64,000 bases of DNA, from the NCBI GenBank assembly GCA_963830915.1, contig CAWHOE010000047.1, positions 7,781 through 71,780 of the forward strand, in the 5' to 3' direction. Below are positions 1 to 64,000 of this stretch, in pieces. The stretch's first letter is position 1, and every line of letters begins with the position of its first letter. This DNA comes from a candidate division FCPU426 bacterium (GTDB lineage: Bacteria; Oederibacteriota; Muellerivitia; Muellerivitales; Muellerivitaceae). The notes beneath the pieces were generated by a model. That model did no database searches. It had not been told where the DNA came from and saw only the letters and a list, made by a program, of their open reading frames with translations. Both the position numbers and the translations under genes were made by a program.

Positions 1-276
1 TAAAGCGAAAAAAACAACCCACTAAGAAACACAGAACGATGAAAAGGCAGGCCACCAATAGGGTTGGGATCTTTTCTTCCTTAGCGAATTTGAAGGCTTT
101 GTGGGATTTCCAATAGCAAAAGCCGATCGCGGATAACCCGCACAGAAGGTCCACGACCAAAAAGTCGATATTCTTGACCAAACGGAAATAGATACCGCTC
201 AAGATGTATTCGGCGATCAGGACAGCGATGAAAACCACGAAAAGTTTGAAGGCTAGAACGGCGTGTCTTGTTTGCA
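1..276 (-). CDS. partial membrane protein (5' part; gene runs off window start)
   Basis: ATG at 274-276 (minus strand) opens an ORF to position 1. The translation MQTRHAVLAFKLFVVFIAVL... is hydrophobic. It is not in the ORF track because it is truncated. Confidence 0.3.
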
Positions 277-301
277 TTAGATAGGATACCTTACAGGATG
301 A

Positions 302-1132
302 TTACTTTTTCTTAAAACGGGCCCTCATGAAATCTACATATTCCTGATCGAACATTTCTTCCCGGGCCTTGATGAATCCTCGGGTGTCATTCCCCACCAG
401 ATAACGCAGGCGGTCGGTGTTGTCGGTGGCAGCCTCATAGATGACCTTGGCCACATCCTCCGAGCTGATGGTCCTGGCCGTTCCCATTTGGGTGAAAGCC
501 TCGTTCGTTCGGTTCACGAACTCATCATAATCCTTTAAAAAGGGATCGACCGCCTTGTCACGAGCGGCCCTTTCGGAAAATTGGGTGGCGGTCACCCCGC
601 CATGGGGCTCGACCAGTTTGATGATGATGTTTTGGGAAGCCAGTTCATAGGCCAAGGCCTCCGTGAATCCTTCCAATGCGTATTTGCTGGCGCAATAAAG
701 GGAGATCATGGGCAATGTGAATAAGCCGGCTCCGGAGCTGATATTGATGATGACGCCCGACTTTTTCTTTCGCATTTGGGGCAACAAAGCCCGGGTAACA
801 TCCATCAAACCGAAGAGATTAACATCGAATTGGTCCCGTATCTTTTCACGAGGGGTAGCCTCAAAAAGACCATATTGGCCATAACCCGCGTTATTGACCA
901 ACACATCGATGCTCTCGAAGCGAGCGATTCCCTCTTGAATAGCCTTGTCGATACTAGTTTGGTCCTGGACATCCAATTTCGTGACCAACATGGAATCGGA
1001 AGGCTTCAGGTCCTTTTCCGCCCCAGGATTTCTCATGGTCGCCACGACATTCCAACCTTTGTCGTTAAAAAGCTGAGCGGTCGCCTTGCCAATTCCAGTT
1101 GAACAACCGGTAATAAGAACCGTCTTTTTCAT
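302..1132 (-). CDS. short-chain dehydrogenase/reductase (SDR) family oxidoreductase
   Basis: TGCSTGIGKA Rossmann motif, NNAG and the YCASK catalytic Y-x3-K. The track ORF is 302..1174; the likely start is MKKTVLITG at 1132. Confidence 0.85.
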   Translation of the reverse strand: MKKTVLITGCSTGIGKATAQLFNDKGWNVVATMRNPGAEKDLKPSDSMLVTKLDVQDQTSIDKAIQEGIARFESIDVLVNNAGYGQYGLFEATPREKIRDQFDVNLFGLMDVTRALLPQMRKKKSGVIINISSGAGLFTLPMISLYCASKYALEGFTEALAYELASQNIIIKLVEPHGGVTATQFSERAARDKAVDPFLKDYDEFVNRTNEAFTQMGTARTISSEDVAKVIYEAATDNTDRLRYLVGNDTRGFIKAREEMFDQEYVDFMRARFKKK

Positions 1133-1605
1133 TTCGCACTTCTCATTCCAATTGGTTTTTTCACGATTTCCCATTTTTCCACCCCACCCGGAACAGTTCG
1201 GAAAGAAGGATGGATTTTGATGGCCTTTGGACTCTTCATCAATTTGAACCTTGCGCTATCCCTGACTTTAAGCTTTTTTCTCAAATGGTTCCATTCATAC
1301 CTAATTTGACCCCGTTTGACAGACATGGGGTTTACGGATGATTTCGCGTTCTTCACTTTGGACTTTTCAAAGGAATACCCCCGCCGGTCCGCTTCATTCC
1401 AAACTTCAAGAAGGTAACGCCCTATGGCCTTTTGGGGGGAGCGATGGTCCTTGAAACGGTCCAATTGGGGGTGGTTCTTATAGCCTTTGGTTTTTCCTGC
1501 CAGGACTTTTTGGGCCAATAGTCCTTCCCGCCAAAGGGCTAGGAGACCTTTTGTGTCGAGATATTGAGGATGAAGGGACCATAAGCGCATGAATAACTTT
1601 CCCAA
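1129..1605 (-). CDS. putative pyrimidine-dimer DNA glycosylase-like protein
   Basis: The N-terminus MRLWSLHPQYLDTKGLLALWREGLLAQ..GY.NHPQL.RF matches the conserved family annotated as pyrimidine dimer DNA glycosylase. The match is recalled from memory, not searched. Confidence 0.5.
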   Translation of the reverse strand: MGKLFMRLWSLHPQYLDTKGLLALWREGLLAQKVLAGKTKGYKNHPQLDRFKDHRSPQKAIGRYLLEVWNEADRRGYSFEKSKVKNAKSSVNPMSVKRGQIRYEWNHLRKKLKVRDSARFKLMKSPKAIKIHPSFRTVPGGVEKWEIVKKPIGMRSAK

Positions 1606-1682
1606 AGGGACTCACTGGCAACCAACGGGAGGTTCAATACTCAGTTTTGTCAAAATATACTAGTTCAGCGGTCCAACCCTTC

Positions 1683-2183
1683 TCATTTTCGTTCAATAAT
1701 CTCGAACTTATAAAACCAAGGGACAAAAATATACCAAAAAGGGAAAAAATAATATCTGATCCTGGGTAATATCCTTTTCTTTTCTTCGGTCGTCAGAACA
1801 TAATCGCGCACTTCGTTTTTACCGCACGGTAAATAAAGATGTATAACACTTCCGCCTTGGGTAATTGAGAATGTGTAGAGGCCTAACTCGTCCTCATAAG
1901 ACAACGCTTCGCCGCGATCATATGTTTCGATCTTAAAATGTTTCACCGAACGGTAAAGGTAGCTGGCCATTTGCCAAACAATCGCCAATAAAATCAGCCC
2001 GATCAGCGCAATCCCAAAAACTTTAAGAACAATAACAAAAAGGAGGAGCATCGCTTCCCAAATAGATATTTTTTTGATATTCGAGAGTGTGGTGGCCGCG
2101 GCAGTGATCGCTAAACTAATATAAAAATAAGCGCCCATATTCTTCACGGAGTTATTCAATAAATTTCTAACCGTTTTTATCAA
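1683..2183 (-). CDS. hypothetical membrane protein
   Basis: 166-aa ORF with two predicted TM helices; no recognisable motif. Confidence 0.45.
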   Translation of the reverse strand: MIKTVRNLLNNSVKNMGAYFYISLAITAAATTLSNIKKISIWEAMLLLFVIVLKVFGIALIGLILLAIVWQMASYLYRSVKHFKIETYDRGEALSYEDELGLYTFSITQGGSVIHLYLPCGKNEVRDYVLTTEEKKRILPRIRYYFFPFWYIFVPWFYKFEIIERK

Positions 2184-2274
2184 GCCAGTGTCCCCTTCAC
2201 GAGATTGCTAATGGTTTTCGTAGGCATTGGGAATCTTTAAAATGCGGGTATTTAAACGTCCGAATTCAGACCTT

Positions 2275-2676
2275 CTATTTCCCACAAGTATGACAGCTTC
2301 CCTTATGGACGCAAATGGTGCCGCTACAGAAAGAACATTTCCATCTGACCTTTTCGCTTTTAACGAAACTCTTTATCCCCGATTTCCCAATTTTCACCAG
2401 ATTCAGGATCATGCTCATGTGGTATTTGGCCCTATACCTCTTGTCCAAACGGATCAGATTTTCGCAGGGGAAATCCACGCATTCATAGCAGAACCCGGAC
2501 ATATTATTTCTTATTGTTTTGCAGGTTTTGATCTCGCAACGAACACGAGTGATGGGTTTGTTGGCATTGGGCGCTCGACAACCAAGGCATTTGTTCTTTT
2601 CCCTAAGATAAGCCATGCAGACACCGCAATTCATCCCGCATGGGGCGATAAGTGAATCACTTTTTATGGAGACCAT
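2275..2676 (-). CDS. Cys-rich protein, DUF3795-like
   Basis: CGMNCGVCMAY...C..C followed by a further CxxC and FCYECVDFPC. The pattern resembles DUF3795 zinc-binding proteins. Confidence 0.45.
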   Translation of the reverse strand: MVSIKSDSLIAPCGMNCGVCMAYLREKNKCLGCRAPNANKPITRVRCEIKTCKTIRNNMSGFCYECVDFPCENLIRLDKRYRAKYHMSMILNLVKIGKSGIKSFVKSEKVRWKCSFCSGTICVHKGSCHTCGK

Positions 2677-2839
2677 TTTGCAACTCTGCTCCTATTCGCT
2701 CCCTATTCCGAACGACCTGTCTACCGACGCTTTAGCACAGGTGGATTTTCCAACCATCCGATTTTCAATTAAATATGGGTTTTCACAACAGCTTGGTATA
2801 AAACGGATTAAAGCTAAAATAAATTAAGTCGCCTAAATC

Positions 2840-3160
2840 TCACATAAAGTTACTTGCATCGCCGCCTAGCGCTATGTAGAAATTCAAAGATGCTACGAGC
2901 ATGATAAATCCCGTCAAAACAGACACAATAATGCCCACTAAAATCAAAACATTTTCTCCGGAATTTGCAATCTTAATCGTGGATTTATTTAAATTATAAA
3001 ACAAAATAAAATAAAGAATATCCACAATGAATATAGTCGGAAAAATTAAGTTCGCAGACTTAAAATATTTCTCTCCGATAACTGCCGTAATCATTGCGAT
3101 CAATAGAAAAATCAGCACCAATATAAAATTTTTATAAATACTTTTCAAAAATTCCTCCAA
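2840..3160 (-). CDS. small hypothetical membrane protein
   Basis: 106 aa, three hydrophobic segments, in an AT-rich context. Confidence 0.35.
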   Translation of the reverse strand: MEEFLKSIYKNFILVLIFLLIAMITAVIGEKYFKSANLIFPTIFIVDILYFILFYNLNKSTIKIANSGENVLILVGIIVSVLTGFIMLVASLNFYIALGGDASNFM

Positions 3161-3264
3161 AACAAGAAAAAACCGATCAACAAAATGTTAGAGCCGCCAT
3201 CCTTTAACTTATTTTAAATAAGCCTTGGCTACATGGGGAAAAAGGCTCCGCATTGGACTCGAGC

Positions 3265-4371
3265 CTATCCCCTCCGACCTATCAACACCGGTCTTCGGTT
3301 GGCATATGAGATATTCAAAAGCACCCCGACCGCGGCGAAGCTAAAGACCAGGGAAGAACCTCCGTAGCTGATGAAAGGCAGGGTCAAGCCTGCCACAGGC
3401 AGGATACCGATGGTCATGCCCACGTTCACGATGACCTGGACGGCGAACATGCTGGCGATACCCAGGGCCAATAACGAACCTTCCCGGTCACGGGCCTTGC
3501 GGGCGATCTCGAAGGACTTGCGGATCATGAAGTAATAAAGACCCAGCACTAACACGCACCCCACGAAACCCCATTCCTCTCCGACGACCGAGAAAATGAA
3601 ATCCGTATGATGTTCAGGGATGAAAGACAACTGGGTTTGGCTTCCCTGCAGGTAACCCTTCCCCGCCACCCCACCCGACCCGATGGCGATCATGGATTGG
3701 ATGATGTTGTAGCCGGCGCCCAGGGGGTCATCCAACGGATTAATGAAAACTTCCAACCTTTCCCTTTGGTAATCCTTCAGGAAATTCCAGATCAAGGGGC
3801 TGGAGGCGCCTGCCAGGATGAACATCCAGGCTAGCCACCGGTATTGCACCCCGCCCACATACATCAAAATGATAGAAACGGGGACCAGAAGCAGGGCCGA
3901 CCCAAGGTCCGGTTGTTTCAATATAAGGATAAGAGGAAGACCCAGCATGCCCAGCAGGAACAAGACCCTGCCGAAGAAGAACAATTCCACCGTTCGGCTT
4001 CCTATATAACGGGCCAAAACCAGCAGAACCGACAGTTTGGCGAGTTCGGAGGGTTGGTAGGAAAGGATGCCCAGCTTGATCCACCGCCTGGCCCCGTTGG
4101 TCTGGTCACCGATGAATAACACGGCAAAGAGCGAGATGATGGATATCCAATAGAAGATATAGGAAGCTTCGATCCAGAACCGGTAGTCGATCTTGGAAAA
4201 GAGCCACATACCCGCCAAGGATATGAGGAACCAGAACAACTGTTTGCGCCAAAGCCCAGCGATATCGGGGCTGTGGAAGGTGGCCGAATAGACCACGAAG
4301 ATACCGATGACCGAAAGGGCCAATATCTCCGAGATCAGGAACCAGTCCATGCTTCTAAAATAAGCCTTCAA
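3265..4371 (-). CDS. rodA: rod shape-determining protein RodA (FtsW/RodA/SpoVE family)
   Basis: Polytopic membrane protein with SEDS-family motifs. Its start overlaps the stop of the upstream PBP2 gene, and it sits in an mreBCD-mrdA operon. Confidence 0.9.
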   Translation of the reverse strand: MKAYFRSMDWFLISEILALSVIGIFVVYSATFHSPDIAGLWRKQLFWFLISLAGMWLFSKIDYRFWIEASYIFYWISIISLFAVLFIGDQTNGARRWIKLGILSYQPSELAKLSVLLVLARYIGSRTVELFFFGRVLFLLGMLGLPLILILKQPDLGSALLLVPVSIILMYVGGVQYRWLAWMFILAGASSPLIWNFLKDYQRERLEVFINPLDDPLGAGYNIIQSMIAIGSGGVAGKGYLQGSQTQLSFIPEHHTDFIFSVVGEEWGFVGCVLVLGLYYFMIRKSFEIARKARDREGSLLALGIASMFAVQVIVNVGMTIGILPVAGLTLPFISYGGSSLVFSFAAVGVLLNISYANRRPVLIGRRG

Positions 4372-6230
4372 GGCGCCACTCCTATGACCGTTGTGGGTGT
4401 CGGAACGGGCGTACCGAAAGGAACGGGCGTTGGCACCACCCAGGGCGTCACATCCAACCCCAGGGCCTGTTCCATGAGCCGCTTGGCGATGGGGGCCGAA
4501 ACGATACCACCCTCCCCGCCGTTCTCCACCATCACGATGACCGCAACCTTGGGGTCCTCCGCCGGGGCGTAGGCCGTGAACCAGGCGTGGGTGTCGCCGT
4601 GCGGATTTTCCGAGGTGCCGGTCTTTCCCGCCACCCGGATACCCTTGATGCGGGCTTTCTTGCCCGTACCCGAATCGGAGTTGACGACCTTTTCCATGGT
4701 GCTCTTGATGAAATCCAGGTAGCTCTGGGTGATATCCGCCTCCTGGAGTATTTCCGGCTGTTTGTCGAAGACCGTCCTACCCGAGACCTGGTCCAACACG
4801 CGGTAAAGCAGATGGGGCCTGAATATCTTACCATTCATGGCGATACCCGATGTCATGTCCAACATCTGCAGGGGGGTGGTGAGCAGATAACCCTGGCCGA
4901 AACTCATCTGGATGGTGTTGCCCGGGAACCAGGGCATATGCTGTGTGCTTTCTTTCCAACGGGGATTGGGGACCAACCCCGCCACTTCCGAATCCAGGTC
5001 GATCTTGGTCTTGCTTCCCAGACCCAGTTTGCGCGCCTCGTGATAGATCTTGTCGACTTTCATCAGAAGACCTAATTGGTAAAAGTAGATGTCGCAGGAT
5101 TCGATGATGGCCCTTTCCAGGTTCATCCAGCCATGGCCGGAAGTGCGCCAGCAACGATAGGGCCATGTCTTGTACCAGAAGATACCCCGGCAGAGGAATA
5201 CTTTGTTCACGTCCACCACCTGATCTTCCAGGGCGCCCAGGGCGGTGATGAGCTTGAAGACCGAGCCGGGTGGATACTGGCCCTGGATGGCGCGGTTTTC
5301 CAGGGGATGGTTCTTGTCCTTCATCAACTTGTTCCATTCCTTATAGGAGATGCCGCTGACGAACTCGTTGGGGTCGTAATTGGGTTTGCTGACCATAGCC
5401 AATATCTCGCCGGTCTGGGGGTTGGTGACGATGGCCGATCCGACCTGATCGCCCAACAGGTCCTCGGCCAGTTGCTGGACCTTGTAGTCGATGGAAAGCA
5501 TCAGGGTCTGGCCCTGGATGGGGTTCTTGTAGTCCAGGATACGGCGCTGGACCCCGGAGGCGTCCACCTCGACCTCCACGCCACCGTTCTGGCCCCTCAG
5601 GACGCGGTCATAAGTTCGTTCCACGCCTTTTTTGCCGATCACTTCCCCGACCGAGTAACCCGTGTCCCTCAGGCGGTTCAGGTCATCCTCGCTGATCTCG
5701 CCGATATACCCGAGGATATGGGAAGCCAAATTGCCGTGGGGATAGTAGCGTTCCGGCTCCATCTGGATATAAACGCCCGGAAGGTGGACCCGGTTCTCCT
5801 CGATCTGGGCCACCATGTCGTCTTCCAAGTGGGTTTCCAACCGGATGGGCTCGAACTTCCGGCTCTTGCGGCGGCTGTCGACCAGCATTTCCAGGGCGTC
5901 CAGGGGCTCGCCCAAGATCTGGCTCAAGCGAACCAAGGTGGATTCATAGGCTTTCATTTCCGCCGGCACTAGATAGAGAGAGTAAGTGGGCACGTTGGTG
6001 GCCAGGATCTCACCGTTGCGGTCCGTAATGATGCCCCGGGGCGCTCGCTGGGGGATCAGGCGCAAGGAATTGGAATCGGACATACTGCGGTAGGTCGGAT
6101 AATTGAGGATCTGGAGGTAGAAAACCCTTAGGAAGATGATGCCGAATAAAATGGTAATGAAGAGGAGGAGGGCCTCCATCTTCTTCTCAGGTGAGCCGAC
6201 GAGCTTGAATTTGTTGCTTCTTAAGGCCAA
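4368..6230 (-). CDS. mrdA: penicillin-binding protein 2 (peptidoglycan D,D-transpeptidase)
   Basis: N-terminal TM helix and PBP dimerisation domain, then a transpeptidase domain with SxxK (SVFK), SxN (SGN region) and KTG (AGKTGT). The C-terminal tail is Pro/Thr-rich. Confidence 0.9.
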   Translation of the reverse strand: MALRSNKFKLVGSPEKKMEALLLFITILFGIIFLRVFYLQILNYPTYRSMSDSNSLRLIPQRAPRGIITDRNGEILATNVPTYSLYLVPAEMKAYESTLVRLSQILGEPLDALEMLVDSRRKSRKFEPIRLETHLEDDMVAQIEENRVHLPGVYIQMEPERYYPHGNLASHILGYIGEISEDDLNRLRDTGYSVGEVIGKKGVERTYDRVLRGQNGGVEVEVDASGVQRRILDYKNPIQGQTLMLSIDYKVQQLAEDLLGDQVGSAIVTNPQTGEILAMVSKPNYDPNEFVSGISYKEWNKLMKDKNHPLENRAIQGQYPPGSVFKLITALGALEDQVVDVNKVFLCRGIFWYKTWPYRCWRTSGHGWMNLERAIIESCDIYFYQLGLLMKVDKIYHEARKLGLGSKTKIDLDSEVAGLVPNPRWKESTQHMPWFPGNTIQMSFGQGYLLTTPLQMLDMTSGIAMNGKIFRPHLLYRVLDQVSGRTVFDKQPEILQEADITQSYLDFIKSTMEKVVNSDSGTGKKARIKGIRVAGKTGTSENPHGDTHAWFTAYAPAEDPKVAVIVMVENGGEGGIVSAPIAKRLMEQALGLDVTPWVVPTPVPFGTPVPTPTTVIGVAP

Positions 6231-6246
6231 AAAGACACCCTCACTT

Positions 6247-6729
6247 TCAAGCCGTCGCCGGATCGAAACGTCTGCGCCGGAACTTCACCACGAAGAAACA
6301 CACCACCACGCCTGCGGCCGTGGTCATCAGGACCGTATGGACGAGGATACCCAGGGCCTCGGAAGCGGGCGGCGCCGTGCCGTCCCATTTAAGAAGGAGC
6401 CAAATGAAAAACTGCTGGAAGAGGGACATGAGAAAGATGAGGAAGGTCTGGGTATGTATCTTTTCACGGTAGATGTGTTTCTGGGAAAGCGAGGAAAGGA
6501 TGCCCATCAGGGTCTTGGCCGCGATATTGGGGCCGATCCACCCGGAGGACAACAGGTCCTGGACCGTGCCGACAGTGAACCCCCAGGCCGCGGCCTTGGG
6601 CGCGGTCGTGCGCAGGCCCGCCAGGGCCGTGAAGATCAGGGGAAGGTCGATGCCCCAGTCCGTGATGCCCGAGGTCTGCTGGACGAAGAAGATCGCCAAG
6701 AGCCACAGGAGTTCTTTAGGGATACGCAA
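6247..6729 (-). CDS. mreD: rod shape-determining protein MreD
   Basis: 160-aa polytopic membrane protein immediately downstream of mreC. Confidence 0.7.
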   Translation of the reverse strand: MRIPKELLWLLAIFFVQQTSGITDWGIDLPLIFTALAGLRTTAPKAAAWGFTVGTVQDLLSSGWIGPNIAAKTLMGILSSLSQKHIYREKIHTQTFLIFLMSLFQQFFIWLLLKWDGTAPPASEALGILVHTVLMTTAAGVVVCFFVVKFRRRRFDPATA

Positions 6730-6744
6730 GGTCGTTCTCCCCGT

Positions 6745-7578
6745 TCAATCGGCGAAGATGTTGATGGAAGGCAGGACGAACACATAGTCCAGGACCCCGA
6801 AGTCGACCGAAGGCGCCACGTCGATCTGGGTGTTCAGTCCGTTGTCCGAACTGGTCCGCTTGACCACCGTGCCGAGGGGATAACCCTTGGGGAACACGCC
6901 GCCCAGCCCTGAGGAGACGATGGTATCGCCAGGCTGGATATCCTCGTCCGCGTTGACGTAGCCGAAGCTCAGGCGGTTCTGTCCCGTGCCCAGGATGACG
7001 CCTGACACCCGGGACCTGACATCCAAGCCCGCCACACTGGAGCCCGTATCCGTCAATAGGAGGACGCGGGAGTTCTTGGCCGCCACGTCGATGATCCGGC
7101 CCACCACCCCTTGCTCGGTGATGACGGGAGAGTCCACGGTCAGACCGTCCTCGGACCCGATATCGATGATGAAGCTCTTGTTCCAGGTGCTGGGATCGTG
7201 GGCGATGATGCGGGCGATCTTGGCTGAATGGGGGAGCTTGGCCTTGATCTGGAGGACTTCCCGCAACCTGGCCAACTCCACTTCCAGCGACTTGTGGTTG
7301 GAAAGTTCCAAGTGAAGGGATTGGTTCTCCATCTGGAGGCGGTTGACCTCCTGGCGTAGATGTCCCAATTCCTGGACGGCGTTCAAGGTGTTCTCGGGGA
7401 AGGTGATGACCCAGGAAACGGATTTCTGGACCGGCATCCACACGGCCATGGAAAGGTTCTTCAGGCTCAGGTGCTGCGAATTGGGATGGGTATGGCGGTA
7501 GACCAGAACCCAGACGCAGACCAGGAGCAGTAAAGCCAGGAAGAAGCGCGGGAAGTTTCTAAGGAAGAATTTCAGCAT
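6745..7578 (-). CDS. mreC: rod shape-determining protein MreC
   Basis: N-terminal TM helix, a coiled-coil region and a beta-rich C-terminus; lies between mreB and mreD. Confidence 0.85.
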   Translation of the reverse strand: MLKFFLRNFPRFFLALLLLVCVWVLVYRHTHPNSQHLSLKNLSMAVWMPVQKSVSWVITFPENTLNAVQELGHLRQEVNRLQMENQSLHLELSNHKSLEVELARLREVLQIKAKLPHSAKIARIIAHDPSTWNKSFIIDIGSEDGLTVDSPVITEQGVVGRIIDVAAKNSRVLLLTDTGSSVAGLDVRSRVSGVILGTGQNRLSFGYVNADEDIQPGDTIVSSGLGGVFPKGYPLGTVVKRTSSDNGLNTQIDVAPSVDFGVLDYVFVLPSINIFAD

Positions 7579-7623
7579 GAAGCTCCAAAAGCCGGTGATC
7601 TACCCGCGGGCGAAAACCCTGGC

Positions 7624-8664
7624 TCAGATATATTCTTTTTCCAGTACCGAGATCCGCTTCAGGAAGTCCATGGACTTGTCCAGCAGGTAACCCGAACCCA
7701 TGGCCACCGCGGTGGTCGGATCGTCCGCCAGGTTGACCGGAACCCCGGTCTCGTCCCGAAGGCGCTCGTCCAGGTTCTTCAATAAGGAAGAACCGCCGGC
7801 CAGGATGATACCCCGGTCCACGATATCCGCCGCCAGCTCGGGAGGGGTGCGTTCCAGGGTCATCTTGATGGCCTCGATGATCTGAACTAACGGCTCTTCC
7901 AGGGCGCCCCGGATCTCCTCGGAAGTCAATTCGATGGTCTTCGGCAGACCGGTCACCAGGTCCCGGCCCTTGATCTGCATGCGCAGTTCCTGTTCCAGGG
8001 GGAAAGCGGAACCGATCTGGATCTTGATGTCCTCAGCCGTTCTCTCTCCGACCAGGATGTTGTAGGTCTTTTTCACGTAATTGATGACGGCTTCGTCCAG
8101 CTCGTCGCCCGCGGTACGGATGGAGCGTCCATAGACCACATCGCCCAGCGAGATGACGGCTACTTCGGTGGTTCCCCCGCCGATGTCCACGATCATGTTG
8201 CCCTGGGGTTCGGCGATGGGCATGCCGGCGCCGATGGCTGCCGCCATGGGCTCCTCGACCAGGAATACTTCCCTGGCCCCCGCCTGCTCGGCGGAGTCGC
8301 GAACCGCGCGCTTCTCGACCTCGGTACAGCCCGAGGGGATGGCCACGACGATTCGGGGACGGATGAGGGAACGGCGGTTATGGACCTTGGAGATGAAGTA
8401 GCGGAGCATGCGCTCGGTGACCTCAAAGTCGGCGATGACGCCGTCCTTCATGGGGCGGATGGCGACGATGGAACCGGGTGTGCGTCCCAGCATGAGCTTG
8501 GCGTCGTTGCCGACCGCCAGGATCTGGTTGGTGGCTTTATGAACGACGACGAGGGAAGGTTCTTGAAGGACGATGCCGCGACCCTTGACATAAACCAGCG
8601 TGGTGGCGGTACCCAGGTCGATGGCGACATCGCTGGAGAACAAACCGAGTAGGAAATTAAGCAA
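7624..8664 (-). CDS. mreB: rod shape-determining protein MreB (actin homologue)
   Basis: Actin-fold motifs: [24 protein letters not shown] and LAGGSSLL. Confidence 0.95.
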
Positions 8665-8883
8665 GCGAAGCTCCTTGGTTTAAGGTTCTAATCTCAGGGA
8701 CCGAAGACCCTTTGTAAAGACGTTGGGGATGTCCTTTTCGGATTCCCTCCCAAATAAAAGAACCCCGGTCTTTCAACCGAGGAACGGTAAAACCAGAAAA
8801 AAACCAGCGTTTTAGGGGGTTTAGTGTAACACAGCCCCTTGGAGAGTCCAATTATTTTTGAGTTTTGGAAGGCCCGGTCCGGG

Positions 8884-9357
8884 TTATTTCTTCACGTTTT
8901 TATCGGGTGGAGGGGTCGGCTTTGGTTCCTGACGCAAGGCCTTGGCTTTCAGGATGCGCTCGAATAAACGCAGGTACTCTTTTTTCAGGTCCGTCGCGGA
9001 AAAATTACGGAAATAATTCTCGTTATAGTCCTCACCCAGGTATTCCTTGCTTTGCCGGATGAAGGTCAGGATGGTTCCGACCGTTTCGTCAGTGGCGTTA
9101 TTGGAACCAGAATCGATGGTAATGCGTTGGAGGATACCGTCCCGGTAACGGCTGATCTGGTCCTCGGTTGGATTGACGATGCCCGAGATCTTGCCCGTGA
9201 ACTGCTCAATGAAGAAAAGGACGTCGACTTCTTTTCCGAAGAGTTCCGAGACAGGGGTGGTTACTTGACTATCGGTGGGATTGGCGAATTCCAAGCCACA
9301 TTCCCTGCAGAACTTGCTTTTGGGCTCGTTTTTGGTGCCGCAACGCTCACATTTCAT
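8884..9357 (-). CDS. zinc-ribbon domain protein, hypothetical
   Basis: N-terminal CERCG...CRECG zinc ribbon; the rest is unrecognised. Confidence 0.45.
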   Translation of the reverse strand: MKCERCGTKNEPKSKFCRECGLEFANPTDSQVTTPVSELFGKEVDVLFFIEQFTGKISGIVNPTEDQISRYRDGILQRITIDSGSNNATDETVGTILTFIRQSKEYLGEDYNENYFRNFSATDLKKEYLRLFERILKAKALRQEPKPTPPPDKNVKK

Positions 9358-9877
9358 GTAAACCGTTCTCCGTAAAATTAAATGCGGCTAACTATACCAC
9401 GCCACAAATGCGTTTCAAGGGCTTTTAGGACGTTTTTAAACCCCACTTCCGCATAGGTAATAACGGCATTTCCAGGCATTTCTTGAGGTCTTAATTGTCA
9501 AAAAACCTTTGTCAAAAAACGAGGCGGTCTCGAAACATCTTTAAATCGTCTAACCCACCAGCTTTAAACCTTAAAACGTTTGCAGATTTTCTAGGACATT
9601 TCTTGAACATTCCTTTAACGTTCAATTTGTTTTTTTCAAAAATATTCATTTTTAATTTGAAAGAATCGGACGTTGGATTTATTTTCCTTTCATGTTTTCC
9701 CAGGAAAGAAAGAATCAGAAAGTTTCCGGTCAAGCTTCGGTTGAATATCTGCTGACACTATCGGTTGTTTTGGTCGGAATGCTGGGGATCGGGGCTCTAT
9801 TTTCGGATCAAGTGAATCGCTATCTTTCAATGCTGTTCAATTTGGTCCTGAAGCCCTTTTAATATTTAAAGGAGTCA

Positions 9878-10084
9878 TTGAATATGAAAAAGCTAAATCA
9901 AAAAGCGCAAAGTATGACCGAATACATCCTGATCGTTGCCTTGATCGCCGTTGCGGCCATCGCGGCGGTCAAGATCTTTGGAGGTTCCATTCAATCAGGT
10001 TTTGGCGGAGCCGCCGCCGCGGTCGGCAGTAACGCCGGGACCGCGAATGGCGCGGGAGTCGTGGGTAACGCGCTCGGTCATTAA
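9878..10084 (+). CDS. flp: Flp/Fap family type IVb pilin
   Basis: 68 aa. KAQSMTEYILIVALIAVAAIAAV matches the Flp motif (G/TEY followed by a hydrophobic stretch). It is the first gene of the Tad locus. Confidence 0.8.
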   Translation: MNMKKLNQKAQSMTEYILIVALIAVAAIAAVKIFGGSIQSGFGGAAAAVGSNAGTANGAGVVGNALGH

Positions 10085-10089
10085 AAAAG

Positions 10090-10638
10090 TTGCGAACCCT
10101 AAATCATCGGGGGCAGTCAGCGGTTGAATTCATTTTGACCGCCCCTGTTTTATTCTTATTCTTTTTCGGGATCATCCAATTAGCCTATACCGCTTATGTT
10201 TCATTCGCGGTGCAAAGGGCGGCTTATTCCATCGCTCGGGAAGCTTCCTCTTCCGGATCACCGGAAAATTACGATCCCTATTTCCAACTCTTTTATTGTC
10301 TTTACCCCATCGGTCAACTTCATCACGCCACATTGGGCACTCTTCTAGCGACCACCTGTTCCATCACATCCGATGATGATGGCGTCCATGTCAGGATCGT
10401 TTATCCCATGCCCATCTGGGTTCCGATGGTCGGAAAGATCTTTGGTGAAAAACTCCAACTATCCGCCTCGGACCTAGGGCCTTTAACGAATGATCTTCAA
10501 CAAGTTTCACAGATCTTAGGGACACCGCTGCCGGACCTATCTTTCACTGGAGCGGCGTTGCCTTATGTCCATCTGATGACTTTCACCGCCGATGGTTTCG
10601 ATGAAAATACGGCGGTTAGTCAGGACTCGACCCCATGA
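10090..10638 (+). CDS. TadE/TadG-like pseudopilin
   Basis: RGQSAVEFILTAPVLFLFFFGIIQLAY matches the TadE-like N-terminal motif. Confidence 0.75.
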   Translation: MRTLNHRGQSAVEFILTAPVLFLFFFGIIQLAYTAYVSFAVQRAAYSIAREASSSGSPENYDPYFQLFYCLYPIGQLHHATLGTLLATTCSITSDDDGVHVRIVYPMPIWVPMVGKIFGEKLQLSASDLGPLTNDLQQVSQILGTPLPDLSFTGAALPYVHLMTFTADGFDENTAVSQDSTP

Positions 10639-11810
10639 ATCGGATCAGATATTGGACCCAAAAACCCTCCGGTCAAGTTTTGTTGGCGACACTGCTTTTT
10701 TGCTTCATATTTCTCGCCCTATTCGTCGGTTTATATAAATCGGGACTGCTCTATACCGCCAAGGAAAAAGCCTCCAGAGCCACCGACCTGACGGCTTTAT
10801 CGGCCGGGGCGGTCTACGCCAACGGCATGCAATTGGTCCGATTGACGAACGCCATTCTCATGGGTTTCGCGGTGGTGGATATTGTGGTCATGGAAGCGGA
10901 ACTGGATATAACTGGCGGGATATCCCTCGGCATGATCGAAAGCGCCGACCCCCATACCCGAAAATTCATACAAGAAGCCCAGAAAATACTATTTGGGGTT
11001 ACCTATCCCAGCGGTGCCTATCCTTTCCTTATATTCAACGAGACTTTATCCCTGGCTTCCGATAATCAACTCAAGGATTCATGGCCCGGGATCGGTAGTT
11101 TTTCCTTTAATGTGCCTTCCCTCCCTTCCCCCATCCTTCTTTTCAACCTGGAAGGGTCCAGCCCGGAAACCTCGATCCTTCCCAATATGGCCTTGAAATT
11201 CCGCACCCTCAACTTGCTCCTTCCCGCCATGAGCAAGAAAAACAAAGGGCAAAATAGTTACCGTTTAACAAAAAAAGATACTGGAGAGGAAATTATCTTC
11301 CAGCAGCATGAAGTTGAGCCCGTCCCGAACGCTGTCAACCCCGGACAAATGCGGGTCAAGAAAGGTCTGGATGAGCAATTCAAATTTGTATCGGTCATCA
11401 AGGAAGGCGAAGCGGAGGCCGAAAAGGAAGCCAGTCAAAGGATAAAAAAAGAAGCCACCTCAAAAATGAAATCCCTATTCGGGATCACCAATATGCTCAA
11501 CCGTATCGAAATGGATGTCATGGACAGGGACGATCCTCCCGACCATACGGTCATTGTTTACTCGAACTTCCCCACCGATATCAAAAACCCGAACGGGTCG
11601 AACGCGGAAGTGCAATCCTTGAGCGAAGTTTCGGTCGAGGGGCCGGGTCTGGCCGGTTGGGACCTGTTCAAACCGCCTTATCAGCCCCGATTGCTACCCA
11701 AGGACCCGACCCAGATCGCAAAGCTCTTGGATATCCAGGGCCGGATCCAGGAATGGGTCACCCATGGGTCTTTGCCGAAGATCAACGATATTTTCAAGGT
11801 TGGCTCATGA
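10635..11810 (+). CDS. Tad pilus assembly protein, TadG-like (pilus-associated)
   Basis: N-terminal hydrophobic helix and a 391-aa secreted body. Its position and ATGA-overlap coupling to the next gene fit the TadG / Flp-pilus-assembly family. Confidence 0.5.
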   Translation: MNRIRYWTQKPSGQVLLATLLFCFIFLALFVGLYKSGLLYTAKEKASRATDLTALSAGAVYANGMQLVRLTNAILMGFAVVDIVVMEAELDITGGISLGMIESADPHTRKFIQEAQKILFGVTYPSGAYPFLIFNETLSLASDNQLKDSWPGIGSFSFNVPSLPSPILLFNLEGSSPETSILPNMALKFRTLNLLLPAMSKKNKGQNSYRLTKKDTGEEIIFQQHEVEPVPNAVNPGQMRVKKGLDEQFKFVSVIKEGEAEAEKEASQRIKKEATSKMKSLFGITNMLNRIEMDVMDRDDPPDHTVIVYSNFPTDIKNPNGSNAEVQSLSEVSVEGPGLAGWDLFKPPYQPRLLPKDPTQIAKLLDIQGRIQEWVTHGSLPKINDIFKVGS

Positions 11811-12319
11811 GAATAAACAAGCCTTTTTCCTTAAACACCCGTGGACAATCTATGATCGAAATGCTGATCGTTATCCCCATCCTTTGCATGATGGCCGCCG
11901 GGGTCGCGCAATTCGCCATCCTATTCCAGGCCCAAAGCTCTTTTGAGCACGCTTGCGGATTGGCCGCCCGCTATTACGCCGCCGGGGAGCTTGACCCTAA
12001 CGGATTCGCCGAGGAGGTTTGGGATGACTTGGGATCGGATCAGAAATATTTCACTCCCGGTTCCATCCTGGCCGTCCCCATCCCCACCCAATCGATCGCC
12101 AGTTCGGGATGGCTGGACCGCTTAAATCTTTTGGGGCCGTTGGTTTCCAAGATCAAGCAATTCACGGTCAATTACACCGGGCAAAAGTGGTTCGTCACGA
12201 TCCATTACCATTCAGCGCCTTTTTTCGGCCTGCTTTTCCCTGGCGGTCTGGTTTTGAAAACCCAGTTGGCGGTACTGAAATATCCCGACCAACCGGTCAA
12301 CGGGGTGGGCGGGCCATGA
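11807..12319 (+). CDS. TadE-like pseudopilin
   Basis: The likely true start is MRINK at 11807, where ATGA overlaps the upstream stop. RGQSMIEMLIVIPILCMMAAGVAQFAILF is a TadE motif. Confidence 0.7.
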   Translation: MRINKPFSLNTRGQSMIEMLIVIPILCMMAAGVAQFAILFQAQSSFEHACGLAARYYAAGELDPNGFAEEVWDDLGSDQKYFTPGSILAVPIPTQSIASSGWLDRLNLLGPLVSKIKQFTVNYTGQKWFVTIHYHSAPFFGLLFPGGLVLKTQLAVLKYPDQPVNGVGGP

Positions 12320-13047
12320 AACAAAAGTGGTTCTGGGGGACCTTTCTATTCTTAACGATATTCACCAGTACGGTCATCGCCTGGGCCCTGATCTTTTCTC
12401 CAGTTAGGTTCTCGCCGAAAACGCTCCAGGAATTCCAGACCAAAATTAACGGTACGGAAGAAAAGAACCAGATCTGGGTCAATGAGGGTCATTTAAAAGA
12501 ACTTCTCCCGGTCATCGTGGAAAAATGGGACAAGGAGGGATGGAAAATCCATGGCCAAAAAATGGACCTAACCCCCGCCGTCCTGGGATTGTTGGATGAT
12601 TCCATCGATCTGGAGGACAACCTTCAGGTCCGCGTTTTCAAGAAGGGGGATCTTTATCGAACTTTGGGGTTATGGGAGCCTCCCGGAAACGACGAAACCT
12701 ATGGTTGGGTCGGAGAACTGCCCGATCGGGCTTTTAACCCCAGTCTAGCGGTTGAGAAATGGGACTTCCCCATGGCGCCGCCACCCAACGCCTTAAGGAT
12801 CTATTGCCAGGGTTTGGAGAACTTAAAGGTCGCTTTGATCTCCCTCCCCCCGCCCCGGAATTTCGACGATCAATTCCTGGCCTATTGTTCCTCCCAAGGC
12901 TTCACCGGAAAACTTTGGAAGAAAAACGAGGACGAAAGCGTCTATTTCCTCAACCAAGGCGGGAAAAAGATCCTGGCGTTCTTGAATATGGATGAAGGGG
13001 AAGGTCACATCTCCCTGGTCTCGTTCGACCCAAAAAATAAATATTGA
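12316..13047 (+). CDS. hypothetical membrane-anchored protein in Tad locus
   Basis: Start MKQKWFWGTFLFL at 12316 (ATGA overlap). One N-terminal TM helix; no recognised domain. Confidence 0.45.
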   Translation: MKQKWFWGTFLFLTIFTSTVIAWALIFSPVRFSPKTLQEFQTKINGTEEKNQIWVNEGHLKELLPVIVEKWDKEGWKIHGQKMDLTPAVLGLLDDSIDLEDNLQVRVFKKGDLYRTLGLWEPPGNDETYGWVGELPDRAFNPSLAVEKWDFPMAPPPNALRIYCQGLENLKVALISLPPPRNFDDQFLAYCSSQGFTGKLWKKNEDESVYFLNQGGKKILAFLNMDEGEGHISLVSFDPKNKY

Positions 13048-13057
13048 AAGGACGGTC

Positions 13058-13828
13058 ATGAAGAACACCAACTCGGTCATCGCTTTGACGGTAGGGATCC
13101 TTTGCGGGGTCCTGGCTTTCTTTCTTCTCTATCAAAAAGCGGCGGATATCGAGAAAAAATCCACTCCCGTTGAGATACTTTTCGCCACGCGGTTCATCTC
13201 CGCGGGAAATTGGCTGAAACCTGAAATGGTCGAAAGAAGATCGATCCCTGGGGCTTTCGTTGTTCCCAGCGCTATTCATGACATCCGGGATGTACAGGAC
13301 ATGGTCAACCTCGTGCCCATCTCCGCCGGTGAACAGATCATGGCCAATAAATTCGGGTCCGGGGACGATTCCCTGGCGCTGGCTTTGAACAATGGTTATC
13401 GGGCCTATACCCTGGAAGTCAACGAGACCAGCGGGGTGGGCGATTTGCTACATCCTGGCAACCGGGTGGACCTCCTGACCAAGGTCACGACCGGGAAAAG
13501 GGAGATCACCGCCTTCGCCCTCCAGAACATCCAGGTCCTGGCGGTCGGCCAGAAGTTGAACGGACCGTCCAAAGCCGTCAAAAACCCTAATAACAGTTCT
13601 GGATCAGGTAGTTCCAGTTCCTATAGCACGGTCACATTGGCGGTCACACCAGAACAAGCGGAAACCCTGATGTATCTGGAAGGTCAACCGTTGCGACTGG
13701 TATTAAGGGCGCCCAGCGATGACGAGATCGTTTCCTTATCGCCCCAAAGCGAAAACGAAGTTATGTCAAAGCTGGGTCATTTTGCGCCGAAGGCTAATCA
13801 TAAGATCGAGATCATTCATGGGGAATAA
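13058..13828 (+). CDS. cpaB: Flp pilus assembly protein CpaB/RcpC
   Basis: N-terminal TM anchor then a SAF-like domain (ILFATRFISAGNWLKPEMV). Lies directly upstream of the secretin gene. Confidence 0.75.
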   Translation: MKNTNSVIALTVGILCGVLAFFLLYQKAADIEKKSTPVEILFATRFISAGNWLKPEMVERRSIPGAFVVPSAIHDIRDVQDMVNLVPISAGEQIMANKFGSGDDSLALALNNGYRAYTLEVNETSGVGDLLHPGNRVDLLTKVTTGKREITAFALQNIQVLAVGQKLNGPSKAVKNPNNSSGSGSSSSYSTVTLAVTPEQAETLMYLEGQPLRLVLRAPSDDEIVSLSPQSENEVMSKLGHFAPKANHKIEIIHGE

Positions 13829-13844
13829 TAGAAAGGAACATTTC

Positions 13845-14864
13845 ATGAAGAAATTCACGCTGTTTTTTGTACTGATGACCTTAGTTATGATTCGTCCGGC
13901 AATGGCTGATGAGTCCGCGATCCATTTGACCCTCGGGGAATCAAAACTTGTCCCTGTGGAATCGGCTAAAAAGGTCGCTATTGGCAATCCAGCGATCGCC
14001 AATGTGACCCCAGTGAGCGATGATGAAATCCTCCTCTCGGCAAAAACAGTCGGTAACACCAATTTGATCTTCATTGGCGCGGACGGGAACAAGGAATCCC
14101 GCGCCATCATCGTAACGGCCCACAACTTGAAAAAAGCCATGGTCGAGGTCGGGGTCGAGATCATGGAGATCGAATCCCAAAGCGCTCTCAAAGCTGGCTT
14201 GAGTTGGGGTTCCCTGACTTCCAGCTCCTCGAGTTCCTCCAGCGGGTCTTCCCTATCCTCAACGACCCCCAATAACTTGACGATCAGTGAAAATTCCCCT
14301 CCCCCCCTAGTGGCTTTCGGTTCGTTCACTCGGCAATCCCTGACGGCGAGCCTCCAGCTATTGGTCAACCGCGGCAAGGCCAAAATACTCGCCAAACCCA
14401 AATTGTTGGCGGTCAGTGGCGAGGAGGCCAGTTTCCTGGCCGGGGGAGAACTTCCTTATACGGTGGAAACCAAACTAGGCTCGGTGGACATCCAATGGAA
14501 ACCCTATGGAGTAAAGCTCAAGGTCAAGCCCACGATCGATGGGGAGGGCAACATCAACTCTATCCTGAGGGCCGAGGTCAGCGGGGTCGACACCCAGAAC
14601 GGCATATCTCTCAACGGAAATATCATCCCGGCCTTACGGACACGCTGGGTCGAGACTACGGTCTATATGAAAAGTGGAAGTACTTTGGTCATCGCCGGAT
14701 TGATCGATAACGAAAACCAGAAATTGACCTCCGGGATCCCGATCTTGAGCGACATCCCGATCCTGGGCGAACTGTTCCGGTTCACGGACAACGAGGAAAC
14801 ACAGACCGAACTGGTCATTTTCGTCACGCCCAGTTTGGTCGGGCAGACGACGGACGAGGGCTGA
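13845..14864 (+). CDS. cpaC: Flp pilus secretin CpaC/RcpA
   Basis: Signal peptide, T2SS/T3SS pilus N-domain (IHLTLGESKLV...VAIGNPAIANV), a Ser-rich linker and a C-terminal secretin domain (VSGEEASFLAGGELPY...IPILGELFR). Confidence 0.85.
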   Translation: MKKFTLFFVLMTLVMIRPAMADESAIHLTLGESKLVPVESAKKVAIGNPAIANVTPVSDDEILLSAKTVGNTNLIFIGADGNKESRAIIVTAHNLKKAMVEVGVEIMEIESQSALKAGLSWGSLTSSSSSSSSGSSLSSTTPNNLTISENSPPPLVAFGSFTRQSLTASLQLLVNRGKAKILAKPKLLAVSGEEASFLAGGELPYTVETKLGSVDIQWKPYGVKLKVKPTIDGEGNINSILRAEVSGVDTQNGISLNGNIIPALRTRWVETTVYMKSGSTLVIAGLIDNENQKLTSGIPILSDIPILGELFRFTDNEETQTELVIFVTPSLVGQTTDEG

Positions 14865-14865
14865 C

Positions 14866-15354
14866 CTATTCGTCCGCGGAGGGAGCTTGATCCAGGCCGA
14901 TCACTGGATCGCCCGGTTTAAGACCGTTTTTTTCGAACCATCCGGCGTTCATTTCCAGGGCGTATTTCGCCCCTCCCTTGGAGAAAAAACTATCCTCGGT
15001 CAAGGGTGGCATTTCTAGTACGTTAAGGATAATTCCCTTATCGTCCATAAAGGCAATGCTTAAGGGGATATAGGTATTTTTCATCCAAAAAGCCCTTAGT
15101 GCTGTTTCGTGGAACACGAAAAGCATACCGTTGTTCTCGCCCATGGATTTGCGGAACATCAGCCCCGCATCCCTCGTGGGGATCTTGTTGGCCACCTCAG
15201 CGAGAACCTCATGATGGTTCAGGGTCAGATGAACGATGGGTAGATCGGACCTGATCGCGGGGCGACAAGAAAAACCAGCCAGGCCCATCCACAGGACCAG
15301 TCCGGCCAATTTCGGCAATTGTTTAACGTCCCAGATTCGCGACTGTCCGAGCAT
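14866..15354 (-). CDS. DUF192 domain protein
   Basis: MLFVFHETALRAFWMKNTYIPLSIAF...GAKYALEMNAGWF fits the conserved DUF192 (COG1430) core. Convergent with cpaC. Confidence 0.65.
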   Translation of the reverse strand: MLGQSRIWDVKQLPKLAGLVLWMGLAGFSCRPAIRSDLPIVHLTLNHHEVLAEVANKIPTRDAGLMFRKSMGENNGMLFVFHETALRAFWMKNTYIPLSIAFMDDKGIILNVLEMPPLTEDSFFSKGGAKYALEMNAGWFEKNGLKPGDPVIGLDQAPSADE

Positions 15355-15429
15355 CTTTTGAAAGTCCCCCTCGTTGGTTAAAAGCTATTTAAATTGACGA
15401 TTTTAAAGCTATTGGCTTAAGATACTTCC

Positions 15430-16425
15430 GTGATGAAACGAACTCTCTTTCTCGCGCTTTTAATAACGATATCACAAACCATGGTTACGGCAAAAGTTTT
15501 TGCCGACCCATCCGAAGCCCAATTGACCGAGGCTTATAAATACGCTTACGCACTATATGGAGCCCAGCGTTTCGATCAGGCCAAGGAAGTATTCCAAAAG
15601 ATAGCCGCGGTCACGACCCAACCTGGGTTGAGCGCCAATTCCCTCTACTACTATTCCCAATGCGCGTTCCGCACCGAGGATTACGACGGTTGCGTTAAAG
15701 GGCTGGATGTGCTGACCCAGAAATGGCCAAAGTCGGCCGCGATCACCAAGGGTTTCGTTTCGAGATTCGCCATCTTTTTGATCAATCAGGTCTCCAAGCT
15801 GCAAACCAATTGGGATTATTACCGATACAAGGAAGGGCTGGACGAAAACCATCAGATCATCTGGAAAGAAAGCATTCCCCCAGGGTTCAAGATCAAACGC
15901 ATCAATTTCAAGTTGGGTTTCGGCCTCTATCGCATCCTTAAGCGCATTCAACCGGACGCCCCTGAAACAGCGGCTTGCAAACAAAGGCTGAACTTGATGA
16001 TCAACGCTCCTATCACCATGGTGTGGGTGGATGAGAAAGCCCCACCGGACAAGTGGGGGCATCCAGGTAATTTCTTTTCCCTCTTCTCGATCACCGAAAA
16101 GAAGCAATTTTCCAGGTTCATTTGCGATCGGATGTTCTACAACTGGAAGAGCGAGAAATTGTACCAATTCCTCGATATGTACGACGATGTGCGTAATCTG
16201 AAGCCCCGTTTCATCGCCAGGACCAAGCCGCCGGAAGATACAGGGGTAGCGCCAGGGAGCATGGCAAGCGCGCCTCCCCTTCCCGGTTCCTCTACCCCAG
16301 CAGCGGCCCCCGCGGATCCATTCGCCGTGTTAACTTTGTACAAACTTTTCCAAGTGACAGGTTACAATCCCTACACGGATAGTTTCACCAGCCTGATCGA
16401 ATCAACCCCCGCCAGCGCCCTGTAA
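15430..16425 (+). CDS. secreted TPR-like protein (possible TadD analogue)
   Basis: Signal peptide. The N-terminal ~150 aa carry TPR-like helices (AYKYAYALYGAQRFDQAKEVFQKIAAV). The C-terminus is Pro-rich. Confidence 0.4.
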   Translation: MMKRTLFLALLITISQTMVTAKVFADPSEAQLTEAYKYAYALYGAQRFDQAKEVFQKIAAVTTQPGLSANSLYYYSQCAFRTEDYDGCVKGLDVLTQKWPKSAAITKGFVSRFAIFLINQVSKLQTNWDYYRYKEGLDENHQIIWKESIPPGFKIKRINFKLGFGLYRILKRIQPDAPETAACKQRLNLMINAPITMVWVDEKAPPDKWGHPGNFFSLFSITEKKQFSRFICDRMFYNWKSEKLYQFLDMYDDVRNLKPRFIARTKPPEDTGVAPGSMASAPPLPGSSTPAAAPADPFAVLTLYKLFQVTGYNPYTDSFTSLIESTPASAL

Positions 16426-16429
16426 AATC

Positions 16430-16798
16430 ATGAAACCATCCAATTGGGTTTGGGCCGTATTCTTCTTGATGGCGATCACGCCCTTTTCATTTGGTCAAAC
16501 CGAATCCACGAAAACTAAAGCCACGGAAAAAATGGTCGCGACACCAAAACCGCTAACGACCGGCAAGAATAACAATTATTCCAACGCCCTGATCATCCAC
16601 AAGCCAGCGCCAGATCCCGCCTGGGGAAAGATCGTTCAATATAAGCGTGAACAGATAACTTCCATTTCCAGCAAGGAAAAGGAAACGATCTATGAATTCG
16701 TTTTTCAGGATGACCAAGGCGTTATTCGGACCGCTATATACCACGAGAATGATTCAGGGGATGGATATTGGGAAGTACTGGTATGGGACCAAACGTAG
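16430..16798 (+). CDS. hypothetical secreted protein
   Basis: Signal peptide, 122 aa, no motif. Confidence 0.4.
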   Translation: MKPSNWVWAVFFLMAITPFSFGQTESTKTKATEKMVATPKPLTTGKNNNYSNALIIHKPAPDPAWGKIVQYKREQITSISSKEKETIYEFVFQDDQGVIRTAIYHENDSGDGYWEVLVWDQT

Positions 16799-18827
16799 GA
16801 ATATCATCTAACTTATTTAGCATTTTAGGGGTCAAAGGCGGGGTCGGAAATTCTTCCCTCACTTCTTTGGCCTGTCGGCTTGCGAGCAAAAAACACTCCA
16901 AAAAAATAGCGATCGTTGACGGAGCGCCTTCCCATCATTCCACGACCCCTTTATTCCTATCCACGCCATCCACGAACCGCCATTTATTACAACTCCAACC
17001 CTATGGGGATCAAATCAATGAGAAAATGATCGAGAGTTTCTTTTCGGTCAGCCCTGAAGGGGTTACCTATATTCCCGTCCGCGCGACGGACGAAGAAGCA
17101 TCACTCAGCCCGGAAAATGTTCTCATTTTGCTTGGAAAGATCGCCCGTTCCTTCGATATTTTATGGTTGGACCTCTCCTCCTTCCCCAGTGATCAAAGGA
17201 TCACTTTCCTTGAATGCAGCCAAAATTTCATTCTCGTTTCTTCGACAAATCCGGCATCTTTGAGCGCGCTGAATCAATGGGAAAAGCGCCTCCTTTCCCT
17301 TCAACTGGATCTCTCAAAAGCGGGATTGATCCTGAACCAAGCCCATCCAAACCAAAGCCAGCCCAAAGATATAACCCCTTGGGCTAAAAACATTTCCATT
17401 CTCGAAACTATCCCTTATCTAGGGGATGATTTCTCCATAAAGCTATTTGAGTCTAAAGTTATCCAACCCCCAATCGAGAAAGCGATAGGGCCTTTGGTGG
17501 ATAAAATGCTCGTTTTTTCGTCCACAAAAAAGACCGTCCAAACACCCCTTCAAAAATATCCAACAAAGGAAAACACGGTTGAAAATACCGACGGGGATGA
17601 AGATCATCTGCGGAACATTCACCTTCTCCATCAAAAACTCCTTGAAAATCTCAGATCAAACGGATACCTGACCGAACAAACCAATGATAAAATCCAAACC
17701 GAGCTGAAACCTAAGGCCCGAGAAATACTGGACCGCCTGATACAAGAAATGGACATTCCCGACCGAATGATCCGGCAAAAATGGGTAGCTGAAACTCTTG
17801 ATATCGCTTTTGGCTTGGGCCCCTTGCAACCCCTGCTCGACAATGAGGAAGTTTCCGAGATCATGGTCAACGGTCCCGAGCAGGTCTATATCGAAAAAAA
17901 AGGGCTTCTTGAAAAAACCAACGTAAGATTTTACGACGATATCCAGTTGCGGACCGTGATCGAGCGGATCCTCGCTCCGATCGGTAGAAGGATCGATGAA
18001 AGCCAACCTTATGTGGATGGAAGATTGCATGATGGATCCCGTTTGAACGCGGTCATCCCCCCCCTAAGCCTGAACGGGCCCATTCTGACCATCCGAAAGT
18101 TCTCAAAACACAAATTAAAAGCCGAAACCTGATCAAACTTGGATCTTTAAGCCGGGAAGCCGCCGATTTCCTGGGCGCTTGCGTCAAGGCCAGAAAAAAC
18201 ATCGTGGTATCCGGAGGGACCGGTTCAGGCAAAACAACGCTCCTCAATATCTTGTCCAGTTTCATCCCTGACAACGAAAGGATCGTGACCATCGAGGATT
18301 CAGCTGAATTACAGCTTTCCCAGGATCACGTGGTCCGCTTGGAAGCCAGACCCGCGAACCTTGAGGGTAAAGGTCAAATCTCCATTCGGGATTTGGTCAT
18401 CAACGCCTTGAGGATGAGACCGGATCGGATCGTGGTGGGAGAGGTTCGGGGAGGCGAGGCTTTGGATATGCTGCAGGCCATGAATACAGGACACGACGGT
18501 TCACTGACCACGGCCCATGCCAATTCGCCGCGGGATGTTCTATCCAGGCTTGAAACCATGTGTTTATTCACGGGGCTGGACCTTCCGATGAAAGCGATCC
18601 GGGAACAGATCGCCCGAGCGATCCACCTGATCGTTCAACAAAGCCGTTTACCCGGCGGAAAAAGATCCGTTACCCATATCAGTTCGGTCCAGGGCATGGA
18701 GGGTGATGTGGTGATCCTGCAGGAACTATTCAAATATGAGGAGGGAAAGGGCTTGGTGCGACAACCCTTCCCGCCCTCTTTTATCGGGGATTTGAACCCG
18801 GTCGGATATCAATGGCCAAAGCAATAA
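16768..18827 (+). CDS. cpaF: TadZ/CpaE-like degenerate ParA domain fused to CpaF/TadA secretion ATPase; apparent frameshift (track ORFs 16768..18132 and 18204..18827)
   Basis: The first ~230 aa are ParA/MinD-like with a degenerate Walker A ([10 protein letters not shown], Lys replaced by Asn). The CpaF N-domain ([15 protein letters not shown]...LTIRKF) follows in the same frame. A stop at 18130-18132 interrupts it, and the -1 frame continues [38 protein letters not shown] into Walker A and the ATPase domain ([11 protein letters not shown]). Confidence 0.75.
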
Positions 18828-18846
18828 ACCCGTATTAAAAACCGGT

Positions 18847-19317
18847 TTATTTTTTATTCTGTTTCTTTTGCTGTTTGGCGACAGCTTCTTTTTCCACGGT
18901 CGTTAGGGGCGCCGGTATATAGGAGTCATCCCCCACCGGTGTGATGGTCGCGATCTCCGCGGCGTACTTCTGATAATCCGGCCTAGTCTGACGGAGATCC
19001 GCGTCCAGGGGACCCTCCACCGGGACAAAATCGCCCAGATAGGCCCGACAGATCCACTCCTTTTCAGCGGCCTTATCCACCCATTGGGTGTGGGGAAGGT
19101 AATAGAATTCCTGGACTTCCTGATAATCCCACATGGCTTCCTTATATTTCTTTTGGGCGAAATGGTCCTCACCTCTCAAGAATGCGGCATGGGCCCTGTG
19201 AATGACCTCCAGGTTCGCCATCCCATAGGCGATCAATAACGTTCCAATAATCGCTACCGCCGTAAAGAAACCCTGTTTTTTGAAAAAGGGCGTTTTTTCT
19301 TGATTCATATCAGCCAC
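18847..19317 (-). CDS. hypothetical membrane protein
   Basis: One TM helix and a Lys-rich C-terminal tail. Confidence 0.4.
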   Translation of the reverse strand: MADMNQEKTPFFKKQGFFTAVAIIGTLLIAYGMANLEVIHRAHAAFLRGEDHFAQKKYKEAMWDYQEVQEFYYLPHTQWVDKAAEKEWICRAYLGDFVPVEGPLDADLRQTRPDYQKYAAEIATITPVGDDSYIPAPLTTVEKEAVAKQQKKQNKK

Positions 19318-19326
19318 AAGGGCCTC

Positions 19327-20340
19327 CTAGAACTGTTTTAAAAACCTTATGTCGTTCTGGTAAAACAACCGGATATCATCAATATCATACTTAAAGAGCG
19401 CGATCCTCTCCACTCCCATTCCAAAGGCGAAACCCGTCCATTTTTCCGGATCGATACCACAATTCTTGAAAACCTCAGGATCGATCATTCCGCAGCCCAT
19501 CAATTCCACCCATCCGGATTGTTTGCAGATGCGGCATCCCTTTCCCTCGCAAAAAACACAGGAAATATCCATCTCGGCCGAAGGTTCGGTAAAGGGGAAA
19601 AAGCTGGGGCGAAAACGCGTCTTGACCTTGTCCCCGAATAATCTCTTGATGAACGTATCCAAAACGCCTTTTAAGTGGCCGAAATGCACTCCCTCGTCCA
19701 CTAAAAAGCCTTCTACCTGATGGAAAATATGATGATGGGTGGCGTCAATCGCCTCGTTCCTGTAAACCCGGCCAGGAGCGATGAATTTAAAGGGCGGTTT
19801 GTTCTTTTCCATGACCCGGATCTGGATGGGGGACGTATGGGTCCTCATTAAAATGTCCTCTTGGAGATAAAAAGTGTCCTGGGCATCCCTGGCTGGGTGG
19901 TCAGGTGGAAAATTCAGGGCAAGAAAATTATAGTAATCGGTCTCGACATCCGGACCATCGCTCAGGTCAAAACCCATTTCCTTGAAAATGGCCGCGATTT
20001 CCTTTTGGACCCTGGTCAAAGGATTCAGCCGTCCGGCAGTCCATCGCCTGCCAGGTAAGGTCGGATCGAAATCAGCCCGGGGTAATGAATCGCTTTGACT
20101 TTCGATGTCCTCTTTTTTTTGCTCCAATAACCGAGTGATAGTATTTTTGACATCATTACAAGCCTTACCGACCAGTGGCTTTTCTTCAGGGGAAAGTCGC
20201 CCCAATTCCTTCAAAACATCGGTTAACAAACCGCTTTTGCCAAGGAATTTAACCCGCAGATCCTCAATGGTTTTCAAATCCGAGGCACCTTGGATGGATA
20301 GTTCGGCCTGGCCAGATATTTCCTTGAGTCGATCAAGCAT
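19327..20340 (-). CDS. pheS: phenylalanine--tRNA ligase alpha subunit
   Basis: Class II aaRS motifs (FRPSFFPFTEPSAEMDI, GCGMIDP, AFGMGVERIA). Confidence 0.95.
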   Translation of the reverse strand: MLDRLKEISGQAELSIQGASDLKTIEDLRVKFLGKSGLLTDVLKELGRLSPEEKPLVGKACNDVKNTITRLLEQKKEDIESQSDSLPRADFDPTLPGRRWTAGRLNPLTRVQKEIAAIFKEMGFDLSDGPDVETDYYNFLALNFPPDHPARDAQDTFYLQEDILMRTHTSPIQIRVMEKNKPPFKFIAPGRVYRNEAIDATHHHIFHQVEGFLVDEGVHFGHLKGVLDTFIKRLFGDKVKTRFRPSFFPFTEPSAEMDISCVFCEGKGCRICKQSGWVELMGCGMIDPEVFKNCGIDPEKWTGFAFGMGVERIALFKYDIDDIRLFYQNDIRFLKQF

Positions 20341-20629
20341 CGAGTTTCCTTGCGAATGAAAGGATATGCGAATAGGGCAATATTATTTAGTTTTTAAGGG
20401 GAAATTTCATTAAGAAAAGTAAGAATCAGCGGCTGGCGGCTGTCAAAAGAGCTTTGATCATCGAGGCTTCTATCTTTTTGAGATACAGCAGGTAGTCGCT
20501 GATCGAGCCTGTTTTTTCGAACCTTTTCCATAAAACCTCTAGGGAGAGGTTCTGTTTCACTTCGGAAGAGGATTTTTGAAGATCCGGGGTCAAGGGAAAC
20601 CAACTTTCTATGTCTATTTTCGAAGTCTA

Positions 20630-21486
20630 TCACCGGCTTTCTGGGGTGTCAAGAAACGGGCCCCCTTTTCGGGTATAAAACAGGGCAATACTCGCCGCCA
20701 CAGCCACATTCAAGGACTCAACTTGACCCATCATGGGTATTTTGAGGGATTGGTCACAAGCTTTTATCAATTCCTCGGGTAATCCCCCACCTTCCGAACC
20801 CACCCAGAGGACCAATGGCATCTTCGGTTCATATCCGAACAAGGTTTTTTCCGAATTCCCGGTCAAAGCCAGGGATGTAAACCCGTTCCCCTTGTACCAA
20901 GCCAAATATTCTTCCCAAGGTTTATTTGAATCGAACGGAACTCGAAAGAGTGATCCCATAGAAGCTCGGACAACCTTTGGGTTGAAAGGATCGCAACAAC
21001 CCTCGGTCAAAAAAAGTCCCTGGGCTCCAAATGCCTCGGCCGAGCGGAAAAGGGTACCCAAATTCCCAGCATCCTGGATCTGGTAAGCGGCCAAGAAAAG
21101 TCCAAAAGGAGGCTGGAGGTCTGCTTTGGGGGGTTTCGCTACCACCGCCAATATCCCTTGGGGTGTGACTGTATCGGCAAGATAGGTGACGGTCTTATTG
21201 GGTATCTCGAAACATCGAACTTTAAGCCGATCGGCCTGAAGCAGGATTCCTGCCCCTCAGGACTGGTGTAACCCTTGGCCGTGGCGAACAGATAACGAAT
21301 TTTCAGGTCCGAACGCAGAGCTTCTTTGACAAGATGGAAACCCTCGCAAAGAAAATCCTCGGATTCTTTTAACTTTTTGGGGACCTTCAAGGAATAAGCG
21401 TGTTTAACCATGGAATTGCCGATGCTTTGAATGACAGGAATATTCGTCATGAAAAATCCCTTCCGCATTCGGCTGCAAAAAAACAC
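20630..21486 (-). CDS. TrmH/SpoU-family RNA 2'-O-methyltransferase; apparent frameshift (track ORFs 21139..21486 and 20630..21151)
   Basis: The N-terminal substrate-binding part (KHAYSLKVPKK...RYLFATAKG) and the SpoU methylase part (DAGNLGTLFRSAEAFGA...VGSEGGGLP...VESLNVAVAASIALF) lie in different frames. The second frame, read upstream, gives RCFEIPNKTVTYLADTVTPQGILAVV, which is typical of the family. The position between rplT and pheS matches B. subtilis ysgA. Confidence 0.7.
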
Positions 21487-21531
21487 CCCTTACCCGGGAG
21501 GGCAAGGGGTGTGGAAGCAACGAACCGTTCT

Positions 21532-21891
21532 TTAAGAAACCTTCGCGCCCTTGGCGGCTTCTACCAACAAGCCAAACGCCTTGGTATCCGTCAAGGCCAG
21601 ATCCGCCAGGATCTTCCGATCCAGGTCGATTTCCGCTTTCTTCAGGCCGCTGATGAACTGGCTATAGGATAGCCCATGTTCCCTGACCGCGGCATTGATA
21701 CGTGTGATCCAGAGGCGGCGAAATTCACGCTTGCGGGCCTTACGGTCCCTGAAGGCGTAATTGCCGGATCTTTTAGAGGCTTCCCGGACCGTCCGATATT
21801 GGCGGCTCTTGGCCCCGAAATAACCCTTGGTAAGTTTGAAGAACTTCTTTTTCCGCTTTCTTTTCGCGACTGCCCGCTTAATACGTGCCAT
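21532..21891 (-). CDS. rplT: 50S ribosomal protein L20
   Basis: [16 protein letters not shown]...[17 protein letters not shown]. Confidence 0.95.
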
Positions 21892-21910
21892 TTTTCTCTC
21901 CGGATCTTTA

Positions 21911-22111
21911 TTAGATTGAGATCATCCGCTTGATCTTGAGGGTATTGGTCGCCCCTAGGATCGTTTGGCGCTTCAACTGTCTCTTGCGCTTGGAGCTCTT
22001 ATGGGCCAGCAAGTGGCCGCGCCCCATTTGCTTCTTGATCTTCAATTTCCCGCTCGCCGTCACTTTAAAACGCTTCAAAATGCTTTTTTTGGTTTTCCGT
22101 CCCTTACCCAT
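21911..22111 (-). CDS. rpmI: 50S ribosomal protein L35
   Basis: [27 protein letters not shown]...KRKR, about 66 aa. The start was chosen inside the longer track ORF 21911..22243. Confidence 0.8.
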
Positions 22112-22676
22112 TTTCACCTTCCTTTTCATTGACAGTTTCCTTGGCGGCCGGCCTTTGGGGCTTCGGATTGAACACCGCCACGATCTGCATCCCCTCATCC
22201 TTAGGGGGGGCTTCCAAGTCGCCCACGTCGGACAAATCCTCAATGACCCGGTCCATCAACTGCCGTCCGAGTTCTTTGTGGCTTAACTCCCTGCCCCTGA
22301 ACATCAGGGTGACCTTGACCTTGTCGCCGTGGTCGAAGAAATTCCAGGCCATCCTGAGCTTGGTCTGGTAATCGTGTTCATCGATCTTGGGTCGGAGTTT
22401 GAGCTCCTTGACCTTGATGATCCGCTGTTTCTTGGAGGCTTCCTTTTCTTTCTTACGCTGGGCGTATTTGAACTTGCCGTAATTCAGGATCCGGCAAACA
22501 GGCGGCACACCATCCGGAGCTACTTCGACCAGATCCAAGTTTCTTTCTCTCGCGATGGTCAGGGCTTTGGAAAGATCGACGATCCCTAATTGCTCGCCCG
22601 CGTCTCCGACCAAACGGACTTGTCTCGCGCGAATTTGATGGTTAATCCTTAATTCTTTTGACGAGGAAATAAGCAC
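22104..22676 (-). CDS. infC: translation initiation factor IF-3
   Basis: RINHQIRARQVRLVGDAGEQLGIV...PPVCRILNYGKF...KVTLMFRGRE. It uses a GTG start, so a non-standard start is likely, as is typical for infC. Confidence 0.9.
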   Translation of the reverse strand: MLISSSKELRINHQIRARQVRLVGDAGEQLGIVDLSKALTIARERNLDLVEVAPDGVPPVCRILNYGKFKYAQRKKEKEASKKQRIIKVKELKLRPKIDEHDYQTKLRMAWNFFDHGDKVKVTLMFRGRELSHKELGRQLMDRVIEDLSDVGDLEAPPKDEGMQIVAVFNPKPQRPAAKETVNEKEGENG

Positions 22677-22706
22677 CCACCTCCTAATTTATTAAAAAAC
22701 AAAAAA

Positions 22707-22740
22707 AGGACGAAGCCATAGGGCCCCGTCCTTTTCCATT
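22707..22740 (-). terminator. stem-loop with flanking U-run between thrS and infC
   Basis: Minus strand reads GGACGgggccctatggcttCGTCC followed by TTTTTTTGTTTTTT, about 30 nt upstream of the infC RBS. Confidence 0.5.
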
Positions 22741-22875
22741 CAACGCAATAGCTTGATGAAAACGTAACCCTTTCGCGCCAACGGGCTGGAGGGTGAGGAG
22801 ACGGAATCCCCTGCTTGAAGCATGAATAGTACTGGCAGGGGTTTTCTTTGTCAAAGCTTTTTTCAGGAAATGGGC

Positions 22876-24703
22876 TTAAAGAGGCAAATCAACATCGGGG
22901 AAATTATCCATGATCCTATCCCTGACCATGGACAAGAGCGCTGTCTGCGCCTTGGCCATAGGAACCTGCGCCTGTTTTTCCGCCGCATATCGGCGCCAAG
23001 TCACCGTCACATCCTTGACCTCATTGGAGCCAACGATCCAGATATTCGGGACCTTCTTGGTGATGGCGTTGCGGACTTTTTTGGAGAAAGAATCATTGGT
23101 GGAGTCCACCTCGACCCGGATCATTTGGGCATGGAGGTCGCCTGCCATCTGATTGGCGTATGGAAGGAAATCCTCCGCCACAGGAACGATCTTCACTTGC
23201 GTCGGCGAAAGCCAAGTGGGGAAAGCCCCACCCCAGCGCTCGATCAGGAAGGATATGAAACGTTCGTGCGTACCCAAGGGAGCCCGGTGGATGATGAAGG
23301 GTCTTTGTTTGGAGCCATCCTGCGCCGTATATTCCAGTTGGAACCTTTCGGGCATGGTGAAATCAAGCTGCACGGTCGCCGCGGTCTCTTCCCTGCCCCA
23401 GCACATTCTCGGTTTGGTAGTCGATCTTGGGGCCATAAAAAGCCGCCTCCCCCATGACCTCCTCGTATTCCACTTCCAATTCCTTCAGGACTTCCCTCAG
23501 GATGTTCTCGGTTTTGACCCACAATTCCTCGTTCTCCGTGAACTTTTCCTTATCCTGGTCATGGAGGGATAAACGCACCCATATTTTATCCATGCGGAAT
23601 TTCTCGAAATACAACTTGTGCATCGCCACGACTTTCTTGATCTCGTCCTTGATCTGGTCTTGGGTGCAATAGATATGGGCGTCGTTCATGGACAATCCCC
23701 GAACCCTCAGCAAGCCGGCCAACTGTCCGGATTTCTCGAAACGATAGACCGTGCCATATTCGGCCAGGCGCAAAGGTAGTTCCCGGTAACTCCTGGGACG
23801 GCTCAAGTAGATCATGTGATGGTGGGGACAGTTCATGGGTTTCAGGTAGAACTCCTCCGGGGGCGAATCCGGATCCTTTTCCACGGTGCGCATGGGCGGG
23901 AACATGGAGTCCTTGTACAACTGGAGATGTCCGGAAAGCTTGTACAATTCCCCGTTGGCGATATGGGGTGTGGCCACGCGGACGTAGCCGTCCTTGAACT
24001 CAAGTTCCTTGGCGAATTTCTCCAGCTCTTCCCTGATCACCGTACCGTTCGGTAGCCAAAGAGGGAGACCCTTCCCCACGTGCTCATCGATAGTGAAAAG
24101 CTCGAGTTCCTGTCCCAGTTTTCGATGGTCCCGTTTGAGCGCCAATTCCCGGCTCTTGATGAACTCCTTGAGTTCGCTTTCCGATGGGAAACAAAGCCCA
24201 TAGATGCGGGTCAACATGGGCCGTTTGACGTCCCCCCGCCAATAACTGCCGGCGATGGAATCCAATTTGAAGGCCATGACCGGGATCTGGGATGTGTTCT
24301 CCACATGGGGTCCCTCGCACATGTCCACAAAGGTCCCGCTCTTGTAGAAACTCAGTGATTCGTTCTCCTGGATCAGCTCCTGGGCGTACTCCACCTTGAG
24401 CTTTTGACCCATCGTTTCCAACTTTTTCATCGCTTCGGCCTTGGGAAGTTCTTCCCGTTGGAAGGTTTCCTTCTCTTGAAGGATCTTTCGCATCCTTTTT
24501 TCCAGGTCCGGCAGATCGGATTCGGTCAATGGTTCTTCCAGCATGAAATCGTAATAGAAGCCTGTGCGGATGGGGGGGCCAAAACCCAACTGAGCCTTGG
24601 GGCGCACCTGAAGGACAGCTTGGGCCAGGACATGGGCCATGGAATGGCGCATCTTGAAGAGCGCCTCGTCCATCCTATGTTTCGGTTCGTATTTATCGGA
24701 CAT
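22876..24703 (-). CDS. thrS: threonine--tRNA ligase; apparent frameshift (track ORFs 23363..24790 and 22876..23436); no N-terminal TGS domain
   Basis: Editing-domain HxxxH (RHSMAHVLAQAV) near the N-terminus, the class II core (FYGPKIDY) and a C-terminal anticodon-binding part (TVQLDFTMPERF...IIHRAPLGTHERFI) in the second frame. Confidence 0.85.
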
Positions 24704-24750
24704 GGGGATTCCAATGAAGAAAGATGATGGCAGGCATTCGAGCGAGAAAA

Positions 24751-24827
24751 TGGTGGGCGTAACTGGACTCGAACCAGTGACCCCTTCCATGTCAAGGAAG
24801 TACTCTAACCAACTGAGCTATACGCCC
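24751..24827 (-). tRNA. tRNA-Val (anticodon GAC)
   Basis: Cloverleaf read by eye: acceptor GGGCGTA/TACGCCC, anticodon stem-loop CTTCC-TTGACAT-GGAAG, T-arm GGTTCGAGTCC and an encoded CCA. Confidence 0.8.
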
Positions 24828-25029
24828 CGCTTGAACCTGATCCGCCTCTGTAAACCGGCTACCTAAAGAATGGTTATTTTAACCAACCCCGAAGCAATAA
24901 TCCAATCCCAATGGGATAACCGTCCTTTTTAAATCCAAAGGTTTGGGAGGGAAGATTTTATCCGACAATCCCGAACTGTCCACTTTTTATTTTGAATTCC
25001 TGTCCTCTAGACCCATTCCATCCCGTCTT

Positions 25030-26556
25030 TCAAAGGCAATGAGCGGGTTTCATCAGGTCAAAAACAGTCTTCACGGGATTAAAAGTTTCCAAAGGCACTT
25101 CAACGAACAGGGTGATCCAATCAGCCATTGCCCCATTCCATAAGCCGGGTAATTCGATGGCTTTTAAATCCCGTCCCAACATGGACTTTTGGCTGAAAAA
25201 AACAGCGTTCCCGTCGACGAAATCCTTCAGATCGAACGGGTTCCCTTTCCAATCCCTTACCCCGCAAACCAGATCGACCGGGTTGAAATGGGTTGCCTTT
25301 CGCAGGATATCCAATTGTTCGGAAGAATGGGGATCGACTTGTGATTGTTCAACGATCTGCAACGTCAATTTCCCTTTTGGGTCCTTGACCCAAAAGGGGC
25401 CGCCCCCAGGCCCGCCCGTGTTCTTCACCATTCCGCAAACCCGTATAGGGCGGTTCAATAGGTCGATCAAGAGCCGTTGTGCCGTAGGACTTTCCAGTTC
25501 GTTCGAGCCCAGTGGAAGCCTCAACTCTTGAATGATGAAATTTTTGATATCAGCCGACACGACCTTTTCAACGTTCAAAACCCTCAGAAAATGAAAAACA
25601 CGTTCTTGAACCTTGGCCAAATGGCCGATCAGTATTTTTCTCCAGGGCACGATCCGTTCCAGCCAGGACTCGACCGCGACATTGTCGATATTGGTGATAT
25701 AAACCAAGTCGCCCCCAAGTTCGTTCAAGTTTTCCAGCAAAGCCCCATGTCCTCCCGGGCGAAAAACCAACTGCCCATTGGTGTCCCGGAAAGGCTTATT
25801 TTGAAAATCAACGGCCAGTGTGTCGGTGGACGGTTTTTGGACCGAGTAATCCACCTGCCATTGGGAAGAATATTTTTCCCCATACATGGCCCTGGATCGG
25901 TCGACTTGAAGGCGGAATTCATCCCTAAAATCTTCCGAAACCGTGAAATGGATCCGACACAAGCCTTTATCATCCTTCAAGAAATAGGTCGAATCGATCA
26001 AATGTTCGGTCACGGGAGACCGGGTTTCCCCGGGATAAAGATGGAAAGGGATCAAACCCTTGGGTCGTTGAGCGTAATTCATACCATCGGGGTTCAACAG
26101 CACTTTCAATATTTCCTGGTAGCGCCTGTCCACGAGCAAGGACCTTACGTCCATACCTTTTTGTTGGAAATGATCTTGTAATTCTGGGAAAAAACCACGG
26201 CGTGGCAGGTCATCCATGAATTCCCGGACCCGGTCCCCTTCCCCATCCGCCATTCGATCCAGCGATACCGCGCCTTGGGAATATTTGATCAAGAATTGGA
26301 ACATCCGGGTGGCCGCCCCGGAGGCAGGCACGAACTTCATCAACCGGCCTTGGGCGCGTGACCTTTCGAAATGCTCAAGCGCTGATTGGCGTTGGGTAAG
26401 GTCCAAAGAAAGTATCCCATCCCCAATGACAGCGGGACGCTCGAGATGGATGAAAGGGGGCGGGTCTTTAAACAGGGATAACTGGCAGTCGGCTTCCGAG
26501 GGATCGATCGAACGGGTTCTCATCTGCCTTAGATCTTCATCCGACCAATGGGACAT
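25030..26556 (-). CDS. conserved hypothetical protein (possibly DUF4301-like)
   Basis: 508-aa soluble protein with GGHG and NIDN motifs reminiscent of a nucleotidyltransferase fold. The family assignment is from memory and is uncertain. Confidence 0.45.
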   Translation of the reverse strand: MSHWSDEDLRQMRTRSIDPSEADCQLSLFKDPPPFIHLERPAVIGDGILSLDLTQRQSALEHFERSRAQGRLMKFVPASGAATRMFQFLIKYSQGAVSLDRMADGEGDRVREFMDDLPRRGFFPELQDHFQQKGMDVRSLLVDRRYQEILKVLLNPDGMNYAQRPKGLIPFHLYPGETRSPVTEHLIDSTYFLKDDKGLCRIHFTVSEDFRDEFRLQVDRSRAMYGEKYSSQWQVDYSVQKPSTDTLAVDFQNKPFRDTNGQLVFRPGGHGALLENLNELGGDLVYITNIDNVAVESWLERIVPWRKILIGHLAKVQERVFHFLRVLNVEKVVSADIKNFIIQELRLPLGSNELESPTAQRLLIDLLNRPIRVCGMVKNTGGPGGGPFWVKDPKGKLTLQIVEQSQVDPHSSEQLDILRKATHFNPVDLVCGVRDWKGNPFDLKDFVDGNAVFFSQKSMLGRDLKAIELPGLWNGAMADWITLFVEVPLETFNPVKTVFDLMKPAHCL

Positions 26557-26594
26557 TCGGACGTCTCCTGGAGGACTCCATCTTCTACAAAAAT

Positions 26595-26670
26595 TGGAGG
26601 CGGCAGGCGGATTTGAACCGCCGAATCGCGGTTTTGCAGACCGCTCCCTTAACCACTTGGGTATGCCGCC
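26595..26670 (-). tRNA. tRNA-Cys (anticodon GCA)
   Basis: Acceptor GGCGGCA/TGCCGCC, anticodon loop CTGCAAA, T-arm GGTTCAAATCC, encoded CCA. Confidence 0.75.
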
Positions 26671-26773
26671 CCGAAAGGAACGCCCAGGGGCTTGACCTTA
26701 GACGTCACGCGGACCTTCGCGGGACCGACCAGCGAAAAAAACCGTGATTTACCTCCCGTCGGAGGAACATAGA

Positions 26774-26848
<75 letters not shown>

Positions 26849-26962
26849 GTGGTTCCAAAGGCTCAATGGCCCAACTGGACGTCGAATTATACTTTTGACC
26901 TTATCTTGAGTCAATTCACTTTAAGCCGATTGTTGGGGTACCCGATAGGCCGCTTGAAAGGC

Positions 26963-27784
26963 CTAGTCTTTCTTCAGGCCAAGATCCTTGACGACCTGCT
27001 CGATGATATCAGCGTCGATGCTTTCTCTTTTGAGCAGGTAACCCTCCAACATGGCATTGTCACAGGTCGTATTGATCAGCCGTGGGATACCCTTGGTATA
27101 GTCGAAGATCTTCTGGTAGGCGTTGGCCGTGAATATCTGCTTGTCGCATCCGGCCACGCTCAACCGATGCCGGATATATTGCTCGCTGGTTTCCCGGGTC
27201 AGGGATTTGATGAAGAATTTCATGGCCATCCGCTGATACAGGGGCGGGTCCAAGGCCAGGTATTTTTCCAATTCAGGCAAACCCAACAGAACGATCGAGA
27301 TGAGTTTTCTGCCCGGAACCTCCAGGTTCAGAAGGCCTCGGAACTCCTCGAAGATCTCTTTTTTTTGCAACATGTTGGCTTCATCGATGAGAACCACCGC
27401 TTTGCGGCCCTCCTCGTAGATCTTCATCAGCCGTTCATACAACTGGGAAATGATCTGACCCTTGGCCTCGCTCGGGTTTTCTACCCCCAATTGATGGGCG
27501 ATCTTCTTGAGCATCCATTCGGCGGATATTTCACTGTGGACAATGACCAGGAGGGTGGCTTCGTACTGGGGATCTTGTTCGAGTTTTTCGAGGGCTTTGC
27601 GCGCCAGCAAGGTCTTGCCCGCGCCGATGTCGCCCACCACGACCGTCAAACCCTTCATGGTGTCAACGGCGTGCAGCATCCGGACCATGGCCTCGGCGTG
27701 CTGACTGCTTTCGTAATAAAAACGGCTGTCGGGAGCGTTGGAGAACGCCTGTTCCTTCAAGCCGTAGAAATTCTCGTAGCTCAT
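26963..27784 (-). CDS. ExeA/GspA/MshM-like AAA ATPase
   Basis: FYGLKEQAFSNAPDSRFYYESSQH...VVVGDIGAGKTLL...VLIDEANML is the architecture of COG3267 ExeA. Confidence 0.8.
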   Translation of the reverse strand: MSYENFYGLKEQAFSNAPDSRFYYESSQHAEAMVRMLHAVDTMKGLTVVVGDIGAGKTLLARKALEKLEQDPQYEATLLVIVHSEISAEWMLKKIAHQLGVENPSEAKGQIISQLYERLMKIYEEGRKAVVLIDEANMLQKKEIFEEFRGLLNLEVPGRKLISIVLLGLPELEKYLALDPPLYQRMAMKFFIKSLTRETSEQYIRHRLSVAGCDKQIFTANAYQKIFDYTKGIPRLINTTCDNAMLEGYLLKRESIDADIIEQVVKDLGLKKD

Positions 27785-27803
27785 TGCTCGCCCTTTTTCA
27801 AAA

Positions 27804-30446
27804 TCAAACGTAGCCTACCCTATTTGACTTTTTTTTGCCACTTGAATCTTTGGCGGGCTCTGGGGCGTTTTTTTCTTCCTTTGGAGTCGGTTCAGGAACT
27901 TTTTCTATCGTCGGAGGAGTAGGCGCGGATGTCACGGGCGCTGCGGGCGCAGGATTTTTGGTCTTTAACAAGCTCTGAAGATCGTCCCATTTCTTCTTGG
28001 CCTCCAGATTATCCGGTTCCAATTGCAGTATCCGCTTGTAGATCTTGGAAGCCTCCTCGTACAGTCCTTGGCGGGTATAGATGTCCGCCACGGCGATCGT
28101 CATGAATTCATCCTTGCCTTCTTCGACCAGGCTGTCACCTTTCGAGGAGGATTCCATGCTCATGCTCTTCAGGTCCACCAAAGGCTCGACCTTCTTCACG
28201 GACCTTTCAGCCTCTTCCCTGGCTTTCTTCTCAGCCTCTTCCTTGGCCTTCTTCTCGGCTTCTTCCCTGGCTTTTCGTTCAGCCTCTTCTTTGGCTTTCT
28301 TTTCAGCCTCTTCTTTGGCCCGCTTTTCTATTTCTTCCTTGGCTTTTCGTTCAGCTTCTTCCTTGGCCTTTTTCTCGGCTTCTTCTTTTACTTTTGTTTC
28401 CAGTTCTTCCCGTATCTTTCGTTCCAGTTCTTCCTTGATCTTTCTATCGGCTTCTTCCTTGGCCATCCTTTCCATTTCTTCTTTGGCTTTCTTTTCCGCC
28501 TCTTCCCTCGCCTTCTTTTCAGCGCTTTCTCGAGCGATACGCTCTATCTCCATTTTAGCTTTCAATTCGGCTTCTTCCCTGGCTTTACGTTCCAACTCGG
28601 TTTTGGCCCTCGCTTCCGCCTCGACCTTGGCTTTTTGTTCCATCTCGGCCCTTAACCGTTTGGCTTCATCATGGGCCTTCTTCTCCATTTCGGCCCGGAG
28701 AACTTTTTCTTCCTCTTCCTTGACCTTTTTCTCCGCCTCAATAGCTCCGATCACATCCTCGCCTGTTTTCACATAGGCGGTATAGGCAAGGTTCAACTTT
28801 TCCTTGATCTCGGGTTTATCCGGGAAGGTCTCGACCAGATGCTGGTATATCTCAATGGCCTCCTCGACCATGCCCTGTTTCACGAAATTGTCCGCGATCG
28901 AAAGTTCCGCCTTCCAATCATCGGATGTATCCAACTCAATGACGGTCGATTTCGCGGGTTCAGGAGGCGGGGTCACGGCCTCGACCGGAGGCGGACTGGT
29001 ACGTTCCGAGCTTGCTTGGGGTTTTTCAGCTTCCTTTTCCAGGTCCATTACCCCTGAAGACGCCGCAGGCTTAATTTCCACAGGAGCTTTTGTCTCCGCG
29101 GGGGCTTTGGGCGGTTCAGCCGGGGCCTGAGCTTTATCCACCACTGCCCCGACCACCATTTTTTGGGTTTCGGTATGGTCTGGATTCAGCTCCAGGATCT
29201 TCCGGGCCAATTCTTGGACCTTATCCTTCTTTTGTTGTTTCTCGTAGATCGGGATGGCTTTGGAAAAGGCCTCGACGGCTCCGTCTTTGTCCCCATTGAT
29301 CTTAAGCAACTCACCCAACTTCTCCCGAAAGGCCGCGTTGTTCTCATCAAGGGAAGCCCTGTTTTTCGCGAATTCCAACGCTTTTTTGAAATCGTTTTTC
29401 GCTTCGTATTTTTCGACCAATACGCCGAAGGCCGTGATGGCCTCGTTCTTTGACCCGCTTTTTTTCAGGGAAACCTCAGCCAAGGCCTCTATGGCCAACA
29501 AATTCTCTTTATCGACCTTTAAGGCTTTTTGGATGTTCTCGCTCGCTTTATCGAATTGATTCTGTTCCATTTGAACTCGGGCCAAATGGACCAGCGCCCC
29601 GATATGGTTCACCTTGAACCTGAGCAGGCTCTCGAACTCGGATTTGGCTTCCGAATATTGCTGCTTTTTGTAATAAACCAAGCCCAAAACATAATGGGCC
29701 TCGATGCTCTTGAACTCGACAGCCTTCAAGCCGTACTGGTATGCCTTCTCCAGGTCGTTCTGGTTCAAGGCCAGTTCCGCGATGATCAGGTATTCTTTTT
29801 TCGCGTCGCTTTCCGAGCCTTGTTTGATGAAGATCTGGGCGAGGTTCGACCTTCCCTCAATATTATTTGGCTCGAGCTGGACCACTTTCTGGAACATCTC
29901 CTGAGCCTTCTTATATAAACGGTGGTTGAGAAAGTTCGTGCCCAACACTTGGTATTCCTTGACCGCTTCCGCGGCCAGTCCCTTTTTCTCGAAAAGTTCC
30001 CCCAGATTGGCGTAAGCCGCTAGGTTCTCAGGATCCAGGCTGATGACTTCTTTCAAGGCCTCTATGGCAGAATCGATATCACCCTGTTCAATGGCCGATT
30101 CGGCCTTGATGGTTTGTTTGATGAGATTTTGTCGTTTTTGTGATTCGGGAGGGAGAGAACTTGAATCTAAAGCGGCTAATTTTTTATTAACGATGACCGA
30201 TTTTTCAGTTTGTCCACGGGCGGAAAAGTCCGTCGAAACCTTGATGTACTCGTCAAAGGCCTCGCGAACAGCTCCTTTTTTGACATAGACATCGCCCAAC
30301 ATGTTATGGGTGTTGATGTCTTCAGGATCCAACGCGATGAGCTTTTTGTATTCCTCGATCGCTTTGTCCCAGCGGCCTTCCTGGAAATAGATATAGGCCA
30401 TTTTAACGATGTTTTTTTTGTCACCACCGCTAGCTGGAACGTTCAT
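27804..30446 (-). CDS. large TPR-repeat protein with central charged coiled-coil (KAKEEAE repeats); MshN-like partner of the ATPase
   Basis: About 430 aa of TPR repeats, a Pro-rich linker, about 170 aa of (EEAEKKAK)n, a further TPR region and a Pro/Ala-rich tail. No signal peptide. Confidence 0.7.
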   Translation of the reverse strand: MNVPASGGDKKNIVKMAYIYFQEGRWDKAIEEYKKLIALDPEDINTHNMLGDVYVKKGAVREAFDEYIKVSTDFSARGQTEKSVIVNKKLAALDSSSLPPESQKRQNLIKQTIKAESAIEQGDIDSAIEALKEVISLDPENLAAYANLGELFEKKGLAAEAVKEYQVLGTNFLNHRLYKKAQEMFQKVVQLEPNNIEGRSNLAQIFIKQGSESDAKKEYLIIAELALNQNDLEKAYQYGLKAVEFKSIEAHYVLGLVYYKKQQYSEAKSEFESLLRFKVNHIGALVHLARVQMEQNQFDKASENIQKALKVDKENLLAIEALAEVSLKKSGSKNEAITAFGVLVEKYEAKNDFKKALEFAKNRASLDENNAAFREKLGELLKINGDKDGAVEAFSKAIPIYEKQQKKDKVQELARKILELNPDHTETQKMVVGAVVDKAQAPAEPPKAPAETKAPVEIKPAASSGVMDLEKEAEKPQASSERTSPPPVEAVTPPPEPAKSTVIELDTSDDWKAELSIADNFVKQGMVEEAIEIYQHLVETFPDKPEIKEKLNLAYTAYVKTGEDVIGAIEAEKKVKEEEEKVLRAEMEKKAHDEAKRLRAEMEQKAKVEAEARAKTELERKAREEAELKAKMEIERIARESAEKKAREEAEKKAKEEMERMAKEEADRKIKEELERKIREELETKVKEEAEKKAKEEAERKAKEEIEKRAKEEAEKKAKEEAERKAREEAEKKAKEEAEKKAREEAERSVKKVEPLVDLKSMSMESSSKGDSLVEEGKDEFMTIAVADIYTRQGLYEEASKIYKRILQLEPDNLEAKKKWDDLQSLLKTKNPAPAAPVTSAPTPPTIEKVPEPTPKEEKNAPEPAKDSSGKKKSNRVGYV
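28195..28700. repeat. imperfect 24-bp tandem coding repeats (EEAEKKAK units)
   Basis: cttcttccttggccttcttctcggcttcttccctggc... read directly. The repeats also generate spurious plus-strand ORFs. Confidence 0.7.
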
Positions 30447-30796
30447 ATAACCCCTGGTTGACTTTTAACCGGCGAAAAAAGTAACCCCTGGTTTTTAACG
30501 AAAAATTCAGGGAATTTCTTAGAGTATCTCAATTCGTACTATAACATTGGCATTTTCAGTTCGCAAGGTAATGAGCCTTATTTCACTGGGGTTTTAGGGT
30601 CATCAGGGCAATAAGACGTTTAACAAGACCCAAACAAATCCCATTTCCCCTTGTATCCATGAGTAACCAAGAGAATAACCCTTTAGGAGACCAAATTAGC
30701 TGAATGATACAATGACCCGCCATTTGAACGATTGGCGGAATGGATACTACAAGATGCGGTTAACGGTCTTGTGGATCTCTAAAAAAGAAATCCTTA

Positions 30797-32665
30797 ATGA
30801 AAACGAACAAACCTTACCAGAAAACTGATCCCCGGATCGAGGAAGCGCTTTTTCTCCATCGATCGGGAAAACTGGCGGAAGCGGAAGAACAGATCAAGAA
30901 GCTGTTGAACTTCTTCCCCAAGAATACCCAGCTCCTGACCCACTTGGGGACCATTCACCTTCAACAGGGCAATCCGGAAGAAGGGGTCCGTATCCTGAGC
31001 AAGTCCTTACAGATCGATCCCGATCAGCCCATGGCCTTATTGAACCGCTCTAACGGGCTGGTCACCCTAAAAAGATTTCAAGATGCCCTGACCTCTTACG
31101 ACCGGACCCTCGCCATCAAACCGGATTTTGCCGAGGCCTATTACAACCGAGGCGAGGTCCTGCTGGGGCTCAACCGTCCTCAGGACGCCGCCGCCGACTT
31201 TGACCGCGCCGCGTCCCTCCATCCTGATTTCCCTGGGGCTTATTACAACCGCGGCCTCGCCCTTGAAAAACTCGGACGGCTGGAAGAATCCCTCGCCAGT
31301 TTTGACCGGGCCCTCGCTCTTCGTCCCCAATATCCCGAGGCCCATTTCAATAAGGGCAATATCCTGAGAAAACTTGGGCGTTTTGACGACGCCTTGATCG
31401 AATACGGGCTATCGATCACCCAACGGCCAGATCACGTTGAGTCTTATACGAACCAAGGTTATGTCCTTCAGGATCTCCAACGCCTGGATGACGCCCTGGC
31501 CAGTTATGACCGAGCCATCGCGCTCCAGCCGGATCGGCCCGAGGCCCATAACAACCGAGGGACCGTTCTGCGTAAACTCAAAAGACTTGACGAAGCCCTT
31601 GCCGCCCATGACCGGGCCATCGCTCTCCATCCAGGTTATGCCGAGGCCCATAACAACCGGGGCACGGTCCTTCAGGAACTCAAAAGGCTGGACGAGGCCC
31701 TATTAGCCCACGACCGGGCCATTTCACTCGACCCAGGTTATATGGAGGCCTACTGGAACAAGGCGCTGCTGAAACTTCTGATGGGCGATTATCCCGAAGG
31801 ATGGGAACTTTATGAAAAACGCGCCAAGCCCAGACGATTCACCCAACCCCTTTGGAACGGCACAGAATCGCTCAGGGGCAAAACCATCCTGGTCCATACC
31901 GAACAGGGTTTTGGGGATGTGATCCAATTCAGCCGGTACGCTCCCATGCTCGAGAAACTGGGCGGCCTGGTCCTATTCGAGGCTCCCCAAGCCCTGGTTT
32001 CTGTCCTTTCGACCCTGGCGGGAAACATCACTTTCATCGAGGCCGGCAAACCCCTTCCTGATTTCGACTTTTATCTTCCCATGATGAGCCTGCCATCGGT
32101 CTTCCAGACAACGTTGGAAACCATTCCCGCCGAAGTCCCCTACTTGTTCCCTCCGCCAGGCCAAAAGGATCTATGGACTGAAAAGCTGGGGAAACGGACC
32201 GTCCCAAGGATCGGTTTGGTTTGGTCGGGGAAACAGGAACATTCCAATGACCATAACCGAAGTATCGGCTTGGAAAACCTCGCTCCTTTACTGAAATTGC
32301 CCTTCGAATTCCATTCCTTGCAAAAGGAATACAGGGAAAAAGACAAGGCCTTGCTGGCTGGCCTTCCCACCTTGAAGGACCATCACCGGGATCTGAGGGA
32401 CTTTTCCGACACGGCGGGTCTGATCCATGAAATGGATATGGTCCTTTCGGTCGATACTTCTGTGGCCCATTTAGCTGGCGCCATGGGCAAACCGCTCTGG
32501 GTGCTTCTGCCCTATCTGCCGGATTATCGATGGCTATTGGAACGTTCGGATAGCCCCTGGTATCCAACCGCGACCCTTTTCAGGCAATCCAAGGACGGGG
32601 ACTGGCAATCGGTTATTTCGGAAGTCCTAAAACGGATGGAAACTGAACTCAATATAAACCTATAG
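30797..32665 (+). CDS. TPR-repeat protein with C-terminal GT9-like (heptosyltransferase-like) glycosyltransferase domain
   Basis: About 330 aa of canonical 34-aa TPRs (AEAYYNRG.., AEAHNNRG..), then GKTILVHTEQGFGDVIQFSRY..SVDTSVAHLAGAMGKP. Confidence 0.7.
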   Translation: MKTNKPYQKTDPRIEEALFLHRSGKLAEAEEQIKKLLNFFPKNTQLLTHLGTIHLQQGNPEEGVRILSKSLQIDPDQPMALLNRSNGLVTLKRFQDALTSYDRTLAIKPDFAEAYYNRGEVLLGLNRPQDAAADFDRAASLHPDFPGAYYNRGLALEKLGRLEESLASFDRALALRPQYPEAHFNKGNILRKLGRFDDALIEYGLSITQRPDHVESYTNQGYVLQDLQRLDDALASYDRAIALQPDRPEAHNNRGTVLRKLKRLDEALAAHDRAIALHPGYAEAHNNRGTVLQELKRLDEALLAHDRAISLDPGYMEAYWNKALLKLLMGDYPEGWELYEKRAKPRRFTQPLWNGTESLRGKTILVHTEQGFGDVIQFSRYAPMLEKLGGLVLFEAPQALVSVLSTLAGNITFIEAGKPLPDFDFYLPMMSLPSVFQTTLETIPAEVPYLFPPPGQKDLWTEKLGKRTVPRIGLVWSGKQEHSNDHNRSIGLENLAPLLKLPFEFHSLQKEYREKDKALLAGLPTLKDHHRDLRDFSDTAGLIHEMDMVLSVDTSVAHLAGAMGKPLWVLLPYLPDYRWLLERSDSPWYPTATLFRQSKDGDWQSVISEVLKRMETELNINL

Positions 32666-32793
32666 ACAACTCCTCTCATCGGCTTTCATTCCCTTCCCTT
32701 ACATTGGGCCCTCAAACCCACTTTCACGTTATTAGTGGTAATATTTTGTTTAACATTTATTCCTTATATATTCGGGGAGGAATTAGCAAACCC

Positions 32794-35700
32794 ATGAAAC
32801 GACACATCATCATCGCCATCGTCTTGATCCTTGGACTTCCTTTTTTACTTGGCTTTAAATCCCTCTCAAAAAACAAGCCGGTTCCCCATCGCGGGCTTTC
32901 TCCATCCGTTCAAGCGCGTCTTTTGGAGACCTATGGCCATCTTCCATTGGCCTTCGAACCCAATCAGGGACAGATCGATCCTCAGGTCCAGTTCCTCGCC
33001 CACGGAAAAGGCTATAGCCTCTTTGTCACATCTCAAGAGGCTGTGCTGGTCCTGAAAAAGCCAAAAACCATCGCTCCCCCCAGGTCCCCGATAAAAGGTG
33101 TCCGGACCAAAAGCAGCGTTTTCCTCGCGCCCGACCATACCCCGCCGCTCGCGATCCACCTGAAACTGGAGGATGTCCTGCCGAACGCCGTTTTTGAAAG
33201 CATGGATAAACTTCCCGGTATCAGCAGTTATTTCATCGGCAAGGATCGATCCAAATGGCATCGGAACATCCCGCAGTTCTCCAAGGTCGCGGCCCATGGT
33301 GTCTTTCCGGGTGTGGACATGGTCTATTACGGGAACCAGGGAAAACTGGAATATGATTTTGTGGTCCAACCTGGTTCGGACCCAGGCGGAATCCATTTGA
33401 GGATCGAGGGAGCCAAGAAAATCCAGGTCACCAGCCAAGGAGACCTGGAACTCTTAACCGATCAAGGCGCCTTGAACTTCCTTGCCCCTAGTATTTACCA
33501 AGAGAACCAAGGGCAAAAAAATGTCGTGGAAGGCCGTTACAAGCTGACCGAGGACGGGAAAATAGGTTTTGAGATAAAAAATTATGACCATTCCAAACCT
33601 CTGGTCATCGATCCGGTTTTGGACTATTCCACTTATTTAGGAGGAACAGGGGCCGATCAAGGCAACGGGATCGCCTTGGACGGGGCCGGTGACGCTTACA
33701 TCGTCGGGAGAACCACCTCCTCCGACTTCCCCTCGGAAAATGCCTTCGGCGGGACCCAGAACGCTTTTGTCACCGAGATCGATCCTACCGGGTCGAACTT
33801 CATCTATTCGGTCTATCTGGGTGGCACGGGTTACGATTACGGTCAGGCCATCGCGGTCGACTCGGCCAGGGAACGCCTTTATCGCCGGCTACACCAGTTC
33901 CGCCGATTTTCCCACCCAATCCCCTTTGCAGGGTTCGCTTAACGGCACCCTGAACGCTTTCGTGACCGAGATCATGGCAGGCGCTTCATCCCTGGGCTTC
34001 TCGACCTACTTGGGTGGATCGGGTCAAGATGGGGCTTTCGGACTGGCCCTGGATGGTTCGGAGAACATTTATATCACCGGAGCCGCCACATCCACGGACT
34101 TCCCCACTTATATCCCGATCCAATCCTCACTGAATGGTTCCCAGAACGCCTTTGTGGCCAAACTCAACGCCGGAGGAGGGTCTTTAGCTTATTCCACTTA
34201 TTTAGGGGGGAGCGGGAGCGATAATGGAAATGGCATCGGTGTGGATTCCAACGGGAACGCCTATGTGGTTGGTTTTACCTCTTCCACCGATTTCCCCACC
34301 CAATTCCCTCTCCAAGCCTCTTTGGCCGGCACCAACAACGCTTTTGTCACTGGGATCAACTCGGCCGGCACCGCTTGGATCTATTCGACCTACCTGGGAG
34401 GGAACGGCACCGATTCGGGCACCGCTATCGCGGTGGACCCCAGCGGGGACGCCTTTGTGACCGGCTACACCAACTCCACCAATTTCCCGACCCAGAACGC
34501 TTTCCAATCCACCTTGACCAATAACCTGGACGATATTTTCGTGACCGAGATCAACCCGACCGGGTCCGCGATGGTCTATTCCACCTATCTGGGGGGATCA
34601 TCGTCCACCTATGGCGACCAGGCCTACGGCATCGCGGTGGACCCCAGCGGGGACGCCTATGTGACCGGCTACACCAGTTCCAGTGATTTCCCCACCCAAA
34701 ATCCCGTCCAACCGAACATGGTCTCAGGCGCTCCCGTCAACGCCTTCGTCTCGGAATTCGGGCCCGGGGGGACGGCTTTGCTTTTTTCCACTTTTTTAGG
34801 CGGCTCGGGCGGCGAGCAAGGTTATGCCATCGCGGTCGACGGGACCAACGATTGCTATGTGACAGGCTATACCTATTCCACCGACTTCCCCACCACGACC
34901 AATCCCCTCCAGCCCGCCAACGCCGGGGTCCCTGACGCTTTTATTTTCGAGATCTCCCAGCCCTCCCCCACGCCTACCCCAACCCCCACTGACACGGCTA
35001 CGAACACGCTGACCGGCACCCCCACCAACACCCCGACCATTACCAATACTCCCACGAATTCAGCGACAACCACCTCCTCTTTCACGCCAACCTACACCGC
35101 CACCGGCACGATGACCGGCACACCGACCAATAGTTCGACCCTGACCGTTACACCGACCATCACCAACACTCCCACCAACTCAGGCACAGCGACCCTCACT
35201 TCCACACCCACCAACACCGGCACAAACTCCTCGACTTATACCCCTTCAGGGACCCCGACATTGACCGACTCCCCGACCATCACCAATACTCCCACCAACT
35301 CAGCCACATTGACTTCATCCTCCACAGCCACCAACACCGCGACGAACACCATGACCGGCACTCCCACTTCAACCGCGACCACCACCTTTACCTTCACCGA
35401 CTCCTTCACGCCCACCCAGACTCCGACATCGACTTATTCTTCCACCCCCACCAGCACTTTCACCAACACTGCAACCCCCACCAAGACCTGGACATCAACC
35501 TACACCTTCACAGGAACCCCAACTTCGACCTTTACGAACACTTTCACTTACACTTTCACCCCAACCATCACCTACACCCCAACCTCCACACCCACTGAAA
35601 CCTTATCCCCCACCATGACTCCCCCGCTTTATTCCATCCCGGTGATCTACCCCAATCCGGCCGACGGGACCGTTCCGGTCCGGTTAAGACCCCCGGCCTT

Positions 35701-35908
35701 CTTCGGCGTATCGGACGTCAAGGTGCAGATCTTCACCCTGGCCTATCGAAAGGTGCAGGAAACCTTCTATCCCAGGATCACTTCCGGTACCGATTGTTTG
35801 CTCCCGCTCGTGGACAAATGGGGAAAACCCCTGGCGGACGGTCTTTACTACGTGGTCGTCCATACTTCCCAGGGACGGACCATCGGCAAACTGCTGGTTC
35901 TTCGCTGA
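32794..35908 (+). CDS. secreted beta-propeller-repeat (SBBP-like) protein with PT-rich linker and T9SS C-terminal sorting domain; apparent frameshift near 33870 (track ORFs 32704..33942 and 33689..35908)
   Basis: Signal peptide MKRHIIIAIVLILGLPFLLG. Repeated YSTYLGGSG.D.G.GIAVD..GNAYVTGYT.S.DFPT units. A Thr/Pro tract of about 230 aa. The final 85 aa are YPNPADGTV...GLYYVVVHTSQGRTIGKLLVLR. Confidence 0.75.
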
Positions 35909-36001
35909 GGGTTCTTTCCGCTTCAATGAAAAACCCCCGGCCCTGAGAGGACCGGGGGTTCAAGATCAAACCCCAAACCATTCGAATTCGATCAAAGTCT
36001 T

Positions 36002-36724
36002 TTATTTTCCCAGCCATTTGGGAAGGGGTTTCCTTCGATGTTTCAGCATGGAAAGGTAGAAGTCGCTCCCGTGTTTGAGGGCCAATAGGATCGCGCAAAA
36101 GATCCAGGGCGATAATGGATAACCAAATTTCTGCGAAAACACCATTAGGAATCCGCTGATAAAAACGGTGGCGAACAAGATCATGGGGGCGTGCATGTTG
36201 TAAGCCAGATTGGTGATCCGTTCCTTATGGAAATCCACGATCACCGCCCGGCTCAACAGGTCCTGGACCCAGTAGAACCCCATATAGATCAGGCTCCATT
36301 CCAGTCGCGATCGATAGATCTCGATCGGCACCAATCCTTCCGATTTGGAAATGGCTCCAAAAATAACTAACAGAGGGATGAGTACCATGAAATAATATCC
36401 CCAATCCCCCGTGGGCTTATTCGTCCGAGAGTCCCGCACCAAATCGGGTTTTTGTCCCGGGTGAGGGGGCGAGCATAAGTAAGGCAGGACCTTCTTCAGA
36501 CCATCCGGCCCAAAACGGTTCAGGCCCATCAACATTTCCACCGTGAAGAAACGGGCGCAGGCCATGAACCCGAAGGAAAAAATGACCACTCCCGGGTCAT
36601 AGTGGGTGTTCTGGAGGGATATCACGATGAAAGTGAAAGAGACCAGGTTGCACAACATCGCCGTCAAGGGCATTGAAAACACTCCCGGGGCCATGGATAC
36701 AAGGGAAATGGATCTAACCGGCAC
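36002..36724 (-). CDS. hypothetical polytopic membrane protein
   Basis: 240 aa with about 6 TM segments. Confidence 0.4.
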   Translation of the reverse strand: MPVRSISLVSMAPGVFSMPLTAMLCNLVSFTFIVISLQNTHYDPGVVIFSFGFMACARFFTVEMLMGLNRFGPDGLKKVLPYLCSPPHPGQKPDLVRDSRTNKPTGDWGYYFMVLIPLLVIFGAISKSEGLVPIEIYRSRLEWSLIYMGFYWVQDLLSRAVIVDFHKERITNLAYNMHAPMILFATVFISGFLMVFSQKFGYPLSPWIFCAILLALKHGSDFYLSMLKHRRKPLPKWLGK

Positions 36725-36833
36725 ACCTGGATTATAAACTTGTCTGAGGGATCTACAGGGGCAAATTTCAGGTGATCAACAGGGGAGCGGCAGGCGCCAG
36801 CACCCCATTTTCAGAACGCCCGTTCGGGAATAT

Positions 36834-37199
36834 TTACGCGGGGACATCGTTCTGCAGATAATCCTTCAAAGCCTCTTTATCCTCGTCCGGCATCAATAAC
36901 AGGTGAAGACCCGCTCCCTGTTTATTGGCCCAGACCACCTCGGCGTAGGCGAAAAGGTGCTTCGATTTTTGAGGGACCGAGATATCCAGGCTGAACACAT
37001 CCCCCAGTTTCACCGTTTGGCCCGTCTTGATGTACATCCCGCTCAGGTTCAGGTCCTTCGCCAGGGCCGGATGGCCCTTCAGGTTCTTCAAACGTTCCGG
37101 GTCGTCGACCAGATGATATTGAACGGGGATCTTCACTGGAACCCGCGAGCTTCCCCTTTTTTCCAGGACCATCATATCTTTAGCCATAAGATCCCCCAT
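36834..37199 (-). CDS. PilZ domain protein (c-di-GMP binding)
   Basis: EKRGSSRVPV (RxxxR-like) and DLNLSGMYIKT (D.S.GG-like) at the expected spacing. Confidence 0.6.
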   Translation of the reverse strand: MGDLMAKDMMVLEKRGSSRVPVKIPVQYHLVDDPERLKNLKGHPALAKDLNLSGMYIKTGQTVKLGDVFSLDISVPQKSKHLFAYAEVVWANKQGAGLHLLLMPDEDKEALKDYLQNDVPA

Positions 37200-37340
37200 T
37201 GACCGATCGCTTCGAACGGCATCACTTTAATGGCGGAAGGGGCGGAAAAGAAAGTGGGGGAAAAAATATTTCGGGGAGAACGACGAAAGCCGGTGAAAAC
37301 CCTTTTTCGGATCAATTAACCCTCGTTTAACACCCAGGGC

Positions 37341-39158
37341 TCAAGACTGGGCGCGTTTCGCCTCCAGCTCTTCCCAGCGTTTGAAAAGGGCGGCCACCTG
37401 GGCCTTTTCGGCGTCGACCTTTTTCTGCCGCTCCACCAGTTCGGGAACATTGGAAGCGATCTTGGGGTATTCCAACCTGGCCAGGGCTTCTTTGACCCTC
37501 GCCTCTCCCTCATGGATCGCCTTTTCCATGCCTTCCCATTCCTTCAATTCCCTCGTGGTCAGGGCCTTTTTGGGTTTCTCCCTGGCCGGCTGTTGGACCG
37601 CCTGGGATGGTTTCGCTTTGTCCTTCGAGCGTTCCTCCAACCTGAATTCCTCCCACTGGGACAGGTCGGCGAAAAAGCCAGCGTTCCCCTTACCGTCGAG
37701 GGCCAATATCTGACGGCTCACCCGGTCCAGAAGGTACCGGTCATGGGTCACCAGCACCAGCGCCCCGGGGAACTCGGCCAGGCTTTGCTCCAACACCTCC
37801 AGCGAGGGGATATCCAGGTCGTTGGTCGGTTCGTCCAACAGCAGGAGGTCGGCGGGCTTGAGCATCAGTCGGGCGATCAGGACCCGGGACTGTTCCCCGC
37901 CGGAAAACCGGCTCAAGGGCCGGTCCAGTTGGTCCGTCTCGAAAAGGAACCGGGTGGCCCAGCTGGCCACATGGATGGGTCTTTCCTTATAGAACACGTA
38001 ATCGCCCTTCTCGCAAAGGGCCTGCCTCAGGGTCTGGTCCAGGTCCAGCTGGTCCCGGTGCTGGTCGAAGGTCACCACCCGTAACTGCTCCGCCTGTTTC
38101 AGGGTCCCCGTGTCCGGATGCAATTCCCCGGCCAGGATCTTCAACAGGGTGCTCTTGCCGCTCCCGTTCTCGCCCAGCAATCCCAGCTTGTCCCCCGGCG
38201 TGAGCAGCAGGTCCAATGGCCCGAAGAGCTTGCGCCCGCCCAGGGTCTTTCCCACCTTGGAGGCCGCCACCAGCCTCTGGGTCTGGCGGTCCGACCCCGA
38301 GAAATCGATGTCCACGTTCTTGCCCTGGGAATTGCGGTACTTCAGGTCGTCCAGTTCTTCCATCAGATTCCCGGCCCGGTCGATGCGGGCCTGCTGTTTG
38401 GTCTGCCGGGCCTTCGGGCCCCGCCTCAGCCACTCGATCTCCCGCCGCACCTGGTTGGCCACCGTATCCTCGTGCTTGGATTGGGTGTTGAAAAGGTCCT
38501 CGCGTTTTTCCAGGAACTGGCTGTAATTCCCCTCGTTGGCGAAAAAGCCTTCCGGGTACCGTTTGTTCAGCTCGATGATCCGGTTGCTGACCCTCTCCAG
38601 GAAACGCCTGTCATGGGTCACGACCAGGAAAGCGAAATTCAAGCCTTCCAGGAAACCCTCCAGCCAGAGGACGCCTTCCATATCCAGATGGTTGGTCGGC
38701 TCGTCCAACAACAGCAGGTCCGGTTCCCGGACCACCTGGGTCAGGATGGCCAGCCTCTTGCGCCAGCCGCCGGATAGCTTCGACACTTCCTGGTCCGGGT
38801 TGTTGAACCCCGCGTTCTCCAGTCCCGTATCCACCCTTATATCCACTTCCCAATCTTCCAGCCCCAAACCCTCCAGGCCCTTGGAAAGGGCCATCCGAAC
38901 GGTCAACCCGGACTCGGCTTCCTCGAAACGGTCCTGCTGGGGCAGATAGCCGACCCTTAAGCCCTTTCGGTAGGCCAGGGTCCCCTCATCCTGTTTTTCC
39001 TCGCCCGCCAGTATCTTCAATAAGGTGGATTTTCCCGTTCCATTTGGTCCGATCAAGCCTGTCCGTTCCCCCTCGAAAAGGCCGAAGGAGAGGTGCTCGA
39101 AAAGGGGCCTGGAACCGAATGTTTTTGATAGATTCTGGCAACTCAGTAAAATTCCCAC
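37341..39158 (-). CDS. ABC-F family ATPase (two ABC domains, no TMD)
   Basis: Two Walker A motifs (GPNGTGKST, GENGSGKST), two LSGG signatures, an inter-domain linker and a charged C-terminal coiled coil. Confidence 0.9.
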   Translation of the reverse strand: MGILLSCQNLSKTFGSRPLFEHLSFGLFEGERTGLIGPNGTGKSTLLKILAGEEKQDEGTLAYRKGLRVGYLPQQDRFEEAESGLTVRMALSKGLEGLGLEDWEVDIRVDTGLENAGFNNPDQEVSKLSGGWRKRLAILTQVVREPDLLLLDEPTNHLDMEGVLWLEGFLEGLNFAFLVVTHDRRFLERVSNRIIELNKRYPEGFFANEGNYSQFLEKREDLFNTQSKHEDTVANQVRREIEWLRRGPKARQTKQQARIDRAGNLMEELDDLKYRNSQGKNVDIDFSGSDRQTQRLVAASKVGKTLGGRKLFGPLDLLLTPGDKLGLLGENGSGKSTLLKILAGELHPDTGTLKQAEQLRVVTFDQHRDQLDLDQTLRQALCEKGDYVFYKERPIHVASWATRFLFETDQLDRPLSRFSGGEQSRVLIARLMLKPADLLLLDEPTNDLDIPSLEVLEQSLAEFPGALVLVTHDRYLLDRVSRQILALDGKGNAGFFADLSQWEEFRLEERSKDKAKPSQAVQQPAREKPKKALTTRELKEWEGMEKAIHEGEARVKEALARLEYPKIASNVPELVERQKKVDAEKAQVAALFKRWEELEAKRAQS

Positions 39159-39289
39159 GCGTCTAACCTCTATATATAAGTGAATTGGAAGCAGGTAAGG
39201 ATAAGGGGGGAAGGGCCAAAAAGATAGATGATTAAACCGGCTCGACCATTCTATTTGCGGTAATATTTTGTGATTCCGGAAGGAGACCC

Positions 39290-39574
39290 ATGGATAACCT
39301 GAAGATCATCACCCAATTGACCGCCATCATCCAAGCCAATGTGGACAAGAACTTCGGCAAGGGCCGTCCGCCGAACAACCGCAGTCTGGAGATGGTCCGC
39401 CAGTACGCCCAGGAAATGCTGGACGCCTATATGAAGGAGATCATCAAGGAATCACCCGAGCTCAAGAAAACCTGGCCCTTCGGCCACCCCTTCAAGGTAG
39501 CGACCAGGGTGAGCGTCCAGACCAGGTCCTATGAGATCGTTATCACCGCCAAGGACGAACCCAAAGGGACTTAA
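39290..39574 (+). CDS. hypothetical protein
   Basis: 94-aa ORF with a plausible RBS; no motif. Confidence 0.3.
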   Translation: MDNLKIITQLTAIIQANVDKNFGKGRPPNNRSLEMVRQYAQEMLDAYMKEIIKESPELKKTWPFGHPFKVATRVSVQTRSYEIVITAKDEPKGT

Positions 39575-39685
39575 CCCGAAATACTCTGTAGTTCAGTCAT
39601 TAAGTAAATGTTCAAACAAATAATTCTTCTTTGCTTTTCTTGGTGTCCTTGGTGAACTTGGTGGTTCAACAGTTTATTTAGTTGA

Positions 39686-41089
39686 TCAACTACCCGCCAG
39701 GTTCGGTCCCGTCAGATGTTCCAGTTTGATGGTCCCAGCCGAAGCCAGGGGTTCCAGCAAAGGCGGTTGACCTTTGGAACTCCGTTCCGAATTTTCCACG
39801 GTCCTTTTCCTGATCTGGGCGTCCAGGTTCAACCGCGCCGGGCTGGCCAGCCCCGTCTGTTCGGATGTGATCAGTGAATCTTTACGTATCCTCCGGAAAT
39901 AACAAAAGCGGTCCAGATTCACCATCTTCCCGACGAACCGCGCCCTGGTCTGGAACTCCAGGTCCCCGCTGAACCGCAAGCCCGTCGCGTAGCCGCCCGA
40001 ACGGACCACCAGGTCCCGGGAGACCAGACTGCTGGGGTGCAACAAGGAATAGGCGCTGTATTTCAAAAGGGCCTGGTTCACATCCAGCGGATAGGTGTTC
40101 GGGAAGGCGTTTTCTTGTAGATACATGACCTCTTGCGTCCCGATAAGCTCGGCGCCTGTCCGTTCCGCTTCCGCCAACAAAAGCTCCAGCCGATCGATCG
40201 AGGACCAGTCATCCGCGTCTTGAAAGAGATAGGCGTCATAACGGGTCTGTTCGATCGCCGATTGGATCAACCGGTAAGGCCCCACATTCGCGGGGGACCG
40301 CCACAAAGTCGCGCCTTTGAACTTCTCGACGATATCCAAGGGAGGCCGCTCGCTTCCGTCATCCAGGACCAGTATCCCATCCAAGGGTCGGGTCTGCTCG
40401 GCCAAGGAACGCAGACAGAATTCCAGCCAGGACCGGCAGTTGTAATAAGGGATCAGGGCCAGGACCTTGGCGTCTTTCCATATCCTGGGTTGGTCATTGG
40501 ATGGCGGAAGCGGAACTTCCTGGGTCGAGCCCGCTTTCGCCGAAAGATAGGGTATCCATCTCCCGCCCTCGGCCGATAAGGTCTCGAAATCCCGAAAAGT
40601 TGGCGGGACGGCCGATGAGAACTCCGTTTGTAACAGGTTCGCTTCCGCGATCCAACCCAGGATCGGAGGCATCAGATGCATCCCTCCTATACTTGGCAGG
40701 TCCATGGCGGGCAGCCAGGGCATGACTCCCCATATCCCCTTCCCCATCTCTTCCCATCGAGGCGGTGAATAAGGGGCCGAGGCGGGCAAATAAGCCATTA
40801 ACTGTGTCGGCACAAAGCCGGCAAGGTCCCGCGGCCATGAGCGGATCTCCACCACTTCCACGCCCGGGAATTTTGTCATCAGCGCCTGGAGTATCCCCGC
40901 TTTTTTCCCAGGCCGACAGGTCACGACGATCTTGAGGAGGGCCTTGCCCCTTTCCCCTCGGGCCATTTCCAATTTGGGGACCAGATTTCCCAGGTCCTCT
41001 CCCGCTTCCAGCACAACCGTCCCAACCCAGGGGGAAAGGGGGGACTCAAGTTTATTCGTGTTATCCATCCTCATCGCGGACCCCGTCAT
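39686..41089 (-). CDS. glycosyltransferase family 2 protein with N-terminal extension
   Basis: ALIPYYNCRSWLEFCLRSLAEQT...LVLDDGS...QDADD (DxD). The track ORF runs to 41230; the start was placed at an internal Met to avoid overlapping the upstream gene. Confidence 0.65.
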   Translation of the reverse strand: MTGSAMRMDNTNKLESPLSPWVGTVVLEAGEDLGNLVPKLEMARGERGKALLKIVVTCRPGKKAGILQALMTKFPGVEVVEIRSWPRDLAGFVPTQLMAYLPASAPYSPPRWEEMGKGIWGVMPWLPAMDLPSIGGMHLMPPILGWIAEANLLQTEFSSAVPPTFRDFETLSAEGGRWIPYLSAKAGSTQEVPLPPSNDQPRIWKDAKVLALIPYYNCRSWLEFCLRSLAEQTRPLDGILVLDDGSERPPLDIVEKFKGATLWRSPANVGPYRLIQSAIEQTRYDAYLFQDADDWSSIDRLELLLAEAERTGAELIGTQEVMYLQENAFPNTYPLDVNQALLKYSAYSLLHPSSLVSRDLVVRSGGYATGLRFSGDLEFQTRARFVGKMVNLDRFCYFRRIRKDSLITSEQTGLASPARLNLDAQIRKRTVENSERSSKGQPPLLEPLASAGTIKLEHLTGPNLAGS

Positions 41090-41111
41090 TTCCCTAGGAT
41101 CGTACCCAGCC

Positions 41112-41756
41112 TTACCGGTTATCGTCCCTGTGCTCGCGGTCGAAGCCCCGGTCCCGCCCCTGTTCATAATGCCCGCGGGGCCTTTCCTTGGCGTCCCACT
41201 CCATGACCTCTTTTTTCTGCATGTAACCATTGTTGATGTCGCGGAAATTCCTGCCCGAGGCCCTCATCTGGGCGATCTCATGGGGATCCCTTCCGTAATG
41301 CTCGGATATGAATTTCAAATTGACGAAATTCACGATGTCCGCGTCGGAAAGATTGATCCTTCGGCCGTGGCCGATGAAGACCCGCTGGCCGTTCGCGTAA
41401 GGGGTGCCCGCGTAGTCGCCCGCGGTGTAGAAGATCCGGGGATTCAGGCGGAAATGGAGGGCGATCTGCATCCAACTCCAACCATGGGTGCGAAGCAGTA
41501 TCACCGCCTCGGGGGAGACATTGGCCCTTTGGGCGATGAAGAACACCACCGGATGCTCCTCGTCCGGGATACCGCTCTCCTGGCAGTTCTGGATCTGCTC
41601 GGTGGAGACCTTGAAATAATCCCCGATGGCCAGATGGAAGGCGTCCACGCCATTACTGCCGATGGCCACTCCCACATTGACCTGGGCTTGCGCCGTCCAG
41701 GGTGAGGCAACGACCGCCAGGGCGGTCACTCCCAAGAACAAAAGTATTTTTCTCAT
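41112..41756 (-). CDS. hypothetical secreted protein
   Basis: Signal peptide MRKILLFLGVTALAVVASPWTAQA and an RD-rich C-terminus. Confidence 0.4.
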   Translation of the reverse strand: MRKILLFLGVTALAVVASPWTAQAQVNVGVAIGSNGVDAFHLAIGDYFKVSTEQIQNCQESGIPDEEHPVVFFIAQRANVSPEAVILLRTHGWSWMQIALHFRLNPRIFYTAGDYAGTPYANGQRVFIGHGRRINLSDADIVNFVNLKFISEHYGRDPHEIAQMRASGRNFRDINNGYMQKKEVMEWDAKERPRGHYEQGRDRGFDREHRDDNR

Positions 41757-41965
41757 GACATCTCCTTTAACGCTCGAAGTTTCGAAACCCGTCTTTCGGG
41801 CCAATAGCCCCCCAGGCCCACAGGATTTAGACGTCTGGAAAAGGAAAATGGATTGCCCTCCTGAAATTTTCAAGGAATGGTCGACACCTGATGGGCCTAC
41901 AGGGCGTCAAAACCCGTAATTCTCCATCGACTTTTCACCAACGCGCTTCACCCAAAAAGGACGCC

Positions 41966-44167
41966 ATGAAAAACAAACCCTTTTTATCCGTCGTCCCCAC
42001 GCCTTCCAGCCGGACCCAGAACGATCCCGAAGCTTTCCCATCCCAAGTCCGTCAGCCTTGGGAATGGGCTTGTCTCGTGGCCATCCTTTTACTGGCGGCC
42101 GGTTTGCGCCTATGGGGTCTGGAAAAGAACGGATTCGGGAACCCCTACTACGCCTCCGCGGTACGCAGCATGCTGATGAGCTGGCATAACTTCTTCTTCG
42201 TCTCCTTCGATCCCACCGGCTGGGTCACGGTGGACAAACCCCCGGTGGCCCTTTGGATCCAGGCGGCGTTCGCCAAGGTCCTGGGTTATAAGGCCTTCTC
42301 CCTCATCCTGCCCCAGGTCCTGGAAGGTCTGGGCTCCATCGCCCTGGTTCATCATTTGGTCCGGCGTCATTTCGACGCCTGGGCCGCCTTGATGGCCGGG
42401 CTGACCATGGCCCTCACCCCCGTCTGTGTGGCGGTCGACCGCTACAACAACGTGGACGCCTGCCTGGTGCTGATGGTCCTCTTGGCCGCCTGGCTCTTTT
42501 CCATCGCCGTCGAAACCTCCAACCGCTGGTACCTCATGGGCTCCATGGCCATGATGGGCGTGGCCTTCAACACCAAGATGATGGCGGCCTTCGTGGTCCT
42601 TCCCGCTTTCTATATCGTCTACTGGTTCGGCGCCAAGGTTTCCTGGGGCAAGCGTCTGGCGCACCTTGTCGTGGCGTCCCTGGTCCTGGCGGTCGTGTCC
42701 CTCTCCTGGCCCCTGACGGTGGACCTCACCGCTCCCGAAGACCGTCCCTTCGTGGGAAGCACCCAGGACAATTCCATGATCAGCCTTTCCCTGGGCTGGA
42801 ACGGGTTCCAAAGACTTCTTCGGGGCCGGGGGCGGGGCTTTCAAAGGCCGATGATGCCCCCGACCATTCCCGGCCAAGGGGTGACAGGTCAGCCGGCCCT
42901 TAGGGCAAACCAAAGACCGGACCGCAACTCCCGGCCAACAAGCGCTCAAGCCTCTCTTCCTCCAGCCAACCCCAACGGGTTCGGTCCCAGGCCGAACGGA
43001 GGCCGGGGGGGACGGGGCGGAATGATGGGTTCGGGCGAGCCGGGCATTACCCGGCTGGCGGACAGGAACATGGCGGGACAGATGGCCTGGTTCCTTCCCC
43101 TTGCCTTGGTAGGCCTCTTTTTGACCTGGGGCCAACGGCCTACCCTTTGGCCCTTGTCCTCCATCCATCGGCCCCTTTTGTTATGGGCCTGTTGGTTCTT
43201 GCTCTACGCGGCGGTTTTCAGTTTCATGCGGGGCGCCATGCATCCCTATTACTTGGTCCTGCTTGCCCCGCCTCTGGCGGCCTTGTCCGGTATCGGCTTG
43301 AGGACCCTATGGTTGGAAACCCTCTCGGGTAACCCCGATCTCCTTTCCCTGACCCTTTTACTGACCTTTGTCTGGCAGGCCTTCATCGTCGCCCAATTCC
43401 CCGACTGGGCTGTTTTGTTGCTTCCCATCCTCCTCGGATGCGGGGCCGCGGTCGTGGTCACCCTGACCGTCCAAGCCAAAACCAGCTCCATTGGCAAGGT
43501 AATATTTTCGTTGGGAATTGTGATACTCTTCTTTTGCCCCTTCCTCTGGGCCCTCTCTCCGGTCCTGGGCAGCGGCACGGCGGTTGAGGCCAATCCGGAC
43601 CTGTTAACCGGGGATACAGGTAGGTTTGACCGGGGCTTTGGCGCCAACAACAACATCACTCGGCTTTCCGAGTTCCTGAAAGCCAACCGTCATGGCGAGA
43701 AATACATCGTGGCGGCCCAGAACAGCCAGGCGGTAGCGCCCCTGATCATCCAAACCGGCGAGCCGGCCATCGCCCTGGGCGGGTTCATGGGAGGCGACCC
43801 GATCGTGACCGTTCATGAGTTCGCCGAAATGGTGAAGGAAGGCCAGGTCCGCTACTTCCTTCTTCAGGGTAACGGCGGTCCGGGCCAATGGGGTCAACCC
43901 GGCGGTCAGCAAAGGCCCGGCGGAAACGGCGGTTTTGGGGGATTTAACAGGGGCGGCGCGCAGGCCGAGATCGCCCAATGGGTGCGTGACAACGGAGTGC
44001 CGGTCGATGCTAAACTATGGCGGGTTGTGGACCCAAGGGAGACGGCTCAAGCACCCGTTCCCGGAGCCTTCGGCTTCAACCGCCGAGGCGCTCAACAGTT
44101 GTATGAATTGAAGAGTAGTAATAATCCGCTCCGGGGGAAAAAAACAAGGAGCAAGCTTACGGGCTGA
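41966..44167 (+). CDS. GT39/ArnT-family (PMT-like) membrane glycosyltransferase with Gly-rich C-terminal region
   Basis: Polytopic N-terminal domain with a DP motif in the first periplasmic loop (FDPTGWVTVDKPP) and PMT-like helices. C-terminal soluble domain. Confidence 0.7.
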   Translation: MKNKPFLSVVPTPSSRTQNDPEAFPSQVRQPWEWACLVAILLLAAGLRLWGLEKNGFGNPYYASAVRSMLMSWHNFFFVSFDPTGWVTVDKPPVALWIQAAFAKVLGYKAFSLILPQVLEGLGSIALVHHLVRRHFDAWAALMAGLTMALTPVCVAVDRYNNVDACLVLMVLLAAWLFSIAVETSNRWYLMGSMAMMGVAFNTKMMAAFVVLPAFYIVYWFGAKVSWGKRLAHLVVASLVLAVVSLSWPLTVDLTAPEDRPFVGSTQDNSMISLSLGWNGFQRLLRGRGRGFQRPMMPPTIPGQGVTGQPALRANQRPDRNSRPTSAQASLPPANPNGFGPRPNGGRGGRGGMMGSGEPGITRLADRNMAGQMAWFLPLALVGLFLTWGQRPTLWPLSSIHRPLLLWACWFLLYAAVFSFMRGAMHPYYLVLLAPPLAALSGIGLRTLWLETLSGNPDLLSLTLLLTFVWQAFIVAQFPDWAVLLLPILLGCGAAVVVTLTVQAKTSSIGKVIFSLGIVILFFCPFLWALSPVLGSGTAVEANPDLLTGDTGRFDRGFGANNNITRLSEFLKANRHGEKYIVAAQNSQAVAPLIIQTGEPAIALGGFMGGDPIVTVHEFAEMVKEGQVRYFLLQGNGGPGQWGQPGGQQRPGGNGGFGGFNRGGAQAEIAQWVRDNGVPVDAKLWRVVDPRETAQAPVPGAFGFNRRGAQQLYELKSSNNPLRGKKTRSKLTG

Positions 44168-44193
44168 ATAATTTCTTAAATTAAGGATTCGAT

Positions 44194-44925
44194 ATGAAAA
44201 TCACGCTGGTTATTGGCTTCACTCTCTCCCTCATGGGATGTTCCCTGCTCCACGCGGAGGATGCCGCTCCCCTGGGGGATCAACCGGTCACCATCGTGAA
44301 GCCTCCCTCGATCACCCTCAAAGAGAAAATATCCGACGGCGAGGGTTACAAAACACCCCGCCCACCCAAAAGAAACTTCGACGAAAAGTCATTGGACCTG
44401 GTGAACGATGAGGACCATTCCCCCAAGGGAGAACCCATTCTCAACCTGTCCGATCCGGCCATTTTCTCCCAGATCCAATCCATCGACAAAACCGAACATA
44501 TCTCCGGAAAGCATCACTGGCACAAATTCAACGCCTGGGATTATTGCCACTTCTATGAGGGCGGCAAGAACTGGTACGGCTGGCGTACAGGCGAGACTTT
44601 CCATTGGGTCCTTTATTTCAACAACCACCTTTGGTGGCACGATCCCTTCGCCGAGCGCTGGCTGTATTTCTACAAGGGTTACTGGTGGTGGCAGGGCGGC
44701 AAGGACCTTCAGGACACCCAGGTCTATCTGGAAGATGGGCATTATCACGTCTGCGCGCCCGACGGGGTCTTGGGCGAGGACCTTTGGACCAACGGGAAAA
44801 AGGATGTCGTGACCGAGCCTTTCAAGAAAGAACCGACCCGCGAGCCCCTCACCGACTCTCCCGGCCATGACGGCCACGGAACTGGCTTGGGCGGCGGGCT
44901 GAATAGTAATCGCTTCGGGAATTAA
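44194..44925 (+). CDS. Trp-rich lipoprotein, hypothetical
   Basis: Lipobox LMGCS and a W/H/Y-rich core (HWHKFNAWDYCHFYEGGKNWYGWR...). Confidence 0.45.
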   Translation: MKITLVIGFTLSLMGCSLLHAEDAAPLGDQPVTIVKPPSITLKEKISDGEGYKTPRPPKRNFDEKSLDLVNDEDHSPKGEPILNLSDPAIFSQIQSIDKTEHISGKHHWHKFNAWDYCHFYEGGKNWYGWRTGETFHWVLYFNNHLWWHDPFAERWLYFYKGYWWWQGGKDLQDTQVYLEDGHYHVCAPDGVLGEDLWTNGKKDVVTEPFKKEPTREPLTDSPGHDGHGTGLGGGLNSNRFGN

Positions 44926-44945
44926 GGCTGGACGGAGGTACGGGC

Positions 44946-45278
44946 ATGAAGATCAATAACAGCAATTTCTTGAAGAATTTCGGTCCCACCCCGGAACAAC
45001 TGCAAAAGGCCCTGCAAGCCGACCAAGCCGCGAAGAACCTTCGGGGCGAATCCATCATGGCGGATAAACTGAAGAAATACAGTGAACTGACCGATATCGC
45101 CGCCCGCAAGGTCATCCAAGAAGGCCCGGAAGGGGTCCGGGATGAAAAGGAAGCGCCTCCGAAGGAATTCGGCAAAAAGAAGGACCGGAACGGAACCGAT
45201 CAAGAAAGTTCGGGTCCGGACGACGAGGATTTTCCTCCCCCTCCCCCCGGCACCTCCCGTATCGACATCAGGGTTTAA
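44946..45278 (+). CDS. hypothetical protein
   Basis: 110-aa charged, low-complexity C-terminus. Confidence 0.3.
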   Translation: MKINNSNFLKNFGPTPEQLQKALQADQAAKNLRGESIMADKLKKYSELTDIAARKVIQEGPEGVRDEKEAPPKEFGKKKDRNGTDQESSGPDDEDFPPPPPGTSRIDIRV

Positions 45279-45425
45279 ACCTTCTATATCTTAAATGAGC
45301 TTATCCCTTTTCCATGGATGGGCCAGGCCAACCCTTTAATAATTCGAGCCTTTTCAGGCGTTTTTTCGGCTTCAGAAAACCTCAAAAGTGCCGTTAGGGT
45401 AACCAAGAAAGACGGAGGTTAACCC

Positions 45426-45914
45426 ATGATCAGCGGCACCAATCCCATCAGTAACAACAATTCCCTTTTATCCAACAGCAGTACCGATTCCTTGTTGAGC
45501 GCTTTGGGTGGGTCAACGAGTTTCGATTCCATCTTCACCCAGGCCATGAACCAGGCCAAAACCCCCGCCGCGAAGATGCAGGACGCCCTGTTGGAAGTTC
45601 AATACAACGACTTGAACGCCCTTTACAACGCGGTCTCGGGTGATAGTTCGGACGATTCTTCCGATCCGCTCCTGAGTTCCTCCACCGATTCGCTGGCCCT
45701 GGACCTGGGTTCGGTTTCTTCGCAGGTGAGCCAGCTGGAGCAGGAATTGGGAATAACCCCCTCGACCTCCGGCACCTCGTCCTCTTCCAGCGCCTCTTCC
45801 GCTTCCAATATGAACGCGGCCTTGGGGTTGCAGGCCCAAATGCTCTTGAACAACGACCTGGCCAACTTCGGGTCGTCTTCGGACTCTAGTTCAGGGATCG
45901 ACTCATTGGTGTAA
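45426..45914 (+). CDS. Ser-rich hypothetical protein
   Basis: 162 aa, 30% Ser; an amphipathic segment QVSQLEQEL. Confidence 0.35.
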   Translation: MISGTNPISNNNSLLSNSSTDSLLSALGGSTSFDSIFTQAMNQAKTPAAKMQDALLEVQYNDLNALYNAVSGDSSDDSSDPLLSSSTDSLALDLGSVSSQVSQLEQELGITPSTSGTSSSSSASSASNMNAALGLQAQMLLNNDLANFGSSSDSSSGIDSLV

Positions 45915-46104
45915 AACTTCTAAGGGAATAAAAGGCGCGCGATCCGGATGAAGCCATCAGGGTCCGCGCCTTTTTTATTTTCTGTTTTTTTTGAAAGTCT
46001 TTGAAAGGAGCAACCCCCGGTTTTCGATCATTTGTTATCGATCAAACCCGCCAAGGGTCGCTAGCGTACAGGCTGTCTTTATTTATTTTCGCTAACCAGG
46101 CTGG

Positions 46105-46701
46105 TTACAAACCCACCCAAAGCCCAGCCACGATCGGCACGTCCCCCAGGGTGACATCCTGGGTGAGGGTCAGGTTGTACCTGGCCTCCAAGAAAAGGTG
46201 GCTTTTGCCGCCCAGGTCCAACTGCGCCCCAACACCCGCCAAAGCGTCGGCGTTCGTGGTGGATTCCCCGCTCGGGCTTCCGTATTGCAAGGCAAACCCC
46301 GGACCGGCCAGGAGGTAAGGCTGCCATCCCTGCCCCTCAAAGGTATATTTCACTTCCAGCAGGAACCGAGGGTTGGTGTCCGAAAAGCCGCCACCCGTGA
46401 AAATCCACTGGTCGGCTTCGCCCCTCAGGGAAAGGTTCTTGTCCAGCTTGTAGCCGATGAACTCCACCCCTCCGCCGCCCACCTGGTAATTCGGATCCCA
46501 GTTGGAATCGGCTAGATCCGGCCCAGTCCCGAACCCGATGGACCAGGGGCTTTCTTCCATATCCGGAGCGGCCGTTGTTTCACTGCCGGTATCCACGGTT
46601 TTCGCGGCTTTCGGCCTTTTGCTGGAGGCGTAAAGGGTGTCGGCCCAGGCGCCCGCGGAAATGAATAAGCTGATGGCTAAACAACCAAGGATGACTTTTT
46701 T
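46105..46701 (-). CDS. outer-membrane beta-barrel protein (OmpA-N/OmpW-like)
   Basis: Signal peptide MKKVILGCLAISLFISAGAWA, alternating beta-strand pattern and a terminal aromatic residue (WVGL). Confidence 0.55.
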   Translation of the reverse strand, partial: KKVILGCLAISLFISAGAWADTLYASSKRPKAAKTVDTGSETTAAPDMEESPWSIGFGTGPDLADSNWDPNYQVGGGGVEFIGYKLDKNLSLRGEADQWIFTGGGFSDTNPRFLLEVKYTFEGQGWQPYLLAGPGFALQYGSPSGESTTNADALAGVGAQLDLGGKSHLFLEARYNLTLTQDVTLGDVPIVAGLWVGL

Positions 46702-46703
46702 CA

Positions 46704-47792
46704 TCAGGGCGTCTCCCACACATCGCTGTTATCATATGAGAGGCTTGTTCCGGCTATGACCCACATTTCGTTATTGAACGCCAAAGAGGTGAAACTATCC
46801 CTCGGCGAGAAAGCCGCGTCAGTGGCGGCTTTGGTCCAGGTCGAACCATTGCTGGAATACCACACGTCGTTGTAATAATCCGTCCCATTGGTCCCGCCGA
46901 TGACCCACATGAGGTTGTCATACACAACCGCGCTGAAAGCATAGCGCTGGCTGAATTGGTTGGGCCCGGGTGTGGAAGTATTGGCCAGGACTTTGGTCCA
47001 AACCTTTCCATCCGATGAGGACCAAACATCGTTAAAGAAGTTACTATAAATTCCACCGATGACCCACATTTGATTGTTGTATACCAAGCAACCCTGGGCG
47101 TTGCGCTGGCTGAATTGGGTCGATCCCGGCGAATTATTGTTGGCCAATACCTGGGTCCATGTCACCCCGTTGCTCGAACTCCATACGTCGTTTGTATGAC
47201 CGGTAGAAGAACCGTAACCCCCAATGACCCACATTTCATTATTGAATACCAGGGAGGCGTGGCCCTGGCGGCGGCTGAACTGTGTGGCTCCCGGGGACCC
47301 AGTATCGTTGAGAACCTGGGTCCAGGTCGCGCCGTCGGGCGAGGACCAAACATCGTTCAAGTAACCCCCGGAATTTTCCCCGCCAATGACCCACATTTGG
47401 TTATTGAACACTACGGAAGAGTGGGTTAATCGTTCGGTAAATTGCGTGCTCGGCGGCGTGGAATTGTCGGTGACCGCCGCGGTCCAATTCACGCCATCCC
47501 GTGAATACCACACGTCGTTTAAAGCATAGGTTGAAATGGTTTCCCCGCCGATCACCCACATTAGGTTGTCGAATGTCACGGACGAATGCCCGTCACGGGC
47601 GATAAAAGGAGAATAGGCCGATGTCTGAAACCAGAACTTGCCCGCGTTAGGATTGGGCGTTGGGGCGGCTTGCGCGGCCGGCGCGGTGACGGCATTTGAG
47701 AGATTTTTACCGCAGGCGATGGGCAACGCCATCACGCCCAATGCCAAGAACGCCAATAAGGAAAACCCGGAATAACTTCCGAAACTTCTCAT
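46704..47792 (-). CDS. Kelch-like beta-propeller lipoprotein
   Basis: Signal and lipobox (..GVMALPIACG), then seven ~48-aa repeats NDVWSS.DG..WT.V....P....F..R..H.S.VFNN.MWVIGG. Confidence 0.6.
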   Translation of the reverse strand: MRSFGSYSGFSLLAFLALGVMALPIACGKNLSNAVTAPAAQAAPTPNPNAGKFWFQTSAYSPFIARDGHSSVTFDNLMWVIGGETISTYALNDVWYSRDGVNWTAAVTDNSTPPSTQFTERLTHSSVVFNNQMWVIGGENSGGYLNDVWSSPDGATWTQVLNDTGSPGATQFSRRQGHASLVFNNEMWVIGGYGSSTGHTNDVWSSSNGVTWTQVLANNNSPGSTQFSQRNAQGCLVYNNQMWVIGGIYSNFFNDVWSSSDGKVWTKVLANTSTPGPNQFSQRYAFSAVVYDNLMWVIGGTNGTDYYNDVWYSSNGSTWTKAATDAAFSPRDSFTSLAFNNEMWVIAGTSLSYDNSDVWETP

Positions 47793-48153
47793 ACATGCTC
47801 CTTTTGAATAATGTTTTTCATAACCGCGCAACAACCACATAACCAAATCTTTTCCGCCGTTTCTCTTGTCGACCCATTCTTAAAGCCCTTAATGTTGGCG
47901 GAATTTTACAACCAACATTTGGGAACTCAAGTTACTTTTACGTAACTCTAAGATTTGAAGAATGGGTTTATCGAGAAAGAACTAAATTTCGATCAGGGAA
48001 AACGAACTAACAAAATGCCAAAAGTAAATGATGGAACAAGATTACATTTTGATTTTTATTTTTTTCTCTGAGGTGAGCGGTTTTTTTCTTTAGGTGTTTT
48101 TTTTTAGCCGATTTAACCTCGGTTTTGCCGTAACTAGAAGGTTATCTTTTCGC

Positions 48154-48347
48154 TGTGCCGATTCTCCAAAATAATAGATGCATAAGAAATCGGTACTATA
48201 CCGACTTCCTTAAAAGCTTTATTGAAAGGTCCCTTGCGTTGAGGCTTCAAGCCGAAACGCTCGATTTAGTTGTGCCGGGCCCATAGATAAATAGGCCCGG
48301 CCATGGCATGTGCCGATTCTCCAAAATAATAGATGTATAAGAAATCG
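48154..48347. repeat. two 39-nt direct repeats (1 mismatch) flanking a GC hairpin
   Basis: TGTGCCGATTCTCCAAAATAATAGATG(C/T)ATAAGAAATCG at 48154-48192 and 48309-48347. Hairpin GCCGGGCC..GGCCCGGC at 48273-48300. Confidence 0.6.
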
Positions 48348-48392
48348 AAGAAGTAATCCGGGAATTCTCCCCACAAAACCCGTCAAAAAAAA

Positions 48393-48427
48393 TTAGCCGG
48401 GCGGAAACCGCCCGGCTAAAGGGTCTC
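48393..48427 (-). terminator. rho-independent terminator of the Met-rich gene
   Basis: Minus strand: AGCCGGGCGGtttcCGCCCGGCT followed by AATTTTTTTT. Confidence 0.7.
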
Positions 48428-48440
48428 AACTCCGATCTTT

Positions 48441-48680
48441 TTACTTGGCCATCGGCGTCGGGTCCATGGGTTTGGACATTTCCATATTCCCGCCCATGTC
48501 CTTTTTCATCGCCTTCTTCTTTTTCATCTTCTTCATTTTCTTCTTCATCATCATCGCCCCAGGCGTGCTGGCAGGGGCCATGGCGTTGGGGGTGGCCGCC
48601 ATCATGGCTTCATCCGCCCAAACCAACCCGTTCAATCCCAAAAACATCGCGGCCAACGACACAACCAATATCCTCTTCAT
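48441..48680 (-). CDS. small secreted Met/Lys-rich protein (MXKDX-repeat-like)
   Basis: Signal peptide MKRILVVSLAAMFLGLNGLVWA, then AMMAATPNAMAPASTPGAMMMKKKMKKMKKKKAMKKDMGGNMEMSKPMDPTPMAK. The mature part is 17 Met in 58 aa. Confidence 0.55.
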   Translation of the reverse strand: MKRILVVSLAAMFLGLNGLVWADEAMMAATPNAMAPASTPGAMMMKKKMKKMKKKKAMKKDMGGNMEMSKPMDPTPMAK

Positions 48681-48757
48681 GAAAAACCTCCTTGAATTTA
48701 ATGTTGAACAACCGCTACTCCCATGGACCCTGGGGCCCACGGCCTCCCCGAACCCGT

Positions 48758-50488
48758 TCAGCCGAAAGTAAAGGCGTAAACAGAAGTCCCAGGGTCGTCG
48801 AACTCGATACGCAGGCGGTGGGAACCGGGTTTTCCTTTCAAATCCGCCAGGTTGTACAGCCGATGGGTGTCCAGCGTGACCTTCCCGTCACTCACATCCG
48901 CCCCGCCATTCCCGCCCAGGGGTTTGCCGTCAAGAAAAAGGGAAAGATGGTCCCCCTTGTTCGCCGGACCGATCACCAGGTAGACCTTGTCCGCCGTGAA
49001 TTGGATCTCCAGGGCCGACCCTTGGTCCGGCTTGGCCGCCTCATCGCTCAAGGTCCAGGCTCCCTCATAGGCGATCTGGTGGGCCGGAAGGGCCGCCGGG
49101 AGGGTATAGACCTTTTTCCCGGCCGCTGGCTTTTGTGGGGAGGCGAAACGCTCCAGACGGTCCAAACCCAGATAGGATTCGGGCGTCTGGTCGTAGGTCT
49201 CGGCGGGGGCCTGCGCCAGGGCGGCGGCCCCATCCACGGGGTGGCCAGCCTCGGCCAGAAGCTGGCGTATGGCTGCGTCCATTTCCTCGTAATGGCCCTC
49301 GCCGAAATGGGCCAGGCGGATATGCCCCTTGGCGTCGATCAGGTACTCGGCGGGCCAGTACATGTTCTGGTAGGCGGCCCAGGTCTTGAAATCATTGTCC
49401 TGGGGGACCGGGTAGGTGATGTCGAACTGTTTCAATGCCTTTTGGACGTTGGCCGTTTCCTTCTCGAAGGCGAATTCCGGCGCGTGCACGCCGATGAGGA
49501 CGAAATGGTCCGGGCCGTACTTTTCATACCAAGCCTTCGTGTTAGGCAGGGTCCTGAGGCAATTGACGCAGCTGTAGGTCCAAAAATCCACCAGGACCAC
49601 TTTGCCCCTCAGGCCAGCCAGGGTCAAAGGCGGGCTGTTGAGCCAGTTCGTGATGCCGGTAAATTCCGGCGCGGGCCCCAAGTCAGCGAGCTGGCCTCCC
49701 ATCGCGATGGTTTCCTGGCGGGCCTTGGTTCCCCGGAGGGCGTCCAGCTGTTGGCTGACGATCTGGTTGTTTTCAACCCCCTCCACCAGGTTCCCATAGG
49801 AAGGAAAGGCCTCCAGGATCTTCAGTTGGATGGTCTTGTCGTAATTGGTGTAGATCAGAAGCGCCACGGCGATCATGACGACGCCGAAGGCCTGCTGGAT
49901 GAGCCCCGTATATTGATTCACCTGCCGCATTTTAGCGAAGAGGACCGAGCCGCCCAGGGATACCAGGAAGAGCGGTATCCCCAGCCCTACCGAGTAGGCC
50001 AGGGTCACCAGGACCACCTGAAAGCTGACCGATTGGGCGGCGGCCAGGGTGGCGATGGTGGCCAGGATCGGGCCCGCGCAGGGCGCCCAGACCAGGCCGA
50101 TGGAAAAACCCGCCACATAACCGGCGCCGAACCCCGTGCCTTCGCCCTTCCCTTGCAGGCGGTTTTGAAGGGGCCGAAGGACGTTGTTGATCCAGGTCTC
50201 GAACCTCGCGCCCAAGGACGGGAATAAAAGCGCCACTCCCAGCAGGCCGATGATGATGACCGCCGCCAGGCGGAAAACATTGGCGTCGATGTGCAGGAAA
50301 CGCTCCAGGTAGGAAACGAACAGGGTGAAGAGCGTAAAACTGGTCATCACGCCTAGCGTCAAACCGAAGGGTTTTCTTTTTCCCCCGGTGGAGGAAACCG
50401 AAAGGACCAGGGGCAGGAGCGGCCAGATACAAGGCGCCAGGATGGTGGCGAAACCAGCCAGAAAGCTGAAGAAGAGAAGAAATATCAT
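48758..50488 (-). CDS. DipZ-like protein: CcdA/DsbD membrane domain + thioredoxin-like domain + C-terminal beta domain
   Basis: CcdA motif ILAPCIWPLLP; a second conserved Cys in TM4 (WAPCAGP); thioredoxin CxxC (WTYSCVNC); about 150 aa extra C-terminal domain, as in mycobacterial DipZ. Confidence 0.75.
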   Translation of the reverse strand: MIFLLFFSFLAGFATILAPCIWPLLPLVLSVSSTGGKRKPFGLTLGVMTSFTLFTLFVSYLERFLHIDANVFRLAAVIIIGLLGVALLFPSLGARFETWINNVLRPLQNRLQGKGEGTGFGAGYVAGFSIGLVWAPCAGPILATIATLAAAQSVSFQVVLVTLAYSVGLGIPLFLVSLGGSVLFAKMRQVNQYTGLIQQAFGVVMIAVALLIYTNYDKTIQLKILEAFPSYGNLVEGVENNQIVSQQLDALRGTKARQETIAMGGQLADLGPAPEFTGITNWLNSPPLTLAGLRGKVVLVDFWTYSCVNCLRTLPNTKAWYEKYGPDHFVLIGVHAPEFAFEKETANVQKALKQFDITYPVPQDNDFKTWAAYQNMYWPAEYLIDAKGHIRLAHFGEGHYEEMDAAIRQLLAEAGHPVDGAAALAQAPAETYDQTPESYLGLDRLERFASPQKPAAGKKVYTLPAALPAHQIAYEGAWTLSDEAAKPDQGSALEIQFTADKVYLVIGPANKGDHLSLFLDGKPLGGNGGADVSDGKVTLDTHRLYNLADLKGKPGSHRLRIEFDDPGTSVYAFTFG

Positions 50489-50545
50489 GGTAAGACCCTT
50501 TCTTATTTACGGAAGATAACTACTGTCGGCCAAGCGCCCAGGCGC

Positions 50546-51613
50546 TCACTTCTCGAAAAGCTTTTTATATTTACCGTAACCTTCTTTTTCCAGATCCTCT
50601 TTGGGGATGAACCTCAAGGACGCGGAGTTCATGCAGTAACGCAGGCCCGTGGGGGCCGGCCCGTCATCGAACACATGCCCCAGGTGAGAATCGGCGTGCT
50701 TGCTCCTCACCTCGGTCCTTACCTCAAAAAAAGAGCTGTCTTTCTTTTCCACCACATTGTCCGGTTCCAAGGGCCGGGTAAAGCTGGGCCAGCCCGTCCC
50801 GGAATCGAACTTATCCTTGGAGCTGAATAGCGGTTCCCCGGAAACGATATCCACGTAGATCCCTTCCTGATGGTTGTCCCAATACTCGTTCTTGAAGGGT
50901 GTTTCCGTGCCGCTTTCCTGGGTCACCTCGTACTGCAGGCTGGTCAGGCGCTTTTTGATCTCGTCCTGGCTTGGCTTCTTATAGGAAGATTCGCCCTTGT
51001 CATCGCTAAGGGCCGGCGAGTCGCCCCAGACGCCCTGGATATACTCGTCACGGCCAGCGTGGGACCGGTAGGAATAATAATCCTCGGGGTTCTTCTTGTA
51101 GTAATCCTGGTGGTAATCCTCGGCTTTGTAAAAGGTCGAGGCCTTGAGGATCTCCACCACGATCGGCTTGTCGAATTTCCCCGACTTCGCCAGCTTTTCC
51201 ATCGACCTCTCCGCCGCTTGTTTTTGTTCCTCATCGGCGTAAAAGATCACGGGCCGGTACTGGTGGCCCCGGTCCACGAATTGACCGCCGTCATCTGTCG
51301 GATCGATCTGCCTCCAATAGACGTCCAGAAGCTCCGAATAACTGATCACGGAAGGGTCATAAACGACCTGGACCACTTCCGCGTGTCCCTTTTCCTTATA
51401 ATCCTCATAGGTGGGGTTCTCGCCCTGGCCGCCCATATAACCAGCCAGCACTTCCTTCACCCCCTTGAGCTTTTCAAAGGGAGGGGTCATGCACCAGAAA
51501 CAGCCGCCCGCGAAGACCGCTTTCTCGTATTTACCCTCGTCGGCAAAGGCCATCGCGCCAGTCAGGATAAAGACCAGGAAAAACGATGATAAGAAAGGTA
51601 TGTAACTTTTCAT
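50546..51613 (-). CDS. msrAB: periplasmic bifunctional methionine sulfoxide reductase MsrA-MsrB
   Basis: Signal peptide. MsrA GGCFWCM active site. Msr[11 protein letters not shown]...RYCMNSASL active site. Confidence 0.9.
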
Positions 51614-51827
51614 TTTCGAGACTCCTTCCCGCTAGAAACCTTTCGTTTCCCCCGGGTTATTTGATGAACAAGAGAGCGATCCTGGGATCGCCCCTTCTTT
51701 GTTTCGGATTAGTCGTTGGACCCCCCGAATCCTTACAGGCCGGTTAACCTTTTTTTCTTCCGTCCATGACCCTGCCTTTACCAGCGGTTGCCTATAAAAA
51801 ACCGGGCCTTTCTGCTAGATTTGAGCC

Positions 51828-52412
51828 ATGCTTTCAACCCCTGAAAACTGGATCGATCTCCACGGCGATATCCTTTACCGTTACGCCTTGTCCCGGGTGG
51901 GCAAGCCGGAAATCGCGGAGGACCTGGTGCAGGAGGCCCTGCTGGCGGCCCTGCAAAACGCCAAAAGCTTTTTAGGGGGGTCCTCGGAGAGGACCTGGCT
52001 GATCAGCATCCTGAAGCGCAAGATCATCGACCATTTCCGTAAAACGGGCCGGGAAAAGCCCCTCTCCGGGTCGGAGGAAGCGCGCTTGTCCTATGAAGAC
52101 GGCGGTTATTTCGATGAGACAGGGCATTGGAAAAACATCCAGGAATGGGGTTCCCTGCCCTCGGATATCCTTGAGGACAAGGAGTTTTGGCGGGTCTTGA
52201 GCGGTTGTTTGGACAAACTGCCCCTGCGTATGCGCCAGGTCTTTCTACTGAGCGAGCAGGACGGCCTGAAGGGCAAGGAAGTTTGTAAGGTTTTGGGCCT
52301 GAGCCCGTCTAACTTATGGGTATTACTGCACAGGGCCAAGAACGGCTTGCGGCAATGCCTGGAAACCAACTGGTTCGATTTCTTGACGGTTCATAAAGAG
52401 CGCAAATCATGA
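51828..52412 (+). CDS. ECF (sigma-70 family group IV) sigma factor
   Basis: Region 2 (DLVQEALLAALQN) and region 4 HTH (LPLRMRQVFLLSEQDGLKGKEVCKVLGLSPSNLWVLLHRAKNGLRQ). Confidence 0.85.
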   Translation: MLSTPENWIDLHGDILYRYALSRVGKPEIAEDLVQEALLAALQNAKSFLGGSSERTWLISILKRKIIDHFRKTGREKPLSGSEEARLSYEDGGYFDETGHWKNIQEWGSLPSDILEDKEFWRVLSGCLDKLPLRMRQVFLLSEQDGLKGKEVCKVLGLSPSNLWVLLHRAKNGLRQCLETNWFDFLTVHKERKS

Positions 52413-52687
52413 TCGACATCGATTGCAAAGAGGCCAGCAGGCTTTACTCCGAATCCATGCATCACCCTCTGCCCCTTTTAAAATTCATCGCCTTGAAAAT
52501 GCATTTGATGATCTGCGACCTTTGCCGAAAATACGTCAGGCAGTTGAAATTCCTTAGGCGTTCCACGCGGTTGTTGCTTTCAGCGGAGGCGGAAAATGGG
52601 GCGGATCATTCAAAGTTCAAACTCTCGGACAAGGCCAAGAGGCGCCTTAAACTGCGCCTTCGCCAAGCCTCGAACGCCCGCGCCTGA
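52409..52687 (+). CDS. zinc-finger (ZAS) anti-sigma factor, RsrA-like
   Basis: ATGA overlap with the sigma gene. Soluble, 92 aa. C6...H32-x3-C36-x2-C39 has the same spacing as the RsrA zinc/redox ligands. Confidence 0.65.
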   Translation: MIDIDCKEASRLYSESMHHPLPLLKFIALKMHLMICDLCRKYVRQLKFLRRSTRLLLSAEAENGADHSKFKLSDKAKRRLKLRLRQASNARA

Positions 52688-53381
52688 CCGGATCATCCAT
52701 AAGTTCCTTCTCCCTTTGGGTGCCTGTCTCCTGCTCCTGACCGCGTCCGCCTGCCAGGTAAAAGTCACCTACCCGAACGCCGCCGGGACCCTTTTCATCC
52801 GCCAGCAGATCTGCGACCTCCACGACTTCAAAACCGGCTTCTTCAAGCGCGAGAATGACCTCAAGGGCCATGGGTTCCTTACCTACAGTTTCTACCGCGA
52901 CCCCCAGGACCCCAAGACCTATATCCTGTCCTTTGAATGCTCGGACTTGAAAAAGGCGGCGGATCTCATCGGTTCGTCCAATTTTTATATTTCCTGCGTG
53001 GGCGCTGGCCTGGGCCTGCCGCTGGTCTGGGCCGGGGTGGATTTACCAGAGCCGCCCACCCAGGGCCTCACACCCAAGGCGGGCGGGATCGTGGTGGCCC
53101 GTTATAAAGTCAGGGATTACGGGGCCTGGAAAAGGGATTGGGACGCGGCGAACGGCGATGGCAAAACCCGCCTGGGGCGCGGTTTCGCGTTCCGCGCCAT
53201 CAGCCTGCGCCGGGCGGCTGACGATCCCAATACAGTTATCGTGGTTTACGGAGTTTCGGATGTCCCCCAAGCGCGGGCCAATTGGGAGTCTGACACTGAA
53301 AAAAACGCCATGGATGCCGCCAGCGTAATGAAGAAGGACCTCTGGTTTGGGACTGATTTAGAAGAAGGACTCATTCAATGA
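52596..53381 (+). CDS. putative lipoprotein, hypothetical (start uncertain)
   Basis: Hydrophobic LLPLGACLLLLTASAC then about 200 aa. The only canonical start overlaps the anti-sigma gene by 90 nt. Part of this gene (53091-53160) is duplicated at 57256. Confidence 0.4.
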   Translation: MGRIIQSSNSRTRPRGALNCAFAKPRTPAPDRIIHKFLLPLGACLLLLTASACQVKVTYPNAAGTLFIRQQICDLHDFKTGFFKRENDLKGHGFLTYSFYRDPQDPKTYILSFECSDLKKAADLIGSSNFYISCVGAGLGLPLVWAGVDLPEPPTQGLTPKAGGIVVARYKVRDYGAWKRDWDAANGDGKTRLGRGFAFRAISLRRAADDPNTVIVVYGVSDVPQARANWESDTEKNAMDAASVMKKDLWFGTDLEEGLIQ

Positions 53382-53425
53382 GGGTTAGACATCGGGCCTG
53401 ACCCATATACCTGGCCAGGCACCTT

Positions 53426-53956
53426 TTATACCCCTTTATTGCTTCCTATAAATTTAGCTATTACTTTTTTGTTGGCTTCTATAACTTTCTCAAAGGCTGG
53501 CATTTTCGAGTTAAATATAAAATCGTAGTTAGCATCTTTAGCCTTAAATTGATTCACACCATAAGCGATGCTATTAGCCGGTATATTTTTTGTGATTATC
53601 GCGCCTGCCGCCACGACAGAATTTTCACCAATTATTATCGGTCCAAATATTTTCGCTCCATCAGCGATGATCACGTTTTTACTGATGATCGGATTACCGA
53701 TATTTTCCCATTCATTGCTCACTTTGTTGAATTTCAGATTTGCCCCAATACTAACATTTTGAAAAATCACGACGTTTTCGCAAATTTTTGAGGCAACGAT
53801 CGTGCACCCTCGCGCGTGATGAGCGAACAATACACTTTCGTCTATTTCAGTGCAGTTAATTTCACAGCCATAAAATTTTTCCAGTAAGTTGGCAGCCGCT
53901 TGTTTTAGAATTTTATGTTTAGAGAAACAATTTATTTTTAATAATCTATCAAACAT
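53426..53956 (-). CDS. hexapeptide-repeat (LbH) acyl/acetyltransferase
   Basis: Left-handed beta-helix hexapeptide repeats (IGANLKF., IISKNVIIADGAKIFGPIIIGENSVVAAGAIITKNIP). Low-GC gene. Confidence 0.65.
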   Translation of the reverse strand: MFDRLLKINCFSKHKILKQAAANLLEKFYGCEINCTEIDESVLFAHHARGCTIVASKICENVVIFQNVSIGANLKFNKVSNEWENIGNPIISKNVIIADGAKIFGPIIIGENSVVAAGAIITKNIPANSIAYGVNQFKAKDANYDFIFNSKMPAFEKVIEANKKVIAKFIGSNKGV

Positions 53957-54116
53957 ATTTATAACAATCCTTTCTATGAAGCTCTTTTGGGTTTAGGTCA
54001 AATAAACACTTACTCAGCCCTTGCCGCCGAAATATCTCAAGTTTAAATGGGGTTTTCATAATCCGATGCGGGGCCCCGTCGTGAACAATTTTTTTCTCTT
54101 TTTTTATGACCTCAGC

Positions 54117-55241
54117 TTAATTCTTCAACAAATCCTTCAATAGGTTTATTTTTCTTAAAATAATATTGTTTGGTAATCGAACATGACGTGGTTTATTAAG
54201 ATTATTCGTGATTTTGTATTCTGTCATATCACTGTCCGCCATTTCGTAATACTTTAGTGCGGTTTTGAAATCATTCTTCAGGTAATAATAATCACCAAGA
54301 TAGGAATGAAACCGATACTTAGCCGAACGATCTTCAGGGAGCCATTTCCTTAATTCTTCCAGTCCCGCCGACTCATTACCCGTTTCTAAATAAGCGTAGC
54401 TTCTAAAAAGGCCCGTCAAATAAATTAACCCAGAAACATCATCAGGATTTTTAGCGATTTTTTTGTTTAAGCTCCAAATCCGGTCATAAAGCTTGATTCC
54501 CTCTTGTACCCTGCCGGCATAGATGAAAGGCATGAGCCCTTTGGAACAAATTTGAATTGTAATCTCCGGGTTACCTTTCTTTCTGTTTATAAACTTCAAT
54601 GTATTCTCTATGGAGTCCTGATAAATTTCTGGATATTTGTAATTACTGGGAACCATCAAGCCCTTTTGATAAGTGTAAATATCCGGGCCTTCATCTCCAT
54701 AACTTCCTACGGGGACCAATAGAGCATTCACGCCATCCTTCATGGTTTTCACTTGGGCGGATTGAATATTGACGCTTTCGATTTCCTGGAATGTTTTCCC
54801 ATCCCAACGGTAAACATACGTATTGGCCCCAGTCGCCCCATAGACGCAATTTAATATAAGAAATGATTGTTTCGGGTTTTCTGGGTCCAGCGGCGAGGCC
54901 TCAATTCTAATCTTGTAAATATCTGGATAACGAAAACATCCGATTGTTTCGGGTTTACTCGTAGATTTCATCCGTTTAAGGGTAAGGCTCGTATATTCGG
55001 CGCCTTGCTGAGTCCAATGAGTGACGGTTTCCGTTTTTATATTTACTAAATTTCCATCCCCCAGAAGATCCAAATCAATTGAATTGTTAATTACTTGTAG
55101 CTTTTCTTTATCATTTTCTTGGATAGTTGGACTTTGGGATGGGAAACTGGACGATGGTTTTGGGTCTGTTGAATCGGCGGAAACAATACCAACAATAAGG
55201 CAAATGACCAATGCCCAAATATATTTTTGGAAAAATATCAT
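54117..55241 (-). CDS. hypothetical secreted protein (low GC)
   Basis: Signal peptide MIFFQKYIWALVICLIVGIVSA and TPR-like helices at the C-terminus. Confidence 0.4.
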   Translation of the reverse strand: MIFFQKYIWALVICLIVGIVSADSTDPKPSSSFPSQSPTIQENDKEKLQVINNSIDLDLLGDGNLVNIKTETVTHWTQQGAEYTSLTLKRMKSTSKPETIGCFRYPDIYKIRIEASPLDPENPKQSFLILNCVYGATGANTYVYRWDGKTFQEIESVNIQSAQVKTMKDGVNALLVPVGSYGDEGPDIYTYQKGLMVPSNYKYPEIYQDSIENTLKFINRKKGNPEITIQICSKGLMPFIYAGRVQEGIKLYDRIWSLNKKIAKNPDDVSGLIYLTGLFRSYAYLETGNESAGLEELRKWLPEDRSAKYRFHSYLGDYYYLKNDFKTALKYYEMADSDMTEYKITNNLNKPRHVRLPNNIILRKINLLKDLLKN

Positions 55242-55274
55242 TCTAGTAACTTTCCATTCAATACCGTTTCCATT

Positions 55275-55428
55275 GTCCACGATGGGTCCCTGTCGTGGAC
55301 ATCTAAAACCTCAGATTAAAGCCCCAACTTTTTTAGAAGTTGGGCCGTGGTGTACCACTCAATGCCGGTTCCTTCAAAATCCCCGTCATTTGATCAAATG
55401 GGCATTTCCAACTCCAGAGCCAAAGCCA
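55275..55428. repeat. copy A of ~153-bp direct repeat (hairpin GTCCACGAtgggtccctgTCGTGGAC + 3' fragment of a PIN gene)
   Basis: About 94% identical to 56221-56373. It encodes a remnant ...IPIWSNDGDFEGTGIEWYTTAQLLKKLGL-like tail without the rest of the gene. Confidence 0.7.
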
Positions 55429-55467
55429 TAGGAAAAAGTCCGTCTCTCGGACTTTTTCAACATCCTG

Positions 55468-55884
55468 TTAAAAGGGATTTTTAACCGTGAGGTCACCGAA
55501 CTTCCTTCCGGCCTGAAAGTCCTCCGTCAACAATAGCCGGGCTCCACTCCTTTGGGCTGAAACGACAATCAGGGCGTCCCAAAAGGAGATCTTGGCCCGT
55601 TCCTCCAGTTGTGCCGCCTCAGCCACCATTCCCCCATGAATGCTCACCGTATCCCAGGAAAGATATTGGGAAATCAATTCCAAGCCCCGCTTTTTGGTCA
55701 GGGGCTTCGGGATTTTGCGGGTCACATTGACATAAAATTCCTCCAACACCTGGGCGCTCAAGACCCCACCATTGTTCTCCCATAGTTCAACCACCGCTTT
55801 ACGGGCCTTTTGGTGCTTCTCCCCCGCATCCCGGTCATAAGCGTAGAGCAGGATGTTCGTGTCCACAAATGTCTTAACGCTCAT
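55468..55884 (-). CDS. vapC: PIN-domain toxin VapC
   Basis: FVDTNILLYAYD...acidic residues...WDALIV. Confidence 0.85.
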   Translation of the reverse strand: MSVKTFVDTNILLYAYDRDAGEKHQKARKAVVELWENNGGVLSAQVLEEFYVNVTRKIPKPLTKKRGLELISQYLSWDTVSIHGGMVAEAAQLEERAKISFWDALIVVSAQRSGARLLLTEDFQAGRKFGDLTVKNPF

Positions 55885-56104
55885 GAAGGCTTTCCCGAGA
55901 GCTGCGCTTACCGCCGAAAGCTAGCCCTTTTTCCATCGCCTCAAGCGCTTTCACCTTGGATTCCTGGTAAAACTGTTCCTCCGCTGCCATCTTTTGGATA
56001 TAAGCCGCCAATAAACCCGTTATGGAGGTTTCATGATGGGCGGCTAGTATCTTTGCCTTCTTGATGAGGTCTTTGTCCAGGCTCAAGGTTAAGTTTTGTT
56101 TCAC
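55874..56104 (-). CDS. vapB: VapB-type antitoxin
   Basis: 76 aa, overlaps the vapC start by 11 nt; small alpha-helical DNA-binding type. Confidence 0.6.
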   Translation of the reverse strand: MKQNLTLSLDKDLIKKAKILAAHHETSITGLLAAYIQKMAAEEQFYQESKVKALEAMEKGLAFGGKRSSRESLHER

Positions 56105-56220
56105 GGGAGACTCCTTTGCACGTAATTATGTGTATCACGTGAAAGAACTTTTATCAAGTTCAAACAGACGGGTTTATCCGCTTTCCCAGGAAGTCTGTGG
56201 ATGTTTAAGAAAATCTGCCT

Positions 56221-56373
56221 GTCCACGATGGGTCCCTGTCGTGGACATCAAAACCTCAGATTAAAGCCCCAACTTTTTAAGAAGTTGGGCCGTGGTGTAC
56301 CACTCAATGCCGGTTCCTTCAAAATCCCCGTCGTTTGACCAAATGGGTATTTCCAGCTCCAGAGCCAAAGCCA
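56221..56373. repeat. copy B of ~153-bp direct repeat (overlaps 3' end of PIN gene 56261..56692)
   Basis: See copy A. Confidence 0.7.
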
Positions 56374-56692
56374 GCAGATCGACATCATCCGGGTCTCTTT
56401 TACCGATTTTTTTCCGAGCCATTGCGAGCGAGCCCTGATAATCCTTCAAGCCGTACTCCTTGATGGCTAATAATTGAAATTGGCTTTCCAAGAGTTCCGC
56501 GGCTATACCATATTTCTCTGCCATGATCGGCAAGTATTCCCGAACTTCGTGGATATTCAAGGTTGTGGATACGACTTCAAGGTGGGATTGGGTGAAAACT
56601 TTGAGGGCAGCCCTGCCGGTTACAGCGGAAAGGAGGACGTTAGCGTCCGCGGCGATCCGACCGGCGGCTTTTTCTCCATGTTTCAAAGTCAT
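56261..56692 (-). CDS. PIN-domain toxin
   Basis: IAADANVLLSA...DPDDVDLLALALELEIPIWSNDGDF. The start was chosen at MTLKHG. Confidence 0.65.
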   Translation of the reverse strand: MTLKHGEKAAGRIAADANVLLSAVTGRAALKVFTQSHLEVVSTTLNIHEVREYLPIMAEKYGIAAELLESQFQLLAIKEYGLKDYQGSLAMARKKIGKRDPDDVDLLALALELEIPIWSNDGDFEGTGIEWYTTAQLLKKLGL

Positions 56693-56918
56693 GTGTGACC
56701 GTCCGCTCAGTGACGCCTGATTTTTTAAGATGATCCGAAATGGCAAGGCCCAAGTTCATTAAAAGCTCTTTCCGCAATTCCAAAGGTAGTTCCTGTGATT
56801 TGGACATTGGAACCAAAAGGCTGGCAACCTTCCCGTGTTTGGTCACAAACACGAGATCATCGCCGCTCAGAAACTCCGGCGCGTGATCCCTAAATTCCCT
56901 TACCCCCGCGACTCGCAT
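56640..56918 (-). CDS. Phd/YefM-family antitoxin
   Basis: VREFRDHAPEFL..DDLVFVTKHGKVASLLVPM. Confidence 0.7.
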   Translation of the reverse strand: MRVAGVREFRDHAPEFLSGDDLVFVTKHGKVASLLVPMSKSQELPLELRKELLMNLGLAISDHLKKSGVTERTVTHDFETWRKSRRSDRRGR

Positions 56919-57025
56919 AAAACCACCTTCCCGCGACCGTTGATACTTTCTACCCCTTCAATATAGGATTTCATAAAATTATGTCAACAATTATGTACAC
57001 AATATACATTTTCCTTTGTCCACGA

Positions 57026-57106
57026 CGGCGGTGCCCTAAAGTAGACCCTATAGCAGAACCTATCGGCACGCTATAGGGTCTGCTACTGGGATCCCATCGT
57101 GGACAA
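57026..57106. repeat. nested-palindrome element (outer TTGTCCACGA/TCGTGGACAA, inner GTAGACCCTATAGC/GCTATAGGGTCTGC)
   Basis: Read directly. The outer arms are the same GTCCACGA arms as the hairpin in repeat copies A and B. Confidence 0.65.
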
Positions 57107-57138
57107 ACCATTACGATAATTTATGGTTTTCGCCAGAT

Positions 57139-57178
57139 CCCCCGATTACTCAGTCATTGAGTATTTTTACTCAGTCAC
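57139..57178. promoter_or_regulatory. two adjacent operator-like palindromes TACTCAGTCA(T/C)TGAGTA
   Basis: ATTACTCAGTCATTGAGTAT and the perfect TACTCAGTCACTGAGTA, upstream of the gene fragment at 57256. Confidence 0.45.
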
Positions 57179-57255
57179 TGAGTAATCCGTAATAACCTTT
57201 TTCCGCTCCAAAAAGCCCATTTCCGAAGGTTCATTCAAATATCTCATCGATCAAG

Positions 57256-57372
57256 GGATCATGGTGGCGCGTTACAAAGTCAGGGATTACGGGGCCTGGA
57301 AAAGGGATTGGGACGCGGCAAACGGAAAAGAAAAAGCAAAACACAGAAGCAATTCCAACAAAGATCTTAAAC
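57256..57372 (+). pseudogene. 38-codon fragment duplicating an internal segment of the lipoprotein gene 52596..53381
   Basis: MVARYKVRDYGAWKRDWDAANG... is near-identical at nucleotide level to 53091-53160 (IVVARYKVRDYGAWKRDWDAANGDG). Confidence 0.6.
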
Positions 57373-57438
57373 CTGAATGATAGTTTTCAAGACTTGTTGG
57401 AGAGTTTTCTGGTCGCCGACATGAAGGCAGCCCATTTT

Positions 57439-57717
57439 CTAGATAACCAAACTTTTCTCAATAGTGGCCAAAATTGGTTTGAAAACAGAAGGTTTCAAAA
57501 GACCCGTCCCCTTCCAGTTGGAAAGGCTCGTTCCCCCGAAGGCGTGGGTGGTACTTGGTTGACTGGTGAGGGCCAGGATGATCAGGTCCGGACGGGAACG
57601 ATTATAGGGGTTAGAACTGACAACAACCGCGGGGCGTTTCTTCACGGCGGTTTGGTTGGAGAATGGAAAAGGGACTAAAACCACATCCCCGAAGTCAAAG
57701 CTTGTCGTAGATGGCAT
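57439..57717 (-). CDS. MazF/PemK-family toxin
   Basis: GDVVLVPFPFSNQTAVKKRPAVVVS...IILALTSQ. Confidence 0.8.
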   Translation of the reverse strand: MPSTTSFDFGDVVLVPFPFSNQTAVKKRPAVVVSSNPYNRSRPDLIILALTSQPSTTHAFGGTSLSNWKGTGLLKPSVFKPILATIEKSLVI

Positions 57718-57907
57718 CTTCGGGGTTATCCCAGACCTTGGCGAATGACTTTTCAGAGAGTTTGGAAGCCGCCCTGGTCAATGGTCTGTCTGTTCCCTTC
57801 TGGCCCAAAAATTCAACGAAATCCTCTACTTCGTTTATTTTCTCGGCCGGCAGGGCTTCGATTTTCTTGATGAGTGTTAAGACGTTTTTCCTGTTCATGA
57901 AAACCAT
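57695..57907 (-). CDS. antitoxin partner of MazF-like toxin
   Basis: 70 aa, overlaps the toxin start. Confidence 0.5.
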   Translation of the reverse strand: MVFMNRKNVLTLIKKIEALPAEKINEVEDFVEFLGQKGTDRPLTRAASKLSEKSFAKVWDNPEDAIYDKL

Positions 57908-58010
57908 TATACCTTTCCTTTAGATTTTATAAAGTCGCAAAACCTAATAGTCAATTATCCATAAGAAACCAAAAGGTTATATGAATGAACCCAGGGTCAG
58001 TTAACCCGGG

Positions 58011-58150
58011 GTCAGGCCTGAAAATGAAGTGCAACCTGTTTGGTGCCTTGTGCCAATCAACCATTAATGTTGGCTGTGTCTCTGTGCCTCTGTGGTGAAA
58101 TGGAAAATTAATGAGCTACCAACCAAAATTTCATTTTACAGGCCCGACCC
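58011..58150. repeat. MITE-like palindromic element (terminal IR TCAGGCCTGAAAATGAA / TTCATTTTACAGGCCCGA)
   Basis: A shortened copy lies at 63948..>64000. A right-end-only copy lies at 60166-60194. Confidence 0.55.
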
Positions 58151-58165
58151 CCACACACTCATGAC

Positions 58166-58296
58166 GGTCGGCAGCTAACAGTCGACAAGTGACAGCTCAC
58201 AGCTGACAGCTGACGGTCGGCAGCTCACTAACGGCAGCTGGCAGTCGACAGCTAACAGGCGACAGGCCCCAGTTAACAGTCGACAGCTCACAGCTA
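58166..58296. repeat. imperfect microsatellite block (GACAGCTGACAG / CAGTCGACAG units)
   Basis: Inverted counterpart at 61960-62030 (CTGTCGACTGTCAGCTGT...). Confidence 0.65.
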
Positions 58297-58466
58297 GTAA
58301 TAAGGCGTACACCCCCTACCCTTCCTAGTTTCGGGTTGGAGGTCGTGGGAAGGGCCTAGAGGACTCAAAGTTGTCATGGACATTAGTATTTTCTCAGAAT
58401 CTGAACACTTTGCCCCGAGTCGGGGCAAGAAATCCCTCAGCACAGGTGCCCAGCGGCTGGGCAAAA

Positions 58467-58705
58467 TGCCAGTGGGAGTCAGGCCAAATGCTAACGGCCA
58501 AACCCTTAATACCAGTGGGCGTGCCAGTAGAGATGCCATTGGACGGCTCAAAATGCCAGTGGGAATGCCAGTGGACAACCCCAAATGCCAGTGGGGGTCA
58601 GACAAAATTCCAATGGCCAAACCCTAAATGCCAGTGGGCATGCCAGTGGAGATGCCATTGGACGGCTCAAAATGCCAGTGGGAATGCCAGTGGACGTGCC
58701 AGTGG
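58467..58705. repeat. direct-repeat array, family 1: ~11 x (A)TGCCAGTGG, with a ~95-bp higher-order duplication
   Basis: Counted directly. Spacing is irregular, 3-20 bp. Confidence 0.7.
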
Positions 58706-58916
58706 TGGCACGATGGCACGATAGGTTTCTGGTGGCACAATGTCATCGATGACCATGGTTTGTCCCCAGAAATTCTAGGGTTGTCCCCAGTTTTTCGATG
58801 TTTTGTCCCCAGAAATCCGGTTTTGTCCCCGGTTTTCCCTATTGTGCCACTGGCACAATAGCGTGGCACGATAGGCGTCCGGTGGCACGATGCCGGTGAT
58901 GGCACGATGGCACGAT
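58704..58916. repeat. family 2: ~7 x TGGCACGAT (opposite half-site orientation), 4 x TTGTCCCC(A/G)G at ~22-bp spacing, 23-bp perfect palindrome CTATTGTGCCACTGGCACAATAG
   Basis: Counted directly. The palindrome is at about 58846-58868. Confidence 0.7.
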
Positions 58917-58995
58917 CCCCCTTCGCCTTTCGTCGCTATCGCTAGGCTACGAAGGGCAGGCCGCTAGGCTTCGGGAACATGTAAGCATCGGATTT

Positions 58996-59220
58996 GTTTA
59001 CTGGAAAACTCCGGGTTTACTGGATTTAGCCGGTTTGTTCACTGGAAACGGGTCCTGTTTACTGGATTTGCTCGAAGAGTTTACTGGAAATCCGCTACTG
59101 TTTACTGGGAACACCGGGTGTGTTTACTGGAAAACACCGGAGTTTACTGGATTTGCTCGGAGAGTTTACTGGAAACGGGTCCTGTTTACTGGATTTGTGG
59201 GGGAGTTTACGGAGTTTCCG
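58996..59220. repeat. iteron-like array: ~11 x GTTTACTGGA(A/T) at 19-22-bp period
   Basis: Unit types alternate, tttactggaaa... and tttactggattt... A ~60-bp higher-order repeat is present. Confidence 0.75.
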
Positions 59221-59235
59221 ACAATCCCCCCTTTT

Positions 59236-59480
59236 GACTTGCCAATTTCGTTACTCGGAGTAACAAAGTAATCGGCCACTTGCCAATTAATGTCATCGGT
59301 GACCGGCGCATTTACCGGCACTTGCCAATTTTTATTACCCGGTAATATTTTGGGTATGGGTGGGGGGGTTAGGCATCAGAAATTACCACGCCGTGATAAT
59401 TCAGACCCCTTAATTTATAACGGCGTTATAAACCAGGGGCTTGGGGGAGGGGGGGTACCCCCCTGGTTTTATCACACTGT
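59236..59480. promoter_or_regulatory. 3 x ACTTGCCAATT each followed by a short palindrome, then further palindromes (TTATAACGGCGTTATAA, GGGGGGTACCCCCC)
   Basis: Read directly. The palindromes are TTACTCgGAGTAA, CGGTgACCG and TTACCcGGTAA. Confidence 0.55.
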
Positions 59481-59641
59481 AATAAATCTGGGGCCGGGCT
59501 GAGGGGAGGCTTGGTAAAAGGCTTATTTTGGACCCTTCGACGCGGCTCAGGGCAAGAGTCTTACGTATGGCTGAGGTTGTCATGCCGACCTTCCCATAAA
59601 TCCATTAAAGAGGTCGGCACTGTGGTGAAAGTTGGTTTATT

Positions 59642-60108
59642 TCACTTAACTTCTTTCAGGTTAGGGTCTTGGGTACCGTATTGGGAACCGCTCAGGTCCA
59701 CATCCTCCGAGGGGTCTTGTTTGTAGAGCCTGTAACAGGTGGCGCGGCCGGTATAAACAAAGAACCCGAACTCGGTCTTGACCGTGTTCACCTCATCGAA
59801 AATGACCGCGTTGGCCCCGTATTCCGCCGCCTTCGCCTGGAACTCACTGATCAGTTTCTTGTCCGACCATTCGCATCTCTGGGGCGGCAGGAGCGTGCAG
59901 ACTTGGACCCATTGGAGGTCCGGGGGGAAGGCTTCCTTCGAGAGGAAGAAATAGACCTCGCTGGTTTCAAGGGGGGATAGCTGGCTTCCCCATTGAGCTT
60001 TTGGGCCACCGCCGGCCAGTCATAGAGGGTCACGGCGCAACCGGCCAAACCCAGCGTCAGGCCGGCACAACAAATGAGCCCGAATAGGTTTCCAGAACGA
60101 GACGCCAT
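59642..60108 (-). CDS. lipoprotein, hypothetical; apparent frameshift in G6 run at 59970-59975
   Basis: N-terminal MASRSGNLFGLICCAGLTLGLAGCAV (lipobox). After the G-run the other frame continues ...EVYFFLSKEAF...AAEYGANAVIFDEVNTVK...* for about 100 aa. The track shows only the 85-aa N-terminal ORF 59851..60108. Confidence 0.5.
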
Positions 60109-60198
60109 TTTTATTCCGCTTTCTTTTTTCGGGTGATCGACCGGACCATCGCGATCACTTCATTCGATCAAAATTTCATTTTTCAGGCCCGGCCCCGA

Positions 60199-60510
60199 TC
60201 ATTCGGAATTCTTACGGGCGCGGTCCAGGGAAAGGGCTGGGTCGGCCATGTCCTTAAGCCGTTCATTTCCCACTTTTGCCAACCAAAGCTTCAATGGCTC
60301 GGCTTTGGGGCTGGGGACAGATTGAACCAGTCGTAAAAGTGTCTCGGAATCCGCGACATCTGTCAGATATTCCTTGCCGTCTGGGGCAATCAATTTCAGG
60401 GCGTTACAGTTTGTAACGACCTGGCCTTCCACTAATTCAGTTGGTGACAATTTGTCACCGACTAACTCTGAACCATCGACAAACTGTCGACGGTTCAATT
60501 CTTTAACCAT
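60199..60510 (-). CDS. phage-related regulatory protein fragment (antirepressor/Bro-like C-terminal region)
   Basis: SPKAEPLKLWLAKVGNERLKDMADP resembles the conserved PEA+.FK.W motif region of phage antirepressor-type proteins. An earlier DinD guess was rejected. Confidence 0.3.
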   Translation of the reverse strand: MVKELNRRQFVDGSELVGDKLSPTELVEGQVVTNCNALKLIAPDGKEYLTDVADSETLLRLVQSVPSPKAEPLKLWLAKVGNERLKDMADPALSLDRARKNSE

Positions 60511-60567
60511 TTTCGTGACGCTAAGGAATTGTCTGGTTTAGATCTAAACAACACCCAACTCCATTAC

Positions 60568-60597
60568 GACCCTATTGCTGACGTCAGCAATAGGGTC
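60568..60597. promoter_or_regulatory. perfect 30-bp palindrome GACCCTATTGCTGAC|GTCAGCAATAGGGTC, ~65 nt upstream of the 60199..60510 gene
   Basis: Read directly. It shares the CCCTATTGC/GCAATAGGG arms with 61928-61949. Confidence 0.7.
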
Positions 60598-60951
60598 CTT
60601 CTATTTCATCAATTTACCCGACCAGAGTTCTTCCAAAAATACGGCCCAGGGCAAAATCCTGATACTCCCCACTTGCCGGGGTTTCGGGGAAAGGTTATTC
60701 CATCTTCACGACTTCAGATATCTCGTTCATGACCGCGTTTTCGATTTCTTCCTTGATCGCTTCCGCGCTAGGTGTGTCGGTATGTTTATGTGCCCGATTC
60801 CATCCATATGCGACCCCATCCTCTACCTGCCCCGAGCCCTCAAGGCGAGGGGCTTGTTTGGTTATGCCGATTTCATTTGGAAATCGGCGACCGCACGGGC
60901 AAGGACCTTATAAACATTGACCTTAATTTTCACTTTTGGCATGTTTCACCT

Positions 60952-61326
60952 CTATTTGTAACGCTTCGCTTTTTCTTTCGCCAAACTGACAGGTTTCAAA
61001 TCCTCTTTCTTCTGTGTATACATACCGCGTTTCTTGATGGGTTCGACCCTGATCTTGAAACCCAGACCATGCACGATCCCTTCCACCGTGGAATAAGCTG
61101 GGTCCCTTTTACCGGAAAAAGCGCGATAAAGATTCTGACGGTTCAAGCCGGAGACCTTCGAAAGTTTCGCCACACCACCCAGAGCATCCGCGACGTTCTT
61201 GAACATCAATAAGGACGTACCAAAGTCATCCTCATTCAGGGCTTCGTTCAAATAAGCCTCACGAAAATGCACGTTCTTTCTTAATTGGTTGATGAGATGT
61301 TGATCGAATGACGCGGCGCCTTTCAT
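60952..61326 (-). CDS. HigA-like HTH antitoxin (addiction-module antidote protein)
   Basis: Start MKGAASFDQHL. ...LLMFKNVADALGGVAKLSKVSGLNRQNLYRAFSGKRDP..STV. Confidence 0.7.
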   Translation of the reverse strand: MKGAASFDQHLINQLRKNVHFREAYLNEALNEDDFGTSLLMFKNVADALGGVAKLSKVSGLNRQNLYRAFSGKRDPAYSTVEGIVHGLGFKIRVEPIKKRGMYTQKKEDLKPVSLAKEKAKRYK

Positions 61327-61682
61327 AGTTTCCCCCTGTTTCGTTGCTTGAATTCCCGCCAATAATCCACGGCGGTACCGATGTCTTTTTGCTGGCCCCT
61401 CTTGTTCCCGCCGGTCAACAAAAGGATGGTTACAGCCCCCGCGTGGGCGAAATAAGCTCTCCAGCCCGGCCCGAAATCCATGACCAACTCGCAAACTCCC
61501 TCGCACCCTGGTAATAATTTCGCGTTTCCCATATTGCCCGATTGAATGCGGGCTAAATACTTGGCGATTTTAGAAGCCGTGGCAGGGTCCCTTTCCAACA
61601 CCATATCGAACCATTCACGGAAGGGTTTTCTTCCGTCGGGTTTTTCATAGTCCAATAATTCTCGGGGTCGTGTTTCAGGCAT
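61323..61682 (-). CDS. RelE/ParE-superfamily toxin (HigB-like addiction-module killer)
   Basis: DPATASKIAKYLARIQSGNMGNAKLLPGCEGVCELVMDFGPGWRAYFAHAGAVTILLLTGGNKRGQQKDI. Stop/start overlap with the antitoxin. Confidence 0.7.
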   Translation of the reverse strand: MPETRPRELLDYEKPDGRKPFREWFDMVLERDPATASKIAKYLARIQSGNMGNAKLLPGCEGVCELVMDFGPGWRAYFAHAGAVTILLLTGGNKRGQQKDIGTAVDYWREFKQRNRGKL

Positions 61683-61927
61683 AGGTTTTATCCATATTGT
61701 CGCCGTTTGGCGACACGGAGTCAAGAGAACATTGGGGGTGGGGTGGTCTCAGTTAAAGAGCGGGAATAATGCCAATAGCCAAGGATTATTTTCTACGAAT
61801 TTTCCTACGTGCTGTCTCCTGCCTCGAGGTAACAAGCCTTCTTCATTGAGGCCTCAGGCCGAAATGAATGGTTTGATGGTGCCAGACCTTATAGAAGGTC
61901 TGGTAGTGAGAGGCATGGTTTGGTGAT

Positions 61928-61949
61928 CCCTATTGCTATGGCAATAGGG
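61928..61949. promoter_or_regulatory. palindrome CCCTATTGCtatgGCAATAGGG upstream of higBA-like operon
   Basis: Same arms as the 60568 palindrome. Confidence 0.6.
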
Positions 61950-61959
61950 GTCTTCTGCC

Positions 61960-62030
61960 TGCTGTCGACTGTCAGCTGTTTTTTGTCAGCTGTTAGCTGT
62001 CGACTGTGGACTGTCGACTGTTAGCTGCCG
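61960..62030. repeat. inverted copy of the GACAGCTG microsatellite block
   Basis: CTGTCGACTGTCAGCTGTTTTTTGTCAGCTGTTAGCTGTCGACTGTGGACTGTCGACTGTTAGCTG. Confidence 0.65.
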
Positions 62031-62037
62031 TATGCCT

Positions 62038-63282
62038 CTATCCATTCCATTCGGCGTAGCCGCGGTCGTCGATCAAGCTCTTACACTTATTCCTCATCGC
62101 GTTGAACAAGTGCAATTCTCTACTCTCTCCATACCCAGCTTCAGGTTCACCTGCCATGCGACCACTCATCCAACTCTCACCCTCAAGGTGAGAGTTGACG
62201 GTTGATGATGCCGACTGATTGAAAGTCGGTATAGGCGCGTGGCTCGATTTGGTTGTACCCATTTCCAAATCAGAAATGGGTATGCGGCCATAAGTAGGTA
62301 TGGCCTTCAGGTAATGGAGCAGGCGTTCTTTCACCTCATCCAATTTCTCAGGGGTGGGTATCTTGTCGCTTTTGCGTGAATTCTCAGCGGAGTGGCAGGG
62401 CATGAGATTGGGCAGGCTGTTATCCCCCCACAAAGAAAAGGGTATGACGTGGTCCACCGCCAGTTTGTCCTTCGTAATGGGTTTGCCGCACCAAATACAG
62501 GGCAATACTTCCCCCTTATCCAGAAGCGCCAGAAAATGCTCACGGGCGTCTTTAACGTCCCTTTCATCCGAAGGCGGGGTGGATATCAAGCTCAGGACTT
62601 TTTCGGTTTTAACGCCGCTGTTCTTGATCCCCGCCGTGAATTCCGCCCATTGGTAAAGGATGCTTTCAGTGCCGATGATGATGGCTCCCAATTGTTTCAG
62701 CGGGGCTAAATAAGCCTCTGATATTTGGTAACTGCCATAGGAATTTCTCAGGAATTCATTATCAAAACAGTCGCAGACCGGGTTCCTGAGGGGTTTCGAT
62801 ATCGGTCTTACGACCGAATAGTCCCTGCCGTTCGCGCTAAAGCCCAGGTGGAGCATGGGCATTTTGGTGATGGTATCGGCGATCTTATCGGCCGCGGCTT
62901 TGAACTCGCCTGCCGCCTGGCCCACTATCCTCCCGCGTTGAAACTCATGATGGAAAGCCGTGTAGCCTTCCTCCCCCTGAAAACGGGATATGGCCTTTTT
63001 AAGAAGGGGCCTGAAAGCTATTTGACTGCCTTCCCCGCCGGGCAATTCCCCATGCTTCTGGGGTATATCCGCTTGGATCAATGGGAAGTAGTAATAGATC
63101 CACCATTTGACGAGAAGCCCCAGGGGATAAATCCCCTTTTCCACCTCAGCCGGGGCCAATTCATAACAGTCTTTATCGATGACATCCAACATTCCCCGCA
63201 AAAGGGCGAACTTGTAGGTGGCGTCGTATTGGTCGCGTTTGAGGATTTGGAGGATCTTGTTTATGTCGCTGGGTTTGGCCAT
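62038..63282 (-). CDS. HNH-endonuclease-domain protein with uncharacterised N-terminal region
   Basis: C-terminal CIWCGKPITKDKLAVDHVIPFSLWGDNSLPNLMPCHSAENSRK (HNH: C..C..DH..P....N....C..CN). The first ~270 aa are unrecognised. Confidence 0.6.
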   Translation of the reverse strand: MAKPSDINKILQILKRDQYDATYKFALLRGMLDVIDKDCYELAPAEVEKGIYPLGLLVKWWIYYYFPLIQADIPQKHGELPGGEGSQIAFRPLLKKAISRFQGEEGYTAFHHEFQRGRIVGQAAGEFKAAADKIADTITKMPMLHLGFSANGRDYSVVRPISKPLRNPVCDCFDNEFLRNSYGSYQISEAYLAPLKQLGAIIIGTESILYQWAEFTAGIKNSGVKTEKVLSLISTPPSDERDVKDAREHFLALLDKGEVLPCIWCGKPITKDKLAVDHVIPFSLWGDNSLPNLMPCHSAENSRKSDKIPTPEKLDEVKERLLHYLKAIPTYGRIPISDLEMGTTKSSHAPIPTFNQSASSTVNSHLEGESWMSGRMAGEPEAGYGESRELHLFNAMRNKCKSLIDDRGYAEWNG

Positions 63283-63394
63283 GGGGGCATTATATGTCTA
63301 TGGGGATTGGGTGGCATTTAAAAGGCCATATACCTTTTTGTTATAAAATAAAACGCGTAATTCTTCGTTAGGATTAGAATTAATCAATAAAGAA

Positions 63395-63925
63395 TTGTTT
63401 AAAAAGGGGTTGAATATGACCATAGAGGAACGTTTGGTAGTGTTGGAAAAGGAATTAAATAAATCGAAGCGCCGCACCCATTACTTATTGGGCACTCTAA
63501 TTTTAATTGTCACAATTGGGATTATGGGCGCAACATCCTTGAAGTCGGGAAATGTTATTCGGGCAAACAGGTTTATTCTCGAAGATCAAAATGGGAATGT
63601 AAGGGGTGTTCTTTCAGTAAATGATAATGATCCAGCGTTACACCTATTAGACGAAAACGGAAAGGTTCGTGTAGCTTTAGGAATAACTAAGTATGGGCCA
63701 ACTTTAGGCCTATGCGATGAGAACGGGACAGCACGATCTACGCTGTCAGCAGTTGAAGGCGGTCAAGGCGTTGGCCTTTTTGACGAAAAAGATACACTTC
63801 GCGCAATGCTAGGAATTTCAAAAGGCAAGCCAGGTTGTTGTTTGTACGATGTAAACGGAAATTCCATTTGGGGGTCATGCAGTTATCAGCCCCACCACAA
63901 TGCCCAAGAAGGTGTGAAGAATTAA
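63395..63925 (+). CDS. hypothetical membrane-anchored protein with ~25-aa DENG-containing repeats
   Basis: One TM helix, then repeats (LEDQNGNVRGVL / LLDENGKVRVAL / LCDENGTARSTL / LFDEKDTLRAML / LYDVNGNSIWG). Confidence 0.35.
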   Translation: MFKKGLNMTIEERLVVLEKELNKSKRRTHYLLGTLILIVTIGIMGATSLKSGNVIRANRFILEDQNGNVRGVLSVNDNDPALHLLDENGKVRVALGITKYGPTLGLCDENGTARSTLSAVEGGQGVGLFDEKDTLRAMLGISKGKPGCCLYDVNGNSIWGSCSYQPHHNAQEGVKN

Positions 63926-64000
63926 AGATACAATAGTGGATCCTTGGCCAGGCCTGAAAATAGATAATTAACGAATTACCAACCAAAATTTCATTTTTTA

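What the first reader, a model, noticed from the sequence alone, without database searches (positions are those of the whole stretch)
58430..59520. 1.1 kb non-coding stretch built from consecutive iteron-like arrays and palindromes
No credible ORF spans this region; the track ORFs here are artefacts of the repeats. It is packed with at least four distinct short direct-repeat families in succession: ~11 x TGCCAGTGG, ~7 x TGGCACGAT, 4 x TTGTCCCCAG, ~11 x GTTTACTGGA and 3 x ACTTGCCAATT. The TGGCACGAT family is the same TGGCA half-site in the opposite orientation to the TGCCAGTGG family. The TTGTCCCCAG copies sit at ~22-bp spacing. The GTTTACTGGA copies have a strict ~21-bp period (two helical turns) with alternating unit types, like RepA iterons of theta plasmids. 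Each ACTTGCCAATT copy is followed by a short palindrome. Several longer perfect palindromes are also present (CTATTGTGCCACTGGCACAATAG, TTATAACGGCGTTATAA, GGGGGGTACCCCCC). This architecture is typical of plasmid/phage origins, partition centromeres or multi-operator control regions, yet no Rep/Par/integrase gene is in the window. It could be the ori/centromere remnant of an integrated plasmid-like element, or a binding-site hub for an unknown regulator.
Basis: seen in the sequence. Interest (0 to 1): 0.75.

Follow-up and report, generated by a model that had tools for sequence, protein, structure and literature searches.

The report
Dispersed mosaic of orphan iteron-like arrays
This 1.1-kb gene-free stretch really is a chain of several different iteron-like repeat arrays, but it belongs to a family of similar patchwork regions scattered through the chromosome rather than being a leftover plasmid origin, and the arrays most likely act as binding platforms that soak up sequence-specific DNA-binding proteins.

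Summary
Window 58160-59520 holds six successive direct-repeat families, all on one strand, and no credible gene. The plasmid-remnant interpretation is not supported. No Rep, Par or integrase gene, AT-rich unwinding element or DnaA box was found, and plasmid and phage collections give no match.

The GTTTACTGGA array recurs at four or more other chromosomal loci in the same metagenomic population, each time joined to different array families and next to unrelated genes. Across about 80 units the 10-nt core is nearly invariant, the spacer is free, and spacing stays at 20-22 bp. Most other families are also phased at multiples of about 10.5 bp, which points to protein binding on DNA.

Arrays are swapped between close strains. 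Where the window has 13 x TGCCAGTGG, the other haplotype has TCCGGCGGAA units. In about 40 viral contigs that same motif at the same spacing forms arrays inside phage replication-initiator genes.

The locus lies in a defence and toxin-antitoxin island. My best reading is a set of orphan iteron arrays that titrate DNA-binding proteins, possibly replication initiators of invading elements. That function is inferred, not shown. It is a new variant of known kinds of repeat, of moderate to high interest.

The parts
58009..58152 (.). Boundary hairpin element (GGGGTCAGGCCTGAAAATGAA ... TTCATTTTACAGGCCCGACCCC) with another small element nested in its loop. It marks the left edge of the array region.
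   Evidence: Compact ~62-nt copies are at L096 4553-4640 and at window 63949 to the window end (complete in L115). The relatives carry a 2.8-kb LemA insertion between two copies.
58172..58297 (+). Heptamer array: about 15-20 contiguous units of type CAGNNNA (CAGCTGA, CAGTCGA, CAGCTAA and similar), period 7.
   Evidence: The same array in reverse orientation is at 61961-62027, it is expanded in L096, and it is also present at L066 2580-2630.
58371..58428 (+). Weak sigma-70-like promoter match (TTGTCA-18-CAGAAT) followed by the perfect hairpin TTGCCCCGA-G-TCGGGGCAA.
   Evidence: (I12). About 92% conserved in the relatives. This is consensus matching only.
58467..58705 (+). Array A: 13 x TGCCAGTGG (10 exact), spacings 12/20/43 bp, as two 119-nt super-repeats (58464-58576 and 58583-58695, 91% identical).
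   Evidence: Absent from the L096 haplotype, which has two TCCGGCGGAA-type units at this position.
58706..58741 (+). Array B, first block: 3 x TGGCAC(G/A)AT.
58760..58832 (+). Array C: 4 x TTGTCCCC(A/G)G spaced 21/22/20 bp, with alternating AAA and TTTT tails.
   Evidence: Nearly identical in the relatives: two spacer substitutions, all cores identical.
58839..58861 (.). Perfect palindrome CTATTGTGCCA-C-TGGCACAATAG, an inverted pair of B-type half-sites.
   Evidence: I5.
58864..58916 (+). Array B, second block: 4 x TGGCACGAT, spacings 19/17/8 bp.
   Evidence: The relatives have one extra 44-nt unit here. B-type blocks are also present in L066, L091 and L072.
58996..59214 (+). Array D: 11 x GTTTACTGGA (8 exact), spacing 19-22 bp, core followed by AA(A/C) or TTT and then a free spacer of 8-9 nt.
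   Evidence: Paralogous arrays of 12-18 units occur in L066, L072, L082 and L091.
59237..59347 (+). Array E: 3 x ACTTGCCAATT spaced 41/42 bp, each followed by a short palindrome (GTTACTC-G-GAGTAAC, GTCA..TGAC, TATTACC-C-GGTAATA).
   Evidence: L091 has one exact copy plus a degenerate copy of this unit.
59407..59473 (+). Palindrome cluster: TTATAACG-G-CGTTATAA, then the nested hairpin AAACCAGGGG...GGGGGGGTACCCCCC...CCCCTGGTTT followed by TTTTAT. It looks like an intrinsic terminator.
   Evidence: (I3, I10).
59583..59627 (.). Dispersed hairpin element GCCGACCTTCCCATAAATCCATTAAAGAGGTCGGC at the right edge of the region.
   Evidence: I25. Other copies are at window 48154-48231, L066 655-740 and 1015-1100, and in L091.

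Best explanation
The region is one member of a family of non-coding 'multi-array' regions scattered through the chromosome of an uncultured Gram-negative-type bacterium. Each region is a patchwork of modules. Each module is an array of 3-18 copies of a 9-11-bp core, usually spaced at multiples of about 10.5 bp.

Shown:
1. The stretch is non-coding.
2. The family is dispersed and mosaic.
3. Cores are conserved while spacers drift.
4. Spacer length is held at two helical turns.
5. Modules are gained, lost and exchanged between close strains.
6. The parts a working origin or centromere would need are absent.

Inferred: each array is a platform on which a sequence-specific DNA-binding protein binds cooperatively along one face of the helix, as plasmid and phage iterons or ParR/TubR-type centromeres do. 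Because the arrays have no cognate gene beside them, they act as sinks that titrate or handcuff those proteins.

The most likely clients are replication initiators or partition proteins of phages and plasmids. On that reading each region is a panel of decoy sites in a defence island. This last step is the most speculative one.
For: Non-coding.

Dispersed family: the metagenome scan found multi-copy GTTTACTGGA arrays on four further contigs of the same metagenome, with unrelated flanks. The flanking genes are ordinary: LacI, sugar-binding protein, TIM-barrel enzyme, NTP-transferase, HigBA, hydrolases, porin.

Mosaic: each locus combines different families.

Binding-site signature: in about 80 D units from 6 loci, every position of the core GTTTAC(T/A)GGA except the T/A position is at least 92% conserved, the spacer is free, and 67 of 74 spacings are 20-22 bp. 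Families C, E, TTCCGATGG, TCCGGCGGAA and GGTATATGG are spaced at 10-11, 20-22 or 41-42 bp. Between haplotypes, substitutions hit 2/217 core positions against 19/405 other positions (p = 0.011).

Turnover: array A is present or absent, array B gains a 44-nt unit, and array A is replaced by TCCGGCGGAA units 96% identical to an L066 unit.

Link to mobile-element origins: TCCGGCGGAA at 21-22 bp forms arrays of 3-9 copies in 40 viral contigs. In 10 of 10 tested they lie inside DUF1376 ORFs; the five scanned against PHROGs match phrog_22470 'replication protein'. Homologues are annotated as replication protein or replication protein O in Burkholderia and Pseudomonas phages. The bacterial loci contain no such gene.

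Context: toxin-antitoxin modules and PADLOC candidate defence systems.

Precedent: plasmid-borne lambda iterons, together with oop transcription, block rep-lambda phages (PMC3349717). Chromosomal iteron clusters titrate RctB, and datA titrates DnaA (PMC6090056).
Against: - No binding protein has been identified.
- For the window's own families (A-E), no cognate phage or plasmid was found convincingly. The single viral hits (L022, L042, L118, L127, L128) fall within what chance allows, because unrelated tandem repeats often share a 10-mer.
- The ACTTGCCAATT pair has no viral match.
- Families A and B and the heptamers are not phased at 10.5 bp.
- Only the window locus is shown to lie in a defence island; L072 and L082 sit among metabolic genes.
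- It is unknown whether a single chromosomal copy of 10-18 sites would titrate enough protein to matter.
- That the other loci belong to the same genome is inferred from shared small repeats, similar GC content and the shared metagenome. It is not proven.
- A promoter-like site and a terminator bracket the arrays on the + strand, which leaves an RNA role open.
Confidence: 0.4

Rival explanations
1. Neutral or selfish hypervariable repeat DNA: a BIME/NIME/BOX-like mosaic that arises by slippage, unequal crossing-over and gene conversion in a repeat-prone genome and has no sequence-specific function.
For: The genome is full of other small dispersed repeats: hairpin elements, palindromes and heptamer arrays. 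Module copy number varies between strains. Arrays sit at contig ends and so break assemblies. Flanking genes have nothing in common.
Against: Slippage copies whole units, yet here cores are nearly invariant while spacers differ both within and between loci, and spacer length stays at 20-22 bp. Several unrelated families obey the same 10.5-bp phasing. Substitutions avoid the cores.
Confidence: 0.22
2. Binding-site arrays for the host's own proteins, such as nucleoid-associated or chromosome-organising factors, or transcription-factor buffers. On this view the region is a regulatory or architectural hub and has nothing to do with mobile elements.
For: The signature is the same as for the best explanation. 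The arrays are dispersed among ordinary genes. Known precedents are datA for DnaA and the RctB titration locus (PMC6090056).
Against: Many different specificities are packed side by side. Whole arrays are present or absent between strains that are otherwise 96-100% identical, which is hard to square with a core host function. The arrays are absent from 185,579 reference species genomes.
Confidence: 0.15
3. A remnant or still-functional replication origin or partition centromere of an integrated plasmid- or phage-like element, or a cis-acting origin that hijacks a helper element's initiator to amplify the island.
For: The arrays follow iteron and centromere grammar. TCCGGCGGAA arrays lie inside phage initiator genes, the lambda-type origin layout. 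The locus is in a variable island with cassette-like gain and loss.
Against: No rep, par or integrase gene was found nearby, and there is no trace of the phage initiator. There is no AT-rich unwinding element and no DnaA box. Plasmid and phage collections give no match. A single replicon would not need five or six different iteron families in a row, and the same arrays occur at several unrelated chromosomal loci.
Confidence: 0.1
4. A ~1.07-kb non-coding RNA transcribed on the + strand whose repeated motifs sequester RNA-binding proteins or endoribonucleases, in the manner of CsrB/RsmZ sponges or the type III antitoxin ToxI.
For: All motifs are on one strand. A promoter-like site (58371-58400) and a good terminator (59448-59473) bracket the arrays. 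The D array has a 42-nt super-unit repeated about 5 times, comparable to ToxI. The neighbours include MazF and PIN RNases.
Against: Phasing at multiples of 10.5 bp with conserved spacer length is a property of double-stranded DNA. No toxN-type gene follows on the same strand. Rfam finds nothing. The promoter match is weak (9 of 12).
Confidence: 0.1

Closest known systems
Iterons of theta-replicating plasmids and lambdoid phage origins (RepA/RepE/pi; lambda O with ori-lambda)
   Same: Direct repeats with a conserved core. They are spaced about two helical turns apart (20-22 bp), occur in multiple copies on one strand, and have variable spacers. One family in the sister loci and in the allelic haplotype (TCCGGCGGAA at 21 bp) has the same core and spacing as arrays inside phage replication-initiator genes.
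   Different: No cognate initiator gene, no AT-rich unwinding element and no DnaA box. Five or six different specificities are chained together. The same arrays recur at several chromosomal loci.
Chromosomal initiator-titration loci (E. coli datA for DnaA; the V. cholerae iteron and 39-mer cluster that titrates RctB; P1 incA)
   Same: Clusters of initiator-binding sites placed away from any origin that work by titration or handcuffing (PMC6090056). This is the proposed mode of action.
   Different: Those loci serve one known host-encoded initiator. Here the client proteins are unknown, there are many specificities, and the arrays vary between strains.
Bacterial and Neisserial intergenic mosaic elements and pneumococcal BOX elements (BIME, NIME, BOX)
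   Same: Dispersed intergenic regions built as mosaics of several short repeat types, with variable numbers of tandem sub-units (reviewed in PMC3184786; the details are from my own knowledge).
   Different: BIME and NIME units are palindromic (REP/PU, dRS3) and BOX modules are 45-60 nt long. Here the units are 9-11-bp direct cores with free spacers and helical phasing.
Direct-repeat centromeres of type II and type III partition systems, and omega-protein heptad operators (parC/ParR, tubC/TubR, pSM19035 omega)
   Same: Arrays of short direct repeats bound cooperatively: 12-bp tubC units resemble the 12-bp spacing in array A, and contiguous 7-bp heptads resemble the CAGNNNA array. This comparison rests on my own knowledge and was not tested here.
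   Different: No parM/parR, tubZ/tubR or omega-type gene is adjacent, and sequence similarity was not examined.
Plasmid-borne lambda origin fragments that exclude rep-lambda phages (the 'inhibition phenotype', PMC3349717)
   Same: Iteron DNA supplied in trans blocks replication initiation of a phage that has matching replication specificity. This is a precedent for a decoy role.
   Different: That system is an artificial multicopy plasmid and also needs oop RNA transcription. The arrays here are natural and single-copy, and they are untested.

Membership tests
Iteron-type replication origin (plasmid or phage) | Several direct repeats with a conserved core, phased at about one or two helical turns | tested here: met
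   Arrays C, D and E are spaced 20-22 or 41-42 bp, and the D core is nearly invariant over about 80 units.
Iteron-type replication origin (plasmid or phage) | A cognate initiator (rep) gene adjacent to or overlapping the iterons | tested here: not met
   Pfam on the neighbouring ORFs and the relatives' called genes show only toxin-antitoxin, HNH and lipoprotein genes. tblastn with 10 phage initiators finds nothing. Not every window ORF was scanned.
Iteron-type replication origin (plasmid or phage) | An adjacent AT-rich DNA-unwinding element, often with DnaA boxes | tested here: not met
   The lowest 40-nt GC inside the arrays is 33-35%, about the window's 5th percentile. No DnaA box lies inside the arrays; the one 1-mismatch match in 57900-59700 is at 57955.
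Iteron-type replication origin (plasmid or phage) | Supports autonomous or initiator-dependent replication | not testable with these tools
   Requires cloning and a replication assay.
Partition centromere (parS, parC, sopC, tubC) | A repeat array next to a parA/parB, parM/parR or tubZ/tubR operon | tested here: not met
   Arrays are present, but no partition gene was found among 31 window ORFs scanned or among the relatives' called genes.
Dispersed intergenic mosaic repeats (BIME/NIME/BOX type) | Multiple copies in intergenic regions at unrelated chromosomal loci | tested here: met
   L066, L072, L082 and L091 have unrelated flanks and ordinary genes. That they belong to the same genome is inferred.
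Dispersed intergenic mosaic repeats (BIME/NIME/BOX type) | Each copy is a mosaic of several motif types in variable number and order | tested here: met
   Presence/absence table of families across loci and the sequences themselves.
Dispersed intergenic mosaic repeats (BIME/NIME/BOX type) | Units are palindromic stem-loops (REP/PU, dRS3) | tested here: not met
   The array units are direct repeats on one strand. Hairpin elements occur only at the edges.
Integron gene cassette | attC site with conserved R''/R' boxes (RYYYAAC ... GTTRRRY), and an intI gene at the head of the array | tested here: not met
   The boundary hairpins lack conserved GTTRRRY boxes. No tyrosine recombinase was found among the ORFs scanned. 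No attC covariance model was available, so this judgement is by eye.
CRISPR array | Repeats of 23-50 nt separated by unique spacers of similar length, with cas genes | tested here: not met
   Cores are 9-11 nt and spacers 0-12 nt within a block. There are no cas genes apart from a generic HNH match.
Type III toxin-antitoxin RNA antitoxin (ToxI-like) | A tandem repeat array followed, after a terminator, by a toxN/abiQ-type gene on the same strand | tested here: not met
   No + strand gene follows the arrays; the next gene lies on the - strand and is a frameshifted lipoprotein gene.
Initiator-titration locus (datA-like) | A cluster of binding sites for a known initiator that lowers its free concentration | not testable with these tools
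   The client protein is unknown. Only the site architecture can be compared.

The most novel reading that the evidence does not exclude
The multi-array regions are panels of decoy origins or centromeres. On this reading the chromosome collects iteron arrays copied from the origins of phages and plasmids that attack it. When such an element enters, its replication initiator or partition protein is titrated or handcuffed on the chromosomal array, and the element fails to replicate or segregate. That would be a protein-free, DNA-only immunity. It would evolve by swapping array modules, which would explain the many specificities side by side, the strain-to-strain turnover and the position in a defence island.
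Probability: 0.15. Interest if true: 0.85.

Novelty: new variant of a known kind. Interest (0 to 1): 0.6.

Why it matters
Iterons and direct-repeat centromeres are known as parts of the replicon they serve, and dispersed bacterial repeats are known mostly as palindromic REP- or MITE-type elements. This locus combines the two. Arrays with the grammar of iterons are detached from any initiator gene, chained together with five or six specificities, copied to several chromosomal sites and exchanged between close strains.

If they are protein sinks, that would add a class of cis-acting DNA elements that shape which proteins are free in the cell. If their clients are phage or plasmid proteins, they would be a defence that needs no protein of its own and that gene-based searches for defence systems cannot see.

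There is also a practical point. Regions like this break short-read assemblies and attract false gene calls.

Tried and rejected
1. BLASTN of 58150-59520 against the plasmid and phage collections at distant sensitivity gave no match.
2. The reference-genome scan for the GTTTACTGGA pair gave only 14 scattered single hits, none of them the Ga0326728-type variable-spacer array; those with three or more copies are unrelated perfect tandem repeats. The source species is not in that collection, so the taxon stays undetermined.
3. I tried to fetch the source contig (81,795 bp, held by NCBI and ENA). It was not retrievable, and only short identical Logan contigs came back.
4. Using the arrays' artefactual translations as bait found no mis-called arrays elsewhere.
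5. Integron reading: the boundary hairpins recur at cassette-like junctions, but I saw no conserved attC boxes and no integrase, so I did not file it as an integron.
6. tRNA or tmRNA fragments next to arrays: some strings look like tRNA 3' ends, but ARAGORN and Rfam find nothing.
7. RNA folding of both strands was uninformative, because no shuffles are run above 1 kb.
8. Sigma-54 reading of TGGCACGAT: the -24 element matches, but no TTGC follows at the right distance (by eye).
9. Most viral hits for TGCCAGTGG, TTCCGATGG and GTTTACTGGA are coding low-complexity repeats or perfect tandem repeats. The 19-nt palindrome hit (L199) lies in an unannotated gene.
10. Named phages with TCCGGCGGAA arrays: Magia, vB_E192a and vB_PL1 homologues lack the motif, and only their C-terminal halves are conserved.
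11. L071, L079 and L095 share the 10-mer but are unrelated perfect repeats.
Full report
**1. The observation**

The stretch is as repeat-packed as described. Exact counts:

| Family | Exact copies | Total with near-matches |
|---|---|---|
| TGCCAGTGG | 10 | 13 |
| TGGCACGAT | 6 | 8, plus one inverted copy |
| TTGTCCCCAG | 3 | 4 |
| GTTTACTGGA | 8 | 11 |
| ACTTGCCAATT | 3 | 3 |

Each family reads on the + strand, apart from the second arm of the 58839-58861 palindrome. Exact copies elsewhere in the 64 kb are essentially absent. Apart from a coding repeat at 28.2 kb, this is the only place in the window where 9-mers are locally enriched. The three named palindromes are present.

It recurs reverse-complemented at 61961-62027.

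Nothing here is a gene:
- Pfam finds nothing for the nine overlapping ORFs.
- The ORF over the GTTTACTGGA array has no homologue among 5.8 billion proteins.
- The ORF over the TGCCAGTGG array gives only two weak low-complexity hits among 1.84 billion representatives.
- Rfam finds nothing.

**2. Surroundings**

The window is chromosomal. It carries ThrRS, PBP2, three tRNA genes, MsrAB, DsbD and an ECF sigma factor. From about 53.4 kb to the window end it turns into a variable island of small genes, nearly all on the minus strand:
- PIN, PIN_2, MazF with DUF2281, and a HigB-like gene with an HI1420-type antidote
- an HNH protein
- a lipoprotein gene that is frameshifted here
- a 103-aa fragment of a PADLOC PDC-S13 protein

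Close relatives add HEC-01A/B and PDC-S01 candidate defence systems.

Small hairpin elements recur at gene junctions. They lack attC-type boxes, so I do not call the island an integron.

**3. Close relatives**

Three contigs of 173-183 kb from other samples carry the syntenic locus. The GTTTACTGGA, ACTTGCCAATT and TTGTCCCCAG arrays and the palindromes are 96-100% identical there. The region still differs by whole modules:
- The TGCCAGTGG array is absent.
- The TGGCACGAT block has one extra 44-nt unit.
- A 2.8-kb LemA cassette sits between two copies of the boundary hairpin.

Where the window has 13 x TGCCAGTGG, the other haplotype has two units of a different family, TCCGGCGGAA. A 27-nt stretch there is 96% identical to a unit at another locus, L066. 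Both haplotypes occur in several public samples.

**4. A dispersed family**

Their flanks do not match the window. Each is again a gene-free patchwork:

| Locus | Content |
|---|---|
| L066 | GTCCTGTAACAGGACA, GTGACCGGT-type and TCCGGCGGAA arrays, a TGGCACGAT block, 18 x GTTTACTGGA |
| L082 | 17 x TTCCGATGG, then 12 x GTTTACTGGA |
| L091 | 11 x GTTTACAGGA running into GTTTACTGGA, a GTATA-core array, TGGCACGAT, ACTTGCCAATT |
| L072 | 12 x GTTTACTGGA |

Their neighbours are ordinary genes, with no Rep, Par, integrase or transposase. The array is absent from 185,579 reference species genomes.

**5. Signature of a DNA-binding site**

Over about 80 units from six loci, every position of the core GTTTAC(T/A)GGA except the T/A position is at least 92% conserved. 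The next two bases are AA or TT. The remaining 8-9 nt are free, and 67 of 74 spacings are 20-22 bp. Slippage would copy the spacer as well. Here spacer sequence drifts while spacer length is held at two helical turns.

Families C, E, TTCCGATGG, TCCGGCGGAA and GGTATATGG are likewise spaced at 10-11, 20-22 or 41-42 bp. Families A and B and the heptamers are not. Between the two haplotypes, substitutions fall on 2 of 217 core positions against 19 of 405 other positions (p = 0.011). Some spacer changes are block replacements, so this test is supportive rather than decisive.

**6. It is not an origin or a centromere**
- No initiator or partition gene was found nearby, and there is no trace of the phage initiator.
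- There is no AT-rich unwinding element and no DnaA box.
- Plasmid and phage collections give no match.
- One replicon would not need five or six iteron families in a row, and the arrays sit at several unrelated loci.

**7. A link to phage origins**

TCCGGCGGAA pairs at 21-22 bp occur in 40 viral contigs. They form arrays of 3-9 units, usually followed by AACGCTCTTAAGGGAGAGGGAG and a purine-rich tract.

In 10 of 10 tested contigs the arrays lie inside ORFs that carry DUF1376. The five of these scanned against PHROGs all match phrog_22470 'replication protein', and some also match phrog_3992 or phrog_1408. Homologues are annotated as replication protein or replication protein O in Burkholderia and Pseudomonas phages.

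Only the C-terminal half is conserved with named phages at the nucleotide level, and those named homologues lack the motif. That fits an N-terminal domain co-varying with its iterons, as in lambda O and ori-lambda. This last comparison rests on my own knowledge.

The same core at the same spacing occurs in L066, and as two units at 12-nt spacing in the allelic position of the window's array A, in both places without any such gene.

For the window's own families the viral hits are single cases:
- L022: four GTTTACTGGATTG copies inside a DnaD-like loader gene.
- L042: a multi-array non-coding region in a 238-kb viral contig with TGCCAGTGGG at 12 nt.
- L118, L127 and L128.

One search shows that unrelated tandem repeats often share a 10-mer, so I give these little weight. 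The ACTTGCCAATT pair has no viral match.

**8. Mechanism**

What is shown: a non-coding, dispersed, mosaic family of core-conserved, helically phased arrays that turns over between strains and lacks the other parts of an origin.

What is inferred: each array is a cooperative binding platform for a sequence-specific DNA-binding protein. Having no cognate gene beside it, it acts as a sink.

Known precedents for such sinks are datA and the RctB-titrating iteron cluster (PMC6090056), and plasmid-borne lambda iterons that block rep-lambda phages (PMC3349717).

The many specificities side by side, the strain-level turnover, the defence-island setting and the TCCGGCGGAA match all favour proteins of mobile elements as the clients. 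This remains unproven.

The rivals are neutral repeat DNA, host-protein sites, a true origin remnant, and a sponge RNA. The RNA rival has some support: a weak promoter at 58371-58400 and a good terminator at 59448-59473 bracket the arrays.

**9. Comparison and novelty**

The arrays work like iterons or direct-repeat centromeres, but they fail the membership tests for an origin or a centromere. They are distributed like BIME, NIME or BOX mosaics, but their units are not palindromic. I found no description of such regions in the literature searched. I rate this as a new variant of known kinds.

**10. Limits**

- The organism is unidentified.
- That the sister loci belong to the same genome is inferred.
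- Only 31 window ORFs were scanned against Pfam.
- No binding protein is known.
- The scans of the large collections were capped at one pattern each.

Noticed in passing
window 58009-58152, 60170-60195, 63949-64000 (complete in L115 1745-1810); L096 4553-4640 and 7245-7285: A ~62-nt hairpin element (GTCAGGCCTGAAAAT, a ~30-nt loop with TACCAACCAA, then ATTTTTCAGGCYTGAC) recurs at gene junctions. In the relatives, two copies flank a 2.8-kb LemA + 584-aa insertion that the window lacks, which looks like cassette gain or loss. No attC-type boxes are seen.
   Followed up: partly
window 58172-58297 (+) and 61961-62027 (reverse orientation); L096 11033-11390; L066 2580-2630: Contiguous heptamer arrays of type CAGNNNA. 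The two window copies are inverted relative to each other and bracket about 3.7 kb. The right-hand one is expanded to three blocks in the other haplotype. They resemble the heptad operators bound by ribbon-helix-helix proteins such as omega of pSM19035 (from my own knowledge).
   Followed up: partly
window 55274-55428 and 56222-56373; 57018-57110: A ~155-nt duplication that includes the palindrome TGTCCACGA...TCGTGGACA lies next to the PIN and PIN_2 genes. A longer bulged hairpin with the same outer arms sits upstream of the MazF module.
   Followed up: no
window 59642-60108 (-): The lipoprotein-like gene next to the arrays is split by a frameshift into 85-aa and 49-aa ORFs. It is intact (155 aa) in the relatives (L002 3145-3612).
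   Followed up: yes
window 60199-60510 (-); L192 537-2290; L002 11830-13026: Defence context: the 103-aa gene is a fragment of a PADLOC PDC-S13-type protein (E = 2.6e-33). The relatives carry HEC-01A/B (2e-150 and 7e-80) and PDC-S01 (2e-153) in the same island, and the two haplotypes differ in which genes they hold.
   Followed up: partly
L146-L185 (about 40 IMG/VR contigs), e.g. L170 3016-3227, L181 6547-6621: TCCGGCGGAA (more generally TTCC-N3-GGAA) arrays at 21-22 bp lie inside DUF1376 / phrog_22470 replication genes and are followed by AACGCTCTTAAGGGAGAGGGAG and a purine-rich tract. This is a probable origin-inside-initiator-gene arrangement. I found no annotation of it in the three named-phage records I fetched.
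   Followed up: partly
L042 1500-2100 (IMGVR_UViG_3300031784_001926, 238 kb): A large viral contig has its own multi-array non-coding region: CCCCGTATATACCCCT x 3, about 10 x CGTATAGCCT at 11 nt, GGGTAAAAAG repeats, and TGCCAGTGGG pairs at 12 nt inside a 66-nt super-unit. The flanking ORFs have no PHROG match.
   Followed up: partly
L079 5740-5901, L095 1-90, L009 (Fibrobacter MAG): A perfect 21-nt tandem array, GAGTTTACTGGAACGATTTCT, lies about 400 nt downstream of a tRNA-Arg gene (seen in L079 and L095) at contig ends. It may be an integrated element's iterons. It shares the 10-mer with the window by coincidence.
   Followed up: no
L072 ~12620-12650; L066 ~175-215; L091 ~3440-3480: Strings resembling tRNA 3' ends (GGTTCGATTCCGGCC, GCGGATTCGACTCCC) lie next to the arrays. 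ARAGORN and Rfam call no tRNA or tmRNA there.
   Followed up: partly
window 28204-28523 and 31463-31741: Coding tandem repeats (24/48/72-nt period, and 102-nt TPR units) lie inside two large TPR-protein genes. They are unrelated to the finding.
   Followed up: no
window 48154-48231 and 59583-59627; L066 655-740 and 1015-1100; L091: Another dispersed small hairpin element, GCCGACCTTCCCATAAA...GAGGTCGGC, often with a second part (GTACCGATTTCCAATAC...GAATCGGCAC). It is found at the edges of multi-array regions and elsewhere.
   Followed up: no
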